Sequence record: MK250019.1
Direction: 5' to 3' (one strand)
DNA length: 64,000 bases
Within the stretch, counting starts at the first letter, position 1, and every line of letters starts with the position of its first letter. The notes under the pieces were generated by a model. It was not told the DNA's origin and made no database searches. It worked only from the letters and a program-made list of their open reading frames with translations. Position numbers and translations under genes: made by a program. This document shows positions 1 to 64,000 of this stretch, in pieces.

Positions 1-2357
1 CCACAATTCCAAAATGTCGGTACAATACATATAAGTGTTGCTAATGCAAAATATTTTTTCCAATATGGATAATCCTTAATTGTAATCGCATTTATATCAT
101 CTGGCGGTAATTGCTCATGTTTATTCATTTCATCTAATGCCCAGTTTTCATCTACTGGATATTCATCAGGTATTTCTGGAAATTCAACTTCTTCTGGAAA
201 ACTGTAATCACCTATACTTATATCATTTATTGAACTATCTAAATCTGCAGGATATATATTTTCAAATAAGTAATGTTGATAATATATGTTATCGATTGTA
301 ATATCCTAAGGAGTTGGCCACTATGCATATTCATCTAATTTATCTGCAAGATTTATTAATGAATTATAGCATTTATCATATGTACAATCTTCATATTCTT
401 TAATAACTTTATCCCAAAATGCTCTTATCTTTTTTGACTCTTCCTATACTAATTCTAAATATATATACGGTTTATCTTTATCAGTTTCTTTATAAGGATT
501 TTTCTAACTATCATATGATTTTATATATGTATACATAGTAGCTAACTATGAACATATTTCATTTGGCGCGTCAGAATCTTCATCAGAATCATATTTATAT
601 AATGACGCGATATAATCATATATCTGTTTGTATTCATTATCACCTGTATATTTTTCACCTGCATTCTAAATAGCTTCATCATCTAATTCCTAACCATATT
701 TTTCTTTATTATCAACCGTGAACTATTTAGTTATCTTTTCTTTATATGCTTTATTCTCATTCTATACATATGATGATATTAACTATTTAAATTTGTTAAA
801 TTCCTATTTAATTTTAGTTTCTGATACATTTTTTCCATTGATATTATTAAATATATGTTTAACATTATCATTGAATAAATTCATAAAATCTAACATCAAA
901 TCAGAATCTTTTCTCTATTCAACAATTACGCGTTTATTTATAATATCTGTTATAAGATTATAAAATTCCTATGAATACTTATCGGATGTTCCTGGTAATA
1001 AATTAATATTAGTTAATAAACTATAATAATAATTCTGATAACTATCAGCATCACCAATAGGTATATATGAAAAATCATCATCATATTGCTTTACATTTTT
1101 ATATACGTCTGAATCAATATGCTCATTAATAAGAAATTTACAGTCTGTATAATTTTTATCATATTTACATAATGGTAATGTATCCAATGATTTATATATT
1201 TTAATAATATCATTTACATATTTTTCACGCGCATCTAATAATCGCTTACTTTCTTTCTGTATTGCTTCATAAGGATTACTTGCTGTTTTAATTCTATTTG
1301 TTTGTCTATATGCCTTATCTTTAATTTCTCTTTTTACCTTCTTTCTTTTCCTCTTTTTCTTTGCACGTTTTCTCCATGATTTCATATCTGACTTTGTTAC
1401 ATCCTCTGCTATAATAGATGAACCGAATTCATCTTGAGACTCATTTAAATTCATCATAATAGAAGTATCAAAGATTGTTACACCAGTATTTAATTTATCA
1501 TTTACAATGTCAAATGTAAACAAAGATGTGTCATATTTTTTATTATTCTTAAATCCTTCCTTTTTATTCGCATTAATTATAGAAATATCTAAATTATCAT
1601 AACTTATATCAGATGAATCAAGATACCAACCGGAATAATATTGATAATTACCACTTATTGTATTTTTACGTGTATATGTACCTCTATATCTTCGTGCTAA
1701 TACGCAAGGTAATAAAGACTAACATAAATTATTTGTTATTAATGCATATAAATATCCTTCTTTCTGAAATTCATTATTAACTGCTGATATATCTTCAACA
1801 ACATTAAAATCTTCATTCATTCCAAGTAATGTATTTTCCAATACAATATGTCTGTTACATTTTGATGGATATAATCTGAAATAATCTTCACCATTATTTG
1901 ATGACATTACACGTCCTTTTTCAAATATTGATTTTAACGGTTTCATTTTTCCGTCTTGCTTTACAGAACCTATTATAGTATTGTTATCTATAGTATCACC
2001 AGGTTTTATATTTAATGTATATTCAACTGGTGTCGGATCTTTAACAGTTGCATCTGAAAATTCAATTATAACTCTTGTACTTGTATCTATATCAGATAAA
2101 ATATCAGGTACCTCTTCAGATGGAGTTACAATAAGTTTCCATAAATCTTTATCATTATATAAATTCTATAATACTGATAAATCAGTAGAACCAACAATAT
2201 CTTTAAAATCTGTTGTTATATCAGATTTTGCATAATCGACTGCACATAAATTTATATCATTAAGATTTATAGTCTGCTATCCTTCAATTTCATCTGTATC
2301 TATCGTTAATGCCTTTGTTATTAAGTCATCTAAATATATTTTCTCTTCTTTTGTCAT
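1..2357 (-). CDS. Large hypothetical protein (>785 aa, runs off the window edge), TAG-recoded
   Basis: Read codon by codon from ATG at 2357 (MTKEEKIYLDDL) to base 1 with no TAA/TGA, only TAG. Joins track ORFs 1719-1946 and 969-1523. ATGA overlap with the upstream gene stop. Confidence 0.8.
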
Positions 2358-5026
2358 GTGTATAAATCATAATCTTTTCCGTAACATCTTAATATCTGAC
2401 TACCATACAATGGTAATGATGAATCAGAATAATAAATTTCTGTATCTGCATCCTCAACTTTATCTAATCCTAATAAAGTACCGTCTTGATATTTTGAATC
2501 AGGATATTGAACAAATAAAGATGCATCATCAAAATAATTTCCTGCTTTATCTAAATCTTTTTTCATTGCATTTCTCTATTCTGTTATTGCATCTTGATCA
2601 ATATAAAGAATAGTTGGCAAATCCTATTTTATTATTTCATAATTAGATTTAGCATTTTTTAAATATAAATAAAGTTTTCTTGTATCAGGAATACCAATAT
2701 TAATTTCAACATTTGTACCTATACTTGTTATACTATTAGTTATATAATCATATAATTTTAAAGAACGAACTGTATAGAAATTTGTTTTTGATTTATTTGC
2801 TTTTTTAAATAATTTATTAATTGCAGCAATTACTTTTACCATACCTAATAGATTTCCCGATGAATTCGCTTCTACTTTTGCCTTATTGATTTTATAATTC
2901 CTAATTAATTTTAGTATAACTTTTAATTGTGGAAATATTTCTTTTAATATAGAAAATAATTCATGAACTAATTGAAATGTAGGTCTTTTAGTTGCTTTTG
3001 TTGGATCACCTGTATATTCTTCTTCTACAATACCTAATTCAAATTTTGATATTGCTTCTTCTGCTTCTTTTTTCTTTGCAGTTTCCTATGCAATCCTATT
3101 TGCTTCATCTATTGCATTTATTTGTTCATTTAATGTTTTATTAAAACCATCTAATTCAAAATGGATTTTGAAAGTGAATTCTAATAATTCAATAGTCTAA
3201 TCTTTTCTCATTACATAACCTTCATCTATTGCATTTATAATAGACAACACAGACGAAGAGTCAAATATTTTCGTACCATCTTTTTGATGTGCATTAGATA
3301 ACACTTTTGTTAACTGTTTCTTTGCTTTCTTTGTTGTCGGATCTGCATATATATTAAGAGTCATTGTAAACGTATTTAAATCATTCGTAAAGTCATATAA
3401 ATGTTCTGCCTTTATTTCTGTACTAACTGTAGTATTTGACACAACGTCAGCTGCTATATGGAGTCCTGATGAGATTGCTTGAGCTTCTATCTGATTCTAT
3501 AAACTTGTTAAATTACCTGAGAATTGATTAATTCCATCTTGAATTGCTTTTTCTAATGAAATAACTGCTCCATCAGAATCAAGTCCCATTTCAACAAGCA
3601 TATCCATAAAATCTTCAAACGAATCTATACCATCACTTAAAACATCTAAATCAACATTATTAAATTGACTTATTAACATCTTAATTTCATCTATTGAATC
3701 TTTTATTTGTATTATAATAAAGGAATTATATATTAAATCAGATGCGCGCGATAATTCATCCATTAGTGATTGTTTTATAATATCTGGATCAACATCCACA
3801 TTTATTTTTGATGATACAGTACCACCAGAAGAATGCTGAATACCTGTTTCTTTTTCTTGCTCTTCTTGTTCTTTCTTTCTACGTTTTTGTTCTTTACGCG
3901 CTTCTTTCCATGCTTTATACTTATGAATATAATCTGAACACATATAATATAATTCTGGTAATGTATATCCTGTATATTTAATACATTGTTCATTTATCAT
4001 TACCCATATAGTATTCATCAAAAGTTCCTATGCATCTTTTAACACTTCTTGCATTGAAGGTAAATTTGTAATTGCATCATTTATTGTTTCATAATATTCA
4101 TTTTCTAAGTCATTATAAATTGCTATATACATATCTTTCAATGATGTACAAATACTACCTATTGCTACTTTTGCACTTGGTAACATCTGAATATTCTTTG
4201 GAAACATTTTAATAATACCAGTGATATTAAATAATGTAGAATCCATAAGATTGAGAATAGACTATGCCATACCTAATGTTTCCTAATTAATACCTAAGTT
4301 ATTCATTAAATTACTAGTACCTCCTGCAATTAAAGACTATATAGTAACTTCAAGATATTGTGTTACTGCATCAGTAATTGCGCCAGATATTGCCATACCT
4401 GGCGCCTAGTTTATGTCAAGGTTATCAAGATCGACCTATTCTGCTTCTTCTACATTGCCAAATTCATCAACTTTTGTTATAGCTTTCTTTTCACCATATT
4501 TAGTTAAATCATTGTAAAAATTTGTATATGCTTTAATTAATTTCGGATGAGTCTATGTAATTTTTTTATATTTAGAAAATTCTGTATTTAAGTCATTTAA
4601 CTATTCTTTATAATTCTTTACAATTTGTTTAAGATTAGTTGTTAGAGCTGAATGTGGATCTTGTTTTTTTGCTTCTTCATATTGATCTTGATATTCTGTT
4701 AATTCACTGTTTACTTTATTAATTTCAGTTTGTAATGCGTTAACCCATGATTCTGCATCTTTTAATTCAGTTTTATAATATTCTATTCTTAATTTTGCAG
4801 TTTCTACTTTCTTCGCATATGGAAGTGTGTCATCAAACTGAACAATACCTACATCAATGATACCATAATCATATGCATTAATATCAACCATTTCAACGGT
4901 TGTCTTATGTTGACCTTTTTTCATATCTTCGGTCTCAACTGTACCTGCAGACATTTTTTTATTTGAAAAGAAATCATAAGAATTACCAGGTGAATTTGTT
5001 AAATCTATATCTAATATTGTTGCCAT
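2354..5026 (-). CDS. Large hypothetical protein (~890 aa), TAG-recoded, with coiled-coil segments
   Basis: One frame from ATG 5026 (MATILDIDL) to TGA 2354 once TAG is read through. Joins six track ORFs (4601, 4028, 3497, 3197, 2624, 2354). Confidence 0.8.
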
Positions 5027-5028
5027 AA

Positions 5029-5691
5029 TTAAAATACCTTTTCTTTTTGCATCATTGTTTTTAATGCCCAATACGAATCTACAAGATCATCAATACCTGC
5101 TATATAATTTGTTTTTGCTTTCATATAACCATTTGCAAGACAAAGACGAAGTTTTATATCATTATTCTACGCGATGTATTTTTTTATCATCTTTGTTTTA
5201 TCTGCGCGATCTTCTTTTGATGAACAACCTGCAGTTGCTTTGAGTGTGATAGGAGAATATGTATAAAGTCTTGTCAGATGATCACCATAATGTTCATATA
5301 TTTTTGATAATAATACTCCTTTATATGTCGCGAGATTAAGTGTAGCATCACCTTTTGATGCATATGATAATCCTTCTGAACATACATATAATTCATAATC
5401 TGTTAATTCGAATTTATTTGTTATTAAATCATCAATATCATTTATAATTAAATTTGCTAAATCAGTAGACCTGATAGTATGAATAAGAACTAACTGTGAA
5501 TTCTCTACTGTTTTTGTATCAACTGACGACATATTTCTATTAACTATTGAAACATCAGCATCTTCATACATTTTCTATTGTTTATTAGTTATTTTCAAAG
5601 GCCAAAAATAATGATAATACTAACCTCTGAAATATATTGTAGCTGCTGGTTTATTCATTGAAAAATCAAATCCTATTAAAACTTTATCCAT
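5029..5691 (-). CDS. ruvC: RuvC-like Holliday junction resolvase / RNase H-fold nuclease
   Basis: With TAG=Gln: MDKVLIGFDFSMNKPA...SEGLSYASKG...YSPITLKATAG...GIDDLVDSYWAL. The acidic D/E/D motifs match the RuvC pattern. Ends at TAA 5029. Confidence 0.7.
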
Positions 5692-5846
5692 TTAAATTAA
5701 AAATACTTTTTTGTTATTTATTATTTGTATATGACATACCATATATTATACAAAAAATTGTTAATTATGTTTTTATAAAATGGTTATGTATGATAACATA
5801 CCGTATTCCATTGAGGCGTATAGATACTGAAAATAAGAATTAAAAC

Positions 5847-6701
5847 ATGGCAACAAAATATAATAAATATCGCCAACAAACATTTAATATTTCCACAACA
5901 ATGACAAGCGCAACTTTTTTATTAACATATTATCCAAATTATAATTTTTCATTAACTGATGATGAAAAATTATATTATCGTGTATTTTTTGGTTTAAATG
6001 ATAAAGAAGATAATACATATAATGGAAAACTTACATTTGTTCCAAACTCTTCTGAATTTATGGTAACAGAAAGTTCAAAAAAAATAGATAATATAAAAAT
6101 AAATCTAGCGAATGTTGATAATACAAAAACAGCAGCAGAAATTTATATTACATATTCGTTTAATAATTTAACCGATTTTTTAGGAAAAACTTATTCTATA
6201 AAATATAATAATAATTCTTTTTTATATTTAAATTTTTTGATGTATAAAATATTAGTTTTTTCTAATCAGAAAACACCTTCAACTGGTTATCATGAAAATA
6301 TATTCTTTGTCTTCGCACTAAACAATGTATAGTTACCACATTCTATTCCAACTGAACAAATATCAAATAAAATTTCTGATGATAATGATATTTTACTTTT
6401 TTGTGATTATTTTCAAGGATATTTTTATTATAATGCATAGGGATATTTATATAACTAGCAAGATGATGAAAATTAGTTAATATACAAAAATTATACAGAT
6501 TTTATGCCCACTGGCGAATTTAATTATGAATTAATGCCTAAACACTGTTTTGCATATAATGGTATAAATTATACTGTTACAGACTTATTTCCACAATATC
6601 ATTTTTATGTTTATACATATTCTAAAAATGAATCTTCATTTTTTTGTGAAATAAATTTTGATAATATTTCTAATAAAGGAGAATATTATTTATTCAAATG
6701 A
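5847..6701 (+). CDS. Hypothetical protein (284 aa), TAG-recoded
   Basis: Track ORFs 5847-6332 and 6504-6701 are in one frame, separated only by TAG codons. Confidence 0.8.
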
Positions 6702-6748
6702 TAATATCATATTTTCATGAATAAATAAGTTAAATGAAAATAATTTGA

Positions 6749-7966
6749 ATGTAGACAGCTTAGGTTAGACAACAATATACAAGAGATGGTAAGCCTGTTT
6801 CTTTGGCGACTTGTATAGAAACTCTATATTTTGAATAGACATATAATGGTTAGGTTTATCGTACATCTCTTAATAACAGATTATTAGTAGTAGGAAATAA
6901 GTTAAATTCAGTTTCAAAAACAAATATCTCGGAATCATTAAATAAGGCATAGTTACCTTTCTATTATATAACAAAGATTGAATCTGATACTGCATCAGGT
7001 TTATACAGACTCGATGTTTCTCTTTATGCGATAGATACTGCAGTTCGCGCGACAGAAGTAATTGATGAAATTAAAACAACAATAGATAATAATTTAAATA
7101 CTCTTAATACTTCAATTAATAATGTAAATGCAAAAATTGACAGTTTTCAAAGATATAATGCATCTACATATCTTCCGTTAACAGGTGGAAGAATGTCTGG
7201 AGGTATCGTATTCGGAATGAAAGGTGGTGAAGAAAAGATTCAAGAACTTCCTGGTATTGGTTATAATGGTTAGAATCTCGTATTATCATGCCCTGATTCT
7301 GGATATATTTCATTTTGGGGTTCACTTTCAAATGAATATGGTGCAAATACACCAGGTATTACATGGTTAAAACCAACTATTACAGAAAATGGTAAAGTTC
7401 CTGTATTTAATTATGCAAATAATCAGTTAATGTGGAAAACATATAATGCCGGTTCACTTTCATATACAACTGCTGATTATAAGAAATATTATATTCTCGG
7501 TATTACAGAAGATTCATATAATGGACGTGATATTGGTGAAACAAAATATATTGCAGATGATGGTAATATTGAAACAAATGTTTATGTATCAAGAAAGAAT
7601 GTATATGCAAATGCGTTTTATGCATCATCTGATATTGAATTGAAAACAGACGTTAAGCATATTGATGCATCTACATATATTCCTGATGTTATTCAATTCC
7701 GATGGCTTGATACTTCTGAACTTTCTTATGGATTTATTGCACAGGATCTAGAAGAACACGGGCTTTCTTATTTAATGGATAAAGATGATCTTAAACATTG
7801 GCGTGTTAACTATTCTGCTGCTATTTCATTAGTTGTCGGAGATCTGTAGAAATCAAAGAAAGATCATGAATAGAGAATTTCAGATTTAGAGACAGAAAAT
7901 AAGAATTTAAAGAAAACATTAGAAAAACTTGAAAAAAGACTAGAAAAATTAGAAAAAAGTAAGTAA
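6749..7966 (+). CDS. Tail fibre protein with C-terminal intramolecular chaperone (Peptidase S74) domain
   Basis: ATG TAG ACA start after an in-frame TGA. Has the YLPLTGG fibre motif and YASSDIELKTDV...YGFIAQDL...VNY followed by a coiled coil. Ends at TAA 7964-7966. Confidence 0.85.
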
Positions 7967-7968
7967 AA

Positions 7969-9885
7969 ATGGCATCAATTTATGATTTAAAAATATTCAA
8001 GCTAAACCGCCTTAAGTATGAGGAATTATGGAATGATGCTATTGCATGGGTGAAAAAAACATACAATGTATCTGAACAACAATTTACAATGGCTTCACCT
8101 TTTGCATAGTTACTTTCTGTAATTTTACATCTCGGACGAATGATTTTCTATTACATAGAAGATTCAATAACAGGTTTAAATATAAAAACAGCATATAGAC
8201 CTGATCAAATCAGAGGTTTAGCAAGATTAACAGGACATAATGCAGGTAGAGCAATTGCTGCTCGCGGTGCAGTTAAAATTGTTTATTATGATACTGGTAA
8301 TCAAGATTTAAATGGTAATGTATGTTTCATACCAAATAGAACAAAATTATTATGCGCGATTAATGGTGCAACATATACTGTACTATTTGGTGCTGATACT
8401 GCATAGATAACAATGACTGCTGGTAATTATATAACAGCAACAATTATACAAGGCACAGTAAAATATCAGGCTGCAACATCAACAGGTAATAAATGGCAAT
8501 CATATAATTTTACTGAAAGAAATTATGCAGATATAGATGAGTATTTTATAAATGTATATGTAAATGGTGAATTATGGGATAGAATAGAATCATTTATAGA
8601 TGCTGGTTTTGATTAGAAAGCTTGTGTTGTTAAAACAGGTATAAACGGAGGTATTGACGTTACATTTGGTGACGGTAAAATGGGTATGATTCCAGTTGAA
8701 GGCGCAACTATTTATGTTGAATATATTGTTACTGATGGTGTAACCGGTAATCTTCCAAAACAGATATTAGATTAGGATTAGTATTTTGAAATACAAGGAA
8801 CAGGTTATGCAACAGATGGTTCTGAAATTTCACTTGCTGATAATTTTAAAGTTCAATGTGATACAGATGTAATATTTGGTTCTGAGTCAGAAGATATTCG
8901 ACTTACATAGTTAATTGCACCGCATACATCCAGATCATTTGTTCTCGCGAATGAAATTAATTACAGATATTTCTTTAAGAGAATGAATATGTTTTCTACA
9001 ATAGAAATTATAAAAGGATATACATAGAAGCAAGCTAATTATATGGCATAGCTTAATTATGATGTATATAATACAATGTATAAGAATACATTCAGCGACT
9101 GGCAAGATGCTGTTTCTGTATATGGAGAACAATCAGATGAAGCAAAAGAGTTATATAATAATTTACAGGATATATTAAGTAAACGTAATTTTGCACAATA
9201 GCAAATAGAAGATACAGATCTTGCAGATAATACCGTATATCTTTTATTAATTCCTGATTTAACAAAGCGTATTTCATCATCATCTAATTATTTTACTGTT
9301 GATGAATCTGTATTTACATTATCTACAGATGAACAGAATAATATTATTAATTTAATTGATAATTCAGGTTAGAAAATAATTACAGTAGAAAATAAAATAC
9401 TTGAACCAAAAACACCAAGATTTGCAGTTAATACATAGGTAAAAATATGGGAAGGCTATAATTTATAGAGTATATATTCTGCATGTTTAAATGCGTTATC
9501 TAATTACCTTATAAAGTTTACGCGCAAAGATATTATTCCGTTATCTGATATTACTGCATTATTTGAAGCAATAGATGGTATCGATTCAGTAAAAGTATGG
9601 TTTGATGCAGACGTTGAAAATGAAAATATATATTGTGAAAGAGGTTTTTATGGTATTGATTCTTATGGTGATATTATTTTAACAAGAACATATCAAGATT
9701 ATAATGGGAATTCAAAGGATGTTAGAGATATATTACCTTTGATACGCGGTGGATTTACTTCACCTGATGGTGTTGAATATTCGGATACACAATCATTAGA
9801 TTCATTATCAGCATTTAATATGCAGTTAATAGGTTATACACAAAATAATAAATTAACATTAGAAAACTTTAAGACAATAACATAA
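7969..9885 (+). CDS. gp6: Baseplate wedge subunit, T4 gp6-like (638 aa)
   Basis: Continuous with TAG=Gln. N-terminal SPFAQLLSVILHLGRMIFYYIEDSITGLNIKTA and central VTFGDGKMG...IYVEYIVTDGVTGN match gp6/baseplate-J patterns. Adjacent to gp25. Confidence 0.8.
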
Positions 9886-9890
9886 TAATT

Positions 9891-10265
9891 ATGATTAGAG
9901 AATTATATTGTAAATTACCGACGGATCTTGATTACGAACCAAAGGTTGAGTCTACTGATGAAATATTTAATCTATTACAATAGATAAGAGTTGTTCTTGG
10001 CACAAAACCTGGAGAAGTTTTAGGAACACCAATGTTCGGTTGTAATCTTGAAAAATACTTATTTAGAATGAATCTAGATAAAGATGAAATTCTTACAGCG
10101 ATAAGATAGGAAATATTAGATTATGTATATTATGATTCTAATAAATGGAATTTATCTATAGATGTTTTATTCGGAAAAAATGCGAATGATCCATATGAAT
10201 ATGCATTAATAGATATTAGTATAAATGAAAAGAAATGTTTAGGTATTATTGTAAATCAGCAATAA
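9891..10265 (+). CDS. gp25: Baseplate wedge / sheath initiator, gp25-like
   Basis: LGTKPGEVLGTPMFGCNLEKYLF motif of the GPW/gp25 family. Two in-frame TAG; absent from the ORF track. Confidence 0.85.
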
Positions 10266-10280
10266 TACATTATAAATAAT

Positions 10281-10316
10281 AAAAGAGGATAATTCAGAAA
10301 TGAGTTATCCTCTTTT
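10281..10316. terminator. Intrinsic terminator hairpin
   Basis: AAAAGAGGATAA...TTATCCTCTTTT inverted repeat after gp25. Confidence 0.65.
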
Positions 10317-10359
10317 TCTATAATAAATATCTAAAATAAAAGGAATATTTAGAAGAACT

Positions 10360-10614
10360 ATGCCAAGATTTAAATATATTAATTCATTTACAGAGAAAGA
10401 AGATCATATATATGATGATTATAAAAACTTAGGTTATAACTATAAACATCATATATTAAAGAATGTTATATCACCTGAATTATTTGCGAATCCTATGAAT
10501 GATGTTATTTTCAGACAAATAGAAAAATTATTTGAATTCCTTATAGATTCTGTTAAGCAAATAAAATTGGCATACGCATATACATATCCTAAAAATGCAA
10601 CAAATTTAAATTGA
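10360..10614 (+). CDS. Small hypothetical protein in the baseplate cluster
   Basis: 84-aa ORF ending in TGA, directly upstream of the gp7-like gene. Confidence 0.7.
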   Translation: MPRFKYINSFTEKEDHIYDDYKNLGYNYKHHILKNVISPELFANPMNDVIFRQIEKLFEFLIDSVKQIKLAYAYTYPKNATNLN

Positions 10615-10624
10615 TAATTGAAAA

Positions 10625-13600
10625 ATGAGTAATATAGATCAAAGAGATAAATTAGTTTTTTATACAGAAAAAGGATATGAAATTCCCGTTGAAAAAACAT
10701 ATAGTATTCAATGGGAAATAATACCACATGTAAAGTTAAAATCATATTTTCTTCATAATCCAAAAGGTCATTTCATGTATGATATTGATGATACAGATCA
10801 TATATTAACTGTTGAATTTGATAATAAAGGTTTATTTAATTATGTTGATAATATAAAAGTTAATACTGGTATTATAAATAATGAAACAGGAAATTCTGTA
10901 GAATTTGCCATTAATAATATTACTGAATTAATATTGTTTAATAAAGAATATACATATAAAAAATCAAAAGGAACAATATTTAATAGAAATGAAAAACGTT
11001 GGGAGGAAGATTTTGATGTTCTTAAGGGAAATATTTATAATACAGTAAGATTAACATTTAATACATTGGTTGGTTCAATTACATAGGATTATCCTGTAAA
11101 TTATATATTCGAAACATGTACAGTAGAAAATAATAATAATTATAAAAATTTAACTAATTTAACACTTACATTATTAGATAATAATAAAGAAGCGCTAGGT
11201 TAGAAAACATTTGTTAATTATCTTATTGTAAATAATTTTAATAATTATGAAGATTTATTTCCATGTGTAAGGTATATAGGTTCAATTACATAGGATAAAG
11301 TTTCTACAGAATTCGTTGCTGCCAGCACATTTATAATATTAGATGAAAATGGTGATAGACCTAATTTTAATATTGCAACAGATGAATATTATTTAAAATT
11401 TGAATTTCAGAAAGATTCTGAAATGAAATTTATTTCATCTGATAGTGTTGCTAATATTATTTGGGAAGACTCACATGAAGTTAAGTCAAATATAACATAG
11501 GACGCACATAATCCGTTTAATAACGATACTAATACGCCAATATATTTTTCTGTTGGTTTCTAGACAGTAGTTGAAGGATGTTATCAAAATATAATGGCAA
11601 TGTATATTGTAAGTAATAATACAGGCAAGAAATATATATTAGGTTTATTTACATTCTTAACTGAAGTAGTTGGTGAAGACGAAAGATATAGAGCTTTATT
11701 AGGAAATCTAGGTATACCAGATCCTGTAAAATATCCAAATATATTTAAATCATAGGATCCTGATGAACAAGGAGTTGATTGGACATTAATTAATGATAAG
11801 TCAAAAGAACTTATGATTAATTATGATAATATATTCCCATATGTTGGAACCTATAAAGCATTAATGGGAGCTATTAAATTCTTAGGATACGGTGATTTAA
11901 TATTTAAAGAATGGTATAAAATAAAAGATTAGAATAATAAAGACAGATATGTAACTTTATAGACATATGATTTATAGAAAGGTGAATCTTTAAATACAAA
12001 GTTAAAGAAAATAGGTGTTACATACGGTGAATTCGAACGTTATAAAAAAATAAACAGATTATCAATGATATATCATCTTAATGAAATAGATGATGAAACA
12101 GGCGAATATCTTGATATGTATACACGTCGTCTCGATAATCCAGCAAAAGATAATCCTACAACTGCACCAGAATCTGGTTTATATAAAGCATCATATAAAG
12201 ATACGCATCATTAGGATTTATCAGATAACTTTACATAGAAACAATCTGTATTTTTCTAGTTACCTATAACAAAAACTATTTATGAATATAGAACAGATGA
12301 AATATTGGCAAAACTCTTTTCTGTTAAATAGTGGTTGGAAAAATATATTTTAGGAGTTAACTGTTTTATATCAGATATATGTGGAGAAGGTATAATAGTA
12401 GAACGTTTAAAAAATCAAGCTTATGTTACATAGCATCATCTTTAGGATATTACTACAATATCTAAAGTAACACCAAAGATTATAAAATATAATCCAAATA
12501 TATATGTTTCAATTGATTCATCAAATAATGAAATTCATACAGATACTATATTGAATTCTTCTCATTTAAATTCATCAATAGATGATGAATGCATCAATGA
12601 TATTTTATTTAGAAATTCAACAGCAATATTAAGATGTTCATTAAATGAATTTGATTCTTTAACAATTGGTGATTATGATGATTTCGAAATAGAAGATTTT
12701 ATTATAGATACATCAACACCAAATGGTAGCATAGGAACTGTTTATATTTCCGCACCATTGGAAACATTAGTAACTGTAAATGAATATCAATTTCAGTTAA
12801 CAAATAAAAATGTATCTTCTGGAACACTTGCAGAATTTACAGATACAAGTTATATAAACAATCCTATTCTTATATAGGATAATGAAATCTTATTTTATGA
12901 TGATACAAAGAATTTCACAAAAATTGATAATAAAGAATTGCCTATTATAGAAATAACGCAAGGTAATTTAAGATACTGTCATGGTGATTGGAAATCTAAT
13001 ATCGCTTATTCTATAAATGTTGTTTCTGATTAGAAATCAGGAAAAGAATATTATGCATTATATGAAACAGAAACAGATGAACCTGTTTATAAAGATTTTC
13101 AGAAAGTTATTTTATACCCAATGGAATCAGAAAGACATTATGATAAGTATAAATTATATTGGGCATAGAGAACTGATAAGAAAATAAGTTCAAAACACTA
13201 TAATGGATTAAATTCTGAATTTATATATACATCTTAGAATAAGTGGAATGTACCTCAGATTATTATTCGTAATTATAAATGTGGTAATAATGATGAATTA
13301 CTTCCAGGCGATTATATTCTTGAAATTATAGAAGGACGTATATTATTCAGAAATAAACAATCTGATTTAAATATCAATAATGGTAAAGCATATGGATGTG
13401 AATTAGAATTCGGTGAAGAATTAGAAAGTAGTGAACAACCTATTAATGTAAATTATACATATATGTCTGATAGAGTTCCTATATATACTATAGATTCTTT
13501 AAATGATGTTTCAACATAGGAAGGTATAGAAAAATGTGTACATACAAACAAATATGTGGATGTTTCTGTAAATAGATTAGGTAATTATACAGTATCAGTA

Positions 13601-16039
13601 AATGCATATGATTATTACAATAATATATTTGTTAATCAGAGTGATGATATAACAACAGTTACAACAAAACCTATAAGTCTCGATATTATTCTTAATGAAT
13701 CAGAATTAGTTAATAATAAAGATTTTTATCATTATAATGCTAAAGGTACTTATATGACTAATAGTGAAACTAATACATTATTTGATAGTATTAATAAAAA
13801 TGGAGATTATCCAATTTATCCATAGACATATAGAATATATGATATTGATCCTATTGTAGATAGTCCAAATACTATAGAATATGATAATATATCTTATGCA
13901 ATAGATACACCTAAACCAGGAAACTTTATTATATTTAATAACTTTACAGAACAAGTTTTAAATATAACAAAAACTAATGATATATATAAATTTACATTAG
14001 TTGATGAAAGTCCTAATAGAGAAATTTTACAAAATTCATCTCATGTAGGATTATGTATATATGATTGTATACAAAAAGATATATTAGTTGATATATATCC
14101 GTTTGAAGTACAAAAATTCTATACATTTGATTCTTCAATAGTAGATTCATCATATTATCGTTTTGATGCAAATAATTCTTATATAACAGTTAAAGACACA
14201 TCTAATATGTTAAATGCTAGCGCATTTAAAGATATTTATGAAAAATCAATTGAATCCTCTGTTAATTCATCAATTAATTCATCTGCATTTTTTACAAATT
14301 CTATAAATGCATATGTATATACTGCTAATGAACATGTATTTGAACCAAATGATGAAATAATATTAGATACATCAAACTTATTATCTTATATTCATACATT
14401 TAATAAAAAACAGTATTTCATGAAGAATTAGGTTATCAAAATTTGTTATGCAGATGAAACAGTCATACATAATGATTATACTGATAAAGCTATAGATAAT
14501 GAAACTGCATATCGTATTATTAATGTTAATCAAAATGAAGATAAAACATTTACATATACAATAAATGGTTTAATAGATCTTGATAAACTTAATAATAAGT
14601 TATATCATAATAATGCATGTAGAGATATGAGTACAGGTGGTAAGTTAATTACTAAAAAACCATATAAATTAAAAATGTGTCCAGCACATTTAAGAGCTGC
14701 ACAGTATGTATTACGTGTAAATGGTTATGGTGAGGAATTTACATCAAGATATAACAAAGGTGTAGTTTAGAGAACAACTGTAACATATGATCCTAAATCA
14801 TTATTATTTGATAGTTATCTTGATACAACTTATTCTGCATAGATATTTGATTATGATCCTAAATTATTATAGAATATATGGATAAATGCAAAACTTCAAT
14901 ATGAAGATGAAGCACTTTATATCTATAGAGATAAACCTGTTACAATATCAAAAGGTAGAAATATTATATTAAGACCTGATACTTCATAGAATATATTATC
15001 TGAAAAGTTTAATGGTATAGATGTACCATTAAGAATTCATTGGAATTGGAAATCTTATATTATAGATGATCATGAAACATTTGAATCAGAACAAGGTTTA
15101 ATAGATAAGCAAGTTGTATTTAAATCTGCAAATAAAATATTATCGATTAAACCAGAATTATTAGGTTCTCAATCGCCTAATATGATATGTTGTGATGTAT
15201 ATGGAAATCGTGTTATAAATGAAGCAGATGGATTTGTATATGTAGATGCAGATGGAAGTAATAATACTGTTGGTAAATTCGAAGAAGGTACAAGAAATAT
15301 TATGTATAAAGATGTATTTATTGTTGGTTTTGATGTATAGTTTAGTCCATTAAATACATTATCTACATATGGAGAAACTGCAACATATACAATAAGTGAA
15401 ACTGGTTCTTCAAATGAAAATACAAATAATATATCATTTAAATATAAGATATATTATAGTGATGGTACTATTGTTGAAGATAAAGGATGTAATTGTAATT
15501 TACTTACATAGAAAGGAAATGTTTCTAAAACAAATAAGGTTAAATTTACAGTTAAAGAAGCAACAGAATCACATAAATCTAAAGTTGGTGAATTACAATG
15601 TAAATTAACTATTGATAAAAAATCAGATAGAGATATTATTCAACATGAACAAATTCATACATTAGATATTAAACAATATGGTACATCAATAACAACAAAT
15701 ATATATGATTTATCATTTAATGTAAAAGATATTCCGTCAGAAGGATTAGATAATATAGAAGAATATATTATTAGAGATTATATTAAAGATATAAAATATA
15801 CATTAATAAGAAGTGAAGGTGAAATAGAATAGATAGAATCGCCAACATTTGAAAATTCAATGTTAAAAATAAAAGGCTTTAAAATAATTCATAATCAACG
15901 AGGAATAACCAATAATATACCGGAAAACAAATCAGGTAGAAAAGAGATAGGTATTTTACAATTAACAGTATAGTTTAATGTACATGGTATTTAGAATGAT
16001 ATAGAAACAACAGGAATGTGTTCTATATATCAATTATAA
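10625..16039 (+). CDS. Very large baseplate/tail structural protein (1804 aa), probable gp7/P2-gpI-like wedge
   Basis: Track ORFs 10625, 12551, 13556 and 14207 share a frame. Read directly to about 12500 with only TAG interruptions; the rest inferred from frame concordance. YVGTYKALMGAIKFLGY resembles the gp7/gpI motif. TAA at 16037. Confidence 0.7.
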
Positions 16040-16040
16040 T

Positions 16041-16082
16041 AAAAAAGACTGAAGGATTTTGCGATTATCCTTCAGTCTTTTT
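16041..16082. terminator. Bidirectional intrinsic terminator between convergent genes
   Basis: AAAAAAGACTGAAGGAT...ATCCTTCAGTCTTTTT perfect stem. Confidence 0.85.
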
Positions 16083-16778
16083 ACTTTCTTCAAATTTCTT
16101 TCTATATATTTCTTTTTTCCAGTCTTGTACTTTTAATGTAGTATCTTTAGTTGAAGTTTCACGTAAATCCATATTACTTTCATTATGAGATTGCTTTACT
16201 TCTTCATATGTAACTTGCTATGGTTCCTGATTTGTTATAGTTGGTTTTAATTTACGATTAACTCCATTATCTTCAGCAATAAGGTCTTCATCCTCTTTAT
16301 GTTGAAGATCAAGATATGTATCAATATAGTATTTTCTAAATTGATTTTGCATTTCATTAATCTGTTTATTAAAATCTTTAGCAATAGACATTAATTTTGT
16401 ATATGAATCAAATAATTTTGCAGATGTATCTCCTTTTGAAATTGTATCCATAATTACTTTAATCATAACATTATTCATGCTCTACTGATAGTAAAGTTGA
16501 CCAAGCTAATCAGCATCCTATAATATTTTATCTTTAATAATAGGATTTTCCTAATATGCAGCAGGTACAATTGTATTAACAATCTATTTAACTGATTTTA
16601 AAGCTTTCGCAGTATCTGCAGACATTACTTCTTCATGTTCAACAACAAATATCGGATCCGGTTCTTGAAGCTCATCAGGAATATCTGTATCTATATCATT
16701 AGCATCATAATTTCCTGGTTGTGATGAAGCAGCTGCAGCTAAACTACCTAACTAACTCGCTATATCTTTTGCTTTCAT
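16065..16778 (-). CDS. Hypothetical protein, possible terminase small subunit (T4 gp16-like)
   Basis: TAG-recoded frame from ATG 16778 (MKAKDIASQLG). The segment DTISKGDTSAKLFDSYTKLMSIAKDFNKQ resembles the gp16 helix pair. The ORF is solid; the function is tentative. Confidence 0.4.
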
Positions 16779-16799
16779 TTTTCTTTAATTAAATTATTT

Positions 16800-17897
16800 T
16801 TAAACTAATGTAGATATAAACTTTTGCATATTCTTATATGTATGTAAATATTTTGGAGCAATTTTTTTATATACATAATGCATGTAGTAATCATTAATGA
16901 ATGCACTTAATTTTGTTCCAAATGTTTTATAATCAACAGTATCTGTAAAATAGTTTATATAATTCTTATCAAATAAATCATTCATCTATTTAATTGTTTT
17001 ATCAGATGGATTACATTCATTTAATGTATTTGTTATATAATAAAATAATTTTATAGGTTCTTGTCCACATAATCCATTTATTGCTTGCGAATAATTACCA
17101 AATGTTTTATATACAATAGCATAACTGTAAATAAAACATGCATAATCATTATTATTTAATGCAGGTGTTTTTATATATTTTAATATATCATCTTTTGTTG
17201 CATTTGGATTCTTCTTTGTATATGTCATCATATTTTGAACAAATGAATGATACCATGCATTTAATTCAGTTGGTTGTGAAACATAAAGAAAATTCTTTAA
17301 TGATTTATATGTTGTATCCTTCTTTAATAATGCTTCTTTTGTTTTTTCTTTAAATACTTGATTGTTAATATCAAATTCATCAGCTATTAATGTAATATGA
17401 AGTAATTCTTTTAATGGACCTCCAAATACACCCATTATATTATCATAATAATGTCTAAGTTCATGATATACATATTCTTTAAGTTCATCTGTTAATTCTT
17501 CTTTATTACCGGTATAACCTTTAAAAGTATTATAGTTAATATAAATATAACCACAATTATTTTTCTTTTTATCTACTGTAGAATCAACAGGTGAATAAAA
17601 TGCAGCTTCATCATCGTCAATAAATCCTTGAAATTTATAAGATGTATTAACTTTATCTGTATTTATATTAACTAATATAACTTTAATAAAACCTAATTTA
17701 GGATTATCTAAATCAAATGTAAATGTATGATAGAGAAAGCCTTCAAGATCTTTCACATTAGGTTTACCTTTTACTTCATAATTAGTATCCCAATGAATAT
17801 CAGAAGATGTCATAAATTCAACCATTGAATTTACAACATTATCTAAATTAAATTGTTTCTAATCGATATATCCTATTTTTTCTGTAATTGATTTCAT
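16800..17897 (-). CDS. Putative zinc metallopeptidase-like protein (HExxH), 365 aa
   Basis: YVYHELRHYYD motif. Track ORFs 16986-17825 and 16800-16985 are joined through one TAG; the frame extends to ATG 17897. Confidence 0.6.
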
Positions 17898-17940
17898 AAT
17901 AATTAACTTTATTTATAATGTATTTATTTCTATTAAAAAG

Positions 17941-17981
17941 AAAAGAGATAACAGAATAATGTATAAACTGTTATCTCTTTT
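17941..17981. terminator. Intrinsic terminator hairpin
   Basis: AAAAGAGATAACAG...CTGTTATCTCTTTT. Confidence 0.75.
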
Positions 17982-17992
17982 ATATCGTATTA

Positions 17993-18309
17993 TTACTTCA
18001 ATAATTTTAGATGTCTTACATAATTTTGAGGAATCTTATAACATGCAATTGCTGTTATTTGATTATTCAAATCAGGTTCTTTGAATACACTCATTTCTTC
18101 ATCTTTACTAATATATAATCTTCTTTTCATTTGATTAATGAAGTTATCAAGATCACATGATAAGTAAACTACTGTATCATTTTGCCATTCACTATTTGGA
18201 TGTTCAATCAGAAACTGCGCTATTGCATGTCCACCTTGAACTGCTCCATAAATAGGAACTAATTTATTACTTACTAAAACATAAAGTTTTTTATTTGTTT
18301 CTAATTCAT
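17993..18309 (-). CDS. Peptidyl-tRNA hydrolase II (Pth2)-like phage protein; start codon unresolved
   Basis: Open frame KKLYVLVSNKLVPIYGAVQGGHAIAQFLIEHP...WQNDTVVYL...FKEPDLNNQITAIAC matches the Pth2-like pattern. No in-frame ATG; the nearest ATG (18309) is one frame off. Confidence 0.6.
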
Positions 18310-18345
18310 GTGGAACAAATTGTTTTTTTTTTATTAATGATTTTT

Positions 18346-18732
18346 TTAATTATTAATTTTACTTTCCTCATAATTAGAAGCTTTATATTTTTTTATTAAT
18401 TGCTGTATTCTCTTATAAAGATAATAATATTCATTAGTAAATGTTTGATATGAAAACATATAATGTTTTTTATATGTTTCATTACAGTATACTAAATATT
18501 TTTTTTGTTCATCTAAATTAAGATTATGTTTAACAATATAATATGCAACATTTATTGCATGTATATCTTCTAATGTTTCTTCTAACTTAGATTTAGCATT
18601 ACTTGTTTCTTCAAGATTATAATTTTCATCTTTTGATGATCTATTAGCAATTAATTTTAATTCTTTTCTTTTTGCTATTTCAGATTTAAGATATTTCTTA
18701 AATTCAATTAAATTTTCATTAAGTGTTTTCAT
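18346..18732 (-). CDS. Hypothetical protein (128 aa) upstream of the Pth2-like gene
   Basis: Clean ORF, ATG to TAA. Confidence 0.7.
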   Translation of the reverse strand: MKTLNENLIEFKKYLKSEIAKRKELKLIANRSSKDENYNLEETSNAKSKLEETLEDIHAINVAYYIVKHNLNLDEQKKYLVYCNETYKKHYMFSYQTFTNEYYYLYKRIQQLIKKYKASNYEESKINN

Positions 18733-18876
18733 TTTCTTCTTTAATTTGTTTTATTTTTATAATAGTGTAATAATTATTTTAAATCAAAAATAAACAAATT
18801 AAAGGTGAACCTCTACTTAATGTAACTTACCAATGTTGAAGTTTCATAATTTTCTTTTTATCATTTTTTTAAAATT

Positions 18877-18966
18877 AGTAGAATGATAGAATTTGATTCG
18901 CACAAATTTTCCTGTCTTTGAGATCTCTACACAGATTTTATCGATTATTAAACTACTATCTCTACT
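18877..18966 (-). ncRNA. Degenerate tRNA-like structure
   Basis: Terminal stem AGTAGAGATAG/CTATC(AT)TCTACT, T-arm-like AATTTG-TGCGAAT-CAAATT and D-arm-like GTTT-AATAATCGAT-AAAA. The anticodon arm is non-canonical. Confidence 0.35.
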
Positions 18967-18984
18967 TCTGTTTGCAAACCATTG

Positions 18985-19056
18985 TGCTCTATACAGGGAT
19001 CGAACCCGTGATCTGGAAGTTTAAAATTTCCTGCTGTACCGCTTAGCTAATAGAGC
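18985..19056 (-). tRNA. tRNA with UUA anticodon (ochre/amber suppressor-type)
   Basis: GCTCTAT/ATAGAGC acceptor, GCT-AAGCGGTAC-AGC D arm, GGAAA-TTTTAAA-CTTCC anticodon arm, ACGGG-TTCGATC-CCTGT T arm, discriminator A. No encoded CCA. Confidence 0.85.
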
Positions 19057-19133
19057 AATTAAAAAATAATCATTACTTCTAATAAAATAATGTAATGATT
19101 ATTTTATTTTTAAAAATTAAACACTGTTTATTA

Positions 19134-19313
19134 TTACTTTGTCTTTGAAGCCTCAATAGACTCCTTACGGAATGTCTTAAGCAACTTCTCAATTGCAAGA
19201 GAAGCCTTACGTGCACGCTGACCAGCTGCCTTATTACCCTTCTCTGTCTGTGCAGTTGCATCTGCCTGGAAAGCTGCAAATGCCTCATTAATACTTGTCA
19301 AAATCTCATTCAT
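19134..19313 (-). CDS. Histone H1-like (Hc1-family) nucleoid protein, Bacteroidetes type, 59 aa
   Basis: MNEILTSINEAFAAFQADATAQTEKGNKAAGQRARKASLAIEKLLKTFRKES. The GNKAAGxRARK signature is present. Missed by the track, which shows another frame. Confidence 0.85.
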   Translation of the reverse strand: MNEILTSINEAFAAFQADATAQTEKGNKAAGQRARKASLAIEKLLKTFRKESIEASKTK

Positions 19314-19329
19314 AATTGTTTTCTTAAAA

Positions 19330-19539
19330 TTAATTTTTATTTATGATTTTATTATTCTCCCATGTTTTGCTCCAATTTGCATCTGTTTTTAAATGTTGAA
19401 AACGAACATATTTACCTACATTCTTATCAAAATCATTATAATTAAAACTATCTGCATTTCGTACTACAAAACCTTCAACTTCTTGCAATTTATGTAAATC
19501 ACAATAATCAGAGAATGCTTTAATAATATTCTTAATATT
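19330..19539 (-). pseudogene. RNA ligase fragment 3 (C-terminal part)
   Basis: NIKNIIKAFSDY...EVEGFVVRNADSF...VGKYVRFQH...W: nucleotidyltransferase motifs IV and V. Confidence 0.85.
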
Positions 19540-21026
19540 AAATAATTCACTTATAACATATATAACTTTAATATTATATATGACATATATATGATTTGTC
19601 TGAAGTGAATCTAGAAAACTACAGATTAAACTAATCTATAGAAAGTCTATATTTAATTTTAGACTTTTTGAAGAAGTAATATAGTTCAATCAAATCCTTG
19701 TATGTAGGTTGTAAATTAAATTCTTCCAACGACTCAAGATACAACTTATTAAACATACTCAAATTCGGTCTTATTATATTCTTTTTAATTTCTTTTGTTT
19801 TACTTATATATTGATTATAAAACTCATAACCACGCCTACCTATTTCTATTGATGCTAATATCATATCAGGTAAATTTAATGAACGATATAGAAAATTACC
19901 AATAAAACTTGAATATTCTGGTTTAACTTTTAATAACTTAATATTATGAATATTACAACGTTTAGTTAAATTATTCACAAATGTTGTTCTACACCATGAA
20001 TTATTAACCAATTTATTAAAATATACACCTAAATCTTTATCTGAAGTTTTGATATTTAAATTCTCTATAGAAATAAGTTGACATTTATAATATATAGATT
20101 TATTAATTATATTCTTTACAATTTGTAAAGTCTCATAATTTCTCTTATCTGAAATATATTTTCTTTCATTTGAATCAGATGAATATCCTTTATTCTTTAA
20201 ATTAAAATCTTTATCATTCAATTTTTTAATTGAATAAATACCTGATTTGATAACATCAAATTCATTTTCAGATTTCCAATCAACAATAGACCATCCTATA
20301 TAATTAGGATTTAAATCCAAAGATAGTACTCTATTTTTTATAAATTTAGTTTCATAATTATAAACATCATTTTCTTCAAATATCACATAAATATATTCTA
20401 AATCTAATTTATATGCAATCTTTATTTCTTTTCTTTCTTGTTTCTAATATAGTTTAGATAATATCTACTTTCTTTTATTTAATCCAATTAACCATAAATT
20501 TATTTTTGTATGTTTATTTGGTTTAAATATAATATTTTCTAAATCTTGTTCTATGTGAAATTTTCTATTTCCTTTAACTGATTTATTAACTATTTCACCT
20601 ATTGAATATAAAGCCGATAATCTTTTCTACTTAAACTATTCTTTTGAAATATTGTTCTTTAATCTCTAAAAATAATTCTTCTTACTGCCAAATATAATTT
20701 TCTATTTCTTTGGTATATCATAGAAAGAACATTGAATAAACCAACTATCTAACAAATATATATTGTTTAATGTTTTTATTTGTTGTTTTATATCTTTCTA
20801 AGATTTACCTTCCTATACTCTATTGTATACAAAATGCTGTACAGAACTATACTATTTCATATAATTCCGTATAATATCTAATGATTGTTCATCCGTTCGA
20901 TATTTAATCTTTAATACTTGCATTTTTAATTGTATATAATATTATATTCTTTTATTATTTATCTGAATAATTTTAAAAAATAATAAATTCTTATAAAATA
21001 TAAATTATAAGGTATTATTATATTTT
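19540..21026 (-). mobile_element. TnpB-only IS200/IS605/IS607-superfamily element #2 inserted in the RNA ligase
   Basis: Lies exactly between ligase codons ...GGC GTG TAT and AAT ATT AAG. Carries one RuvC nuclease gene and no tnpA. Ends are uncertain by a few bp. Confidence 0.75.
19574..20923 (-). CDS. tnpB: TnpB/Cas12f-like RuvC nuclease (449 aa) with 11 in-frame TAG
   Basis: MQVLKIKY start at 20923. RuvC-I VLSLDLNPNYIGWS, RuvC-II ISIENL, KVKPEYSSFIG, RuvC-III PDMILASIEIGRR. Stop TAA 19574. Confidence 0.8.
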
Positions 21027-21236
21027 ATACACGCCTCTGTATATTTCGTCTACTATTTTGATATTATTTTTTTCACAAAATGAAACTGTTTTATCCCATG
21101 ATAAACAATTATTTTTATCATCGTATATAGAAAAACATTGAAACAATTCATTCACATTTTTAAATGTATATGATATAGAATGTTTTGCCTGCATGTTTTC
21201 ACCACATACTCGATAACCGTCAGGAATTAAATAACA
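21027..21236 (-). pseudogene. RNA ligase fragment 2 (middle part)
   Basis: CYLIPDGYRVCGENMQAKHSISY...FSIYDDKNNCLSWDKT...VDEIYRGVY: motif III (GE) and IIIa region. Confidence 0.85.
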
Positions 21237-22605
21237 GTATGTTAAAACTTGAACAAATTTGAACTTTGCTCTTTATTAACTTCTTGCTTCACTCTATCAC
21301 TACTTTTTAGGTTCATTTCTGAACGGTCATCCATAGTTGGATAGTCCACAAGCTTAAATTCGGGTGTACTGCACCCTATTATTCTTAAACCTTCATCAAG
21401 TATATTTAGTGCTGCATTGTAATCTCTATTAATAAGTTTACCACAATTAGGACAGGTCCATTCTCTATCACTCAATTTTAATTTCTTAAAAATATAACCA
21501 CAACAGTTACATGTTTTACTTGATGGATAAAATCTATCTACAAATACTATCTTTCTGTTATACCATCTTGCTTTATACTCTAATATTCTTCGGAATTCAC
21601 CAAAATTCATTTCTAAAATACTTTCAGCAAGTTTATGGTTCTTAACCATACCTTTCACATTTAAGTCTTCCATACATATAACTTGGTTTTCGTCAATGAG
21701 TGAATTACTTACATAGTGAAGATAGTATTGTTTTCTATCATTTATTGTTTTATATACTTTAGCAAGTTTAATTCTTGCTTTATTTCTGTTGTTACTTCCT
21801 TTTTGTTTTCTTGAAAGTTGTTTTTGAAGTTTATTTAACTTAATTATCTCATTCTTTTTAAAATGTAAGTTATTGAATACTTCTCCTTCTGATGTGATGA
21901 TAAAATCTTTTACACCAAGGTCAATACCTACACAATTATCACTATCTTGTAATCCTTTATGTATTAAATCACCATCAACCAATATTGACAAATAATATTC
22001 ACCGCAAGGTAGTTTAGATAATGTTGTTTGTCTAATATTATCATGATGTTTTTGTAAATATTGTACATATTTTTTATTACATCTGAACTTAATATTCTTT
22101 ATATTAGCAAGAGATAACTAATATGTTGTATAATCATTCTTTCTTGAGATGGTACCGATTTCAAATCTACAGCTTTGTTTGTTATCATGTTTTGATTTGA
22201 ATTTTGGATACCCTGTATGTTGTTTAAAGAAACGTTTATATGCATCTAACATATCCATTATAGATTGTTTAAGAACTTTTGTATTCTGTTCTCTGAGCCA
22301 TATAAAATTATCATCTTTCAATAGTTCATGATGAAACCAATAACTGAGTGTAGATCTGTTTTCAGAAATATTATGTTCTTTATATTGATTTATTTTTCGA
22401 GCAAGTGTTTGATTATATACAAAACGACAACAACCAAGCAACTTATTAATTTGTGTTGCTTGTTCCATATTTGGGTATAATCTTATTTTTATTGCTCTTA
22501 ACATAATTTATTTTTTTGTTTATTTCTTTTTTCTCTTATTTATTTAAATAATTTTTATAAAAATGTACAATATTGTTCAAATTATTTATTTACTATTAAA
22601 TAACA
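21226..22605 (-). mobile_element. TnpB-only element #1 inserted in the RNA ligase, bounded by an 11-bp direct repeat
   Basis: TGTTATTTAAT (minus strand) at both 22595-22605 and 21226-21236, 1369 bp apart. Carries tnpB only. Confidence 0.85.
21242..22504 (-). CDS. tnpB: TnpB RNA-guided endonuclease (420 aa, one in-frame TAG)
   Basis: MLRAIKIRLYP HTH, GIDLGVK, ICMEDLNV, FYPSSKTCNCCG...CPNCG Zn finger, NRDYNAALN. The two track ORFs join through the TAG at 22118. Confidence 0.95.
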
Positions 22606-22848
22606 CCAATTTTGAATTATATATTTAACTTTTGATTGCCATGGATATGAACTTCCATCTATAGATCTTGCATGAATATATCCGTCATTATATACAGTGC
22701 AATTTTCACCATCCATTTTAACAGTAACTACAACTTCTTTAAACTTATTAAAATGCTCATCAGATTTAAGTTTATTATCATCATCTGTTGCATTAGGTGA
22801 GCATGGAAGATGAAATGTACGCGGATATTTTATATAAGTATTATCCAT
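22595..22848 (-). pseudogene. RNA ligase fragment 1 (N-terminal part)
   Basis: MDNTYIKYPRTFHLPCS...VTVKMDGENCT...HARS: motif I (KxDG) of Rnl2-like ligases. Confidence 0.9.
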
Positions 22849-22850
22849 AA

Positions 22851-23054
22851 TTAATTAAATATAACGTCACACATATCAACATTTACAATTGAATCATCGT
22901 CTTCAAAAATAAATGCATCTTTATGTTTAGGATCATTTTCATTTTTAATTGTACCTATAGCTTTATTTACCTTCTTACAAGATTTAAATGGTTTTCCTGA
23001 TTTCTTTTTTACTTTAAAAGGAAATTCTAAAAGTACACTACTGTTTGTTGCCAT
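22851..23054 (-). CDS. Small hypothetical protein
   Basis: 67-aa ORF tightly packed between the clamp loader and the ligase. Confidence 0.65.
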   Translation of the reverse strand: MATNSSVLLEFPFKVKKKSGKPFKSCKKVNKAIGTIKNENDPKHKDAFIFEDDDSIVNVDMCDVIFN

Positions 23055-23129
23055 ATTTTATAAAAATTAAAAATGTATCTTCATATTAATCATAATACAA
23101 CGATACATAAAAAATATTTTATATGAAAA

Positions 23130-24104
23130 TTATTGATGTAAAATAATTTGCAATTTGAATACAAGTCCCAATAATGTCACAAACTTATCAATAGATGTTG
23201 CAAGCATAGAATTATATTCTGCTGTTGCAATAAGAATAAGTGGAAGTTTATTTCCAAATTGTGGACATGTTGTTAAAATAAAATCAGGAAAATCTTTACC
23301 GATTGCAAGAACTGCATCATCTGCACGTGTAGACCAATCAGCAACAAGTTTCTTATAATTATTTACAGGATCTGGTTTATCTATAATAAGTTTAAAAAGA
23401 TCTGAACAATCATATGTATTTGATAACATATCAGCTGATAATTCTTTTGCCCCTCTTGTATAAAGATTCTGAATCTTATTTAAAAGTGAACGCATATCAG
23501 GAAATGAACTTCTAACAAATGATGTTACTGTTTCATCTGTATATTGAATATTAAATTTTGTTAATATATATTTAATACGCTCAAGATAACCATTAAACAA
23601 ATAAGTTTCTTCTTCTTTAGTAACAGGATCTATTGCAATAACATTAAATCTAGATTGAATAGGTGCTGGAATTTTATCAATATAATTACAATTTGCAATA
23701 AATCTAACGGTTTTATGATATTTCTCTATAGTTGCACGAAGTGCTTTCCATGCTTCCATCGTTAATCCATCACACTCTTCAAGAACAATAACCTTTAATT
23801 TCTCCTCACCATCAAATAGAGATGATTGAGATGCAAATGCAATAACCTTATCTCTAATCGTATCAATACCATTTTCAAGAGATGCATTAATTTCAAGAAC
23901 TTGATAACCTTTTGTTAATATACGTGTTAATGTTGTCTTTCCCGCACCTTGAGAACCTTGTAAAAGAATAGATTGTGTCAACCCATGTTGAAGAACTTCT
24001 CTAATTCGTGGTACAATGATTGCCTGATCTAATGTTTGTGGTCGTAACATTTCAGTAAACAACTTCTGTGTTACATGAGTCTGCGTTGTATTATTATTTT
24101 CCAT
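23130..24104 (-). CDS. gp44: Clamp loader AAA+ subunit (T4 gp44 / RFC small subunit-like)
   Basis: LRPQTLD, GSQGAGKT, INAS, LEECDGL and PIQSRF motifs. Confidence 0.92.
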   Translation of the reverse strand: MENNNTTQTHVTQKLFTEMLRPQTLDQAIIVPRIREVLQHGLTQSILLQGSQGAGKTTLTRILTKGYQVLEINASLENGIDTIRDKVIAFASQSSLFDGEEKLKVIVLEECDGLTMEAWKALRATIEKYHKTVRFIANCNYIDKIPAPIQSRFNVIAIDPVTKEEETYLFNGYLERIKYILTKFNIQYTDETVTSFVRSSFPDMRSLLNKIQNLYTRGAKELSADMLSNTYDCSDLFKLIIDKPDPVNNYKKLVADWSTRADDAVLAIGKDFPDFILTTCPQFGNKLPLILIATAEYNSMLATSIDKFVTLLGLVFKLQIILHQ

Positions 24105-24179
24105 ATATTATAGTAATTAAAATATATCAATTATTATTTAAATCTTATACTATAAAAATATAAAAATGTCTTTAATAAT

Positions 24180-25013
24180 TTACTTACCTTTTGCTACCAT
24201 ATTGTTCGCACCGTAAGTAGAAAACGAAACAGTACCAACAGATATAAAAGAAGGATTACCTGATCTATTTGGTGTATAAACAGAAAAAACAGTCCCGCTT
24301 GGTATTTCATTATACTCTGTTGCAATATCATTTGTTCCTATTACTAGTCTTGGTATAGTTGCAATCCATTTTTTTGGATACACATTTATTAAATTATATC
24401 CACTAATATAAGTAATATTCGCGTCTTTTAATAATTTAGTTCTAAATAATACTGATGATATATTGGTCTTATTAGTATTTTTGTAATTAATACAAAAAAC
24501 ACAACCATTTTCTATTAATCCACCAAATCCAAACTAATTTTTAATAATAAGTTGTTCATTATAACTTATATTTTGATTAACTAATGCAAATGTAGAACTA
24601 GAAATATCATCGATTTTAATTGTAGGATTACTAAATATGTATTCATTTAATACTTTAATAGTCTATTTAACAGTAATTAAAGTAATTCCATTATAACTAA
24701 ACTATATAGTTCTTGATGTTGCTGTTGAAGGTATATTTAAAAATATTTCTCTTGCTGTATTTGCATCTGCTGTTGATGGAGCTGCAGTTGAATCTTGGAC
24801 CTATGCTGTACAACCGGAAACGTTAGATGTTAAATAAAATGCTGACGTACCTTTAGTACTTAAGTTTCCCGCCCAATTGCCTGCTCCATCTTTTAATCCA
24901 AAATATACAGGTTTAGATTCATTTCCACCTAACCAAGTATATACTAATCGTCCTGATATAGCTTCTCCATTATTTGTTAGTGTATTTTTCGTTATTTTAT
25001 TAAATGTACTCAT
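24180..25013 (-). CDS. Putative structural/adhesin-like protein with a BACON-like beta-sandwich (277 aa)
   Basis: Track ORFs 24801-25013 and 24180-24383 are joined through TAGs. Contains LTSNVSGCTA...SRTIQFSYNGITLITVKQ. Confidence 0.6.
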
Positions 25014-25168
25014 AATTTCAAAAATATTTTAGTATGTATGGATCATTTTGAAATCTAATGTTTTAATATACATACCTATATAAAAATAGAGAATTATATA
25101 ATATTACTACTATATAATTCTCTTAAATTAAAATATATATTTATGAAATTATGGAATTTTGTAAAAAA

Positions 25169-25990
25169 TTACTTCTCACCAAGAGCTTTCTTTACCTCTG
25201 GATCTTCATCTGCTGCTGAAGCGGTAATAGCTTCATGGAATTCAATAAATTCTTCAATATCAGAAATCTTCAAATTCATCTTCAAACCAGCATATGCAAG
25301 ATTTACACGTTCCTTCAAAATAGTCAACTTCTTATCAATATTAGAAAGTTGCTTTACTTCAAGATTAATCTTCTCAAGAATACCGCTATAAGTTACAGGA
25401 ATATCTTCCTCAAATGCCTTTCCTGTTTCCTCATTATAATTCTCAAACTTCGCCATCTTTCTTGCGGTTTCAATTCCTGTACCCTTAGGATCACCCATAC
25501 TCTGATACAAGAAAATCAATGTAGAATAATCGATTTCAAAATCTTTATCTTTATCAGCTTCAAGTTCTGTAATAATCTTATTAATTACCTTATCAAACTG
25601 AATCAAACCACGCCATGATCCTTTTTCCCATGTATTAAACTCTGCATTCCAATTCTTAAGGAATGTTGCAGTTGTTAATGCAAGTCCATCATCATGTGTT
25701 GCAATCAAATACTTCTTATTTTTATTCTCTTCAAGGCATGTTTCAAAATCTTTCTTTGCTGCTGCAATATCATCATCAGTTGCATTTACTGGATCAATTT
25801 CTGCCCATTTAGAAAATTTCTTATTAAATTCTGCACGAACAGTTGCACGTGCATATTCTTTCTGTTCTTCTGACATCTCAGGAATACCAGCCTTTGTAAG
25901 TTCATCTTCCTGCTTTACTGGAAGTTTCTTTGTATCTTTAACTTCATCAAGCTTTGCTCCCTATTCAACTGTAATCTTTTTCTTTGCCAT
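25169..25990 (-). CDS. Hypothetical acidic/helical protein (273 aa)
   Basis: Extends through one TAG to ATG 25990 (MAKKKITVEQG). Confidence 0.75.
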
Positions 25991-26082
25991 TTTTGACTTA
26001 ATTTACGTAAATTTTATTATTATTAAATATTATATGATATAATATTAAAATAGTCTAAAAATAAAAGGTAAAGAAATAAAAA

Positions 26083-26292
26083 TTATCTCTTTACCTTTAT
26101 AAACTTACCTATTTTATTTTTACTACAGTCTGAACAACTTATAATCATATCCTGATTCTTATCAAACTGCTTATCAAAATTTTTTATCTATTTTGCAAAA
26201 CTATACATAGTTCCATAATATTCTATATTCTATGAGCCATGTCCCTATGTCCACATCCCTTTTAAAAAATAAATGTTTCTGTATTTCTTCAT
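26083..26292 (-). CDS. Small hypothetical protein (69 aa) with three TAG
   Basis: MKKYRNIYFLKGMWTQGHGSQ...CSDCSK...KVKR; fills the gap exactly. Confidence 0.55.
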
Positions 26293-26296
26293 ATTT

Positions 26297-26791
26297 TTAG
26301 AGTAACAAAATTGCCAATAATGTTGCACCACTTCCGACTAATGTAGTTACAATACTATTAACAATATAAATTTTCTTTTTTGATTTCAATACAGGTTGAT
26401 AATTCCATACAGCCAAATATCTACAACTAAAAGGTTTCCCACTTGATGGGTCTTCAACATGGTAAAATTCTGGTATTGTAACATTTTCACCAAGTTTTAA
26501 ATCTTCACGAAGATATTTAGAGACAAAATATGACATTTCATTTAATTTATCCATAATTTGCCATTGCTGTCCTTTTAACTGATATTCTTCGGGTATATCA
26601 ATTACTTGTACAACCTCATAAAAATTATTTGTTGCTCGTAAATTACTCTGATTAAAAAAACTATTTCTATCATTTGATTCACTTTGAATTATTTTATGAA
26701 ATGCTTTTTTAATCAATTTATCAGTAGAAGATTGATGGTAATCATCTAAAAATGAATTCCACCAATCTTTTATATTTTCAAATAGTTTCAT
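26297..26791 (-). CDS. Hypothetical protein with C-terminal membrane anchor
   Basis: 164 aa, hydrophobic C-terminus. Confidence 0.7.
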   Translation of the reverse strand: MKLFENIKDWWNSFLDDYHQSSTDKLIKKAFHKIIQSESNDRNSFFNQSNLRATNNFYEVVQVIDIPEEYQLKGQQWQIMDKLNEMSYFVSKYLREDLKLGENVTIPEFYHVEDPSSGKPFSCRYLAVWNYQPVLKSKKKIYIVNSIVTTLVGSGATLLAILLL

Positions 26792-26801
26792 AATGTCTAT
26801 C

Positions 26802-27752
26802 TTACATCATTTTTGCAGCCTCATCACCAGAAGCTTCAAGATACATCTCATAAAGACCCTTATGTTTTGTCTTCATAATAGTCTCAAGAGTTTCCTTACC
26901 CTTATACAGATAATTCTTAACAGTTGATTCATTCATATTAAGCTGATCTGCAATTTCTCTGATCTTCATATCATCAACCAACTTCATTCTAAGAACCTTT
27001 GCATAGTTTCCGCCAAGTTTTTCAATTTCATTGATAGATGTATCATACATCTTTACAACAAGATCATCAGCTGAATTCGCAACCAAATCACCTTTCTCTA
27101 CTGTATACTGTGTTGAATTTGTAGACATTGCTGAACTTGAATTCAACATAGCTGAATCAAACATATCAGAAATATCATTACCAACGATATTTTCCTTATT
27201 ACGCTTGTTAATTTCGCCAAGACACAAGTTTCGACAAATAGTATAAAGCCATGTGCTGAACTTTGCCTTCTCAATATCATACTTATCACGAAATTCCCAT
27301 GCACGTGTAAAAGTCTGAATAGCCATATCATCTGCCATATCCCAATCATGCATAAACTTAAATGCATGACCCTTTACACCAAAATAGAAACGCTCCCAAA
27401 GTTTATTGAAATTATCATGTGTAGGATTATCAACAAACTTCTTTACAAGAATAATATCATCCTCAAGTTTCTTCTTACTCTTAGAAGACATTTTCTTCAA
27501 CTTTTCAATTTGCTTCTTGTCCTTCTTGTCCAATGCAATAATAGAACTATTAATTGCATCATCATCAAGATTGAACATTTCATCAATTTCATCTTCTGTA
27601 ATTCCTGCTGTCTTAAGAACATCAAGATTTACATCAACATCCATAGAATTATTGATAGTATAATTCTTTCCAGTATTTGTAACTGAATCAATAGCGTAAT
27701 TGTCGTTGTTCATATATTCGTCATTAAACTGATTTTGCATTGCGATTACCAT
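26802..27752 (-). CDS. Phage RNA polymerase sigma-70/ECF-type sigma factor
   Basis: Region 2 (ADDMAIQTFTRAW...KAKFSTWLYTICRN) and region 4 HTH (MKIREIADQLNMNESTVKNYLYKGK). Confidence 0.92.
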   Translation of the reverse strand: MVIAMQNQFNDEYMNNDNYAIDSVTNTGKNYTINNSMDVDVNLDVLKTAGITEDEIDEMFNLDDDAINSSIIALDKKDKKQIEKLKKMSSKSKKKLEDDIILVKKFVDNPTHDNFNKLWERFYFGVKGHAFKFMHDWDMADDMAIQTFTRAWEFRDKYDIEKAKFSTWLYTICRNLCLGEINKRNKENIVGNDISDMFDSAMLNSSSAMSTNSTQYTVEKGDLVANSADDLVVKMYDTSINEIEKLGGNYAKVLRMKLVDDMKIREIADQLNMNESTVKNYLYKGKETLETIMKTKHKGLYEMYLEASGDEAAKMM

Positions 27753-27792
27753 ATTCTAAATTATTTTTTATATTATTAATTAATGAATTTGT

Positions 27793-28866
27793 CTACTTTT
27801 TACCAAATATGTAATTCTCTATAAAAGGATTTACTATATTCAGTTGATAGTCTAATGAACACCATAGTGGTGTTTTTACTCTTTTATTTCTGAACACAAG
27901 AAATAAGAATTTCAATATCGTTGGATATTCTATATCTTCCATTCTTGATGGAAACATATAATAATATTTCGATATTAGTTTAATATTTATTTCTTGATTT
28001 CTCAAAATCTCAATATTTTTCAAAATATTTTCGATGTCCGAAAAGTCTTTATTTATGATCTCTAATGCCAGATATAACTGACATATTTTCTTAACAGGAT
28101 TGTAATCTTCATTATAATTTAAATCATTATTATTAATGAACAAGTCATAAATATTCTCAAGATTTATAGCTTGTTTCATATTCTTTTCTTCATCTAAATG
28201 TTCCATAATTTTTTCATGAAACATAGGTGATTGAACCTTTACAATTCTGTTTATATTCTCAATATCTGTATGTTCATTAAATGTAAGAACGAATCCCTCC
28301 ACATTTTTTGAATCTATCTTATCATCCAACAAACTTAAAATTTGATACCATATCTTCTCTGTATCGCATTTATTTTCCATCAGTGATAAAATATATGCTT
28401 CATCAAAATAATCGTCATACAGGAGATTTATGCAACTAATATCGAGAAGTTCACTAATCTCTTTCAAACGACATTCAGGAAGAACACATCCAAACATATC
28501 ATAACCCGATAGAAGAACAATATCATTCTTATATTCACCATTATATTTAATAATGTGATTATCTTTGTTTCTATCAAATATTTCGAAATTCAATATTTCT
28601 ATATCAGATGGAATCTTATCTTCATTCTTATGAATAATGTTATATGCATTATTATACATATTATTCATAATGAGATCAAACTCATCAATGATATTTTTTG
28701 ATGGTATATATGGAGCATTTGGACGCTTACCATACATCACCTTATTTTGATGCTTATAATATTGAAATGCAGAACCGTCAACTTTTTCAGTTATTTGACA
28801 ATTACAACTCAATATTTCTTTAACAGGTAATCTCTTACTCTGTAAAAACTGATATAAATGTTGCAT
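27793..28866 (-). CDS. ATP-dependent RNA ligase-like nucleotidyltransferase
   Basis: ITEKVDGS (motif I), NFEIF (III), VEGFVL (IV), VKVQSP (V). Ends in TAG; readthrough would extend it to 27724. Confidence 0.7.
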   Translation of the reverse strand: MQHLYQFLQSKRLPVKEILSCNCQITEKVDGSAFQYYKHQNKVMYGKRPNAPYIPSKNIIDEFDLIMNNMYNNAYNIIHKNEDKIPSDIEILNFEIFDRNKDNHIIKYNGEYKNDIVLLSGYDMFGCVLPECRLKEISELLDISCINLLYDDYFDEAYILSLMENKCDTEKIWYQILSLLDDKIDSKNVEGFVLTFNEHTDIENINRIVKVQSPMFHEKIMEHLDEEKNMKQAINLENIYDLFINNNDLNYNEDYNPVKKICQLYLALEIINKDFSDIENILKNIEILRNQEINIKLISKYYYMFPSRMEDIEYPTILKFLFLVFRNKRVKTPLWCSLDYQLNIVNPFIENYIFGKK

Positions 28867-28904
28867 ACAATATATTATTCTACTTTACTTGTTTATTAAC
28901 AATG

Positions 28905-28912
28905 CAAAGATA
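28905..28912 (-). promoter_or_regulatory. Bacteroidetes-type -7 promoter element (TAnnTTTG)
   Basis: TGTATCTTTGCA upstream of the ligase/sigma operon. Confidence 0.65.
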
Positions 28913-28980
28913 CATCTTTTAAGTCAAATAAAAAAACATATAATTTAAAAAGTCTATATTACTAACATCTTTTAACAAAT

Positions 28981-29017
28981 ATAGGAGATTGAAAATATTA
29001 AATCTCCAATCTCCTAT
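28981..29017. terminator. Intrinsic terminator hairpin
   Basis: ATAGGAGATTG...CAATCTCCTAT. Confidence 0.65.
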
Positions 29018-29034
29018 ATAATAATCATTATAAA

Positions 29035-30930
29035 TTAAATTAATGTTGGTGTGTAACCACATTCTCTCTGTCTATTTCTTAAATAAATTAATCCATCTTC
29101 TCGATTCATTGTATTCTCAAATTTACAATATGTCTTTGTTTCTTCATTAAGTTTAAACCATTCTTGCTTACTATATTTAATAGGATGAATAAATTTATCA
29201 TAATATTCATACATCATCTTATTATATAATATATCTAATGATTCTTTATTCAATTTCCATTTTGTTTGAATATCTCGCATCTTCTTAATATCATATTCAA
29301 GTCTATCAGAAACACCATATGTTCTCACTTGAATTGCAATCTGAGAAAAATCATATTCTGATGGAATATCTTTATCTATCAATAATGAATCTTCAAAAGA
29401 ATGAATATAATTAGATTGTCTAAGTTTAAGTCTCATTAATCTCTTATTCCATAAACCAAATATTAAATTATCATCGCATCCCAAAACTTGCTGTTCGAAT
29501 TTAATAGGATTATCACCAGACATTTTATCTAATATATCAATATTTCTTTTTGAGAATACCATAAGTTCACCACCAGCATATATATTAAATGCTGACCAGA
29601 AACTTCCATACATTTTTCCAGTAAATATTTGTGAATCATCTTCTTGATATGCAAGGAATTCATTCATTAATGGAAGATTTATCCATGTTGAATTATTGGT
29701 TCTGATTAAATAATCATAATTTATATTTAATTTCTTTAATTCTCTAATAGCAAATATTGTTTTTGAATATGTATGATATAAAGCATCTTCATCCCGCGTA
29801 TATTCTCTCTTTATATAAATCATATGATTACTTTCATCTACATGTGTATCTTCACCTTCTTTAGCATCAGTATAAACCCAGAAATCAATATTCATATTAT
29901 CATCGATATTTGTTTTCCATGTTTCCTGACATACTTTTTCAAGTTCATTATATACTGGTTTATCCATACACATAGACAAAACAATAAGTTTCTTGTAATT
30001 CTTAACTTTTCGTAATCTTGTGTTATAATCAACCTTAGGGTGAATATATTGTTTAGGGAATACCTTAACATCTACTGTATTACCTGGTGTATTAAATAAC
30101 ATCAAAGCCTGTGCCTTATCACAACTTTCATCAAAATTATTAAATGAATTAACAGCTCTATCAATTAAATCATCATAATTATCAAAACATTTTTTTGATG
30201 ACCACATTTCAAGTTTCTTTCGGATGTCTGCACGAAGCCAGCTCAAATGATGCATTTTAACTTCATTCCATTTAAATACATGGTAATCTACTGTATATTG
30301 TTTAATCTTATGAATTTGACCATCTCTTCCGACTACGTTTTCTACTCCTGAATACGGTCTTACAAAACGTCTTGTAGGATCAGAAGGTAAAAGGAAATCA
30401 GTACATTCAAATGAATGTCTATATTCTACTCTTGTAACAAAAGGTACATACATACCATCTTTAAACGGATATACTAAGAAATGTTTATAATCATGATAAT
30501 AATTTATATACTGACAATATGTAATAGGATAATTATTATCGTCTATAATTTTACATGCACTATCAAATGCTTTCTTTGTATAATATTCATCTGAATCTAT
30601 TACAATCGCATGTGTACAACCATTATCCTGAGCATCTTGAATTAACATATTTCTTTTATCTGTTTCCTGTTCTCTTGCAGGTTTTGTTGTATCTAACTCA
30701 ACTTCAACAATATTATCAACTAATTTATCTTCATCACGTAATCGGAATATTTCCTGTAAATCAATTTCAGAAATTTTATCACCATGATAAGATAATCTCT
30801 ACAATCCAATGGAAACATAATCAACAGAATCTCTAAGCTCAGAAATAATATTATAAAGATGTTCTGTTCCTTCAAATGCAATAATTAATAAACCTAATTT
30901 CTTTATGTTCTTATAATTTGTTCTCTACAT
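29035..30930 (-). CDS. Two-domain glycosyltransferase-like protein (631 aa)
   Basis: Starts ATG TAG AGA at 30930. N-terminal GT-A-like domain with VIDSDEYY; C-terminal domain with YDYLIRTNNSTWIN and DDN. Confidence 0.65.
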
Positions 30931-31027
30931 TATTATTTTAACTGATTATGTTTAATTTGTACTATATATTATACTTATATATTATTATAAAGTTTATATT
31001 TAATTAAAAAAATTTATAATAAAAATG

Positions 31028-31239
31028 TAGACTTTTTTCACAAAAGTAAGTAAAATAATTACTGGTAATTTGAGAATCTAAGATATTTAAAGAAAATCTA
31101 ATATTTAGTAATAATTATTAATATTATTTAGAATTTGTATAAATTAACATATAAATATTATTGATTATCAATTAGTTATAAATTATTTTTAATTTTTATT
31201 AAACTTTTTTCACAAAAATATAGACTTTTTTGAAAAAGT
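31028..31239. repeat. Short direct repeats in an AT-rich divergent intergenic region next to an assembly gap
   Basis: TAGACTTTTTTCACAAAA (31028), ACTTTTTTCACAAAA (31203), TAGACTTTTTTGAAAAAGT (31221). Confidence 0.55.
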
Positions 31240-31444
31240 NNNNNNNNNNNNNNNNNNNNNNNNNNNNNNNNNNNNNNNNNNNNNNNNNNNNNNNNNNNNN
31301 NNNNNNNNNNNNNNNNNNNNNNNNNNNNNNNNNNNNNNNNNNNNNNNNNNNNNNNNNNNNNAATAATTTTTCTTTGGTTCTTTCTTTTTTGAAGGTAGAT
31401 CCTTTCAGAGAATAAATATAGTAAATATTTTTTTTAATTTAATA

Positions 31445-32320
31445 ATGAAATTTGGCTTTGATAAATCTATTAATGAAAAATTATCTTTTTTATATGAAAC
31501 ATTATTTGATGATTATGATGATATTGTTTCAGATGATAATTCATCAATAGAATCATTATATGATCTAGAATCATAGTTTAATGAACTATTATAGGAATGG
31601 AAAAAAATTGGTTTATTTAATAAACAATATAGTTAGGAACGTTATATTGAACTGTTAAAAGAAAATTCAAAAATAAATGATAATAATGAAATATATATTT
31701 ATGCATTAGCTTTATCATTTGATAATTAGGAAATATTTGATAAATTTCTTAATTCATTTGAAAATTATACACTTAATTTCGATATTAAATATTTAGAATT
31801 AGATTTTACATTTCATAGAAGAATGAAACCAAAATTACATTTTTCTTTTAATAATATTCCTGATAATTTAAATATTACATCATTATAGGTATTTGGTGGT
31901 ATAATGGATGATTTATCTGGATTAAATAAAGATAGATTATTAAGATTATCGTTTAATAATTCTTATGTTAAAACTATAAATGGATTAGGTTCAAATTTAT
32001 AGAAATTAACTTTTGTATATGATACTGATATTGAATCTGTAACTGATTGGTCTAATTTAAAAAATATGAATTTGTTATAGTTAGAAGTTGACTATACAAG
32101 TTGGGAATTTATTGGTATAGAACATTTATTACATTTTAATAATATGTCAGAAGAAATAATAAATATACCAAGAGTTTTATTCATTAATCATGCTGCATTT
32201 GGTAAATTAAGATATTATAAAAACTATATAAAGAATATGTTTATTACTGATAATCCTTAGATTAAACCAAAAATAAGAAATTTAATAATAAACAAATTAA
32301 GAGAGATTGTTAATTACTGA
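31445..32320 (+). CDS. Hypothetical protein with LRR-like repeats (291 aa, 8 TAG)
   Basis: Continuous with TAG=Gln, ATG 31445 to TGA 32318. Absent from the track. Confidence 0.75.
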
Positions 32321-32350
32321 CATAATTTAAATAATATAATTATAATTAAT

Positions 32351-32905
32351 ATGAATGAAAGTTATAAAAATCAACATAAACCATCAAAAAATTCAAGATT
32401 TAAACAAGGATATTTTCATCCGCAAAATCCATAGAAGTGGGTTACTAAAACTAATGAATACCGTTCGAGTTGGGAATTTCATTTCATGAACTGGGCGGAT
32501 AGAAATCCTTAGGTTTTAAGAGTTGGATCAGAACCTTGTGCAATTTAGTATAGAGATCCTGTAGCTAATTTAGAGTATTGTCATAAACATAATTTGGATC
32601 CTAATAATCCATAGAACTGGAAAATAAGAAAATATTATGTTGATATGTGGGTTGAATTTAAAAAGAAAGATGGAGACGTTATAAAAGTATTCATTGAAAT
32701 TAAGCCATATGCTCAAACTATTAAACCAGAACCATTAAAACCTGGTGCTAAGTTAAAAGAAGTTAACCGTTATAATAGAGAGATGAAAACATTCTTAACT
32801 AATTAGGCAAAATGGCGTGCTGCTAATTATGAATTTAAAAAGAGAGGATGCAAATTTTTCATTTTCACGGAAAAAGAATTAAGTGATAAACTACATCTAT
32901 TTTAA
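32351..32905 (+). CDS. gp4: Head completion nuclease, T4 gp4-like (TnsA-like endonuclease fold)
   Basis: QGYFHPQNPQKW...YRSSWEFHFMNWADRNP...YYVDMWV...IEIKPYAQT...NQAKWRAA...FIFTEKEL, read with TAG=Gln. Confidence 0.9.
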
Positions 32906-32930
32906 CATAACTTAAATGTAGATTATATAT

Positions 32931-33848
32931 ATGAATACAAATATTAAGAAATTAGTTGAATCCTTATTTGATGATGATATTGATGATATTTTAAAAGGTA
33001 TGACAGATGATGATGTTTCAAAACAACTAGAAAACAACATGTTTTCTTTAAATGAATTGAAATCATTATTAGAACAATTACATGATCCAAAAAATACTTT
33101 ATTTAAACATAATTTATTGTCATGCGAAAATTTAAATGAATTATCAATTAAATCACAAGAAGGAAACGGTATATATATTCCTATAATAACTATATCATTA
33201 TATGAAAAGAATATAGATATATTTAAAGATATTTTTGATATATTACATGAGTATAACGTAAGATTAGATGTTAATTCATTAATTTTTATATTAGAGAATA
33301 AAACTGATAATTTTTATTCTATTAAAGAATTATTGGATTTAACAAAGTATAATGATATATTAAGAATCCAGGATTTTTCTGTTAATTATGGTAAGTTAAA
33401 AAATTTAGAAGGATTTCCTAAAATATGGGGTGAATATGATTTTCAATGGATAAGTGAAATAACATCATTCAAAGGATTTCCTAAAAATGATTATAATATA
33501 TCTTTGTATTTTTGGGGAAGCTCTTTACCAAACGATTGGTCAGGATGTCCAACACAATTACAGAATTTAAGATATGAGTCAAATATTGAACCTGTAGATG
33601 AAAATGATATAGAAGATATAAAGAAACAAATAGGTTCATTAACCAATATACCATATGATTTAACATTTGAATTAAATAATCCTAATAAAATAGGATATAA
33701 TTTTGTTGGTGGATCATTAATAAATCCAAAATGGAAACCAGATGTTAAAAGGGAAATAAGAAGTTATATAGGACAATGTTTGAAATCTCAATATAAGAAT
33801 ATAATGGGATTAAAGAAAAGAATATGCAATAGTGAAAAATCTATTTGA
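32931..33848 (+). CDS. Hypothetical protein with LRR-like repeats (305 aa)
   Basis: LKNLEGFPK / ITSFKGFPK / WSGCPTQL repeats; N-terminal LVESLFDD. Confidence 0.7.
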   Translation: MNTNIKKLVESLFDDDIDDILKGMTDDDVSKQLENNMFSLNELKSLLEQLHDPKNTLFKHNLLSCENLNELSIKSQEGNGIYIPIITISLYEKNIDIFKDIFDILHEYNVRLDVNSLIFILENKTDNFYSIKELLDLTKYNDILRIQDFSVNYGKLKNLEGFPKIWGEYDFQWISEITSFKGFPKNDYNISLYFWGSSLPNDWSGCPTQLQNLRYESNIEPVDENDIEDIKKQIGSLTNIPYDLTFELNNPNKIGYNFVGGSLINPKWKPDVKREIRSYIGQCLKSQYKNIMGLKKRICNSEKSI

Positions 33849-33915
33849 TATAATTAATAATCACAAGAGTATGTTAAAAGTATTCTTGTGATTTTTTATT
33901 TTCATATATTTTATG

Positions 33916-33923
33916 TATCTTTG
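33916..33923 (+). promoter_or_regulatory. Bacteroidetes-type -7 promoter element
   Basis: ATGTATCTTTG upstream of the small-gene cluster. Confidence 0.6.
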
Positions 33924-33953
33924 TGGTATAAAAAACAATTTAAAATTATATTA

Positions 33954-34253
33954 ATGTTATTTTATAGATTTGGTGATATTCCTGAAGATGAATGCTCATC
34001 TATATGGAATAATAATGATGAAGTAATAGGTAAAGAAAAAGGTGTTTCCGTTTATGAAGCTCATAAAAATATAAATGGAGAATATACTCCTGTTATTCCA
34101 TTTCCGACAAATGAAAAAGCATTTAATGATTTTATATATCATATAGGATATTTTACTGGTAACAAATATTTAGTAACCGGTGATTTGTTAGATGAAACCG
34201 GTACTGATGGTGAACCGTTAATTAATAATGTTAAAATAATAAAAAAATTATGA
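33954..34253 (+). CDS. Hypothetical protein
   Basis: Likely start ATG 33954 (MLFYRFGDIPEDE...GVSVYEA). Confidence 0.7.
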   Translation: MLFYRFGDIPEDECSSIWNNNDEVIGKEKGVSVYEAHKNINGEYTPVIPFPTNEKAFNDFIYHIGYFTGNKYLVTGDLLDETGTDGEPLINNVKIIKKL

Positions 34254-34477
34254 CGCAGAAAGAAAGATACGATAAGATTTGTGAACTTGTTGATGTAGTA
34301 GATGATATTAAAGATAAACTTTGGAATATTGTCTGGGAGGCACAAGAAGGAAATTTTAAGGATCATTTTGATAATCTTCAAAAAGCAGAGAGAGTCGCGA
34401 TTATTGGAATTTTGAATGATGCAGCTAGACTTTCATCTTCAATAGGACAATATCAGCATTGGTTTGAAGAAAAATAA
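34250..34477 (+). CDS. Hypothetical protein
   Basis: ATGA-coupled ORF. Confidence 0.7.
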   Translation: MTQKERYDKICELVDVVDDIKDKLWNIVWEAQEGNFKDHFDNLQKAERVAIIGILNDAARLSSSIGQYQHWFEEK

Positions 34478-34550
34478 ACATTTACTATATTTTATACTAT
34501 AATAAGTAGATATTGCATAAGATTACTAATTTATTTTATAATAATTAAAT

Positions 34551-35327
34551 ATGAAGGAAAAAGAAGTACAAACAAAGGAATTATATCCATTTATTAGTGA
34601 TGCTATTAAGAAAATGGATATTAGTCTTGAAAATATTCAATGGGCACATAAAATTATTACGAATAATACTGCTGGATATTTGGATGATATTAATAAGATT
34701 CAAAAGTATGTTGAGAATATTATTGATAATGCATGTTCCGTATTTCGTGAGAAGATTACAAAAGAATTGTCATTAGATGATTTACTTTTGTATGCTCAGG
34801 TTGCAAAGACATCTCAAGACTTTGATAATAACAAGAAACGAACATCTTTTTTTGATAAAAAAATACAGGATATTACAATTAAAGACATTGATTTAATTAA
34901 TAGTACGGGTACAAGTACATATAAAGCTATTGAACAAGATTTATTTGGTAATTCTACTAAAGCTCCAGAAATTCAGAAAAGATATTGTACAGGTAGATCA
35001 ATAGCAAGAAAGGTAAAAGATACCATTAAACTTTATGATAATATTAATGATGTACCTTGCCCTGTTGGAAAACAAGCAGTATACCGTTTAGCTGTATGTA
35101 TACCTAAGAGGTTTAATAAGGTAAATTCATATAAGAGACAGCTTATATATGGACGAATTCCTACAATGTATTTTATTTCTGATAATAGAGATAGAGATTT
35201 CATTATTGCAAGAAATAATTTTACCAAGTTAATTAGAAAGAAATATTATGATGCTCTTCGTGAATATGAAGAGAAGTATGTACCTATTGGACATGATATT
35301 TCTATGAAAAAAATAAGTGTATTATGA
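34551..35327 (+). CDS. Hypothetical protein
   Basis: 258-aa ORF in the operon. Confidence 0.75.
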   Translation: MKEKEVQTKELYPFISDAIKKMDISLENIQWAHKIITNNTAGYLDDINKIQKYVENIIDNACSVFREKITKELSLDDLLLYAQVAKTSQDFDNNKKRTSFFDKKIQDITIKDIDLINSTGTSTYKAIEQDLFGNSTKAPEIQKRYCTGRSIARKVKDTIKLYDNINDVPCPVGKQAVYRLAVCIPKRFNKVNSYKRQLIYGRIPTMYFISDNRDRDFIIARNNFTKLIRKKYYDALREYEEKYVPIGHDISMKKISVL

Positions 35328-35854
35328 TTGGAGCATATATTTTATTTTTATTTTTGTTTATATTATCATTCGGTATAACATCAGTAATAATATTGTCACT
35401 TAATACTTTACATAGTGATAGAAGAGATGAAGGACATTCAACATGGTTTTTGAAGTTGGTCATATTATTTATGTGTATTGCATCATTTAAGATTACATAT
35501 AATATTATTGATAAACCGAATATATGGTTTTGTACAGATGAACCAATTGCAACAAATAAAAATATGGAAACATATGTTTATTATAATTTCTTTCAAACTG
35601 ATTCTGTAGTAAAAGAAGTACATAAATTTGAATATATAAAAGCAATAATTACGCGTGAAAAAATGCAAGATGAAGGTGATGAAGGTTCATCACATATGCA
35701 TATAGATGTGAAGTCTGCAGATGGAAATTATTTTATTAAAGATTATTGTACAAGATTTGAAGATTTACCATATAATGAGTTTAAGAAGCGTATTGCATTT
35801 AGGAAAGAATATTGGCCAGATGTACATTATGAATTAATTTATTTTAGTAATTAA
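35324..35854 (+). CDS. Hypothetical membrane protein
   Basis: Two N-terminal hydrophobic segments. Confidence 0.7.
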   Translation: MIGAYILFLFLFILSFGITSVIILSLNTLHSDRRDEGHSTWFLKLVILFMCIASFKITYNIIDKPNIWFCTDEPIATNKNMETYVYYNFFQTDSVVKEVHKFEYIKAIITREKMQDEGDEGSSHMHIDVKSADGNYFIKDYCTRFEDLPYNEFKKRIAFRKEYWPDVHYELIYFSN

Positions 35855-35858
35855 AATT

Positions 35859-36275
35859 ATGAGTATATTTGTAAATTTTTTAATATTCATACATTTAATT
35901 CCAGCATTTCTTGTATTTTATATATATTATATTATTCCATATCTTGAATTAAAGAAAGGCGCATCTCTTAATGATTATGTAAATGCTGTAGAATTTGATG
36001 GAATTCCTGCATTAACTGTATGTACATTATTACCGATATTTAACTGGATAATAATTAAGAGTTATTTTGACCCTGATGATTATGCAGATAGCAGAAGCTG
36101 TAAAGATTATGAGAAAGCCTGTAAGATAAGAGATTATTTACTTAAATTAATAGTAGGGTTATATAGATTTATTGCAGAATTTATAACTGCAATATGGATG
36201 TTAATTGTATGGATGTTTGGATTAAAATATGTATTTAAAGTTATTAGAAAAATATTAACATTTAAAATAAAGTAA
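35859..36275 (+). CDS. Hypothetical membrane protein
   Basis: Several hydrophobic segments. Confidence 0.7.
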   Translation: MSIFVNFLIFIHLIPAFLVFYIYYIIPYLELKKGASLNDYVNAVEFDGIPALTVCTLLPIFNWIIIKSYFDPDDYADSRSCKDYEKACKIRDYLLKLIVGLYRFIAEFITAIWMLIVWMFGLKYVFKVIRKILTFKIK

Positions 36276-36282
36276 AGATATT

Positions 36283-36564
36283 ATGGAACTTACAAAAGAA
36301 TATCTGTTGGAACATGGATATGAAACTAATCATCCTGATAGAGTTTTGTGTCGTTTTTATAAAACAAATAATAAGAATCCAGAGTGGAGAGTTAGTGTAG
36401 AACAGGAATACCTTCCATTAAGTAATAAACTTGCATTTAATATTAATTGCTGGAGATGTAATGAAACCGGAGCAATTATTAAACGTGCATCTGTAAGTTA
36501 TGCAGATACAGTAGAAGAACTTAATGCAGTTATTCAGATGTGTGGTATTGATATTAATATGTAA
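36283..36564 (+). CDS. Hypothetical protein
   Basis: 93-aa ORF in the operon. Confidence 0.7.
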   Translation: MELTKEYLLEHGYETNHPDRVLCRFYKTNNKNPEWRVSVEQEYLPLSNKLAFNINCWRCNETGAIIKRASVSYADTVEELNAVIQMCGIDINM

Positions 36565-36635
36565 AAATAAAATGGTTAATAGATTTTATATAGTAATTAT
36601 ATTTAATCCATTAACCATTCTAATAATTTATTAAT

Positions 36636-37361
36636 ATGGATAATAAAAGTACAAGAAAAGAAAAAGCTATTAATCATACAGAACAGATGAATAAAGAATA
36701 TTCTATAATGATTAATGCTTCTATAATTAATTCTATTATATATACAGATGATAATGTATACAACAATAATGTAATTGTTGTTGTTGAAAACATGACAACA
36801 ACAGATGCTGTATCTAAATATAAGCATGATGAAAAACTTTGTGTTTTAAATTTTGCAAGTTATAAAAAACCTGGTGGAGGATTTATAAATGGTGCTATTG
36901 CACAAGAAGAAGCTATTTGTCATGATAGCACATTATATAATGTTATTTCATCTGAAAAATTTGAGTCTTACTATGAAGATAATAAAAACAATGCTAATGG
37001 TGGATTATATAGAAATGCAGCAATTTATTCACCAAGTATTGTATTTAGTAATAGTAAAGCAGTTGTTAATGTTATAACATGTGCTGCACCTAATTTGAGT
37101 ATATTTAAAGGACCTAAATATAAAGCATATGATACAATTAGAAATAGAATAAAATTTATTCTCGATATTGCTGAAAAGAATAATGAAACTGAATTAATTT
37201 TAGGTGCATTTGGATGTGGAGTTTTTAAAAATGATCCAGAATTTGTAGCCTCAACATTTAAAGATTTACTTTATTCTACTAATTACTATCATTTTAAAAA
37301 AGTAATATTCGCTATACCAGGAGGTATAAATTATGATATATTTAAAAAAGTCTTTGAATAA
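36636..37361 (+). CDS. Macrodomain ADP-ribosylhydrolase, microbial PARG (TIGR02452/DUF2263-like)
   Basis: VLNFASYKKPGGGFINGAIAQEEAIC...LILGAFGCGVFKNDP signature. Confidence 0.9.
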   Translation: MDNKSTRKEKAINHTEQMNKEYSIMINASIINSIIYTDDNVYNNNVIVVVENMTTTDAVSKYKHDEKLCVLNFASYKKPGGGFINGAIAQEEAICHDSTLYNVISSEKFESYYEDNKNNANGGLYRNAAIYSPSIVFSNSKAVVNVITCAAPNLSIFKGPKYKAYDTIRNRIKFILDIAEKNNETELILGAFGCGVFKNDPEFVASTFKDLLYSTNYYHFKKVIFAIPGGINYDIFKKVFE

Positions 37362-37385
37362 TTTTTTTATTTAAAGAATAATGTG

Positions 37386-37393
37386 TATCTTTG
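37386..37393 (+). promoter_or_regulatory. Bacteroidetes-type -7 promoter element
   Basis: GTGTATCTTTGTA upstream of 37422. Confidence 0.6.
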
Positions 37394-37421
37394 TATTGTT
37401 AAATAATAAAACAATAAAGAT

Positions 37422-37643
37422 ATGGATAAGAAACTCAAGATACAAATAACACTTCTTACAGTTATTATTACAGTAGGAATCATTATAATTAACAATGCAA
37501 AATCAAAAGTTAATTATATTTTAGAACCATGTCCTATATGTGGTTCATCAGAAGTTCTTGATTGCGGTTATGATAATATGAAGTATCAAGAACATGCACA
37601 TTGTGTTACTTGTAATAGAGATTTCTATATTGATGTAGATTAA
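37422..37643 (+). CDS. Small Zn-ribbon protein (Lar-like CPxCG...CxxC) with N-terminal TM segment
   Basis: LEPCPICGS...HCVTC. Confidence 0.6.
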   Translation: MDKKLKIQITLLTVIITVGIIIINNAKSKVNYILEPCPICGSSEVLDCGYDNMKYQEHAHCVTCNRDFYIDVD

Positions 37644-37749
37644 ATATTTCCTACTGTATTTTACAAAGGTTTAAAGAATGTTAGCGAATATTCTTTAAAC
37701 CTTTTCTTTTTATATAAACATTTTTTAATTATTTGAATACAAATTATAT

Positions 37750-38073
37750 ATGATAAAGTTTAAAAATAAAAATATTGAAAGAGAAACTGAAATACGATAT
37801 TTAACATATATTACAGGACGTTCGTATTCATATAACGATGGAGTTAAACATCTAACAAATGTTATTCAAAAAATAATGTCCAATAATGATAATAATAGAA
37901 AATATTTAAATGAAATTGTATATGCTGATGTAATTCCATATATATATGGTTATTCAGAAACACATACAATTTATTATGTATCTGTAATAGTAAAACGTAC
38001 ATATTATAAAGATATGTATGAGTCTTTATATCTATATAATAGAGCATTAGAGGAAACAGAAATAAAGTTATGA
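37750..38073 (+). CDS. Hypothetical protein
   Basis: 107-aa ORF. Confidence 0.65.
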   Translation: MIKFKNKNIERETEIRYLTYITGRSYSYNDGVKHLTNVIQKIMSNNDNNRKYLNEIVYADVIPYIYGYSETHTIYYVSVIVKRTYYKDMYESLYLYNRALEETEIKL

Positions 38074-38222
38074 TAGTAGATATGAATGTATTAGAAGAAC
38101 CAAAAGAATTTAAAGATTTTGGTAATTATCTTCAAAAAACATATAAATTTTCTAATGAACAAATAATTTCTATTACTAGTGAAATACATAAGTTAATTAG
38201 AAAAAAATTAAAAGAAAAATAA
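38070..38222 (+). CDS. Small hypothetical protein (50 aa)
   Basis: ATGA-coupled, MIVDMNVLEEPKEF; fills the gap. Confidence 0.55.
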   Translation: MIVDMNVLEEPKEFKDFGNYLQKTYKFSNEQIISITSEIHKLIRKKLKEK

Positions 38223-38234
38223 GTAGTTGAATAT

Positions 38235-38705
38235 ATGGGTTTATTTAAATATCCAAGTATGCATGAATTGAAGGATATTGCAATGATTTATAATGATAAT
38301 GAATGGGATAACGCAAAATTAGTTGTATGGGATCCAGAATATCAGAGAGAATATAATATATCATTTACAGGTTCTTCTAGACCAACTGAAAATGAAGTAG
38401 GTAAAGTTCATTTTAATATAACAAGAGTTAAAGATGAAAAATCTGCTGATGAAGAAGCGATAGATAAAGAATTAGATGAACAATTTCCTACTTTATCACA
38501 ATTAGAGAAAAATAAGTATGAACTTATTTTTAGACGTGGTGTTGAATATGGAAAAAATGTTATTAAGAATGAATTATTAAAAGAAATATTTAAATCACCA
38601 TGTGAATCATGCGGAAATTATATGATGTCAGATGATTGCGTATGTAATAAATTATATAAGTATTGTGATTTTATAAAAGAAGTTAAAAAAAGGATTGAGA
38701 ATTGA
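38235..38705 (+). CDS. Hypothetical protein
   Basis: 156 aa, Cys cluster at the C-terminus; followed by a hairpin overlapping the stop. Confidence 0.7.
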   Translation: MGLFKYPSMHELKDIAMIYNDNEWDNAKLVVWDPEYQREYNISFTGSSRPTENEVGKVHFNITRVKDEKSADEEAIDKELDEQFPTLSQLEKNKYELIFRRGVEYGKNVIKNELLKEIFKSPCESCGNYMMSDDCVCNKLYKYCDFIKEVKKRIEN

Positions 38706-38732
38706 ATATTCTCAATCCTTTAATTTTATATA

Positions 38733-39314
38733 TTAATATAAATCTTCATCATCATTTTCATCATACAAATAATCATCAGAATCAGTTTCTTCATCATATT
38801 CATCATCTTCTTGAGGATCTCCAGTATATATTTCTTCTACATTATCATTATCAATATAAAATGTGAATGTTCCATCTTCATATGATAACTTTATAGTATG
38901 AGAATCTGCATCATCTACATCAATAACTGTTACATCTTTATCATTTCTAAGTTCCTCAATATCCTTACAATATGAAGAATCAAAGATACCTAACGCACCT
39001 GCATCTACTCCATATGTTTTACCAGACATTGAATCATATGAACCATCACCAAATGCAGTTCCATGAACAAAACCGATAATATTATTATCATCTGTGATTA
39101 TACCATCTTCATAATCTGGTCCCCAACAATTTTCATAAATATCATCATCTAAAATATAACAAGGATCACCAATAACCATTGTTAATTTTTCACCTTCTGT
39201 ATCTATTGTTTCAGTGTAAGAATCTGAACTGTTACTATAACTTTCATTAATTTTTGTTTTAACAGATTTTGCAATGGAAGTTATAATATTTTCATAAAGT
39301 TTTTTACTATTCAT
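38733..39314 (-). CDS. Acidic hypothetical protein (GDPCY...GDG...VDAG family)
   Basis: VIGDPCY, TAFGDGSY and GVDAGALG motifs. Confidence 0.7.
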   Translation of the reverse strand: MNSKKLYENIITSIAKSVKTKINESYSNSSDSYTETIDTEGEKLTMVIGDPCYILDDDIYENCWGPDYEDGIITDDNNIIGFVHGTAFGDGSYDSMSGKTYGVDAGALGIFDSSYCKDIEELRNDKDVTVIDVDDADSHTIKLSYEDGTFTFYIDNDNVEEIYTGDPQEDDEYDEETDSDDYLYDENDDEDLY

Positions 39315-39437
39315 AAATTAATATATAATTTATTTTTATATTTATATTTATTTGCTCATATTTTGATTAATATATAGTTAGCTTAGTATTTATATATTTT
39401 ATTAATTACATGATGATACAGAGCAAATATAGTATAA

Positions 39438-39475
39438 AAAATGAGATATAACTATTGGATGTTATATCTCATTTT
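39438..39475. terminator. Intrinsic terminator closing the ETNSSS operon
   Basis: AAAATGAGATATAAC...GTTATATCTCATTTT. Confidence 0.75.
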
Positions 39476-39481
39476 ATTTAA

Positions 39482-39787
39482 TTAACTATCATAACCATAT
39501 CGTCCAAATGCATGAACAATTTCACCTCCTGGTGTTTTATATGATTCATCATATGTTTCCATATCATAATCATTAAAATAATCATCATATGATTTATAAT
39601 CATCATCTGAATCATATTTCTCTTGATTTGATTCATACTCTTCTCTTGTAATGAAAACCTCACTATATTTGCCATATAGAAGTTCACCATTTTCCCACTT
39701 TTTATATTCTGAATCAGAACACATAGTAAGTGTATGGACAGAACTTGAATTGGTTTCAAATACACCTTGTCTTACAGATACTTTCAT
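39482..39787 (-). CDS. FETNSSS-motif protein 5
   Basis: MKVSVRQGVFETNSSSVHTL. Confidence 0.85.
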   Translation of the reverse strand: MKVSVRQGVFETNSSSVHTLTMCSDSEYKKWENGELLYGKYSEVFITREEYESNQEKYDSDDDYKSYDDYFNDYDMETYDESYKTPGGEIVHAFGRYGYDS

Positions 39788-39809
39788 TTTATTAAATTTA
39801 TCTTAATTT

Positions 39810-40370
39810 TTAATTACCTTTATCAAAATCCCAAGATGAACCAAAATCTGGTGTTTCTACTTCTTCATCAACATTATCATTACCTGTTGATACATAACTA
39901 TTATAATCAAACAAATAATTCAAAAGTCTTTTTTCATTAAATACTGTTGACTCAATAAAATCACCAAGGTCTTCTGTATGGTCAATATAACCATCATCTT
40001 TTTCACCTTCTGCATTCTTACATACTATGTAAGTATATGTGTCACCATTATCATATGTATGAGTATGCATAGAAATATCATCATAAACAAATACGGCTTT
40101 AATTCCATATTTTGCAAGTGTTTCTTTAATTGCTTGCATACATTCTTTAACTTTATCAATATTTTTCCAATAATATCCAATAATGGCTTCCCATAGATAT
40201 GATGCTTTATCTGATGTATTGAAATAGATTTCAAAATCCCATCCAAAATCTCCTTTATCAAATCTTACTGCATCTGGATATTCAGTAATATTTGATTTCT
40301 TAATAATAGAAATTGCATGTGTAGAACTTGAATTGGTTTCAAATACACTTTGTCTAATTTGTACTTTCAT
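39810..40370 (-). CDS. FETNSSS-motif protein 4
   Basis: MKVQIRQSVFETNSSSTHAI. Confidence 0.85.
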   Translation of the reverse strand: MKVQIRQSVFETNSSSTHAISIIKKSNITEYPDAVRFDKGDFGWDFEIYFNTSDKASYLWEAIIGYYWKNIDKVKECMQAIKETLAKYGIKAVFVYDDISMHTHTYDNGDTYTYIVCKNAEGEKDDGYIDHTEDLGDFIESTVFNEKRLLNYLFDYNSYVSTGNDNVDEEVETPDFGSSWDFDKGN

Positions 40371-40396
40371 TTACTTTATTTTTAAAAATTAATAGA

Positions 40397-40753
40397 TTAA
40401 CATGGTTGATATGTAGAAACAACAATAGTAGAATCAACACCATTAGAGTCTTTTATAACCTCTGTAATAGTATCCCAACCTTCATCCGCATAATGATAAA
40501 TATCCTTCCATACTTCATAAGGGATATAATCATAGTCATCGAACCAAATATCTTCATCTACATTATTAGGATCATAAATTAATTGATCCTTTGGGACATC
40601 TTTTACATTAATAAGTTTGTCTGCTGATGGTCCATTTTCAATAACCATTTTTCCTTCTTTAAATGCTTGCCAATCACTACCATTAAATAATGCTAATGAA
40701 TGTGTAGAACTTGAATTCGTTTCAAATACGCCTTCTCTAATCTGAATTTTCAT
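40397..40753 (-). CDS. FETNSSS-motif protein 3
   Basis: MKIQIREGVFETNSSSTHSL. Confidence 0.85.
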   Translation of the reverse strand: MKIQIREGVFETNSSSTHSLALFNGSDWQAFKEGKMVIENGPSADKLINVKDVPKDQLIYDPNNVDEDIWFDDYDYIPYEVWKDIYHYADEGWDTITEVIKDSNGVDSTIVVSTYQPC

Positions 40754-40756
40754 ATA

Positions 40757-41428
40757 TTATAAAATATAAATTTTTGGCTTATTATAAGGTGCATATGCAA
40801 TATCTTGAAATGTAATAATATTTTCATCTTTCATTACATCATCAAAGAATTTATCGAACTCATCTACAGTAATCCATTTATTATTACCATGTTCAGAAAA
40901 ATATTTTACATGTGTATCTGTATTTTCTATTGTTTCTGTATATACACCATGTTCAAGATTATTGATTACATGTACAATATCATAACCTTTACTTTTTGTA
41001 TATTCTTTAATTCGTTCAACAAATCTTGCATATACTTTAGTATCTGTTAGCAATGTATCATGATATTCATTTTCAAAATAAGTTGAACCATATGCATCTC
41101 TATTATAATCTTCTATATAATATGCATTTTCATTTAATGCCATTGCAATATACTGAAGTTTTGCAATCCAGTTTGAGATAATATAATAAACATTTCCACA
41201 TTCATCACCATTTTCAAAATATATGCCTGTAAGTGTAAATGTTTTATTTTCTTTATCAATACAAAGTAAAGGATTAAACATATCATTATCAATGTTTTCC
41301 TTATATTGCTCTATAATAGCTTTGAATATATTATCTCTAACTGAATTTATAGAACCTTTAGTAATTTGCAAACTATGAGTAGAACTTGAATTGGTTTCAA
41401 ATACTCCTCTCCTAATTTGTATTTTCAT
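40757..41428 (-). CDS. FETNSSS-motif protein 2
   Basis: MKIQIRRGVFETNSSSTHSL; start placed at the motif Met. Confidence 0.85.
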   Translation of the reverse strand: MKIQIRRGVFETNSSSTHSLQITKGSINSVRDNIFKAIIEQYKENIDNDMFNPLLCIDKENKTFTLTGIYFENGDECGNVYYIISNWIAKLQYIAMALNENAYYIEDYNRDAYGSTYFENEYHDTLLTDTKVYARFVERIKEYTKSKGYDIVHVINNLEHGVYTETIENTDTHVKYFSEHGNNKWITVDEFDKFFDDVMKDENIITFQDIAYAPYNKPKIYIL

Positions 41429-41430
41429 AT

Positions 41431-41928
41431 TTAACAATATTCATAAAAATTTTTATATTTAGAACCTTGTGGAAGATCATTATCACTGCTAAAATAATTA
41501 TTATCAAAACATTGACATGATGATTTATTGTTAAAAATATATCCTAAAAGATATTTTTCAAATGTTTCATCATCAACATTATTATTGAAAATATTATCCA
41601 ATACATCTTCACACCAACCACTTGATTCATATTCACCATTTTCATCAATAAGGTAATCAAACTTAATTTCATATTTTGAAATTACCTTATTAATACGGTT
41701 TTTGCAATAAATGAAATTTGTTAATGAATCATTCATTGTCATGTAATTAAACAATGAATCAAGACGTTCCTGAAGTTTATCATTTGTTTGACGTTTATCC
41801 CATGGTATACCAAGTTTAAATGTCATACCTGCATATTTTTCAATATTTACTGGTTCCAAACATATAGTTAATGTATGTACGGAACTTGAATTTGTTTCAA
41901 ATACACCTCGTCTAATTTGTACTTTCAT
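41431..41928 (-). CDS. FETNSSS-motif protein 1
   Basis: MKVQIRRGVFETNSSSVHTL. Confidence 0.85.
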   Translation of the reverse strand: MKVQIRRGVFETNSSSVHTLTICLEPVNIEKYAGMTFKLGIPWDKRQTNDKLQERLDSLFNYMTMNDSLTNFIYCKNRINKVISKYEIKFDYLIDENGEYESSGWCEDVLDNIFNNNVDDETFEKYLLGYIFNNKSSCQCFDNNYFSSDNDLPQGSKYKNFYEYC

Positions 41929-41942
41929 AATTATATATTATA

Positions 41943-42830
41943 TTACTTCTTGCTATATTTGTTTTGAATAAAATGAAACATTTCATCCATTGTCTTATCA
42001 CCAATAGGGAATCGCTCTTTTGAAATTGAATTCTTTGCAAATTCACCCTTTACCATATCAATATAGAATGTATAACCTCCGTCATCACCCATATAGAATT
42101 CATCCCATTCCTCTGATGAAAGAATACGCTGTACTTTAAGCTGTTCAATCGCAAGATTATCAAAACTCAAAACCTTAAAATATGTCTTAATCTCATCAAG
42201 ATTATCAAAAAGATATTTTGTATTATTCTTAATGAATTCATCATGTTGCTTATGATAGTTAATACCACGCTGCAAATCTTTATATCCAAGGAGCAATACT
42301 TTCAAATCATTATCACGAAGTTTTTGAATATCAGATTCTTTTAGAATTCCAACAATAGTATGTAGAACAGTATTAGGAATACTATTCATCTTTTCAATAA
42401 GTTCATCTGTAGGATGAATCAAAGAAACACCAATACCATAAACATACTTATGTTCAGACCATGTTTTCAATTTATCATAGTTTCTCAAGAACTGATTCTG
42501 ATTAACAGTAATGTTTGCATACACCTTCTTCTTCTTCAAAAATTCAAGGAATGCAACAAGATCAGGATGATCTAGATCATTGCCATTAAGAGCAATCTCT
42601 GTATATGGATGAAGAGTATTAATAAAAGGATATGAAAACAAGTCACCGTGTTTCCCTTCTGGTGAGCATCCCTCGTAGCAAAACTGACACATCTCTCGAC
42701 ACTTATCTGTTAATTTGCAATCTACGTTCTCAGAAAATGACGGAATGAATTCGTTATCCTCTGTTCGACGTATCTTAGTTCCATCACTCAAAATCGTTAC
42801 AATGTAATTACCATTCTTATAACTTGGCAT
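41943..42830 (-). CDS. Radical SAM enzyme (no SPASM domain)
   Basis: CREMCQFC CxxxCxxC motif, EIALNG and ANITVNQ; 295 aa. Confidence 0.9.
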   Translation of the reverse strand: MPSYKNGNYIVTILSDGTKIRRTEDNEFIPSFSENVDCKLTDKCREMCQFCYEGCSPEGKHGDLFSYPFINTLHPYTEIALNGNDLDHPDLVAFLEFLKKKKVYANITVNQNQFLRNYDKLKTWSEHKYVYGIGVSLIHPTDELIEKMNSIPNTVLHTIVGILKESDIQKLRDNDLKVLLLGYKDLQRGINYHKQHDEFIKNNTKYLFDNLDEIKTYFKVLSFDNLAIEQLKVQRILSSEEWDEFYMGDDGGYTFYIDMVKGEFAKNSISKERFPIGDKTMDEMFHFIQNKYSKK

Positions 42831-42877
42831 AATTCTTTTTATTTAAAAATTAATATTTGTGTTTAAAACTGATATTA

Positions 42878-42885
42878 CAAAGATA
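42878..42885 (-). promoter_or_regulatory. Bacteroidetes-type -7 promoter element driving the radical SAM operon
   Basis: ATGTATCTTTGTA about 50 nt upstream of the rSAM ATG. Confidence 0.65.
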
Positions 42886-43013
42886 CATAAAAGTTTTCAC
42901 ATAGAAAAATTTTTAACATTTATTTGATAAATAAAGAAATTTATATGATTTAAATAAACTTTTTATTATTTCTTTCTTAAATAATAGAAGATATATTTTA
43001 ATTTTTAATTTTA

Positions 43014-43355
43014 ATGATTATGACAGTATTTTACATTATTATGTTTATAGCATTGTATATTGCTTTTGGTATTACAATATTCGGAATTGGTTATAAATAC
43101 GATTTTTTAGATGTTCGAAAAGGTTATAAGCAATCAGTATGTCAAGGTGATGAATATTCAACAATTGTAATGAGTATTATTTTTTGGCCATTAATTGCAG
43201 CATGTTTTTTGTTGTTCTCAATACCACGACGTATAATAGATGGTCTTATTAATGCGATAGATGAAGATATAAGATATGAAGAATTATTACGTAATAAACG
43301 GTTGAAGAACAATAAAGATAATTATAATGGTAATGATAATAATATAAAATTATGA
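43014..43355 (+). CDS. Hypothetical membrane protein
   Basis: Two hydrophobic helices. Confidence 0.7.
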   Translation: MIMTVFYIIMFIALYIAFGITIFGIGYKYDFLDVRKGYKQSVCQGDEYSTIVMSIIFWPLIAACFLLFSIPRRIIDGLINAIDEDIRYEELLRNKRLKNNKDNYNGNDNNIKL

Positions 43356-43606
43356 TTAATAGATTACATATTTTAACAAAAAGTCGTAAATATACAGATT
43401 ATTACAGTGAATTTGTAAAGTATAAAGGGAAGAAAATAAAAATTGTTATAAAATTTGAATCAAACCGATTTGTTGCACGTCTATATTTGTTAACAAATTT
43501 AGGGTTGAACGAATTTGCATACTCATCTGATTTCGAATATGATGTTAATAAATTTAATTGTAATTTTGACAGTATAGATAAAAATGAAAAAAATAAAAAT
43601 GATTAA
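43352..43606 (+). CDS. Hypothetical protein (3' end possibly frameshifted at an A7 run)
   Basis: 84-aa ORF; one fewer A at 43587-43593 would add MINTLKDLSRDYITQVF. Confidence 0.6.
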   Translation: MINRLHILTKSRKYTDYYSEFVKYKGKKIKIVIKFESNRFVARLYLLTNLGLNEFAYSSDFEYDVNKFNCNFDSIDKNEKNKND

Positions 43607-43678
43607 TACATTAAAAGATTTATCAAGGGATTATATTACTCAAGTGTTCTAAATAATAAATATAAAAAAGAATACATA

Positions 43679-43948
43679 ATGATGAATAATATATTATCTT
43701 TTGTAATTATGTTTTTACAACATATATTATATATTATAGAAGGCTATTTAAAATGGTTATTTGATATTATAACATTTAAAGAATCTCGACTTTCTAAAAG
43801 GAGAATGATTATATGTAAAAAATGTGAGAATTATAATCATGGTATATGTGATAAATGTGGATGTATTCTTAAAGCAAAAACTAGAGTGGACTTTTTATTA
43901 GATAATGACGGAATTAGCATAGACGGATGTCCAATAAGGAAATGGTAA
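43679..43948 (+). CDS. Small Cys-rich (Zn-binding) phage protein
   Basis: ICKKC...CDKCGCILKAKT...CPIRKW. Confidence 0.7.
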   Translation: MMNNILSFVIMFLQHILYIIEGYLKWLFDIITFKESRLSKRRMIICKKCENYNHGICDKCGCILKAKTRVDFLLDNDGISIDGCPIRKW

Positions 43949-44004
43949 TAAACTATTTCCTTATTTTTTTATATAAGATATAAAAAATAAAATGTTATTA
44001 TTTA

Positions 44005-44502
44005 ATGACTGAAATTTTTAAAGATATTAAAAGAGAAATGCAGGAAATTCAAGATAATATAGGTGCTTTTCATGAAACAGGATTGAAAGATGACGGAATG
44101 ATGAAAATTAAACCGTCTATTACTGTATGTGTTGATTTTGATGGAACAATGGTTCAACATGAGTATCCTGATATTGGTAAAGAAACAGAAGGTTGTGTTG
44201 AAACATTAAAGCGATGGGTTGATGAATATAATGTAGGAATTATTCTCGATACTATGAGAAGTGGCGATTCATTGGATGAAGCTGTTGCATGGTGTAAAGA
44301 AAAAGGAATTAAATTATATGGTATCAGTAAAGATCCTGAACAGGAAAAATGGACAGATTCACCTAAAGCATATGCACCATTTTCTATTGATGACAGAAAT
44401 GTTGGATGTCCTTTAGTATATGGAAAATCAAGAAGACCATATGTAAACTGGGATAAGGTAGTAGAGATTTTTGAACCTGTTATTAAAATGTTTGCAAAAT
44501 GA
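44005..44502 (+). CDS. HAD-superfamily hydrolase
   Basis: CVDFDGT motif I, T-x-R motif II, SIDDRN motif IV. Confidence 0.8.
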   Translation: MTEIFKDIKREMQEIQDNIGAFHETGLKDDGMMKIKPSITVCVDFDGTMVQHEYPDIGKETEGCVETLKRWVDEYNVGIILDTMRSGDSLDEAVAWCKEKGIKLYGISKDPEQEKWTDSPKAYAPFSIDDRNVGCPLVYGKSRRPYVNWDKVVEIFEPVIKMFAK

Positions 44503-44870
44503 TAAAATTTAAAAAGAAGGATACAGATAATATATTAATCAGAGTTAAAGGTATATCAGGAAATGTAAAAGATTTATTATCATTGTTAGATAAACATGAT
44601 TTATCTATTGATGCATTATATAATTATAAGGAATTAGGAAAATATGTAGATAATTCAATTATAATGACTGATATACGTAATTTGCTATGTAATGGTGCAA
44701 ATGATTTAATTAATATATCACATATAAAAATAATGTATGATATTACAGAAGTAAAATGTATAAAATTTGATACTTTTTATTTTTTTAAAGCATTATTATC
44801 AGATGCATCTACATCAACATATTTTTTAACTAATGATAAAATGTTTATTGAAAAATATATTAAAAAATAA
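44499..44870 (+). CDS. Hypothetical protein
   Basis: ATGA-coupled ORF. Confidence 0.65.
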   Translation: MIKFKKKDTDNILIRVKGISGNVKDLLSLLDKHDLSIDALYNYKELGKYVDNSIIMTDIRNLLCNGANDLINISHIKIMYDITEVKCIKFDTFYFFKALLSDASTSTYFLTNDKMFIEKYIKK

Positions 44871-44873
44871 ATT

Positions 44874-45407
44874 ATGTAGTACGACGACACAATTATTATT
44901 AATCTGATTGCTGGTGCATGCGCAGGAAAATCAACTATTGCGAGTGGAATTTTTTATAAATTAAAAATGAAAGGAGTTGATTGTGAGCAGTCATTGGAAT
45001 ATGCAAAAGATCGGGTTTGGGAAGGAAGTTATTCAACAATGGATGATTAGATTTATATGTTTGGAAAACAATATCATCGTGTATGGAGATTGAATCATAA
45101 AGTATAGGTGGTTATATCAGATAGTCCATTAATTTTATCAATTTATTATTCTAAATTTAAAAGTAAATATTTTGAAGATTTTGTAATAGAGCAATTTAAT
45201 ACATTTCATAATATTACATATTTTATTGATAGAGACACTGAATATAATCAGAATGGAAGAATCCATACACTTGAATAGGCAAAAGAAGCAGATCAAGAAT
45301 TGAAAGATATTTTGGAAAAACATAATATTGAATATACCACTGTTAAAACAACAGAGGCAACGGATATTATAACAGATCATATTTTAGATATATTGAATAA
45401 GAAGTGA
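44874..45407 (+). CDS. P-loop kinase/ATPase, NadR/AAA_28-like (177 aa, TAG-recoded)
   Basis: ATG TAG start; INLIAGACAGKST, EYAKD, SDSPL, YNQNGRIH. Absent from the track. Confidence 0.8.
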
Positions 45408-45410
45408 GAA

Positions 45411-45454
45411 AATAAAGGGATGTAGATTATTACTAAATTCTACATCCCTTTATT
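45411..45454. terminator. Intrinsic terminator hairpin
   Basis: AATAAAGGGATGTAGA...TCTACATCCCTTTATT. Confidence 0.8.
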
Positions 45455-45498
45455 GCTTAAAATAAATAATGAAATATCATATACGAATATTTTAATTT

Positions 45499-47115
45499 AT
45501 GGAAGAAAGTAATCTTATTAATAATGATAATACATATAATACTGATATGAGTACATCATAGTCTACTATTGGTGGAAATGCAACCACAAATAATAAATTT
45601 AATAAAGATGATTTATAGGAAGTTACAGGTGGAGGAGGTGGAGGTATTGTTACACTACCAACTACAATAGTTGATGGATCTGAAACATCATAGACGACAG
45701 GAACTTTAACCCCTATATTATTAATATTAGGTGATGGTACATCTACAGATGAGGAACCAGTTTTGCTTGAAGAAGATGGAGACACAACATATAATGCTGT
45801 TATAAATTTAGATTTGGAATCTGATATACCTATCATTACATTTAAAAGTGAAGCATCGAGCAAGTGTGATGCAAATTATGTAATTGCTGTTACAGAATCA
45901 GATAAAACTATACCTGTTAGTTATAACTCAAAAAATTTGAGTACAACATTTACTAATGATGGTAATAATTGGTGTAGTGTTGAATTTAAAAATCCATTAG
46001 AGGTAACATTTCTAAATAAAAATTTAACAGCTGATAATTTTCCTGATAATTCTAAAATAATTGTGCCTGTTATATCATGTAAAGAAAATACAGGAGCAGA
46101 AAGAAATACAGTAATAACATTTAATATTGGAAATTTTTCTATATTACATAATATACAAATGAATGTTATATAGAGTGCATATTCAGGAGAAATTACAGCA
46201 GGACCTTGTGTATTAAAATATGTAAGTGGTGAAGGTAAAGATAACAAAACATATAAATATAAAATATTAACTAATAACACATATTATATATTTAAAAATA
46301 ATGGAAGTAGTTATATATATGAAAATGAAAATGATAGAGATGCTAATAATGTAGGAAAATTTTTTTTATGTTTTGGTATTGTTGATTAGAATGGTAATAT
46401 ATATGATAATTTACCAAAGGATTTTAATGAATTAACAAATAATTATACGAATTTAATAACATTATCAAAAACAAATTATAAATTATAGTTAATATATCAA
46501 ACAGAAGTGTATAGAGTTGGAACTGCTGCAATAATGGAGATTGATATACCAAATGATGCGAAACTTTAGGATGTAATTACTTTTAGTTATAATAATAAAC
46601 AATTTATGACACTTAAATATGGACATTAGGATTAGGAAAATACAATAATTGCAAGGGCAAAATGGTATGATTCAACTAGTCCTATTACTGATGGTAGTTT
46701 ATATTTTTTAACAAGTAAAAACGTTAAAAAAGAAATATGGTATAGTGGCACACCTTTATATTCTTATATGACTCAAGATAATATTATATTTTTAATAGAT
46801 AATAAATATCAAATAAATACAAATAGCAAAATATTAAGTAATGTATTAACTGAATATAACTTAGAAAATAACGGTGGTTATGATTTTAATTCCTATATGA
46901 ATTGTAACGTTATAGATATTTCTGATATAATAAATGATGTAGATGGAAACCATGTATATTTAAAAGATATAGAAAATGGTGAGCCTTTTATAAATTTTAA
47001 AATATATATTTATACACGAAATAATTAGAATGAATATATTTATTTAGGGTATATAGCAATGGGAGAAACATATAATGAAAGTGAAGCATTTATTGGTTTT
47101 TTTGATAAAAAATAA
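45499..47115 (+). CDS. Putative virion/adhesin protein with BACON-like domains (538 aa, TAG-recoded)
   Basis: Continuous frame ATG 45499 to TAA 47113. Gly/Thr-rich linker; ENTGAERNTVITF BACON-like strand. Confidence 0.7.
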
Positions 47116-47195
47116 TAACTTATAATTACGTCATTTAATTTACAGTATTTCATTTTTTAACGTAGATATATAAATTTATAGATAATTTATATATT

Positions 47196-48272
47196 ATGGA
47201 AACAGAAAAATATTATGGTCTTGGTCTTGACTTAGAAACAACAAAGAAAGATTCATCTATTATAGATTGTGAACTTCCTGGTAAATTACCAGAAAATCCA
47301 TCGCTAAATACTACGAATACATCTCTTTTAAATAAAGCAAGTACAATAAGTAATTATACAAAACTTGTAGATTGTCCAAAAGAATTTACATTAACTAAAC
47401 ATAATGATGCAATAACAGATAGTTCATTATAGGTAATAGAACAAAACTTATCTTTTAATGGTAACACTAACGTATCATATAATTATAGTATATCAATAGG
47501 TACAGGTACAGAGATAATAATAGGTACACGAAAAGATGTTTATCTTGGATATGAAGATATAAATAAAATATTTGAAGGAAATTTAAGTTCTGTAATGACT
47601 GCATATAGTGCTACATTAGATTCAGATGTTACAGGATGTTCTGCAAAGTTATCAAGGAGTGATACTACAGGAGCTTTAATTAAATATAGTTTAAATAAAT
47701 GTACTAAAGATAGAATTATTACATTTATCTATAAGAATACTCCTATATTTAAAATTAATTAGACTTATGAAAAAAAGGAAATATATCAAACTTTTTATAT
47801 ATTTTCAATTTCTAGTATAGGAATTGGTAATAGTTTTGCATTATTTGAAAATAATAATGTGCTTCCTAATTCGTTTGATATGAATTAGACTAACAAAATT
47901 CTTATGTATATAGGTAATGGCGTTAACCAAACTAATGGAATCATATTATTTTATTTTTGTAACACTCCATATGTACTAAATTTTATAACTGTAGAAGAAT
48001 TAATAAATAGTGGAAAATTAACGCATTTACAAGGACATGATTATTTAAATACTGAGTATAACAAATATAAGAGTTTATCACTAAATAAGGTAAATCGTAT
48101 AAATTCATACAATAGTTATAATTTTAGTACAATATAGGCAACATTATCCATGAAAATATCGATATTTATATCACGTGAAAGCGGGTTATATAGAATTCCA
48201 GATTATATATAGTTTAGTAATACAGATAATGCAAATCATGTTGGTGTATATAAGTATATAATATCAAATTAA
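47196..48272 (+). CDS. Putative structural protein with a BACON-like domain (358 aa, TAG-recoded)
   Basis: Track ORFs 47196 and 47904 are joined. LDSDVTGCSAK...KDRIITFIYKN resembles the 24180-25013 protein. Confidence 0.7.
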
Positions 48273-48275
48273 TAT

Positions 48276-48315
48276 AAAAGAGAGTTAGATAATCAAAAAT
48301 CTAATTCTCTTTTTT
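48276..48315. terminator. Intrinsic terminator hairpin
   Basis: AAAAGAGAGTTAGAT...ATCTAATTCTCTTTTT. Confidence 0.7.
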
Positions 48316-48374
48316 ATTTTTATAACTTNNNNNNNNNNNNNNNNNNNNNNATAGTAAAGTATATAAAGCAAGAA

Positions 48375-50303
48375 ATGCAATACACGATAGAATCAATAAA
48401 ATCAAATATATTAGATTGGGTTGAAAATAATATAGGTTTAGATTTTTCATTTAGAAAATATCAGCTTGAATCTATAATGTTTATTATTAAAAGTATATTA
48501 AATGATAACAGAGAAACTTCTATAATTGAAGCACCAACAGGCTCTGGTAAATCTCTTATATGTATTATATGTGCAGGTGTATTGTCAAAATATTATCATA
48601 AATCATCATATATACTTTGTTCAGATCTTTTTCTCTGGCAGCAATATGCGGATTTTATTGATAAAATGTCATTATATGAATTTGGTTATATAAAGGGTGC
48701 AATAGGAAATTATACATGTTTTGTTAATAAGCAAGATCTCAGTTGTGGTCGTTGTAAACTCGCAAAAGTTTCTTATGGACAGTTAAGAGATAAGAATTGG
48801 AGAGAACGTAATATGTTTACATGTGTTGAACGATGTAAATATATGCAAGATAGATTTAGAGCAGAACGTTCAAATGTTACACTTATGACATATCAGTTAT
48901 GGCTTCATCATATGAATCTTGTAAATCAAAAAGCAGGAACAAATCATCCATTTCCAAAGCGTGATGTTGTTTTTTGTGATGAGTGTCATAATATTCCTGA
49001 TCTAGTTCAACAATTCTGTTCACCAACACTTCGAGATCAATCTCATACAAAGAAATTAATGGATATTCTTGATTATGCAGAACAACATAATATTGAAATG
49101 AAAACGCTTTCATCTGATATAATATATGATGAATTTTTTAAACCAGAATATTTAACACAATTATTAAATGAAAATAAAAAACTTGATACACACTATACAT
49201 CTATATTTGATAACGATAATATTAAAGACCGGTTGGATGTGGTATTTACTGGTCTTAATTACTATCATGATGATGCGGAACAAATTATAACATTACTTAA
49301 ATTATTCCGAAATATTCTTACTATTGTTGCAAATGTTAATTCATCATTAGAAGATGAAATTCAACATGAATCATTATTCAATACAAAGAATATGGATAAA
49401 GATATGGAAACATTGTCAAAAAGATTAACATGGTTCCATACATTTGGAAATTCATTTGAAGATTTCATGGAAGCAATTAAAAAGTCAGGAACTGAATATA
49501 TGTTAATGGAAGTTAATGTTAATCCAGAAACACATGAAAGAACATATCAGTTTAATTGTGCAAAAGAAGATTATCTTTGTAATGAATACCTATTATCACA
49601 TGCAAATAATAAAGTTCTTTTGTCTGCTACCGTGGGATCTCATCATGCATTTGATGAAAATATAGGAACTAAATATACAAAACAACATGAATCTTTTTTC
49701 TCAAAGATTCCATCTACATTTGATTTCAGTAAATCTCCTATATATTATATTCCTAAATATAAAATGAATTATGCAAATAAAGCTCATGATTTTCCAATGA
49801 TTCAACAAATGGCAGCAAAAATTATAAATGCGCATAATCAATATAGAGGAATTATTCATACAGGTTCATATGAAAATGCAAGACTTTTTTATAATAGTGT
49901 TCCATATGAAGTAAGAAAACGGTTATTCCTTTATGGTACACCAAAACAAAAAGAAGAAATAATGCCGGATTTTAAAAAATCAACTAATGGTATTTTAGTT
50001 GGTCCAACATTAACGGAAGGTATTGATCTTCCAGATGATTATTGTAGATTTATTATATTGATGAAAGTACCATATCCAAATATTACAAGTAAAATTGTAA
50101 AAAAGAAATTAGAATTATTCCCATTATGGTATAATTGTACTACAAGTAATATTATTATACAAAGTATAGGTAGAGGCGTCAGAAATGAACATGATTACTG
50201 TACAACATATATATTAGATGGATGTTTTGGTAATTTATATCAACAAACAAAAGAACAATATTCTCCCGAACTTCAAAATAGAATAAAAATAATTTATGCA
50301 TAA
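48375..50303 (+). CDS. SF2 helicase, DinG/XPD family
   Basis: APTGSGKS, DECH, EGIDLPDDYCRFIILMKVPYP, QSIGRGVRNEHD. Confidence 0.9.
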   Translation: MQYTIESIKSNILDWVENNIGLDFSFRKYQLESIMFIIKSILNDNRETSIIEAPTGSGKSLICIICAGVLSKYYHKSSYILCSDLFLWQQYADFIDKMSLYEFGYIKGAIGNYTCFVNKQDLSCGRCKLAKVSYGQLRDKNWRERNMFTCVERCKYMQDRFRAERSNVTLMTYQLWLHHMNLVNQKAGTNHPFPKRDVVFCDECHNIPDLVQQFCSPTLRDQSHTKKLMDILDYAEQHNIEMKTLSSDIIYDEFFKPEYLTQLLNENKKLDTHYTSIFDNDNIKDRLDVVFTGLNYYHDDAEQIITLLKLFRNILTIVANVNSSLEDEIQHESLFNTKNMDKDMETLSKRLTWFHTFGNSFEDFMEAIKKSGTEYMLMEVNVNPETHERTYQFNCAKEDYLCNEYLLSHANNKVLLSATVGSHHAFDENIGTKYTKQHESFFSKIPSTFDFSKSPIYYIPKYKMNYANKAHDFPMIQQMAAKIINAHNQYRGIIHTGSYENARLFYNSVPYEVRKRLFLYGTPKQKEEIMPDFKKSTNGILVGPTLTEGIDLPDDYCRFIILMKVPYPNITSKIVKKKLELFPLWYNCTTSNIIIQSIGRGVRNEHDYCTTYILDGCFGNLYQQTKEQYSPELQNRIKIIYA

Positions 50304-50637
50304 TCAAGAACTTTATTTAAAGAATTCAGGATTATTATTTGCACATAAGTTTGAAAGAGTTGTTCATGGCGGTAGAGGAGATTATGTTGAATTTACATAT
50401 GAACAAATTCTTCCAAAACTTTATTATAAATTTGATGAAGACCACATGGAATTTGATATAAATAATTTTGACAAATATACAGGCTTTTATTACCATTGGT
50501 TATATCCTTTATTTGATACTGAAACAAAAGTATATTTTCAGTTAAAAACTGTCAAATACGCTGATTATAAATTATATCATTTTTATGTAAGTCCAGATTT
50601 ATTCATAAATTTTAAAGATCCCCAAAGTTTATTTTAA
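50296..50637 (+). CDS. Hypothetical protein
   Basis: 113-aa ORF coupled to the helicase. Confidence 0.7.
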   Translation: MHNQELYLKNSGLLFAHKFERVVHGGRGDYVEFTYEQILPKLYYKFDEDHMEFDINNFDKYTGFYYHWLYPLFDTETKVYFQLKTVKYADYKLYHFYVSPDLFINFKDPQSLF

Positions 50638-50640
50638 AAT

Positions 50641-51603
50641 ATGATGGAATAGAATAAAAATAAGAAAAAGATATTAATATTACTGATGTCATGTAATATA
50701 GAATTCTTTTAGAAAGAAGAAGAACTTTGTAAACAAACATAGCTTTCTAATATTGATTAGTATGATAATATAGACTATTTTATATATACAGCATCAGACA
50801 ATGATAAATGTTATATAAGTACAAACAATCATAAAATAAAAGTACCAACTAATGATGATTTGTATTCAACATTATCAAAAACATTATTAACATTACAAGT
50901 ATTAGAACAAATACAAATATTATAGAATTATGATTATATATTCAGAACAAATTTATCTACTTATATAAATATTTCTTTATTAAATGAATTTGTATAGAAT
51001 ATAAAGGATGATAATATTACATATGCAACTGAATGTTATATAACAAAAGAACAAGGACCATATAAGTATTGTATATTTCCATAGGGTAATGGTACATTAT
51101 TATCTCGCAAATTATATAAACAATTTACGTTTGATAATTTCTACAGATATATGGAAATATATAAAGATATTTATAAACCGGATGTAACAGCAAGCATTGA
51201 TGATAATGGTATGGGATTTATCTTAACATGTTATTATTTGGAAAACAAGTTTGATATATTTGACATGTTTTAGGAATTTGGTTTTGTTAGACCGGAATAT
51301 CTGCATGAACCAGATCCATATTATGATAATATAAATGATTTTAATAAATGTATAGCAATTTCATATAGAGTTTTTAAGAATAGAACTTTATAGAATGAAT
51401 CTGATAACTGTATGTATATTCACAGGAATATAAAATACGATAATACAGATTTATCATTTATAAATAAATGGTTATAGAAAGATATGATTCATCTTGTTGT
51501 TACATATTTAATTGATGATATTATTATAAAACAAGATGCATTAAATATTCTTAAATATAATAAAGATTTTAGAAATATACCATATATTAAATATGAAAGA
51601 TAA
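50641..51603 (+). CDS. Glycosyltransferase-like protein (320 aa, TAG-recoded)
   Basis: YDYIFRTNLSTYIN and IDDNG; continuous with TAG=Gln. Absent from the track. Confidence 0.65.
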
Positions 51604-52540
51604 GAAAATAATTATATTGTCAATGTGTTGTAATTAGGAATTATTTCAGTAGTAGGAATATAGATTACGCACAGAATTATATGCAAAAGATATTTTAAAT
51701 CATGAATTTAAAAATGTCGATTATTGGACATATACTGCATCTACAGATGGTAAATATCATGTAAATAAAAAATTACATAAGATAGAAGTACCAACAGACG
51801 ATTCATTAAATGGAACATATGAAAAAACATATCAAGCATTTAAATTATTAGAACAACTTAATTTAGATTATGATTATATATTAAGAACTAATTGTTCAAC
51901 ATACATAAATGTTAATTTGTTAAAAAGTTTTGTTAATCGATTAACAGATGAACGAATAATTTATTCTAATAATGTATATTGCACAAAAGATGGTTCAGGT
52001 CCATATGAGTGGAGTTTATATGGTGTTGGTAATTCATTATTATTATCAAAATTTTGGATTAACATTATATTAAATAATCATATATCTAAGATTAAAAATA
52101 TTAATGAAAATAAAGCAAGTAAAAGTGCAATATTTGAAATTGATGATAATGCTATAGGTTTTACAGTAAATTGTTATTGTCTTCAACATAATTATGATGT
52201 ATGTTTTATATGGCAGTCATGGAAATCACCATTGCCTAATGTTGATATTAATAATGCGGGTGATTATATTGCAATACCGTTTAGAGAATATAATAAAGCA
52301 AAAACAAGAGATAATGAGTATGATAAATCATTATATATACATAAGTAGATAACAGAAAATAATGGTATATATGATGATGATTATATAAAGAGTTTAACAG
52401 AAAATCAATACATGCATATATTAGATTTTGATTAGAATATGCATTCTATAGTAACTAAAGAGTTCTGTAAGAATTTTATGGATGTCGTTTATTTTCCATA
52501 TTATTTAAAAAACATAAAAAAGCAAATGAATAAAAAATAA
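51593..52540 (+). CDS. Glycosyltransferase-like protein (315 aa, TAG-recoded, includes TAG TAG)
   Basis: YDYILRTNCSTYIN and IDDNA; overlaps the previous gene by 11 nt. Confidence 0.65.
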
Positions 52541-52544
52541 AGAT

Positions 52545-52754
52545 ATGGTAGATTTAGAATACGTTAAAGGAAATGTACGTGAAGGATGGATGTTGAATCC
52601 AAATGAAAAAATTGTAAATGGAATTATTAAAGGTATTAATCGTTGTAATGGTGATTGCCCTTGTAATAATGATTCTGAGGAAAAACATTGTCCATGTTCT
52701 AATTATAGAACAAAAGATAAATGTTGTTGTAAATTATATGTTAAACAAGATTAA
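52545..52754 (+). CDS. Ferredoxin-thioredoxin reductase catalytic (beta) subunit-like protein
   Basis: CPC...CPC...CCCKLY pattern in 69 aa. Confidence 0.7.
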   Translation: MVDLEYVKGNVREGWMLNPNEKIVNGIIKGINRCNGDCPCNNDSEEKHCPCSNYRTKDKCCCKLYVKQD

Positions 52755-52765
52755 TTTAATTTATT

Positions 52766-53482
52766 ATGGCTAAACATACAATAGATATTATAGAAGGAGT
52801 AAAGAATTTTTCACAAATGAAATTATTTACTATTAATAATTCATCAGAAGAAAATATTTCTTTTTCAAACGATGGATTATATCCTTGTATTAAAGTAACA
52901 AAGGAAGAAGTTCAGAAATATATCGAGCAGAATAAATTTTATTATATTCATACATATGGTGAAATTTATAATTTAACTGATGATATTTATGGAACTATTC
53001 TTGTTTATAATGAAGACGATAATTGTTATAATATTGGTATTATTAATATGTCGTCTGATATTGGTATGAAAGGTGATATTATTACTTTTATCAATTTAAC
53101 AAAGAGGATTAATAGTGATAATGAATATTGGACACCGAAATATTGTTTTTATAATTATGAAAAATTTCATAATTACCAGACAACATTAATGTATCTTTTT
53201 GATACACGAAAAGAATCGGCAGAAGATTTATTGTTGGATATTATTCAAAAATATAAATTTAAACTTTCTAAAGAAAAAGCGAATGTCATTACATTAAATA
53301 ATAAAGAACTATATCAACAGAAATTTGATAAATTATTTAATGAACGTGTAGAAGAACTTAAAAAAGAAATTGAATCTATACTTAATAATGAAAAGCAAAA
53401 ATCTGAAAGTGAAATAACCAAATTAACTGAAAAGATTACATATACACAGGAAGATTTAAATAAGGTTAGAGAATGGAATTAA
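52766..53482 (+). CDS. Hypothetical protein
   Basis: 238 aa, C-terminal coiled coil. Confidence 0.7.
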   Translation: MAKHTIDIIEGVKNFSQMKLFTINNSSEENISFSNDGLYPCIKVTKEEVQKYIEQNKFYYIHTYGEIYNLTDDIYGTILVYNEDDNCYNIGIINMSSDIGMKGDIITFINLTKRINSDNEYWTPKYCFYNYEKFHNYQTTLMYLFDTRKESAEDLLLDIIQKYKFKLSKEKANVITLNNKELYQQKFDKLFNERVEELKKEIESILNNEKQKSESEITKLTEKITYTQEDLNKVREWN

Positions 53483-54015
53483 TCAGTTATGAAGATTTTA
53501 AACAACATGAATCTAAGTCAGTATATGCTGTTATATATTCATCAATATTAAATAATGGTATTTTACCATTAGCAGAAGAACTTTCATCAAAGGAAATAGA
53601 TAATTTAACAGATATATTTAATGATGATAATATAAAACCGGTTAAATTTACTCTGGTAAAAACAAGTAACATATTACCATCTAATAATTTATTCATTAAA
53701 TATATGTTACAACCTATTGATAATAATTGGAATAATCCTAATATTCCATATATTTTTTATCGAGAATGTAAAGATAATCCTTTAGTATTTGCAATAATAT
53801 ATAATATAGAAGATCAAACATTGAAATATTCAGTCCCTTATGGAAATAATAGGAATATCCATATGTTTTCTACTTTGGAAGAATGTAATGATTATATAAC
53901 TAAATGTAAGGAAATTATTATACATAATTTATTATCATATTATAAAACGAAGATTTCACAGTATACTACTACTGTAAATAAAATTGAGTCAAAAATTGAT
54001 GATTTTTTATCATAA
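53473..54015 (+). CDS. Hypothetical protein
   Basis: 180 aa, overlapping start. Confidence 0.7.
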   Translation: MELISYEDFKQHESKSVYAVIYSSILNNGILPLAEELSSKEIDNLTDIFNDDNIKPVKFTLVKTSNILPSNNLFIKYMLQPIDNNWNNPNIPYIFYRECKDNPLVFAIIYNIEDQTLKYSVPYGNNRNIHMFSTLEECNDYITKCKEIIIHNLLSYYKTKISQYTTTVNKIESKIDDFLS

Positions 54016-54147
54016 TTTATCAAATATTTATATTATTTTTTAATTAATTTTGAGGTTTTATTAAAATTAGCCAATATTTTAATAAAACCTTAATTTTAAT
54101 ATATACATATTTAAATTAGATAAATAATAAAAATGATTTTTAATTGA

Positions 54148-54420
54148 ATGGAACCAAAAAAACATAGTTCACGCGATGGTTTAAGTGTTGTTGATGTTAA
54201 TGATACACCAGAAGACGTATATATGGATTCTTTTTTAGAAGATGGTGATGACGGTTTCGTAGAAAATATAGAACCAGATAAAATGCCAACAGAAGATTTA
54301 CGAATTGAAGCGCTTAAACGTGCGATAGATATTGCAAAATTAATGAGTAACGTAACAACTCAAGACGTTATTAATATTGCAGCTAAGATTGCTGATTATA
54401 TCAGTAATACATAGATTTAA
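54148..54420 (+). CDS. Acidic hypothetical protein, paralog A
   Basis: EDLRIEALKRAIDIAKLMSNVTTQDV; TAG readthrough adds two residues before TAA. Confidence 0.75.
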
Positions 54421-54445
54421 AAATAATATATTTAAGTTATATAAT

Positions 54446-54832
54446 ATGAATACAACTACATTAAAAGAAAGATTAGGTCTTGATGAAGAAGCCGTATTTG
54501 AAGATGGTGTAACAGCAACAGATGACGGTATGACTGATGAAGAACTTAAGATTGAATCATTGAAAATTGCAACTAATATAGGTAAACTTATGAGCAATGT
54601 AACAACAGAAGATATTGTAAGTATTGCAGAAACAGTTGCTAAATTTATTAAGGGTGGTGAAGGTGCCTCACTTGAAACTACAAATGATGATAGTTCATCA
54701 GATGAAGATAATGGTGAAACAGAAGAAGACTTTAACACTGAAGATGAAGAAACACCAGAAGAAACACCAGAAGAAACAGATGAAGGAACATCTCCTGCAG
54801 CTGGTGAAGATGAAGAAGATTTTGAAATTTAA
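54446..54832 (+). CDS. Acidic hypothetical protein, paralog B
   Basis: EELKIESLKIATNIGKLMSNVTTEDI with a D/E-rich tail; start at ATG 54446. Confidence 0.75.
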   Translation: MNTTTLKERLGLDEEAVFEDGVTATDDGMTDEELKIESLKIATNIGKLMSNVTTEDIVSIAETVAKFIKGGEGASLETTNDDSSSDEDNGETEEDFNTEDEETPEETPEETDEGTSPAAGEDEEDFEI

Positions 54833-54954
54833 TAATATAGGAATAACAATATTTAGCGATTTTGTTATTCCTTTTATTTTTATCATAAATAGACTTTATT
54901 TATATTTGGATATATAAACTTTAAATATTCATAAAACTAAAAAGAAATAAAGTT

Positions 54955-55464
54955 ATGACAGAAGTAAATGTTAATGGATCTATTGATCTTAATGTAAATC
55001 GTGGTAAGAGAGTGAATAATAATCAGCGTCCGCGTTTCAAGAAGGATGAGCACAAGCCACGTGTAAAGACAGATGAAGAGTATATTGCTCAGCTTAATGC
55101 AGCAATGCAGAAGGCAGGTGGACGCTATGTAAAATTTGATAATGTAGATCATACAGAAGGACTTATGGTTGCAGGTGTGCAGTCAAATGATGGAAAGTAT
55201 ATGTTTGCTGTAGTAGATCGAGATCGTCATGTTCAGCTTGTAGGAAATAATGAACATTTTTCAGTGATTCGTAATGTACCTGCAAGCCTTTATGTACTTG
55301 ATTATCTTTATCACCGTGAATCAGCAACGTTACATGAAATGGTAACAAATACATTTGATATTGATAATACAAAACTTATCACAAAGCTATATATCAATGT
55401 ACATAAGAAAACTACTAAGACTAATAAGAAAGTAAAGAATACAAAGAAGAACACAAAGAAGTAA
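54955..55464 (+). CDS. Hypothetical protein with basic termini
   Basis: 169 aa. Confidence 0.75.
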   Translation: MTEVNVNGSIDLNVNRGKRVNNNQRPRFKKDEHKPRVKTDEEYIAQLNAAMQKAGGRYVKFDNVDHTEGLMVAGVQSNDGKYMFAVVDRDRHVQLVGNNEHFSVIRNVPASLYVLDYLYHRESATLHEMVTNTFDIDNTKLITKLYINVHKKTTKTNKKVKNTKKNTKK

Positions 55465-55595
55465 GTATCAATAGATTTAATTATTTTACTTCTAATATAG
55501 AGATATAATTCAGTATATGAGTTATATCTCTTTTTTATTTTATAAACTTATACTTTATTTTTAAATATAATATGTAAATAGTTAATTGTACAAAA

Positions 55596-55994
55596 ATGAA
55601 AGAACTAAATTCATTCAAAGAATTATTTACATGGAATAAAGAAGAACAGCAAGATTTAGAATTTGAAAATTTGAATCTTGTAACTGCTGTTTATTCTGCT
55701 AAACGTATAGAAATGTTAAGGGATGAATTTAAAAGTACTTATAAGAAACTTACAGATTTATTAGATATTAGGAAATCTGATAAATTACTCAAAGACAGAA
55801 TAAAAGAATTTAATGCAGAACAATGGATACAACATGTATATTCATATATGAATGCATCTGTTAGAAAATATGAAGATTTAACATATGCAATAAATTTTCA
55901 TAATATATTATTTCCGGATGAACCTGCATTAGGATTAACAGAAGATGAAATTAAGATTATAAATCAAATAAAAGGTATAGAAATAATCATATAA
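55596..55994 (+). CDS. Hypothetical protein
   Basis: 132 aa. Confidence 0.7.
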   Translation: MKELNSFKELFTWNKEEQQDLEFENLNLVTAVYSAKRIEMLRDEFKSTYKKLTDLLDIRKSDKLLKDRIKEFNAEQWIQHVYSYMNASVRKYEDLTYAINFHNILFPDEPALGLTEDEIKIINQIKGIEIII

Positions 55995-56050
55995 AATGGG
56001 GATTACTTGGTGTGCTGTCAGTAATCCCCCTGTGCTTGTTTAATAGTTAT

Positions 56051-56440
56051 TTAAAATATGCAGTGAAGTAAACTGCCGATGCAGATTACCAATGTATACT
56101 TTAACATGTCCTTATGATCGCATACATCACAAGTTTCTGCTTGCATATGATGTACATAACAAGACTGTACAATCATTGCTAATATTGAGAATGTAAAACC
56201 ACATAAAATAGAAATTAAAAACCATGCAATAAACATGATAGAATTTCCATTATTTGTTTTTACATCATTCCAAACTTCTTTGAGGATTTCCCATAGATAC
56301 AATCCAAAAGTTACGAAGAACTTTTTTACTGATTCAAATGTTAAACCTTTAAAAAAGTTTACTAGATTAATAAATGAACTTAACATATTAGATAATAAAT
56401 AACTATTTTTAGGAAGTATAATAATTTGTTTATTATACAT
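56051..56440 (-). CDS. Hypothetical membrane protein
   Basis: Hydrophobic segments; lone minus-strand gene. Confidence 0.55.
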   Translation of the reverse strand: MYNKQIIILPKNSYLLSNMLSSFINLVNFFKGLTFESVKKFFVTFGLYLWEILKEVWNDVKTNNGNSIMFIAWFLISILCGFTFSILAMIVQSCYVHHMQAETCDVCDHKDMLKYTLVICIGSLLHCIF

Positions 56441-56513
56441 ATATATTTATTATAGACAAAATTAGAACTTTATTATACAAACATAAGTAAAGACAGATTA
56501 GAATATAAAAAAT

Positions 56514-57056
56514 ATGGTAAAACAAAAATATAATTTATCAATAGCGGAAGAAATGTCTTATGATGAAGATATTATTTGCTTCTGGAAACCTTATGGTAAT
56601 GACACAATAGGTCCTCATGTATTTTGTCAGTGGTATAAATCAAATTTCATTGATGAAAATAATATAAAGTTTTCATGTACTGAACAATATATGATGTTTA
56701 AAAAGGCTATGTTATTTGGTGATAAACAAATTGCATATCAGATTTTGTTGGAAACTGATCCATCTAAAATGAAAAAGTATGGAAGACTCATTAAGAATTT
56801 TGATGATAAAATTTGGAATGAAAATAAGTTTACTATTGTTTATAATGGTAATTATTTGAAGTTTACACAGAATGACGAATTAAAGAAATATATTAAATCA
56901 ACTGGTAATTCTATATTAGTTGAAGCAAGCCCATATGATAATATTTGGGGTGTAAAATTATCTGCAGATAATGATGATATTTTATATCCAGAGAAATGGA
57001 AAGGCGAAAATCTTTTGGGATTTGCATTGATGCAAGTAAGAGATGATATAAAATAA
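56514..57056 (+). CDS. NADAR (YbiA-like) family hydrolase
   Basis: FCQWY, TEQYMMFKKAMLFGD, KFTQN, LVEASPYDNIWG, GENLLGFALMQVR. Confidence 0.92.
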   Translation: MVKQKYNLSIAEEMSYDEDIICFWKPYGNDTIGPHVFCQWYKSNFIDENNIKFSCTEQYMMFKKAMLFGDKQIAYQILLETDPSKMKKYGRLIKNFDDKIWNENKFTIVYNGNYLKFTQNDELKKYIKSTGNSILVEASPYDNIWGVKLSADNDDILYPEKWKGENLLGFALMQVRDDIK

Positions 57057-57076
57057 TATTTAATTTTTAAATTTTA

Positions 57077-57598
57077 ATGACAATGAATATTAATGAAATT
57101 ATAGAAGAATTGAAAACTTTTTCTGATGAAGATATAATTAAGTTTAATAAAGTATTTTCTGATTTTTATAAGCCATACAAGAAGAAGGAAAATGAGATAA
57201 AGAAAAAACTCAAGAAACAGAAAGAGGAATTGCAGAAAGTGGAAGCAATTAAAGCAGGTGATAAACTTTGTGAAATTTATGGTATTAATGCATATCCTAT
57301 TTCTATTGTTCATAAAGCATGGGATTGTCCATATAATAGATGGCTTGATGATTGTATAGGGGATGATGAGAATATCGGTGATTTATTTGATAATCCAACA
57401 GAAGGATATACAAATGATGATATTGAAAATATAGAAAATACATTTTACGAGTATTTTTATAATTTTATGTTTGATGAAGATAAGGATTCAAGAAATCTTC
57501 GTCCGGGTAGATCATTGTATAGAGTTTATGTAAAAAACACTAATGGTGAAATAAAAGATATTGATGAAGATGAAATTAGAACTTTTATGCAAGGTTAA
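57077..57598 (+). CDS. Hypothetical protein
   Basis: 173 aa. Confidence 0.7.
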   Translation: MTMNINEIIEELKTFSDEDIIKFNKVFSDFYKPYKKKENEIKKKLKKQKEELQKVEAIKAGDKLCEIYGINAYPISIVHKAWDCPYNRWLDDCIGDDENIGDLFDNPTEGYTNDDIENIENTFYEYFYNFMFDEDKDSRNLRPGRSLYRVYVKNTNGEIKDIDEDEIRTFMQG

Positions 57599-57860
57599 AA
57601 ATTATATAAAATATAAAACACCTTGGCGATACGTTACTTATAATAGAAGACTATATAAAGGAGATAACATGTATATTGATTTTAGTTGGAGGCGAGAACG
57701 ACATTGCTCTTTAGGATTCTATTATGACGGTAATCTTCATACAGATATATTTACAAATAATGAAGAATGGTTTGTAAATAGACTTTATATAAATTTTATA
57801 TTCGCAACTATAAAGATAACAACGAAAAGAAAATTGTATTGTATACGAAATTATGATTGA
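57561..57860 (+). CDS. Hypothetical protein (start uncertain)
   Basis: ORF in the operon. Confidence 0.5.
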   Translation: MMKMKLELLCKVKNYIKYKTPWRYVTYNRRLYKGDNMYIDFSWRRERHCSLGFYYDGNLHTDIFTNNEEWFVNRLYINFIFATIKITTKRKLYCIRNYD

Positions 57861-58218
57861 TAACTCAAAGGAATATATTGTATGTGCTGCATATCTTCAG
57901 ACAAAGAATACAGCAAATAGACAATATATGATAGATACAATGAATAAAGATCCTAAAAGTATATATCATAAACCGCATGATGAAGTTTTTGATATGAGAT
58001 TGGGATTTAGACATCCTGATATTATATATCAATTTAAAGATGAAATTAATTCATTTGAATCTGATGGTGGTTTTATGACTTCTAAAGGTAGATATGTTGA
58101 TAGAATAGAAGCGATGAAAATAGCATATGAATGTGGTCAGGTAACTAAAGAAAGAGCGTTAAGAAACGATGATAGTAATATAAAATATTGGCCATTATAT
58201 TCAGAAGATATTTATTGA
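57853..58218 (+). CDS. Phage hypothetical protein
   Basis: GFRHPDI...GFMTSKGRYVDRIEAMKIA...LYSEDIY. Confidence 0.75.
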   Translation: MIDNSKEYIVCAAYLQTKNTANRQYMIDTMNKDPKSIYHKPHDEVFDMRLGFRHPDIIYQFKDEINSFESDGGFMTSKGRYVDRIEAMKIAYECGQVTKERALRNDDSNIKYWPLYSEDIY

Positions 58219-58240
58219 AAAATATTACATTATTTCAAAA

Positions 58241-58531
58241 ATGATGACATTAAAAGAAGCAATAGAACATGCAACAGAAATTTCAGAAACATGCGATAAT
58301 AAAGAATGCGGTTTAGATCATAAACAATTAGCAAATTGGCTTACTGAACTTGAAGAATTGAGGGAAGAACATAAGCAGAATGTGATGAATATGCTAGCAA
58401 CAGACTATGCAGAAAATCATACATCTAATGTTGAATACCGTTATACAAATTGTACTGTTAGAGATTTTTATAATGCAAATAAAGCAGCATACATTGCTGG
58501 ATTTAAAGAAGGATTAAAATATAAAGAATGA
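58241..58531 (+). CDS. Hypothetical protein
   Basis: MTLKEAIEH...CGLDHKQLANWLTEL. Confidence 0.7.
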   Translation: MMTLKEAIEHATEISETCDNKECGLDHKQLANWLTELEELREEHKQNVMNMLATDYAENHTSNVEYRYTNCTVRDFYNANKAAYIAGFKEGLKYKE

Positions 58532-58758
58532 GAGATATAAAGAAAGGTGAGCATATGCATTCATATGCAGTAGGGCCATGCCATGATGAAATAAGATGGA
58601 TATTTCCAAAAGATTTTGACGGTCTTGATGATGAAGCATATTATGAAATAGAATATGACTATCATTATGCATCAGATCCATTTGATTTTTCTTGCACATA
58701 TAATGTAACATATATTAAGAAAGTTGATGCTTCTCTATATCATATATTTAATTTTTAA
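58528..58758 (+). CDS. Hypothetical protein
   Basis: ATGA-coupled. Confidence 0.65.
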   Translation: MRDIKKGEHMHSYAVGPCHDEIRWIFPKDFDGLDDEAYYEIEYDYHYASDPFDFSCTYNVTYIKKVDASLYHIFNF

Positions 58759-58833
58759 ATCATTATAATGATACACAAGCACATCAGATTCATTTATGGA
58801 ATGGTTTAATAAACATTATACATTAAATTGTAA

Positions 58834-59172
58834 ATGAAATTAGATAATTATGAATTGGTAATATCTTTTGCTATGCCTTGTTATTTATATATTGAAGGTG
58901 AGTCAAAAGAAAAATTTTATGTAGATGAACAAACATGTGATTATTATCTATTTAAAGACATTGATAATGTTCCAAAATATTGGAAACTTATGTTATATAA
59001 ACCTGATAATATAGAGCATGTGAATAAAGGTAATATTCATTTATGTAAATGGTTAGTTAATGAAAGTTATCATGATTTTGTATCAAATGATGATAATGAT
59101 GACAGTAATGATGATACAGATTATGAATATTATGAATGGGATTTTAAAAATCATTGTATAAAAAAAGATTAA
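58834..59172 (+). CDS. Hypothetical protein
   Basis: 112 aa. Confidence 0.65.
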   Translation: MKLDNYELVISFAMPCYLYIEGESKEKFYVDEQTCDYYLFKDIDNVPKYWKLMLYKPDNIEHVNKGNIHLCKWLVNESYHDFVSNDDNDDSNDDTDYEYYEWDFKNHCIKKD

Positions 59173-59173
59173 T

Positions 59174-59404
59174 ATGAAATACCGAATATTAAAAGAAGAG
59201 AAAGGATTCCGTGCACAAGTTCAACTTGAAAGTAAACGGTTCGGAAAGTATTTTGAATATATTGAAGAAGACGGAAATCTTAATTCATGCCCAATAACTC
59301 ATTATTATGAAACTGAACAAGAAGCTATTGAAGCATGTAAGAAACATCATGTAAAAATGGGTTATGATAAACTTCCAAAAGTTGTTGACGAATTTGAATT
59401 GTAA
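59174..59404 (+). CDS. Hypothetical protein
   Basis: 76 aa. Confidence 0.65.
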   Translation: MKYRILKEEKGFRAQVQLESKRFGKYFEYIEEDGNLNSCPITHYYETEQEAIEACKKHHVKMGYDKLPKVVDEFEL

Positions 59405-59409
59405 TTATT

Positions 59410-59811
59410 ATGTGGTTAGCAAGAAATCAAGGACATGATACATTATCTGGTAAATACATACCAGGTGATTTATATCTTTATATGAAAAAACCTAAACGTG
59501 CAAATTCATTTAAGGGATCATTACTAGAAGATATACATACAGAAAATGATATATGGACTGCGAGATGTCCAAAAATGAAATATGATAAAGAATCATTTTC
59601 TGATTTGAAATATGAAGATGAACCTATTGAGGTTGATTTAGATATTAAATATAATAGATGGGATCAAGATATTTACAAATATCTATTGAGAATTAAAGAA
59701 ATTACAGATACTTATAAAAATCCGTTAATAAATGATTCTGGAGGTGCATCTATTTGTAATGACATTGATAAAAAAGTAGATGAACTAATTAAAATGGTTT
59801 TATTTAAATAA
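59410..59811 (+). CDS. Hypothetical protein
   Basis: 133 aa. Confidence 0.65.
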   Translation: MWLARNQGHDTLSGKYIPGDLYLYMKKPKRANSFKGSLLEDIHTENDIWTARCPKMKYDKESFSDLKYEDEPIEVDLDIKYNRWDQDIYKYLLRIKEITDTYKNPLINDSGGASICNDIDKKVDELIKMVLFK

Positions 59812-59838
59812 TTACTTTTTAATTCCAAATAAAATATG

Positions 59839-59846
59839 TATCTTTG
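59839..59846 (+). promoter_or_regulatory. Bacteroidetes-type -7 promoter element
   Basis: ATGTATCTTTGCA upstream of 59876. Confidence 0.65.
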
Positions 59847-59875
59847 CATATATAAAATAATTAAAATTATATATT

Positions 59876-60337
59876 ATGAATAAGGTAGAGATACAACAAT
59901 ATTTAAATAAAGTCAATTCTTATATTGATTATAAAGTTGGTGATTGGGTAGAAACATGTAATATGTTACCTGGTATTGTTCAAGAAATTAATAATTATTA
60001 TGATAGTAGAAAATTAATGCAATGTTTTGTGGATGATGTTGTAATTTTCTATCCTCATGAAACTATTAATAATGACAATTATCGCGGAGGTACATGTTGT
60101 TCAATACTGAATTGCGGTGTTCATAAAATTTCGCAAGAATATGCAAAAATTTTATTTGCGATAGGACGAGAAACGTTAGTAAAATTGTGGAGTACTACTT
60201 ATTTAAAAAGTGATAATACAAAGCAATGGTCTGATATTGTTATTGAACATTATAACAATAATATTGAAAAATATAAAAATAACGGAGTTGAATTATTTAA
60301 TATAGGTGAAGAATATTCACGTAAAATTAAAAAATAA
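59876..60337 (+). CDS. Hypothetical protein
   Basis: 153 aa. Confidence 0.7.
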   Translation: MNKVEIQQYLNKVNSYIDYKVGDWVETCNMLPGIVQEINNYYDSRKLMQCFVDDVVIFYPHETINNDNYRGGTCCSILNCGVHKISQEYAKILFAIGRETLVKLWSTTYLKSDNTKQWSDIVIEHYNNNIEKYKNNGVELFNIGEEYSRKIKK

Positions 60338-60340
60338 ATT

Positions 60341-60760
60341 ATGGATATTAAATCAAATAAAGCAGGATTATATTTTGAAAATGCATATGGTATATGTGAA
60401 ACTAGAACATATTATCCAGAGAATTATGATCCTGAAAAAGATACGAATTTCATGAGAGATTTATCATATGATAAATCTTGGAAGGATAATCAACCAGAAC
60501 AAGTATTTTGGAATGAAAATTTCATGAAAAGTACTGATATTTTTAAAACATTTACATTCTATTATGCGGAATTTAATCATCCTACTCTGGAACCTGCTAT
60601 ATATGGAGCAAGTACAAATCGAGGATTTATGTGGAAATTCAGTTCCGAAAAAGATCTAAAATGTTCTATGCGTAGATCACTTGGATCTATTTATAAAACA
60701 ATGTTGAAAGATGGTTATATTAAAATCAAAGTTGGTCACGAATCTTATACACCAAATTAA
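60341..60760 (+). CDS. Hypothetical protein
   Basis: 139 aa. Confidence 0.7.
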   Translation: MDIKSNKAGLYFENAYGICETRTYYPENYDPEKDTNFMRDLSYDKSWKDNQPEQVFWNENFMKSTDIFKTFTFYYAEFNHPTLEPAIYGASTNRGFMWKFSSEKDLKCSMRRSLGSIYKTMLKDGYIKIKVGHESYTPN

Positions 60761-60770
60761 ATAGTTATAT

Positions 60771-61058
60771 ATGTATTATAAAGTAAAACATAAAGAAACA
60801 GGTTTGTATTATCAACCTACAACATCATCAGGATCTAATTTAGGTAAAAATGGTAAAATATATGCAACAACCAGTTCATGCTTAAGTGGTAATGAAGATT
60901 ATATAGGAATAACTATTAAAAAAGAATCAGTTGTGTATAAGAAATATATAAATATTTTAAGTGAAAAGTATGTAGATGAAGCATGTGCATACAATAAGCA
61001 TAGATATGTATTTTATAAAATACCAAAAACTGATTTTGAAAAAGAATATATTAAATAA
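60771..61058 (+). CDS. Hypothetical protein
   Basis: 95 aa. Confidence 0.7.
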   Translation: MYYKVKHKETGLYYQPTTSSGSNLGKNGKIYATTSSCLSGNEDYIGITIKKESVVYKKYINILSEKYVDEACAYNKHRYVFYKIPKTDFEKEYIK

Positions 61059-61062
61059 AATT

Positions 61063-61221
61063 ATGAATACATCAACACAACAAATAAATAATCACTTTAC
61101 ATTTGAAGAAGAAATATTTATGAATGATTGTTTTTACCATGAAATTGAATCATTAGATGATAAAGAATTAGAAGAACGTTACAAAGAATATTGTGATTTA
61201 TTGTCTGAAATGAATTATTAA
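61063..61221 (+). CDS. Small hypothetical protein
   Basis: Likely start ATG 61063. Confidence 0.55.
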   Translation: MNTSTQQINNHFTFEEEIFMNDCFYHEIESLDDKELEERYKEYCDLLSEMNY

Positions 61222-61230
61222 AAATATAAT

Positions 61231-61271
61231 AAAATAGGTGATATAACATCGGAAGTTATATCACCTATTTT
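61231..61271. terminator. Bidirectional intrinsic terminator
   Basis: AAAATAGGTGATATAAC...GTTATATCACCTATTTT between convergent genes. Confidence 0.85.
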
Positions 61272-63380
61272 TTATTCATATAGTTTAATTTCAATACCTA
61301 ATTTATTTGCTTTCTTCATTTTACTTGATGTTGAATTTAAATCATCAGTAAATAATATTTTACATTCGGACCATACTGTAGTTTCTTCATATTCTGGATG
61401 TATATTTAAGAAATCTTTTTTTGTTGAAAAACCGAATGCTTTTGGAGATCCAGTCATAATAATCTTTATTTTTTCGTTATTATCCTTACTGTTTTCTTTT
61501 GTTGATATATCGATATTAAGTAAATTAACAACATTCATAACCAGATTATATTCTTCACTGTTTTTATCTAATGCCCAATTATAAGATACTGAACTGAAAC
61601 TTGATGTCGAATATTCCTCATTTCTTATAATCTTCGCACATAATGCAGATGCTCTATGTCCACATGTCTTAAAGCAAAAACTTAATATAATATCTTCCAA
61701 TGTAAGATGATTCCTATATTCTCTTAAATTATTAACAATATTTGTATATGTTTTTGTTTCACCAAATGTTTTTGTAATAAGATCTAAATTATTATCAGAC
61801 ATTAAATAAACAATATTAGTTAAATCTTTAATGTCATTATGTAACCCATCCCATAATGTATTTGCAGCAGCTGGACCTATAGTATTAATATTTAATGCAG
61901 TAGCAGAAGCTAAAAACTTATTTTTATTAAATTCATTATGTGATTTAAAAATCTTCATAAGATGCATATTACCAGAAGTTTCTGTTATTACTTCAGAATC
62001 ATTTGGTAAATTAATATTATCAATACCTGATGGCTTAACAATTTCATATACAAAAGGAATTATATCACCTGCTAATGAAATTCTTACTTCTGAACCAATA
62101 CCACATTTATTCTTAATGATATAATTATAATTATGTAAAGAAGCTTTCTTTAATTCTTTTCCATCAAGGTAAATTGGTTCAATTATAGCTTTAGGAAAAT
62201 ATTCTCCTGTTTTCTTTACATTCCATTCAATATCAATAATATGTGTTGAATTTATCATAGGAATAAATTTCATGGCAACACAATCTACTGGTCGTACTCT
62301 ATCTTCATTATATAATCTATTTGAACAAGATGGTTTAAATACAATACCATCCAATGCATATACAGATTCATTATTTCTGAATTTATTATATTCATCATAT
62401 ATACCTGATAACATTTTACCTGTTATTCTGCTTGAATATGAATGTAACTGACAATATTTTGTTTTTGGTAATTCTCCAATATAACCGATATAATTACTTA
62501 ATATTTTATATGTAGGATCATTTTTATTAATCCATGATAATTCTGTATACTTTTTAGATACAGTATTATATATTCTATAATCATAACATACAAAATGTAA
62601 ATCATTATGTAGAATAAGATTTGGATGTATATCTGAAAGTTTTCTACCTAATAACCCTGCAACATAAGAACGAGGATTAGTAAATTCATCTGCATATTTT
62701 TCATTGAAATCTTTAACAGGTACAAGAACTTCTCCTCTGATACATAAAATATCATTTTGTGTAAGAATATTTTGACAGCATTCCTTAATCTTTGTCCATT
62801 CTTTTAAAATCTTTGGTTTAATCCAATGACTAATATCAGTACCATAATTACCGTCACCACGTGTTGCACATGATATGAATTTGTAATTATGATTTTCATC
62901 TACTGTAAATTCAGCACTAAATGAACAACCATCTAATTTTGGTGTTGTTTCAAAATATTTAGTGTTTGATGATTTATCTATATATTTAGATATTTCATCA
63001 GCAAAATAATTCATATCAACATTACCTGTTTCTTTATCTTGCTTAATCTGAACTTTTGATAAAGAACCCATAATGAAACTATGTTTGATAGTATAATTTG
63101 CATGTTTAGCTGTACTTTTACTACCTACATAATTATTATTTTCTAATCCTATATATGTTTCAAGAGCATCAAATTTATAATCATCAATAATTTCTTTTTG
63201 GGTATTATAATATGCGTCTTTACATATATTCAATAAATCAGTAATCTCATCATTACTTAATATAGATTTAATTTCATCTACATTATATTTTGATAGTTCA
63301 TTACGTAATGACATTATTTTATCATCTGTATAATTATTTTGTTTAATATCAAAGATTAAACTCTTAATAGTACTTATCAT
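61272..63380 (-). CDS. ligA: NAD-dependent DNA ligase
   Basis: TPKLDGCS, ATRGDG, IRGEV, LDGIVFK, OB fold (ASLHN, AGDIIP) and C-terminal BRCT (TGSP...SSKMKKANKLGI). Confidence 0.95.
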   Translation of the reverse strand: MISTIKSLIFDIKQNNYTDDKIMSLRNELSKYNVDEIKSILSNDEITDLLNICKDAYYNTQKEIIDDYKFDALETYIGLENNNYVGSKSTAKHANYTIKHSFIMGSLSKVQIKQDKETGNVDMNYFADEISKYIDKSSNTKYFETTPKLDGCSFSAEFTVDENHNYKFISCATRGDGNYGTDISHWIKPKILKEWTKIKECCQNILTQNDILCIRGEVLVPVKDFNEKYADEFTNPRSYVAGLLGRKLSDIHPNLILHNDLHFVCYDYRIYNTVSKKYTELSWINKNDPTYKILSNYIGYIGELPKTKYCQLHSYSSRITGKMLSGIYDEYNKFRNNESVYALDGIVFKPSCSNRLYNEDRVRPVDCVAMKFIPMINSTHIIDIEWNVKKTGEYFPKAIIEPIYLDGKELKKASLHNYNYIIKNKCGIGSEVRISLAGDIIPFVYEIVKPSGIDNINLPNDSEVITETSGNMHLMKIFKSHNEFNKNKFLASATALNINTIGPAAANTLWDGLHNDIKDLTNIVYLMSDNNLDLITKTFGETKTYTNIVNNLREYRNHLTLEDIILSFCFKTCGHRASALCAKIIRNEEYSTSSFSSVSYNWALDKNSEEYNLVMNVVNLLNIDISTKENSKDNNEKIKIIMTGSPKAFGFSTKKDFLNIHPEYEETTVWSECKILFTDDLNSTSSKMKKANKLGIEIKLYE

Positions 63381-63469
63381 ATATTATAATTTTGTTTAAT
63401 TACTCATATATTTTATTGTATTATGAATAAAAAGTTTATGATATATTTTTTTATTAGGAAATAAATGTG

Positions 63470-63477
63470 TATCTTTG
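63470..63477 (+). promoter_or_regulatory. Bacteroidetes-type -7 promoter element
   Basis: GTGTATCTTTGTA upstream of 63525. Confidence 0.6.
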
Positions 63478-63524
63478 TAATGTAAATAATAAACAAGAAG
63501 TTAAACATTTAAAAATATATAATT

Positions 63525-63926
63525 ATGTTATCATATACAGATTTATCATCAGAAGAGTTCCTTTCAAAGGGTATTAAGAAGTCTTATCAAGCTATGTTGA
63601 TTCCAGAAATTCAGCAAATGATTAAGACTATTGATGAATTGCATGAAACAATTCAGAAGATGTCTCAGAAGGAAGAAGAGCTTCAGCATGAAATTGAGGT
63701 TCGAGATGCACAGCTTAATACACCAGAACATGAAGTTGCACTTGCAATTAAGAAGATGATGCAATCAACCGCAGAGTCTGTAGTTGATACAAAGACTCCA
63801 TCTATTGTTCGTGAACAAGTTTCTAAGCATATGGAAGTATCTGTTGAAACAGAAGCAGAATATGACCCATATTCTGGATGTCGTGATCCATATTACACAT
63901 CAACTGCAGAAGTTTCATGGAAGTAA
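63525..63926 (+). CDS. Hypothetical coiled-coil protein
   Basis: 133 aa; followed by the hairpin AAAGAGTTGAAT/ATTCAACTCTTT. Confidence 0.75.
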   Translation: MLSYTDLSSEEFLSKGIKKSYQAMLIPEIQQMIKTIDELHETIQKMSQKEEELQHEIEVRDAQLNTPEHEVALAIKKMMQSTAESVVDTKTPSIVREQVSKHMEVSVETEAEYDPYSGCRDPYYTSTAEVSWK

Positions 63927-64000
63927 TTTAAACTAAATAACATTAAAGAGTTGAATATAAACAAACTTTATTCAACTCTTTTCTTATAATAATATAAGAA

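Follow-up and report, generated by a model that had tools for sequence, protein, structure and literature searches.

A conserved tRNA with a UUA anticodon in the Lak megaphages, which read TAG as glutamine and end their genes with TAA

Introduction

Why should a phage in which TAA closes nine of every ten genes carry a tRNA whose anticodon matches TAA, and why is this tRNA found in every known member of its clade? A tRNA with the anticodon UUA physically reads UAA and, by wobble, UAG, and its presence here is a puzzle of genetic code switching.

The source is Prevotella phage Lak-A2 (MK250019.1), and the Lak megaphages have genomes of about 540 kb with about 26% GC and read TAG as glutamine (Devoto 2019). 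The existence of the tRNA is already known and is not a new discovery. Supplementary Table 2 of Devoto 2019 lists a Lak-A2 'Sup TTA' at 211338-211409 with a tRNAscan score of 58.04, and Crisci 2021 predicted a suppressor that binds TAA in 51/51 Lak genomes and a CTA suppressor in 38/51, with 'no other evidence' of TAA recoding. For the wider Lak clades (about 660 kb, higher GC) the data on the UUA tRNA are those of Crisci 2021. Neither publication gives a structure analysis, an amino-acid identity or a function for Sup-TTA, and a literature search found no publication that proposes a function for it.

The DNA analysed here (the window) is a 64,000-nt stretch of MK250019.1, which maps without mismatch at record offset 192353; two stretches of N (31240-31361 and 48329-48350 of the window) were masked and left unread. 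The tRNA in the window is the gene of both earlier publications, with nothing that differs.

Results

Structure of the UUA tRNA

The single tRNA that ARAGORN found in the window is on the minus strand (18984-19056; anticodon tta), and the full Rfam tRNA model (RF00005) matched 18985-19056 of the same strand with 57.7 bits (gathering score 29, E = 7.8e-10); a custom model scored the gene at 104.5 bits. The 72-nt tRNA is canonical, with the GG D loop and the TΨC loop of RF00005, and CCA is not encoded in the gene. The acceptor stem consists of G1-C72, C2-G71, U3-A70, C4-G69, U5-A68, A6-U67 and U7-A66, followed by the discriminator A73. The anticodon stem has four pairs (G27-C43, G28-C42, A29-U41 and A30-U40) and an A31·C39 mismatch, while a second mismatch, A13·C22, lies in the D stem. 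The anticodon loop is of 7 nt, U32 U33 U34 U35 A36 A37 A38, where U34 is position 19024 of the window, U35 is 19023, A36 is 19022 and the polymorphic position 32 is 19026. This is the loop expected of an ochre suppressor, UUA in seven nucleotides with U33 and a purine at 37, and the form Y-U-UUA-A-A was found in 14/14 copies compared. The original prediction, which was made from the letters of the window and had named ARAGORN as a check, described the complete cloverleaf, the loop UU-UUA-AA, A31·C39, G1-C72 and A73 correctly; ARAGORN and Rfam confirm the fold, and what that description lacked was the strand and the A13·C22 mismatch.

Conservation and selection

Four independent Lak-A1 assemblies carry the tRNA with 100% identity, and it occurs in 15/15 GenBank Lak genomes, including Lak-C1 and all nine Lak-B. 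Distant relatives were found through a neighbouring 365-aa protein (60-62% identical there) and their contigs were then examined; the UUA tRNA is at the same place in them, directly after an Hc1-like gene. The anticodon is unchanged in the 15 GenBank genomes, in 7 IMG/VR contigs, in 4 distant relatives from ENA/Logan and in 4 independent runs, so far as U34 is concerned an invariance over about five distinct lineages in our own data. Two wastewater DNA runs and two RNA libraries gave contigs whose sole difference within the tRNA is at 19026, where U32 is replaced by C32; one wastewater RNA-library contig has U32, as do Lak-A1, Lak-A2 and the distant relatives. The matches from RNA libraries, which are assembled contigs, may reflect DNA carry-over and are no proof of transcription. 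Base 19022 (A36), at which a sequencing error had been considered, is the same in the independent assemblies and in the contigs of four unrelated public runs. A sequencing error or an oddity specific to Lak-A2 is ruled out, the U32/C32 exchange being the only polymorphism across independent assemblies and samples.

Covariation was measured over seven distinct tRNA sequences and 21 stem pairs, with 500 shuffles and slid controls. Compensatory changes, on both sides of a pair, were found in 7/21 stem pairs (three each in the acceptor and anticodon stems, and one in the T stem), and 90.5% of cells are paired, compared with 79% in the shuffles. The covariation score was 0.408 against 0.159 in the shuffles, none of the 500 reaching the observed value, and the slid controls gave at most 0.164. 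A31·C39 and A13·C22 are unpaired in 7/7 of these sequences, and the loop U33-U34-U35-A36-A37-A38 is invariant, with U or C at position 32. The A31·C39 mismatch is rare elsewhere, occurring in 2/31 phage tRNAs and in at most 1/42 tRNAs of a Prevotella genome; its one further occurrence in the phage is in a tRNA-Met(CAU) with the loop UUCAUAU (Lak-A2 record 34762-34836, plus strand).

These comparisons indicate that the UUA tRNA is a functional-looking gene under purifying selection across the Lak megaphages, and that selection acts on the anticodon and on the odd mismatches themselves. Single anticodon mutants do occur in phages without any change of code (Yutin 2021), and an assembly error or a functionless, recent point mutant on its way to decay might be suspected here too. 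Such an origin is scarcely credible and is refuted by the conservation of the gene: in many independent assemblies and samples its sequence is either unchanged or altered with compensation, it keeps its genomic position over deep divergence, and its anticodon loop is not decaying.

The meaning of TAG and TAA

With TAG read as sense, ORFs of 100 aa or more cover 0.90 of the window instead of 0.68, and its longest ORF grows from 703 to 1805 aa. The in-frame TAGs are concentrated in structural genes, and other blocks of the window are without TAG; one ORF, of 1804 aa, has 31 of them. Lak-A2 (562 genes) and Lak-B5 (569 genes) were then compared by tblastn, using our own crude gene calls. The partners of TAG in the alignments were TAG (847), Gln (464), Lys (102) and Glu (88), and the log-likelihood was -2218 for Gln as the meaning of TAG and -3818 for Lys. 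Lys as a second meaning gave a fit no better than the addition of Glu or Ser, and in this comparison TAG was never aligned with TAA or TGA, with 0 exchanges between TAG and TAA. By this measure TAG sites evolve as Gln, in agreement with the code 15 assignment of the original prediction, and there is no specific signal of Lys at TAG sites.

TAA terminates 502/562 Lak-A2 genes (89%, by the crude gene calls), equally those with and without TAG, and is the main stop codon, as had been predicted. Across about 560 Lak-A2/Lak-B5 orthologue pairs 0 interior in-frame TAA codons were found, apparent cases being confined to mis-called N-termini or extreme C-termini. A TAA stop was retained in about 190 of some 220 orthologue pairs, and one aligned with TAG. 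The comparison indicates that TAA is still a normal stop codon and has not been reassigned to sense in the manner of code 6. TGA stops are not commoner in late TAG-containing genes (10.7% vs 10.6%). In a single case a TGG (Trp) codon of Lak-B5 419352-419843 aligns with an in-frame TGA at about 35104 of the Lak-A2 record, in the middle of a well-conserved 160-aa protein; this may be a broken gene or local TGA readthrough.

CUA tRNAs and release factor

Whole-genome searches with ARAGORN found two CUA tRNAs in Lak-A2, both outside the window, and one in Lak-B5. These Sup-CUA tRNAs share U1-A72, G2-C71 and G3-C70 with Gln-UUG and Gln-CUG of the phage and with the Gln tRNAs of Prevotella; their clustering, at 0.61-0.66 identity, is likewise with Gln tRNAs. 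Like Sup-UUA they are phage-encoded, stop-codon-reading tRNAs without a phage synthetase; unlike it they have the Gln signature and Gln tRNAs as neighbours.

Lak-B1, B3, B6 and B9 gave no BLAST match to the Sup-CUA of Lak-B5. At the same locus, however, they have a Gln-like tRNA split by a 245-nt insert within the anticodon loop, which has a weak group I intron signal (15.7 bits); when joined at the U|...G| junction, the two parts fold as tRNA(CUA). The split tRNA is at about 412033-412349 of Lak-B1 (MK250020.1; L213, 1657-1973) and has the same sequence in L211, L212 and L214 (B6, B3 and B9, respectively). A CUA tRNA is therefore present in 15/15 GenBank Lak genomes, interrupted by the 245-nt insert in four of them, which rules out the argument that some Lak genomes are without a CUA tRNA and must decode TAG with UUA. 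Standard tRNA finders and BLAST miss the split form. Since all 15 GenBank Lak genomes have a CUA tRNA, some of them hidden by the intron, the published 38/51 for the CTA suppressor is probably an undercount. In B2, B4, B5, B7 and B8 the same locus has an ORF followed by an intronless CUA tRNA (L041 80-943, Lak-B5 MK250024.1); by eye this ORF resembles a GIY-YIG homing endonuclease, and it has several in-frame TAGs. The two forms suggest that two mobile-element arrangements, intron and endonuclease ORF, alternate at the suppressor tRNA locus.

A phage release factor 2 (RF2) gene is encoded outside the window, at about 287218-288354 of the Lak-A2 record (also given as 287245-288315), with a score of 406 bits. 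The gene is read in one open frame, the usual programmed +1 frameshift being absent; it has no TAG codons and adjoins a tRNA-Leu(UAA). An unusual specificity of this RF2 is ruled out, the motif SPY in place of SPF being found in Prevotella and Bacteroides RF2 as well. RF1, GlnRS and LysRS were not found in the phage, the RF1 model matching only the RF2 gene, below cut-off. Of the CUA tRNA, RF2 and GlnRS that the original prediction had thought worth searching for, the first two are thus encoded and the third is not. The kit for code 15 is complete, with TAG aligned to Gln, a CUA tRNA, and RF2 without RF1. The proposal that UAA is protected by RF2 stands as regards the gene; given that RF2 is encoded, the protection itself is possible. 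A tmRNA (Lak-A2 record 142605-142997, minus strand; tag peptide DDEIDFRMAA) lies near the two CUA tRNAs.

Identity of the tRNA and decoding of TAG

U1-A72 is found in every Gln tRNA of the phage and of a Prevotella genome, whereas the UUA tRNA has G1-C72. The Gln signature, U1-A72 with G2-C71, is absent from it, C2-G71 (U2·G71 in the distant relatives) taking the second place. Among its 12 nearest tRNAs there is no Gln tRNA, except, for the B5 copy, the Gln-like Sup-CUA at 0.54. The nearest is the phage's own Lys-UUU with an identity of 0.63, followed by host Gly and Thr tRNAs at about 0.6, and the best outside match is a Rhodococcus phage tRNA-Lys, 82% identical over 59 nt. A recent copy of a host tRNA is ruled out, as 35 genomes of the Prevotella MAG's genus gave only short chance matches, and no close parent was found in the phage or in Prevotella.

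Judged from these stems and identities, the acceptor stem and body of the UUA tRNA are not of the Gln type. The set G1-C72/A73 had been put forward as unlike Gln; this is true of G1-C72, but A73 does not discriminate here because the Gln tRNAs carry it too. A likeness to tRNA-Lys had also been seen. The nearest tRNAs are indeed of the Lys type and G1-C72, A73 and the fit of the loop agree with it, though the resemblance is weak, the identity with Lys-UUU being level with that of Gly and Thr. Under the identity rules of bacterial synthetases U34, U35 and A73 favour LysRS, while U35, A36, A73 and G1-C72 allow TyrRS. On these grounds charging by GlnRS seems unlikely, LysRS appears the most likely enzyme and TyrRS is possible; with the nearest tRNAs at about 0.6, Gly and Thr included, a Lys or Tyr identity is a guess.

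Two Lys-like tRNAs of these phages have abnormal loops. One in Lak-A2 (record 135420-135492, minus strand) has the loop UAUUUAA, with A at position 33, and one in Lak-B5 (record 196541-196615, minus strand) has the 8-nt loop AUUUUUAA, in which ARAGORN reads the four-base anticodon UUUU. They could be of a frameshift type or defective.

The original prediction had offered the UUA tRNA as a second route to TAG decoding. In its strongest form this would make it a decoder of TAG, either auxiliary or ancestral, which is the U34 member in a 'codon box' for UAR and reads UAG by wobble when late genes are expressed while RF2 guards UAA, carrying Gln or an amino acid tolerated at TAG sites. The pair UUG and CUG for Gln is a model for UUA beside CUA, and the reading of NNG codons is routine for tRNAs with U34. 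Late genes are very rich in TAG, as in the ORF with 31 of them, the tRNA gene itself lies among late, TAG-rich genes, and its A36-A37-A38 context is typical of efficient suppressors. What makes this role a strong rival is that all known occurrences of the tRNA are in a clade defined by TAG recoding, in which it is universal and RF2 is also found throughout. A second route is, however, not needed: there are two Gln-like CUA tRNAs in Lak-A2 and at least one in every Lak genome checked. The body with G1-C72 and Y2-G71 is without the Gln signature, the TAG sites show no better fit to added Lys than to Glu or Ser, and U34 is constant although C34 would be the better reader of UAG and would leave TAA alone. 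We consider a role in TAG decoding possible, if on the whole doubtful. The ever-present CUA tRNAs, the non-Gln body and the invariant U34 argue that plain back-up TAG decoding is not the selected role, and a U34 that never becomes C34, taken with the non-Gln body and with TAG evolving as Gln, suggests that the selected role needs recognition of UAA.

Stop codon contexts and readthrough

TAAT accounts for 54-57% of TAA stops, compared with a background of 37% T (p = 3e-15), and TAATAA for 13%. Directly after TAA a further stop stands in frame in 14.6% of cases (9.8% for the other frames), the odds ratio for tandem stops being 1.57 in A2 (p = 0.007) and, more weakly, 1.38 in B5 (p = 0.054). The next in-frame stop past TAA is a median of 5-6 codons away, and TGA back-up stops after TAA are not enriched. 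From these frequencies TAA stops look reinforced.

Readthrough of a few particular TAA stops, which would give C-terminally extended phage proteins in the manner of the Qbeta A1 protein, is a second way in which UAA recognition might be used, and was among the original proposals as programmed TAA readthrough. The conserved U34 agrees with it, and so would the freely varying acceptor stem, as the inserted amino acid would not matter. Among adjacent genes on the same strand, however, 112 are in frame compared with 120 and 127 in the other two frames, which is no excess. Each long coding-like extension past TAA proved to be the following gene, whose own start lies no more than 12 codons on; in the one exception, which lies in the window and spans a masked N stretch, the start is at codon 34. 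The test covered extensions of at least 25 codons. Finally, in-frame stops directly after TAA are enriched and not depleted. No specific target was found among the adjacent genes and long extensions, and with no in-frame TAA, no excess of in-frame neighbours and no genuine extensions of that length the proposal finds no backing; we regard it as quite unlikely.

Genomic context of the tRNA

The immediate upstream neighbour of the tRNA, on the same strand, is a histone H1-like (Hc1/HctA) gene of 59 aa at 19134-19313 (minus strand), which has no TAG codons. It matches NCBIfam NF051889 (HctA) with E = 3.6e-11, below the curated cut-off, and the syntenic gene of the distant relatives L196, L198, L199 and L201 matches PF07432 (Hc1). 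An Hc1/HctA-like gene precedes the tRNA by 46-77 nt in every lineage. Direct reading of the spacer reveals an AT-rich hairpin with a 12-bp stem at 19065-19103 (minus strand), between the Hc1 stop codon and the 5' end of the tRNA. A hairpin with a stem of 12-15 bp is at the same place in every lineage, though its sequence differs; those of A2, B5, L196, L198 and L201 have energies of -12 to -14.7 kcal/mol and end 3-9 nt before the tRNA. The conserved order of Hc1, hairpin and tRNA suggests a single transcript from which the tRNA is cut out, and Hc1 is the probable co-transcription partner. Neither a theta or HDV-like ribozyme nor another RNA family was found beside the tRNA down to E = 5, and scans for sigma-70 promoters and GC-rich terminators are uninformative for an AT-rich Bacteroidales phage.

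Downstream of the tRNA is a TAG-free gene of 128 aa without a family match (18346-18732, minus strand), which is syntenic in the distant relatives. One RNA-library contig (run X16) joins 18077 to 18902, with 18078-18901 missing, and would thus represent a strain without this gene. Upstream of Hc1 lies an IS-like insertion bearing TnpB (19574-22507, minus strand). It contains a TnpB RNA-guided endonuclease gene at 21242-22504 (minus strand; NF040570, 310 bits) with one in-frame TAG, and a 449-aa ORF at 19574-20923 (minus strand), TnpB-like by eye, with 11 in-frame TAGs and no family match. Contigs of four other samples break at 19540 and the stretch of the insertion shows multi-copy depth, which suggests that the insertion is strain-specific or repeated.

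The invariably tight joining to the Hc1 gene and hairpin could also be read, with the unusual conserved mismatches and the weak resemblance to Lys tRNAs, as the mark of a function other than decoding. The tRNA would then be a decoy for a host anticodon nuclease or another tRNA-targeting defence, an element that processes or stabilises the Hc1 transcript, or a Lys tRNA that presents UUU. The last had been proposed earlier on the basis of a loosened 9-nt loop. This finds no support, as UUA stays the central triplet after U33 in a textbook 7-nt loop with A37, and normal Lys-UUU tRNAs are already present in the phage. The compensatory changes, moreover, keep the whole cloverleaf, acceptor stem and T arm among them, as would be needed by a tRNA that is charged and used by the ribosome, and a non-decoding role is accordingly given little credence, slightly less than readthrough of particular stops.

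Discussion

The observation of a UUA tRNA in these phages is real and beyond chance, and the interpretations first offered for it are supported in part. The reading that we prefer, with a probability of about 0.4, is that it is a weak ochre-type suppressor, probably made together with Hc1 and charged by the host, with a selected role that needs UAA recognition. The tRNA would be transcribed with Hc1 and excised by RNase P, and would then receive its amino acid from a host synthetase recognising U35 and A73, most likely LysRS and possibly TyrRS. It would act as a deliberately weak suppressor, with UAA as the cognate codon and UAG read through a U·G wobble, and at UAA it would mostly be outcompeted by host RF1 and RF2 together with the phage RF2. 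Rare readthrough would be cheap for the phage, in whose 26% GC genome the next stop is 5-6 codons away and gene ends are of the TAAT or TAATAA form. Low-level readthrough of TAA might then strike host or competitor messages harder than the phage's own, which is the weakest step of the scheme.

Any suppression at TAA must be weak in vivo, because TAA never spread in frame while TAG did. A mismatch at 31-39 should lower the efficiency of suppression, as work on the 'extended anticodon' of suppressors would have it. Weak suppression fits the competition by RF1 and RF2, the reinforced stops and possibly the conserved 31-39 mismatch. Against the view that UAA recognition is what is selected, a benefit from global low-level readthrough is hard to tell from no benefit, and the phage RF2 would protect the TAA stops of the host too. 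A more far-reaching version, in which an attenuated non-Gln ochre suppressor, combined with RF2, tmRNA and short gene ends protected by TAAT or TAATAA, would impose low-level TAA readthrough that harms proteins of the host or of competing phages more than the phage's own, and would serve as a translational weapon or to time events in step with Hc1 expression instead of in TAG decoding, is speculative and seems unlikely, although a little less so than the readthrough of particular stops.

Known systems offer partial likenesses. The ochre suppressors of E. coli, supG/supL (tRNA-Lys UUA), supC/supM (tRNA-Tyr UUA) and supB (tRNA-Gln UUA), read UAA and more weakly UAG; they are weak and are tolerated with UAA as the main stop. 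In them too the UUA anticodon belongs to a tRNA that is normal in other respects, and the Lak loop YU-UUA-AA is that of tRNA-Lys with U36 changed to A. The E. coli suppressors, however, are laboratory point mutants of host tRNAs, whereas the Lak tRNA is a long-conserved natural gene without a close parent and with the conserved mismatches A31·C39 and A13·C22. In ciliates with genetic code 6, tRNA-Gln(UUA) and tRNA-Gln(CUA) make both UAA and UAG sense. Ciliates and Lak alike have UUA and CUA tRNAs in one genome, but both are of the Gln type in ciliates, while in Lak only TAG is sense, TAA ends 89% of the genes and the UUA tRNA is non-Gln. A further phage case is a TTG to TTA mutant of tRNA-Gln in a crAss-like phage of the alpha group, read as 'pre-emergence' (Yutin 2021). 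Both are phage tRNAs that match TAA without reassignment of TAA; the crAss-like mutant is a single recent point mutation in one genome, and the Lak tRNA is old, kept by selection and found throughout its clade.

The puzzle of a TAA-matching tRNA in phages that stop at TAA is narrowed by these findings to a tRNA that is under strong selection, is non-Gln, is not the sole reader of TAG and has not made TAA sense. Its two conserved mismatches and its fixed partner gene are concrete starting points for experiments. A natural tRNA that reads UAA weakly, if that is what it is, would be of interest for the engineering of genetic codes, and controlled readthrough of TAA, if true, would be a new kind of phage-encoded translational control.

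Follow-up and report, generated by a model that had tools for sequence, protein, structure and literature searches.

A radical SAM enzyme and co-encoded proteins sharing an N-terminal tag in a giant gut phage and in other mobile elements

A giant gut phage carries a gene for a small radical SAM (rSAM) enzyme followed by five genes whose products all start with the same 18-residue tag. This pairing of enzyme and tag recurs in hundreds of phages and mobile elements, it is sometimes fused into one protein, and we found no paper that describes it or assigns it a function. The stretch of DNA that we analyzed (hereafter the window) comprises 64,000 nucleotides of the Prevotella phage Lak-A2 (MK250019.1). 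According to the reading that we tentatively prefer, the tag enters the active site of the rSAM and is modified, although a rival reading, in which the tagged proteins are interchangeable subunits of the enzyme, follows closely behind. The chemistry and the biological role are not known under either reading.

Results

The gene array in Lak-A2

The array was first noticed in a sequence-only reading of the window, and that observation is confirmed: all six open reading frames are present on the minus strand. The rSAM gene (41943-42830, 295 aa, with CREMCQFC) is followed by tag genes at 41431-41928 (165 aa), 40757-41428 (223 aa from the ATG; an alternative TTG start adds 3 residues), 40397-40753 (118 aa), 39810-40370 (186 aa) and 39482-39787 (101 aa). 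The gaps between the genes are 14, 2, 3, 26 and 22 nt. All six genes start with ATG and end with TAA, and none has an in-frame TAG, as the sequence-only reading had claimed. Each tagged product begins M-K-x-Q-I-R-x-G-V-F-E-T-N-S-S-S-[TV]-H. In a six-frame scan of the window, the pattern [ED][TS][NDQ]SS occurs only five times, each time at one of these five N-termini. Pairs of paralogues share 14-19 of the first 20 residues but only 72-85% nucleotide identity there, with synonymous differences; therefore, the similarity is held at the protein level and is not recent gene conversion.

The array had also been described as one operon bounded by a host-type promoter and a terminator. A 15-bp hairpin flanked by A/T runs, and followed by a T-run, is found at 39438-39475, directly after the last tag gene, and it is terminator-like on both strands. 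The possible promoter is a TATCTTTG box (42885-42878, minus strand) that fits the Bacteroidetes-type -7 consensus TAnnTTTG and lies 48 nt upstream of the rSAM start codon. However, TANNTTTG is not enriched in the window (120 found, 123 expected), so this site alone is no evidence of a promoter and its function is unproven, and a sigma-70 scan found fewer sites than in shuffled sequence. Contigs from four metatranscriptome libraries cover most of the operon at 90-99% identity, but they cover the flanks as well, and contigs cannot show transcription or strand. Whether the tagged proteins are early-expressed payloads, as had been suggested, was not shown.

The bodies of the tagged proteins

The proposal that the bodies form two subfamilies was partly confirmed by hhalign comparisons of the bodies only. 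The 186-aa protein (39810-40370) is the canonical "long" type. It matches phrog_28997 (E 7.3e-21, residues 2-166), whereas the other four tag proteins match that family only through the tag. Its invariant or nearly invariant residues are E11, N13, S14-16, H18, G43, W44, Y58, D130, H131, T162-G-N-D-N166, K184 and N186. The 165-aa body (41431-41928) is a degenerate relative of the long family (probability 74%, E 2.7e-5) that is found only in Lak-like loci; it has lost the YIDH, TGNDN and KGN signatures, although its tag is intact. The 101-aa protein (39482-39787) is the canonical "short" type, with a conserved Cys23, Y, W and GEL, an acidic linker, and a C-terminal GD..VAFG.YG.D motif, and its family is present in 53-59 of the viral loci. 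The 118-aa body (40397-40753) is a divergent relative of the short family (probability 69%, E 4.3e-5). The 223-aa body (40757-41428), which had been placed more loosely with the longer proteins, is Lak-specific, matches neither family and has no significant Pfam family. The sequence-only reading regarded these proteins as variable payloads, but the 186-aa protein is the canonical member of a very large family (5,576 clusters at 50% identity, 2,527 of them at E<=1e-10) with its own invariant body residues.

Scans of the tag proteins and of several alternative bodies against Pfam, NCBIfam and PADLOC gave nothing significant. The AlphaFold2 model of the long protein is confident (pLDDT 91.4), but residues 1-12 are unplaced (pLDDT <50), while the rest of the model averages above 90. 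The second half of the motif (S16-H18 onward) begins the first core strand of this model, which is formed by residues 16-23 (S-T-H-A-I-S-I-I). No known fold was matched: Foldseek against the PDB gave no match with E<=0.001, a wide VIA-align search gave a best Z of 3.3, and BFVD returned only an uncharacterized family member. The ESM Atlas returned the family itself and a 261-aa viral cluster annotated as Tad2-like (TM 0.55), a lead that was not followed, and a feature search of the Atlas added nothing. We also considered an SGNH hydrolase because of the Ser and GNDN motifs, but the order of the blocks and the fold do not fit.

The radical SAM enzyme

The rSAM (41943-42830) matches phrog_16999 (E 1.4e-34). 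The three cysteines of its CxxxCxxC motif, C44, C48 and C51, are invariant in 46 split homologues and in the 120 sampled fusion proteins, and no other Cys is invariant. E78-x-A80-x-x-G83, which corresponds to the GGE-like SAM-binding motif, is conserved. The AlphaFold2 model (pLDDT 94.9) has the partial TIM-barrel fold of the superfamily, aligns to many rSAM structures at Z 8-17 and carries a conserved N-terminal three-strand beta element. The Lak protein scores only 12.1 bits against the 29.5-bit gathering cut-off of PF04055, whereas its fused relatives score 46-52 bits, and this profile alone does not decide the matter for the Lak protein. The nearest structures are SkfB (Z 17.3, 265 residues aligned from residue 1), SuiB (Z 16.9) and EpeE (Z 14.9), and the peptide/protein maturases ChlB, PqqE and anSME are also among the closest. 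Viperin, BlsE and MoaA, which act on small molecules, are close as well (Z 12-14). Sequence searches against solved structures with the rSAM sequence, and with the long-family and rSAM profiles, gave nothing.

Linkage and portability of the tag

The co-occurrence of motif and enzyme had been named beforehand as one of the points on which the interpretation could fail, and tag proteins were not found to be common without the rSAM. Of 83 viral loci found through the tag, 78 also hold the rSAM, mostly adjacent and on the same strand, and the figure is 66 of 79 for contigs of bacterial and archaeal genomes. Conversely, 78 of 79 loci found through the rSAM hold a tag gene, and in the one exception the rSAM lies 788 bp from the contig end. 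One rSAM serves one to six tag genes. Only the rSAM, the long family (~186 aa) and the short family (~101 aa) are shared across the viral loci; the next families occur in 17 loci or fewer. The pairing holds across phages of Prevotella, Microcystis, Salmonella, Rhodothermus and Thermus, and it persists down to rSAMs of about 26% identity (RM378 p106 and phiYS40 YS40_162).

The tag is attached to at least three unrelated widespread bodies, namely the long type, the short type and a Cys-rich family of about 170-320 aa, and to lineage-specific ones. In four loci, the only tag gene beside the rSAM is not long-type. Therefore, the tag does not depend on the active site of any one body. The Glu of the tag is at residue 10-12 in 319 of 321 distinct proteins, and R(-5) and F(-1) are 100% and 97% conserved, although the search pattern did not require them; the Gly is not invariant (55%). 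All three Ser positions use both the TCN and AGY codon families across the family, which points to strong selection on the amino acids.

A large family, including gp146c of the cultured Salmonella phage Arash, fuses tag, long domain and rSAM into one protein, and this fusion is widespread (726 hits). In the fusions the tag is still N-terminal, and the Glu is replaced by Ala in all of the sampled fusion proteins that carry the tag, while the rest of the tag stays invariant. A comparison of split and fused rSAMs, made to find a partner residue for Glu11, gave no clear complementary change.

Discussion

We consider the array to be a self-contained, mobile two-part system of phages and other mobile elements, which consists of a dedicated single-cluster rSAM and one to six co-encoded acidic proteins that begin with the tag R-x-G-phi-(E/A/S)-T-N-S-S-S-x-H. 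Lak-A2 carries an expanded version with two long-type proteins, two short-type proteins and one lineage-specific protein. In the mechanism that we propose, the flexible, basic first ~12 residues of each tagged protein would dock on the rSAM, possibly by strand pairing with its conserved N-terminal beta element, and would place the T-N-S-S-S-x-H segment beside the [4Fe-4S]/SAM site. The 5'-deoxyadenosyl radical would then abstract a hydrogen from one tag residue and install a covalent modification that matures the protein. The anatomy, the near-obligate linkage, the portability of the tag, the natural fusions and the peptide-maturase-like fold of the rSAM model rest on our analysis, whereas the insertion of the tag into the active site, the modification and its chemistry are inferences. 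The interpretation offered by the sequence-only reading, that the Ser-rich motif is a recognition or modification tag or nucleates a complex with the rSAM, is partly supported: the motif is a shared, portable element coupled to the rSAM, but whether it is modified, or is instead a docking or active-site arm, was not shown.

The linkage, its persistence down to distant rSAMs, the sharing of only three families across the viral loci, the unrelated bodies, the position and codon usage of the tag, its perfect retention on the decayed body of the 165-aa paralogue, the low confidence of residues 1-12 in the long-domain model, the peptide-modifying neighbors of the rSAM and the constancy of the tag in fusion proteins, where recruitment is no longer needed, all favor modification. 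However, no modification or binding has been observed. Predictions of a complex between the rSAM and the 186-aa protein, a check similar to one that had been suggested in advance for the N-terminal peptides, scored 0.76, 0.25 and 0.27, with the median below the mark, and this counts neither for nor against binding. Moreover, the rSAM lacks auxiliary clusters and any conserved Cys hydrogen donor; therefore, it cannot use the chemistry of SPASM/twitch maturases or of EpeE-type epimerases.

The fusions are also a ground for the close rival, which we regard as possible and only slightly less likely. A widespread fusion is more typical of an accessory domain than of a substrate; a fused substrate implies single-turnover self-modification. 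In this view, the tagged proteins are interchangeable subunits of a heteromeric rSAM enzyme, or a domain of it in the fusions; the tag plugs into the rSAM and supplies catalytic or ligand-binding residues (T, N, S, S, S, H), and the variable acidic bodies choose the true substrate, which could be a nucleotide, a nucleic acid or a host protein. F-box proteins, or split versus fused RRE domains, are the analogy. Accessory domains of other rSAMs likewise exist in fused and split forms, the replacement of Glu by Ala would fit a residue needed only for intermolecular docking, and the invariant polar body residues of the long family (D130, H131, TGNDN, KGN) suggest a ligand pocket and a function beyond carrying a tag. 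In addition, one rSAM serves several tag genes, the genes usually lie among replication and nucleotide-metabolism genes, and small-molecule rSAMs are also close in fold. However, no candidate third substrate or pathway gene is conserved next to the module, and the best structural neighbors act on peptides. Docking interfaces normally drift, and absolute invariance of six small polar residues across rSAMs of 26-35% identity is unusual for an adaptor peptide.

It is unlikely, in our view, that the tag serves another process in a pathway where the rSAM works without touching it, such as capsid targeting with cleavage after Glu by a prohead protease (as for T4 internal proteins), autoproteolysis at Asn-Ser, or donor-strand-type oligomerization among the tagged proteins. 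The strictly N-terminal location and the strand-like, basic and flexible first 12 residues fit such a role; phi-x-E and N-S are known kinds of cleavage site, and arrays of paralogues with one constant end resemble packaged effector sets. However, linkage to the rSAM is near-obligate in both directions, the fusion puts tag and rSAM in one chain, and the module occurs in plasmid-like and prophage-like bacterial contexts without nearby structural genes. The change of Glu to Ala in the fusions would also remove a Glu-specific cleavage site while the rest of the tag is kept.

Least likely, and already disfavored, is an ordinary tandem paralogue family whose conserved N-terminus is just a structural core strand and whose rSAM is only a syntenic neighbor. 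The first core strand of the long-domain model supports this reading. However, the same tag heads bodies with no detectable similarity to one another, residues 1-12 are not packed in the model, the linkage spans phages of very different hosts, and fusions exist.

A more far-reaching reading, which we hold to be doubtful but not excluded, is a previously unrecognized, phage-wide protein-tagging system, in which the TNSSS-x-H tag routes structurally unrelated acidic proteins to a dedicated minimal rSAM that installs a new kind of post-translational modification, such as a Ser/Asn-derived cofactor, a cross-link or a backbone change, and in which phages diversify the tagged set. What the tagged proteins would do for the phage is unknown, and takeover or counter-defense is a guess. 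If the tag is modified, this is a new rSAM chemistry on whole proteins by a minimal enzyme without an auxiliary cluster, and the portable recognition tag could be useful as a tool. If the tag is instead an active-site arm, it is a new way of building modular rSAM holoenzymes. A very large protein family, for which we found no Pfam or NCBIfam model, is almost always paired with, or fused to, one distinct rSAM clade.

The gene pair itself is already represented in known families. Ma-LMM01 has the same pair, gp130 (phrog_28997) and gp128 (phrog_16999), but phrog_28997 has no assigned function and phrog_16999 carries only the generic label "Fe-S oxidoreductase". We found no source that describes the tag, the linkage or the fusions, and neither the Arash paper nor the Ma-LMM01 transcriptome paper mentions these genes.

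Compared with RiPP/protein-modifying rSAM maturases that have an N-terminal recognition domain (SkfB, SuiB, CteB, PqqE, ChlB), the system shares the best structural matches, an enzyme encoded beside several substrate-like genes with a conserved N-terminal part and a variable remainder, and a partner element that occurs both split and fused, as PqqD/RRE does. However, the SPASM or twitch auxiliary-cluster cysteines are absent, and the Lak protein has no Cys after residue 55. Residues 1-30 form a sheet of three short strands and lack the helices of an RRE; the SkfB and SuiB alignments start at residue 1, but the correspondence of residues was not inspected, and the presence of an RRE-like leader-binding domain is left undecided. 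The partners are proteins of 92-400 aa and not short precursor peptides, the long type is predicted to fold into a confident globular domain, no protease, exporter or transporter family is conserved across the loci, and all NCBIfam maturase models score far below their cut-offs.

Among enzyme-maturing rSAMs, anSME (formylglycine in sulfatases) and the glycyl-radical activases (PflA, NrdG) act on an invariant short motif of a folded protein, as is proposed here. The size and the single cluster resemble the activases, and anSME is a structural neighbor (Z 13.2), whereas PflA is more distant (Z 9.3). However, the tag is at the extreme N-terminus and contains no (C/S)xPxR motif, no RVxG glycyl-radical motif appears in the long or short alignments, and anSME needs two auxiliary clusters that are absent here. 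Therefore, the analogy with anSME or a classical RiPP drawn in the sequence-only reading fails on defining features.

Viperin and prokaryotic pVip are likewise single-cluster rSAMs with no auxiliary cluster, and viperin (Z 14.0) has the lowest rmsd among the top hits, 3.4 A. Fused relatives give partial pVip hits in PADLOC and NCBIfam, but these cover only the generic first ~100 residues of the rSAM core, and the best scores 38.3 bits against the viperin_w_prok cut-off of 180. The Lak rSAM gives no PADLOC hit, and viperins have no tag-bearing partner.

The operon and its N-terminal tag

The region is 100% identical to Prevotella phage Lak-A2 (MK250019) and 99% identical to Lak-A1 and Lak-C1, whereas the Lak-B genomes match at about 72%. 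On the minus strand, a 295-aa ORF (41943-42830) that contains CREMCQFC and encodes a radical SAM (rSAM) enzyme is followed by five ORFs of 165, 223, 118, 186 and 101 aa, and the successive genes are separated by 14, 2, 3, 26 and 22 nt. All six genes start with ATG and end with TAA, and none has an in-frame TAG. Many other long frames in the window are open only if TAG is read as sense, for example those at 10622-16039 (+), 7963-9885 (+), 2354-5086 (-) and 19574-20941 (-), one of which comprises 1,805 codons with 31 TAGs. This pattern fits the stop-codon recoding reported for Lak phages, with some genes written in the standard code. In addition, ARAGORN calls a suppressor tRNA at 18984-19056 (-) with the anticodon TTA, which is cognate to UAA and possibly to UAG by wobble.

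A 15-bp hairpin with flanking T-runs follows the last gene. A TATCTTTG box, which the sequence-only reading had taken for a host-type promoter, lies 48 nt upstream of the first gene, but that pattern is no more frequent in the window than expected by chance. Just beyond the terminator-like hairpin, at 38733-39314 (-), lies a gene for a 193-aa protein with very acidic ends (phrog_20074, E 1.4e-14; weak DUF4241 hit), which has its own TATATTTG box at 39424-39431 (-). This protein has no tag and is not conserved with the module.

The sequence-only reading described an rSAM gene followed by five genes that share a nearly identical N-terminal motif, and this observation holds. Each of the five products begins M-K-[VI]-[QS]-[IV]-R-x-[GS]-V-F-E-T-N-S-S-S-[TV]-H, and a six-frame scan of the 64 kb finds the core pattern only at these five N-termini. 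The 5′ ends are 72-85% identical in DNA and carry synonymous differences, so the similarity is not the product of recent gene conversion. Among 321 distinct tagged proteins collected from related loci, the Glu lies at residue 10-12 in 319, and Arg at -5 and Phe at -1 are 100% and 97% conserved, although the search pattern demanded neither. Furthermore, all three Ser positions use both the TCN and AGY codon families, which shows strong selection on the amino acids.

The bodies that carry the tag

The 186-aa protein is a full-length member of a large family (phrog_28997) that has no assigned function and no Pfam model. Invariant or nearly invariant residues run along its whole length: E11, N13, S14-16, H18, G43, W44, Y58, D130, H131, T162-G-N-D-N166, K184 and N186. 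An exhaustive profile search with this long family finds 5,576 cluster representatives at E<=0.001 and 2,527 at E<=1e-10. Grouping of the bodies without the tag gives the long family, a short family (~101 aa, to which the Lak 101-aa protein belongs) and three clusters found only in Lak-like loci. The division into short and longer bodies made in the sequence-only reading therefore holds in part: the 165-aa protein is a degenerate long-type that has lost the YIDH, TGNDN and KGN signatures, and the 118-aa protein is a divergent short-type, but the 223-aa body matches nothing.

In other genomes a third widespread body family carries the tag, along with several singletons, and none of these bodies has a Pfam domain. 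The members of the third family are mostly about 170-320 aa long and have a conserved C-terminal Cys-rich motif (C..F....L..C.CGFE.Y), possibly a metal or cluster site; examples are L153:8931-9890, L150:8731-9684, L162:4119-5063 and L164:8001-8942 (locus labels of this study, with positions in each locus), and there are 16 more. Tagged proteins of every body class are strongly acidic, with median pI values of 4.45-4.75 and 71-93% below pI 5, whereas ORFs of the window have a median pI of 5.6 and the tag itself is basic.

Linkage of the tag to the rSAM

Phage Ma-LMM01 encodes gp130 (long-type, with the same tag), gp129 and gp128 (an rSAM, 35% identical). Frequent occurrence of motif proteins without the rSAM had been named in advance as evidence that would count against a functional link, and this condition is not met. 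Of 83 loci found through the tag (80 from viral contigs and three from metagenome contigs that encode long-family members), 78 hold an rSAM homologue, which is mostly adjacent and on the same strand, beside arrays of one to six tag genes. Of 79 loci from species-representative bacterial and archaeal genomes, 66 hold it; most of these genomes are gut MAGs, they include CPR and Methanobrevibacter bins, and many of the loci without the rSAM are short or truncated contigs. In the opposite direction, 78 of 79 loci found through the rSAM carry at least one tag gene, and the exception has the rSAM 788 bp from the contig end.

Across the viral loci only three families are shared, namely long (84 loci), rSAM (78) and short (59), and the next family is in 17 loci. 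Putative DNA methyltransferase genes, judged from their N-terminal sequence motifs and not scanned against Pfam, lie within a few kb of the module in about 13-15 of the viral loci (for example L018:11871-12521 and L020:7846-8628), although this may be lineage synteny rather than function. The third, Cys-rich family is often the only tag gene beside the rSAM, as it is in loci L158, L161, L164 and L165. The constant pair is therefore tag plus rSAM, not one particular body.

The rSAMs of the thermophilic phages RM378 of Rhodothermus (p106, L003:5019-5789) and phiYS40 of Thermus (YS40_162, L004:2304-3257) are only about 26-38% identical to the Lak enzyme, and yet they also sit beside proteins with degenerate tags, L-S-T-N-S-S-S-S-H and S-M-T-N-S-S-S-A-S; the phiYS40 tag has Ser at the position of the tag His. 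In another relative, a Lak-like contig of 553,716 bp (IMGVR_UViG_3300045988_166570, L010:5931-8431), the rSAM gene is fractured at the third cluster Cys. An N-extein plus intein N-half (144 aa, C-L-V-P-N...T-P-N-H) is followed by about 1.2 kb that holds an HNH-like ORF (126 aa), and then by an intein C-half plus C-extein (281 aa, ...N-I-L-V-H-N|C-Y-E-G-C). This arrangement looks like a split intein with a free-standing homing endonuclease gene, and reading TAG as Gln does not join the pieces into one frame.

Natural fusions

Gp146c of Salmonella phage Arash (476 aa, annotated 'methyltransferase') consists of tag, long domain and rSAM, in that order, in one chain. A search with this protein gives 726 proteins at E<=1e-5. 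The 120 sampled hits are 435-570 aa long and cover 92-100% of the query, and some are from records assigned to Methylobacterium, Thermoanaerobaculia and Promethearchaeota. In these fusions the tag reads R-x-G-F-A-T-N-S-S-S-[ST]-H-S, and among the 115 of 120 that carry it in their first 60 residues, R, A, T, N, S, S, S and H are 100% conserved. Fused loci carry no additional tag genes and sit in phage-like or plasmid-like contexts. Given the bidirectional linkage and the fusions, we consider it unlikely that the tag is a capsid-targeting or cleavage signal, a strand for donor-strand oligomerisation, or a mere core strand.

Predicted structures

The model of the long domain is confident (pLDDT 91.4) except for residues 1-4 and 7-12, which are below 50, and S16-I23 forms its first strand. 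The model has no match in PDB (no Foldseek match with E<=0.001; best VIA-align Z 3.3) and none in BFVD beyond its own family. In the ESM Atlas it aligns at TM 0.55 (129 residues) to a 261-aa viral cluster annotated as Tad2-like (PF11195), which may be a distant relative or a fusion with an anti-Thoeris-type domain.

The rSAM model (pLDDT 94.9) has a three-strand N-terminal element, a partial TIM barrel and a C-terminal extension. Its nearest structures are SkfB (Z 17.3), SuiB (16.9), EpeE (14.9), viperin and BlsE (14.0), ChlB, PqqE, anSME, CteB and MoaA. Only the three cluster cysteines are invariant, so there is no SPASM or twitch cluster. Residues shared by split and fused rSAMs include G17, K19, R21, E34, D37, H88, N106, T108, S136, K184, D224, Y256, D258 and S268.

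Substrate or subunit

The tag is strictly N-terminal and chemically invariant, is portable to unrelated bodies, is kept when the body decays and when it is fused, and is not packed on its own domain. Moreover, it almost always accompanies one rSAM clade whose nearest structural relatives modify peptides. These properties come from the sequences and models, whereas what follows is inferred. The simplest account is that the tag enters the rSAM active site. Co-folding of the enzyme with each N-terminal peptide had been suggested beforehand; the complex prediction, made with the rSAM and the 186-aa protein, gave no verdict. We tentatively favor the possibility that the tag is then modified, without holding it more likely than not, and we consider it only slightly less likely that the tag acts as a docking and catalytic arm of interchangeable subunits. 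The natural fusions and the invariant residues of the long body favor the subunit model, the multi-paralogue arrays and the peptide-maturase neighbours favor the substrate model, and the invariance of the tag fits either; we cannot choose between the two. The proposal of the sequence-only reading, that the motif is a shared recognition or modification tag or nucleates a complex with the rSAM, is thus supported in part.

Comparison with known systems

We found no curated model, fold or paper that covers the tag proteins or the pairing. Although rSAM enzymes with co-encoded partner proteins are a known arrangement, this pairing with tagged partners appears to be an undescribed form of it, and there is a real chance that it represents a new protein-tagging chemistry. 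The enzyme is a radical SAM protein according to its motif and predicted fold; the Pfam score of the Lak copy is below threshold, which by itself leaves its family assignment undecided. However, it lacks the defining features of SPASM/twitch maturases, of anSME with sulfatase, of a glycyl-radical activase with its enzyme, of viperin and of classical RiPP clusters. In our view the enzyme works most like a protein maturase, but it is not a member of any described family.
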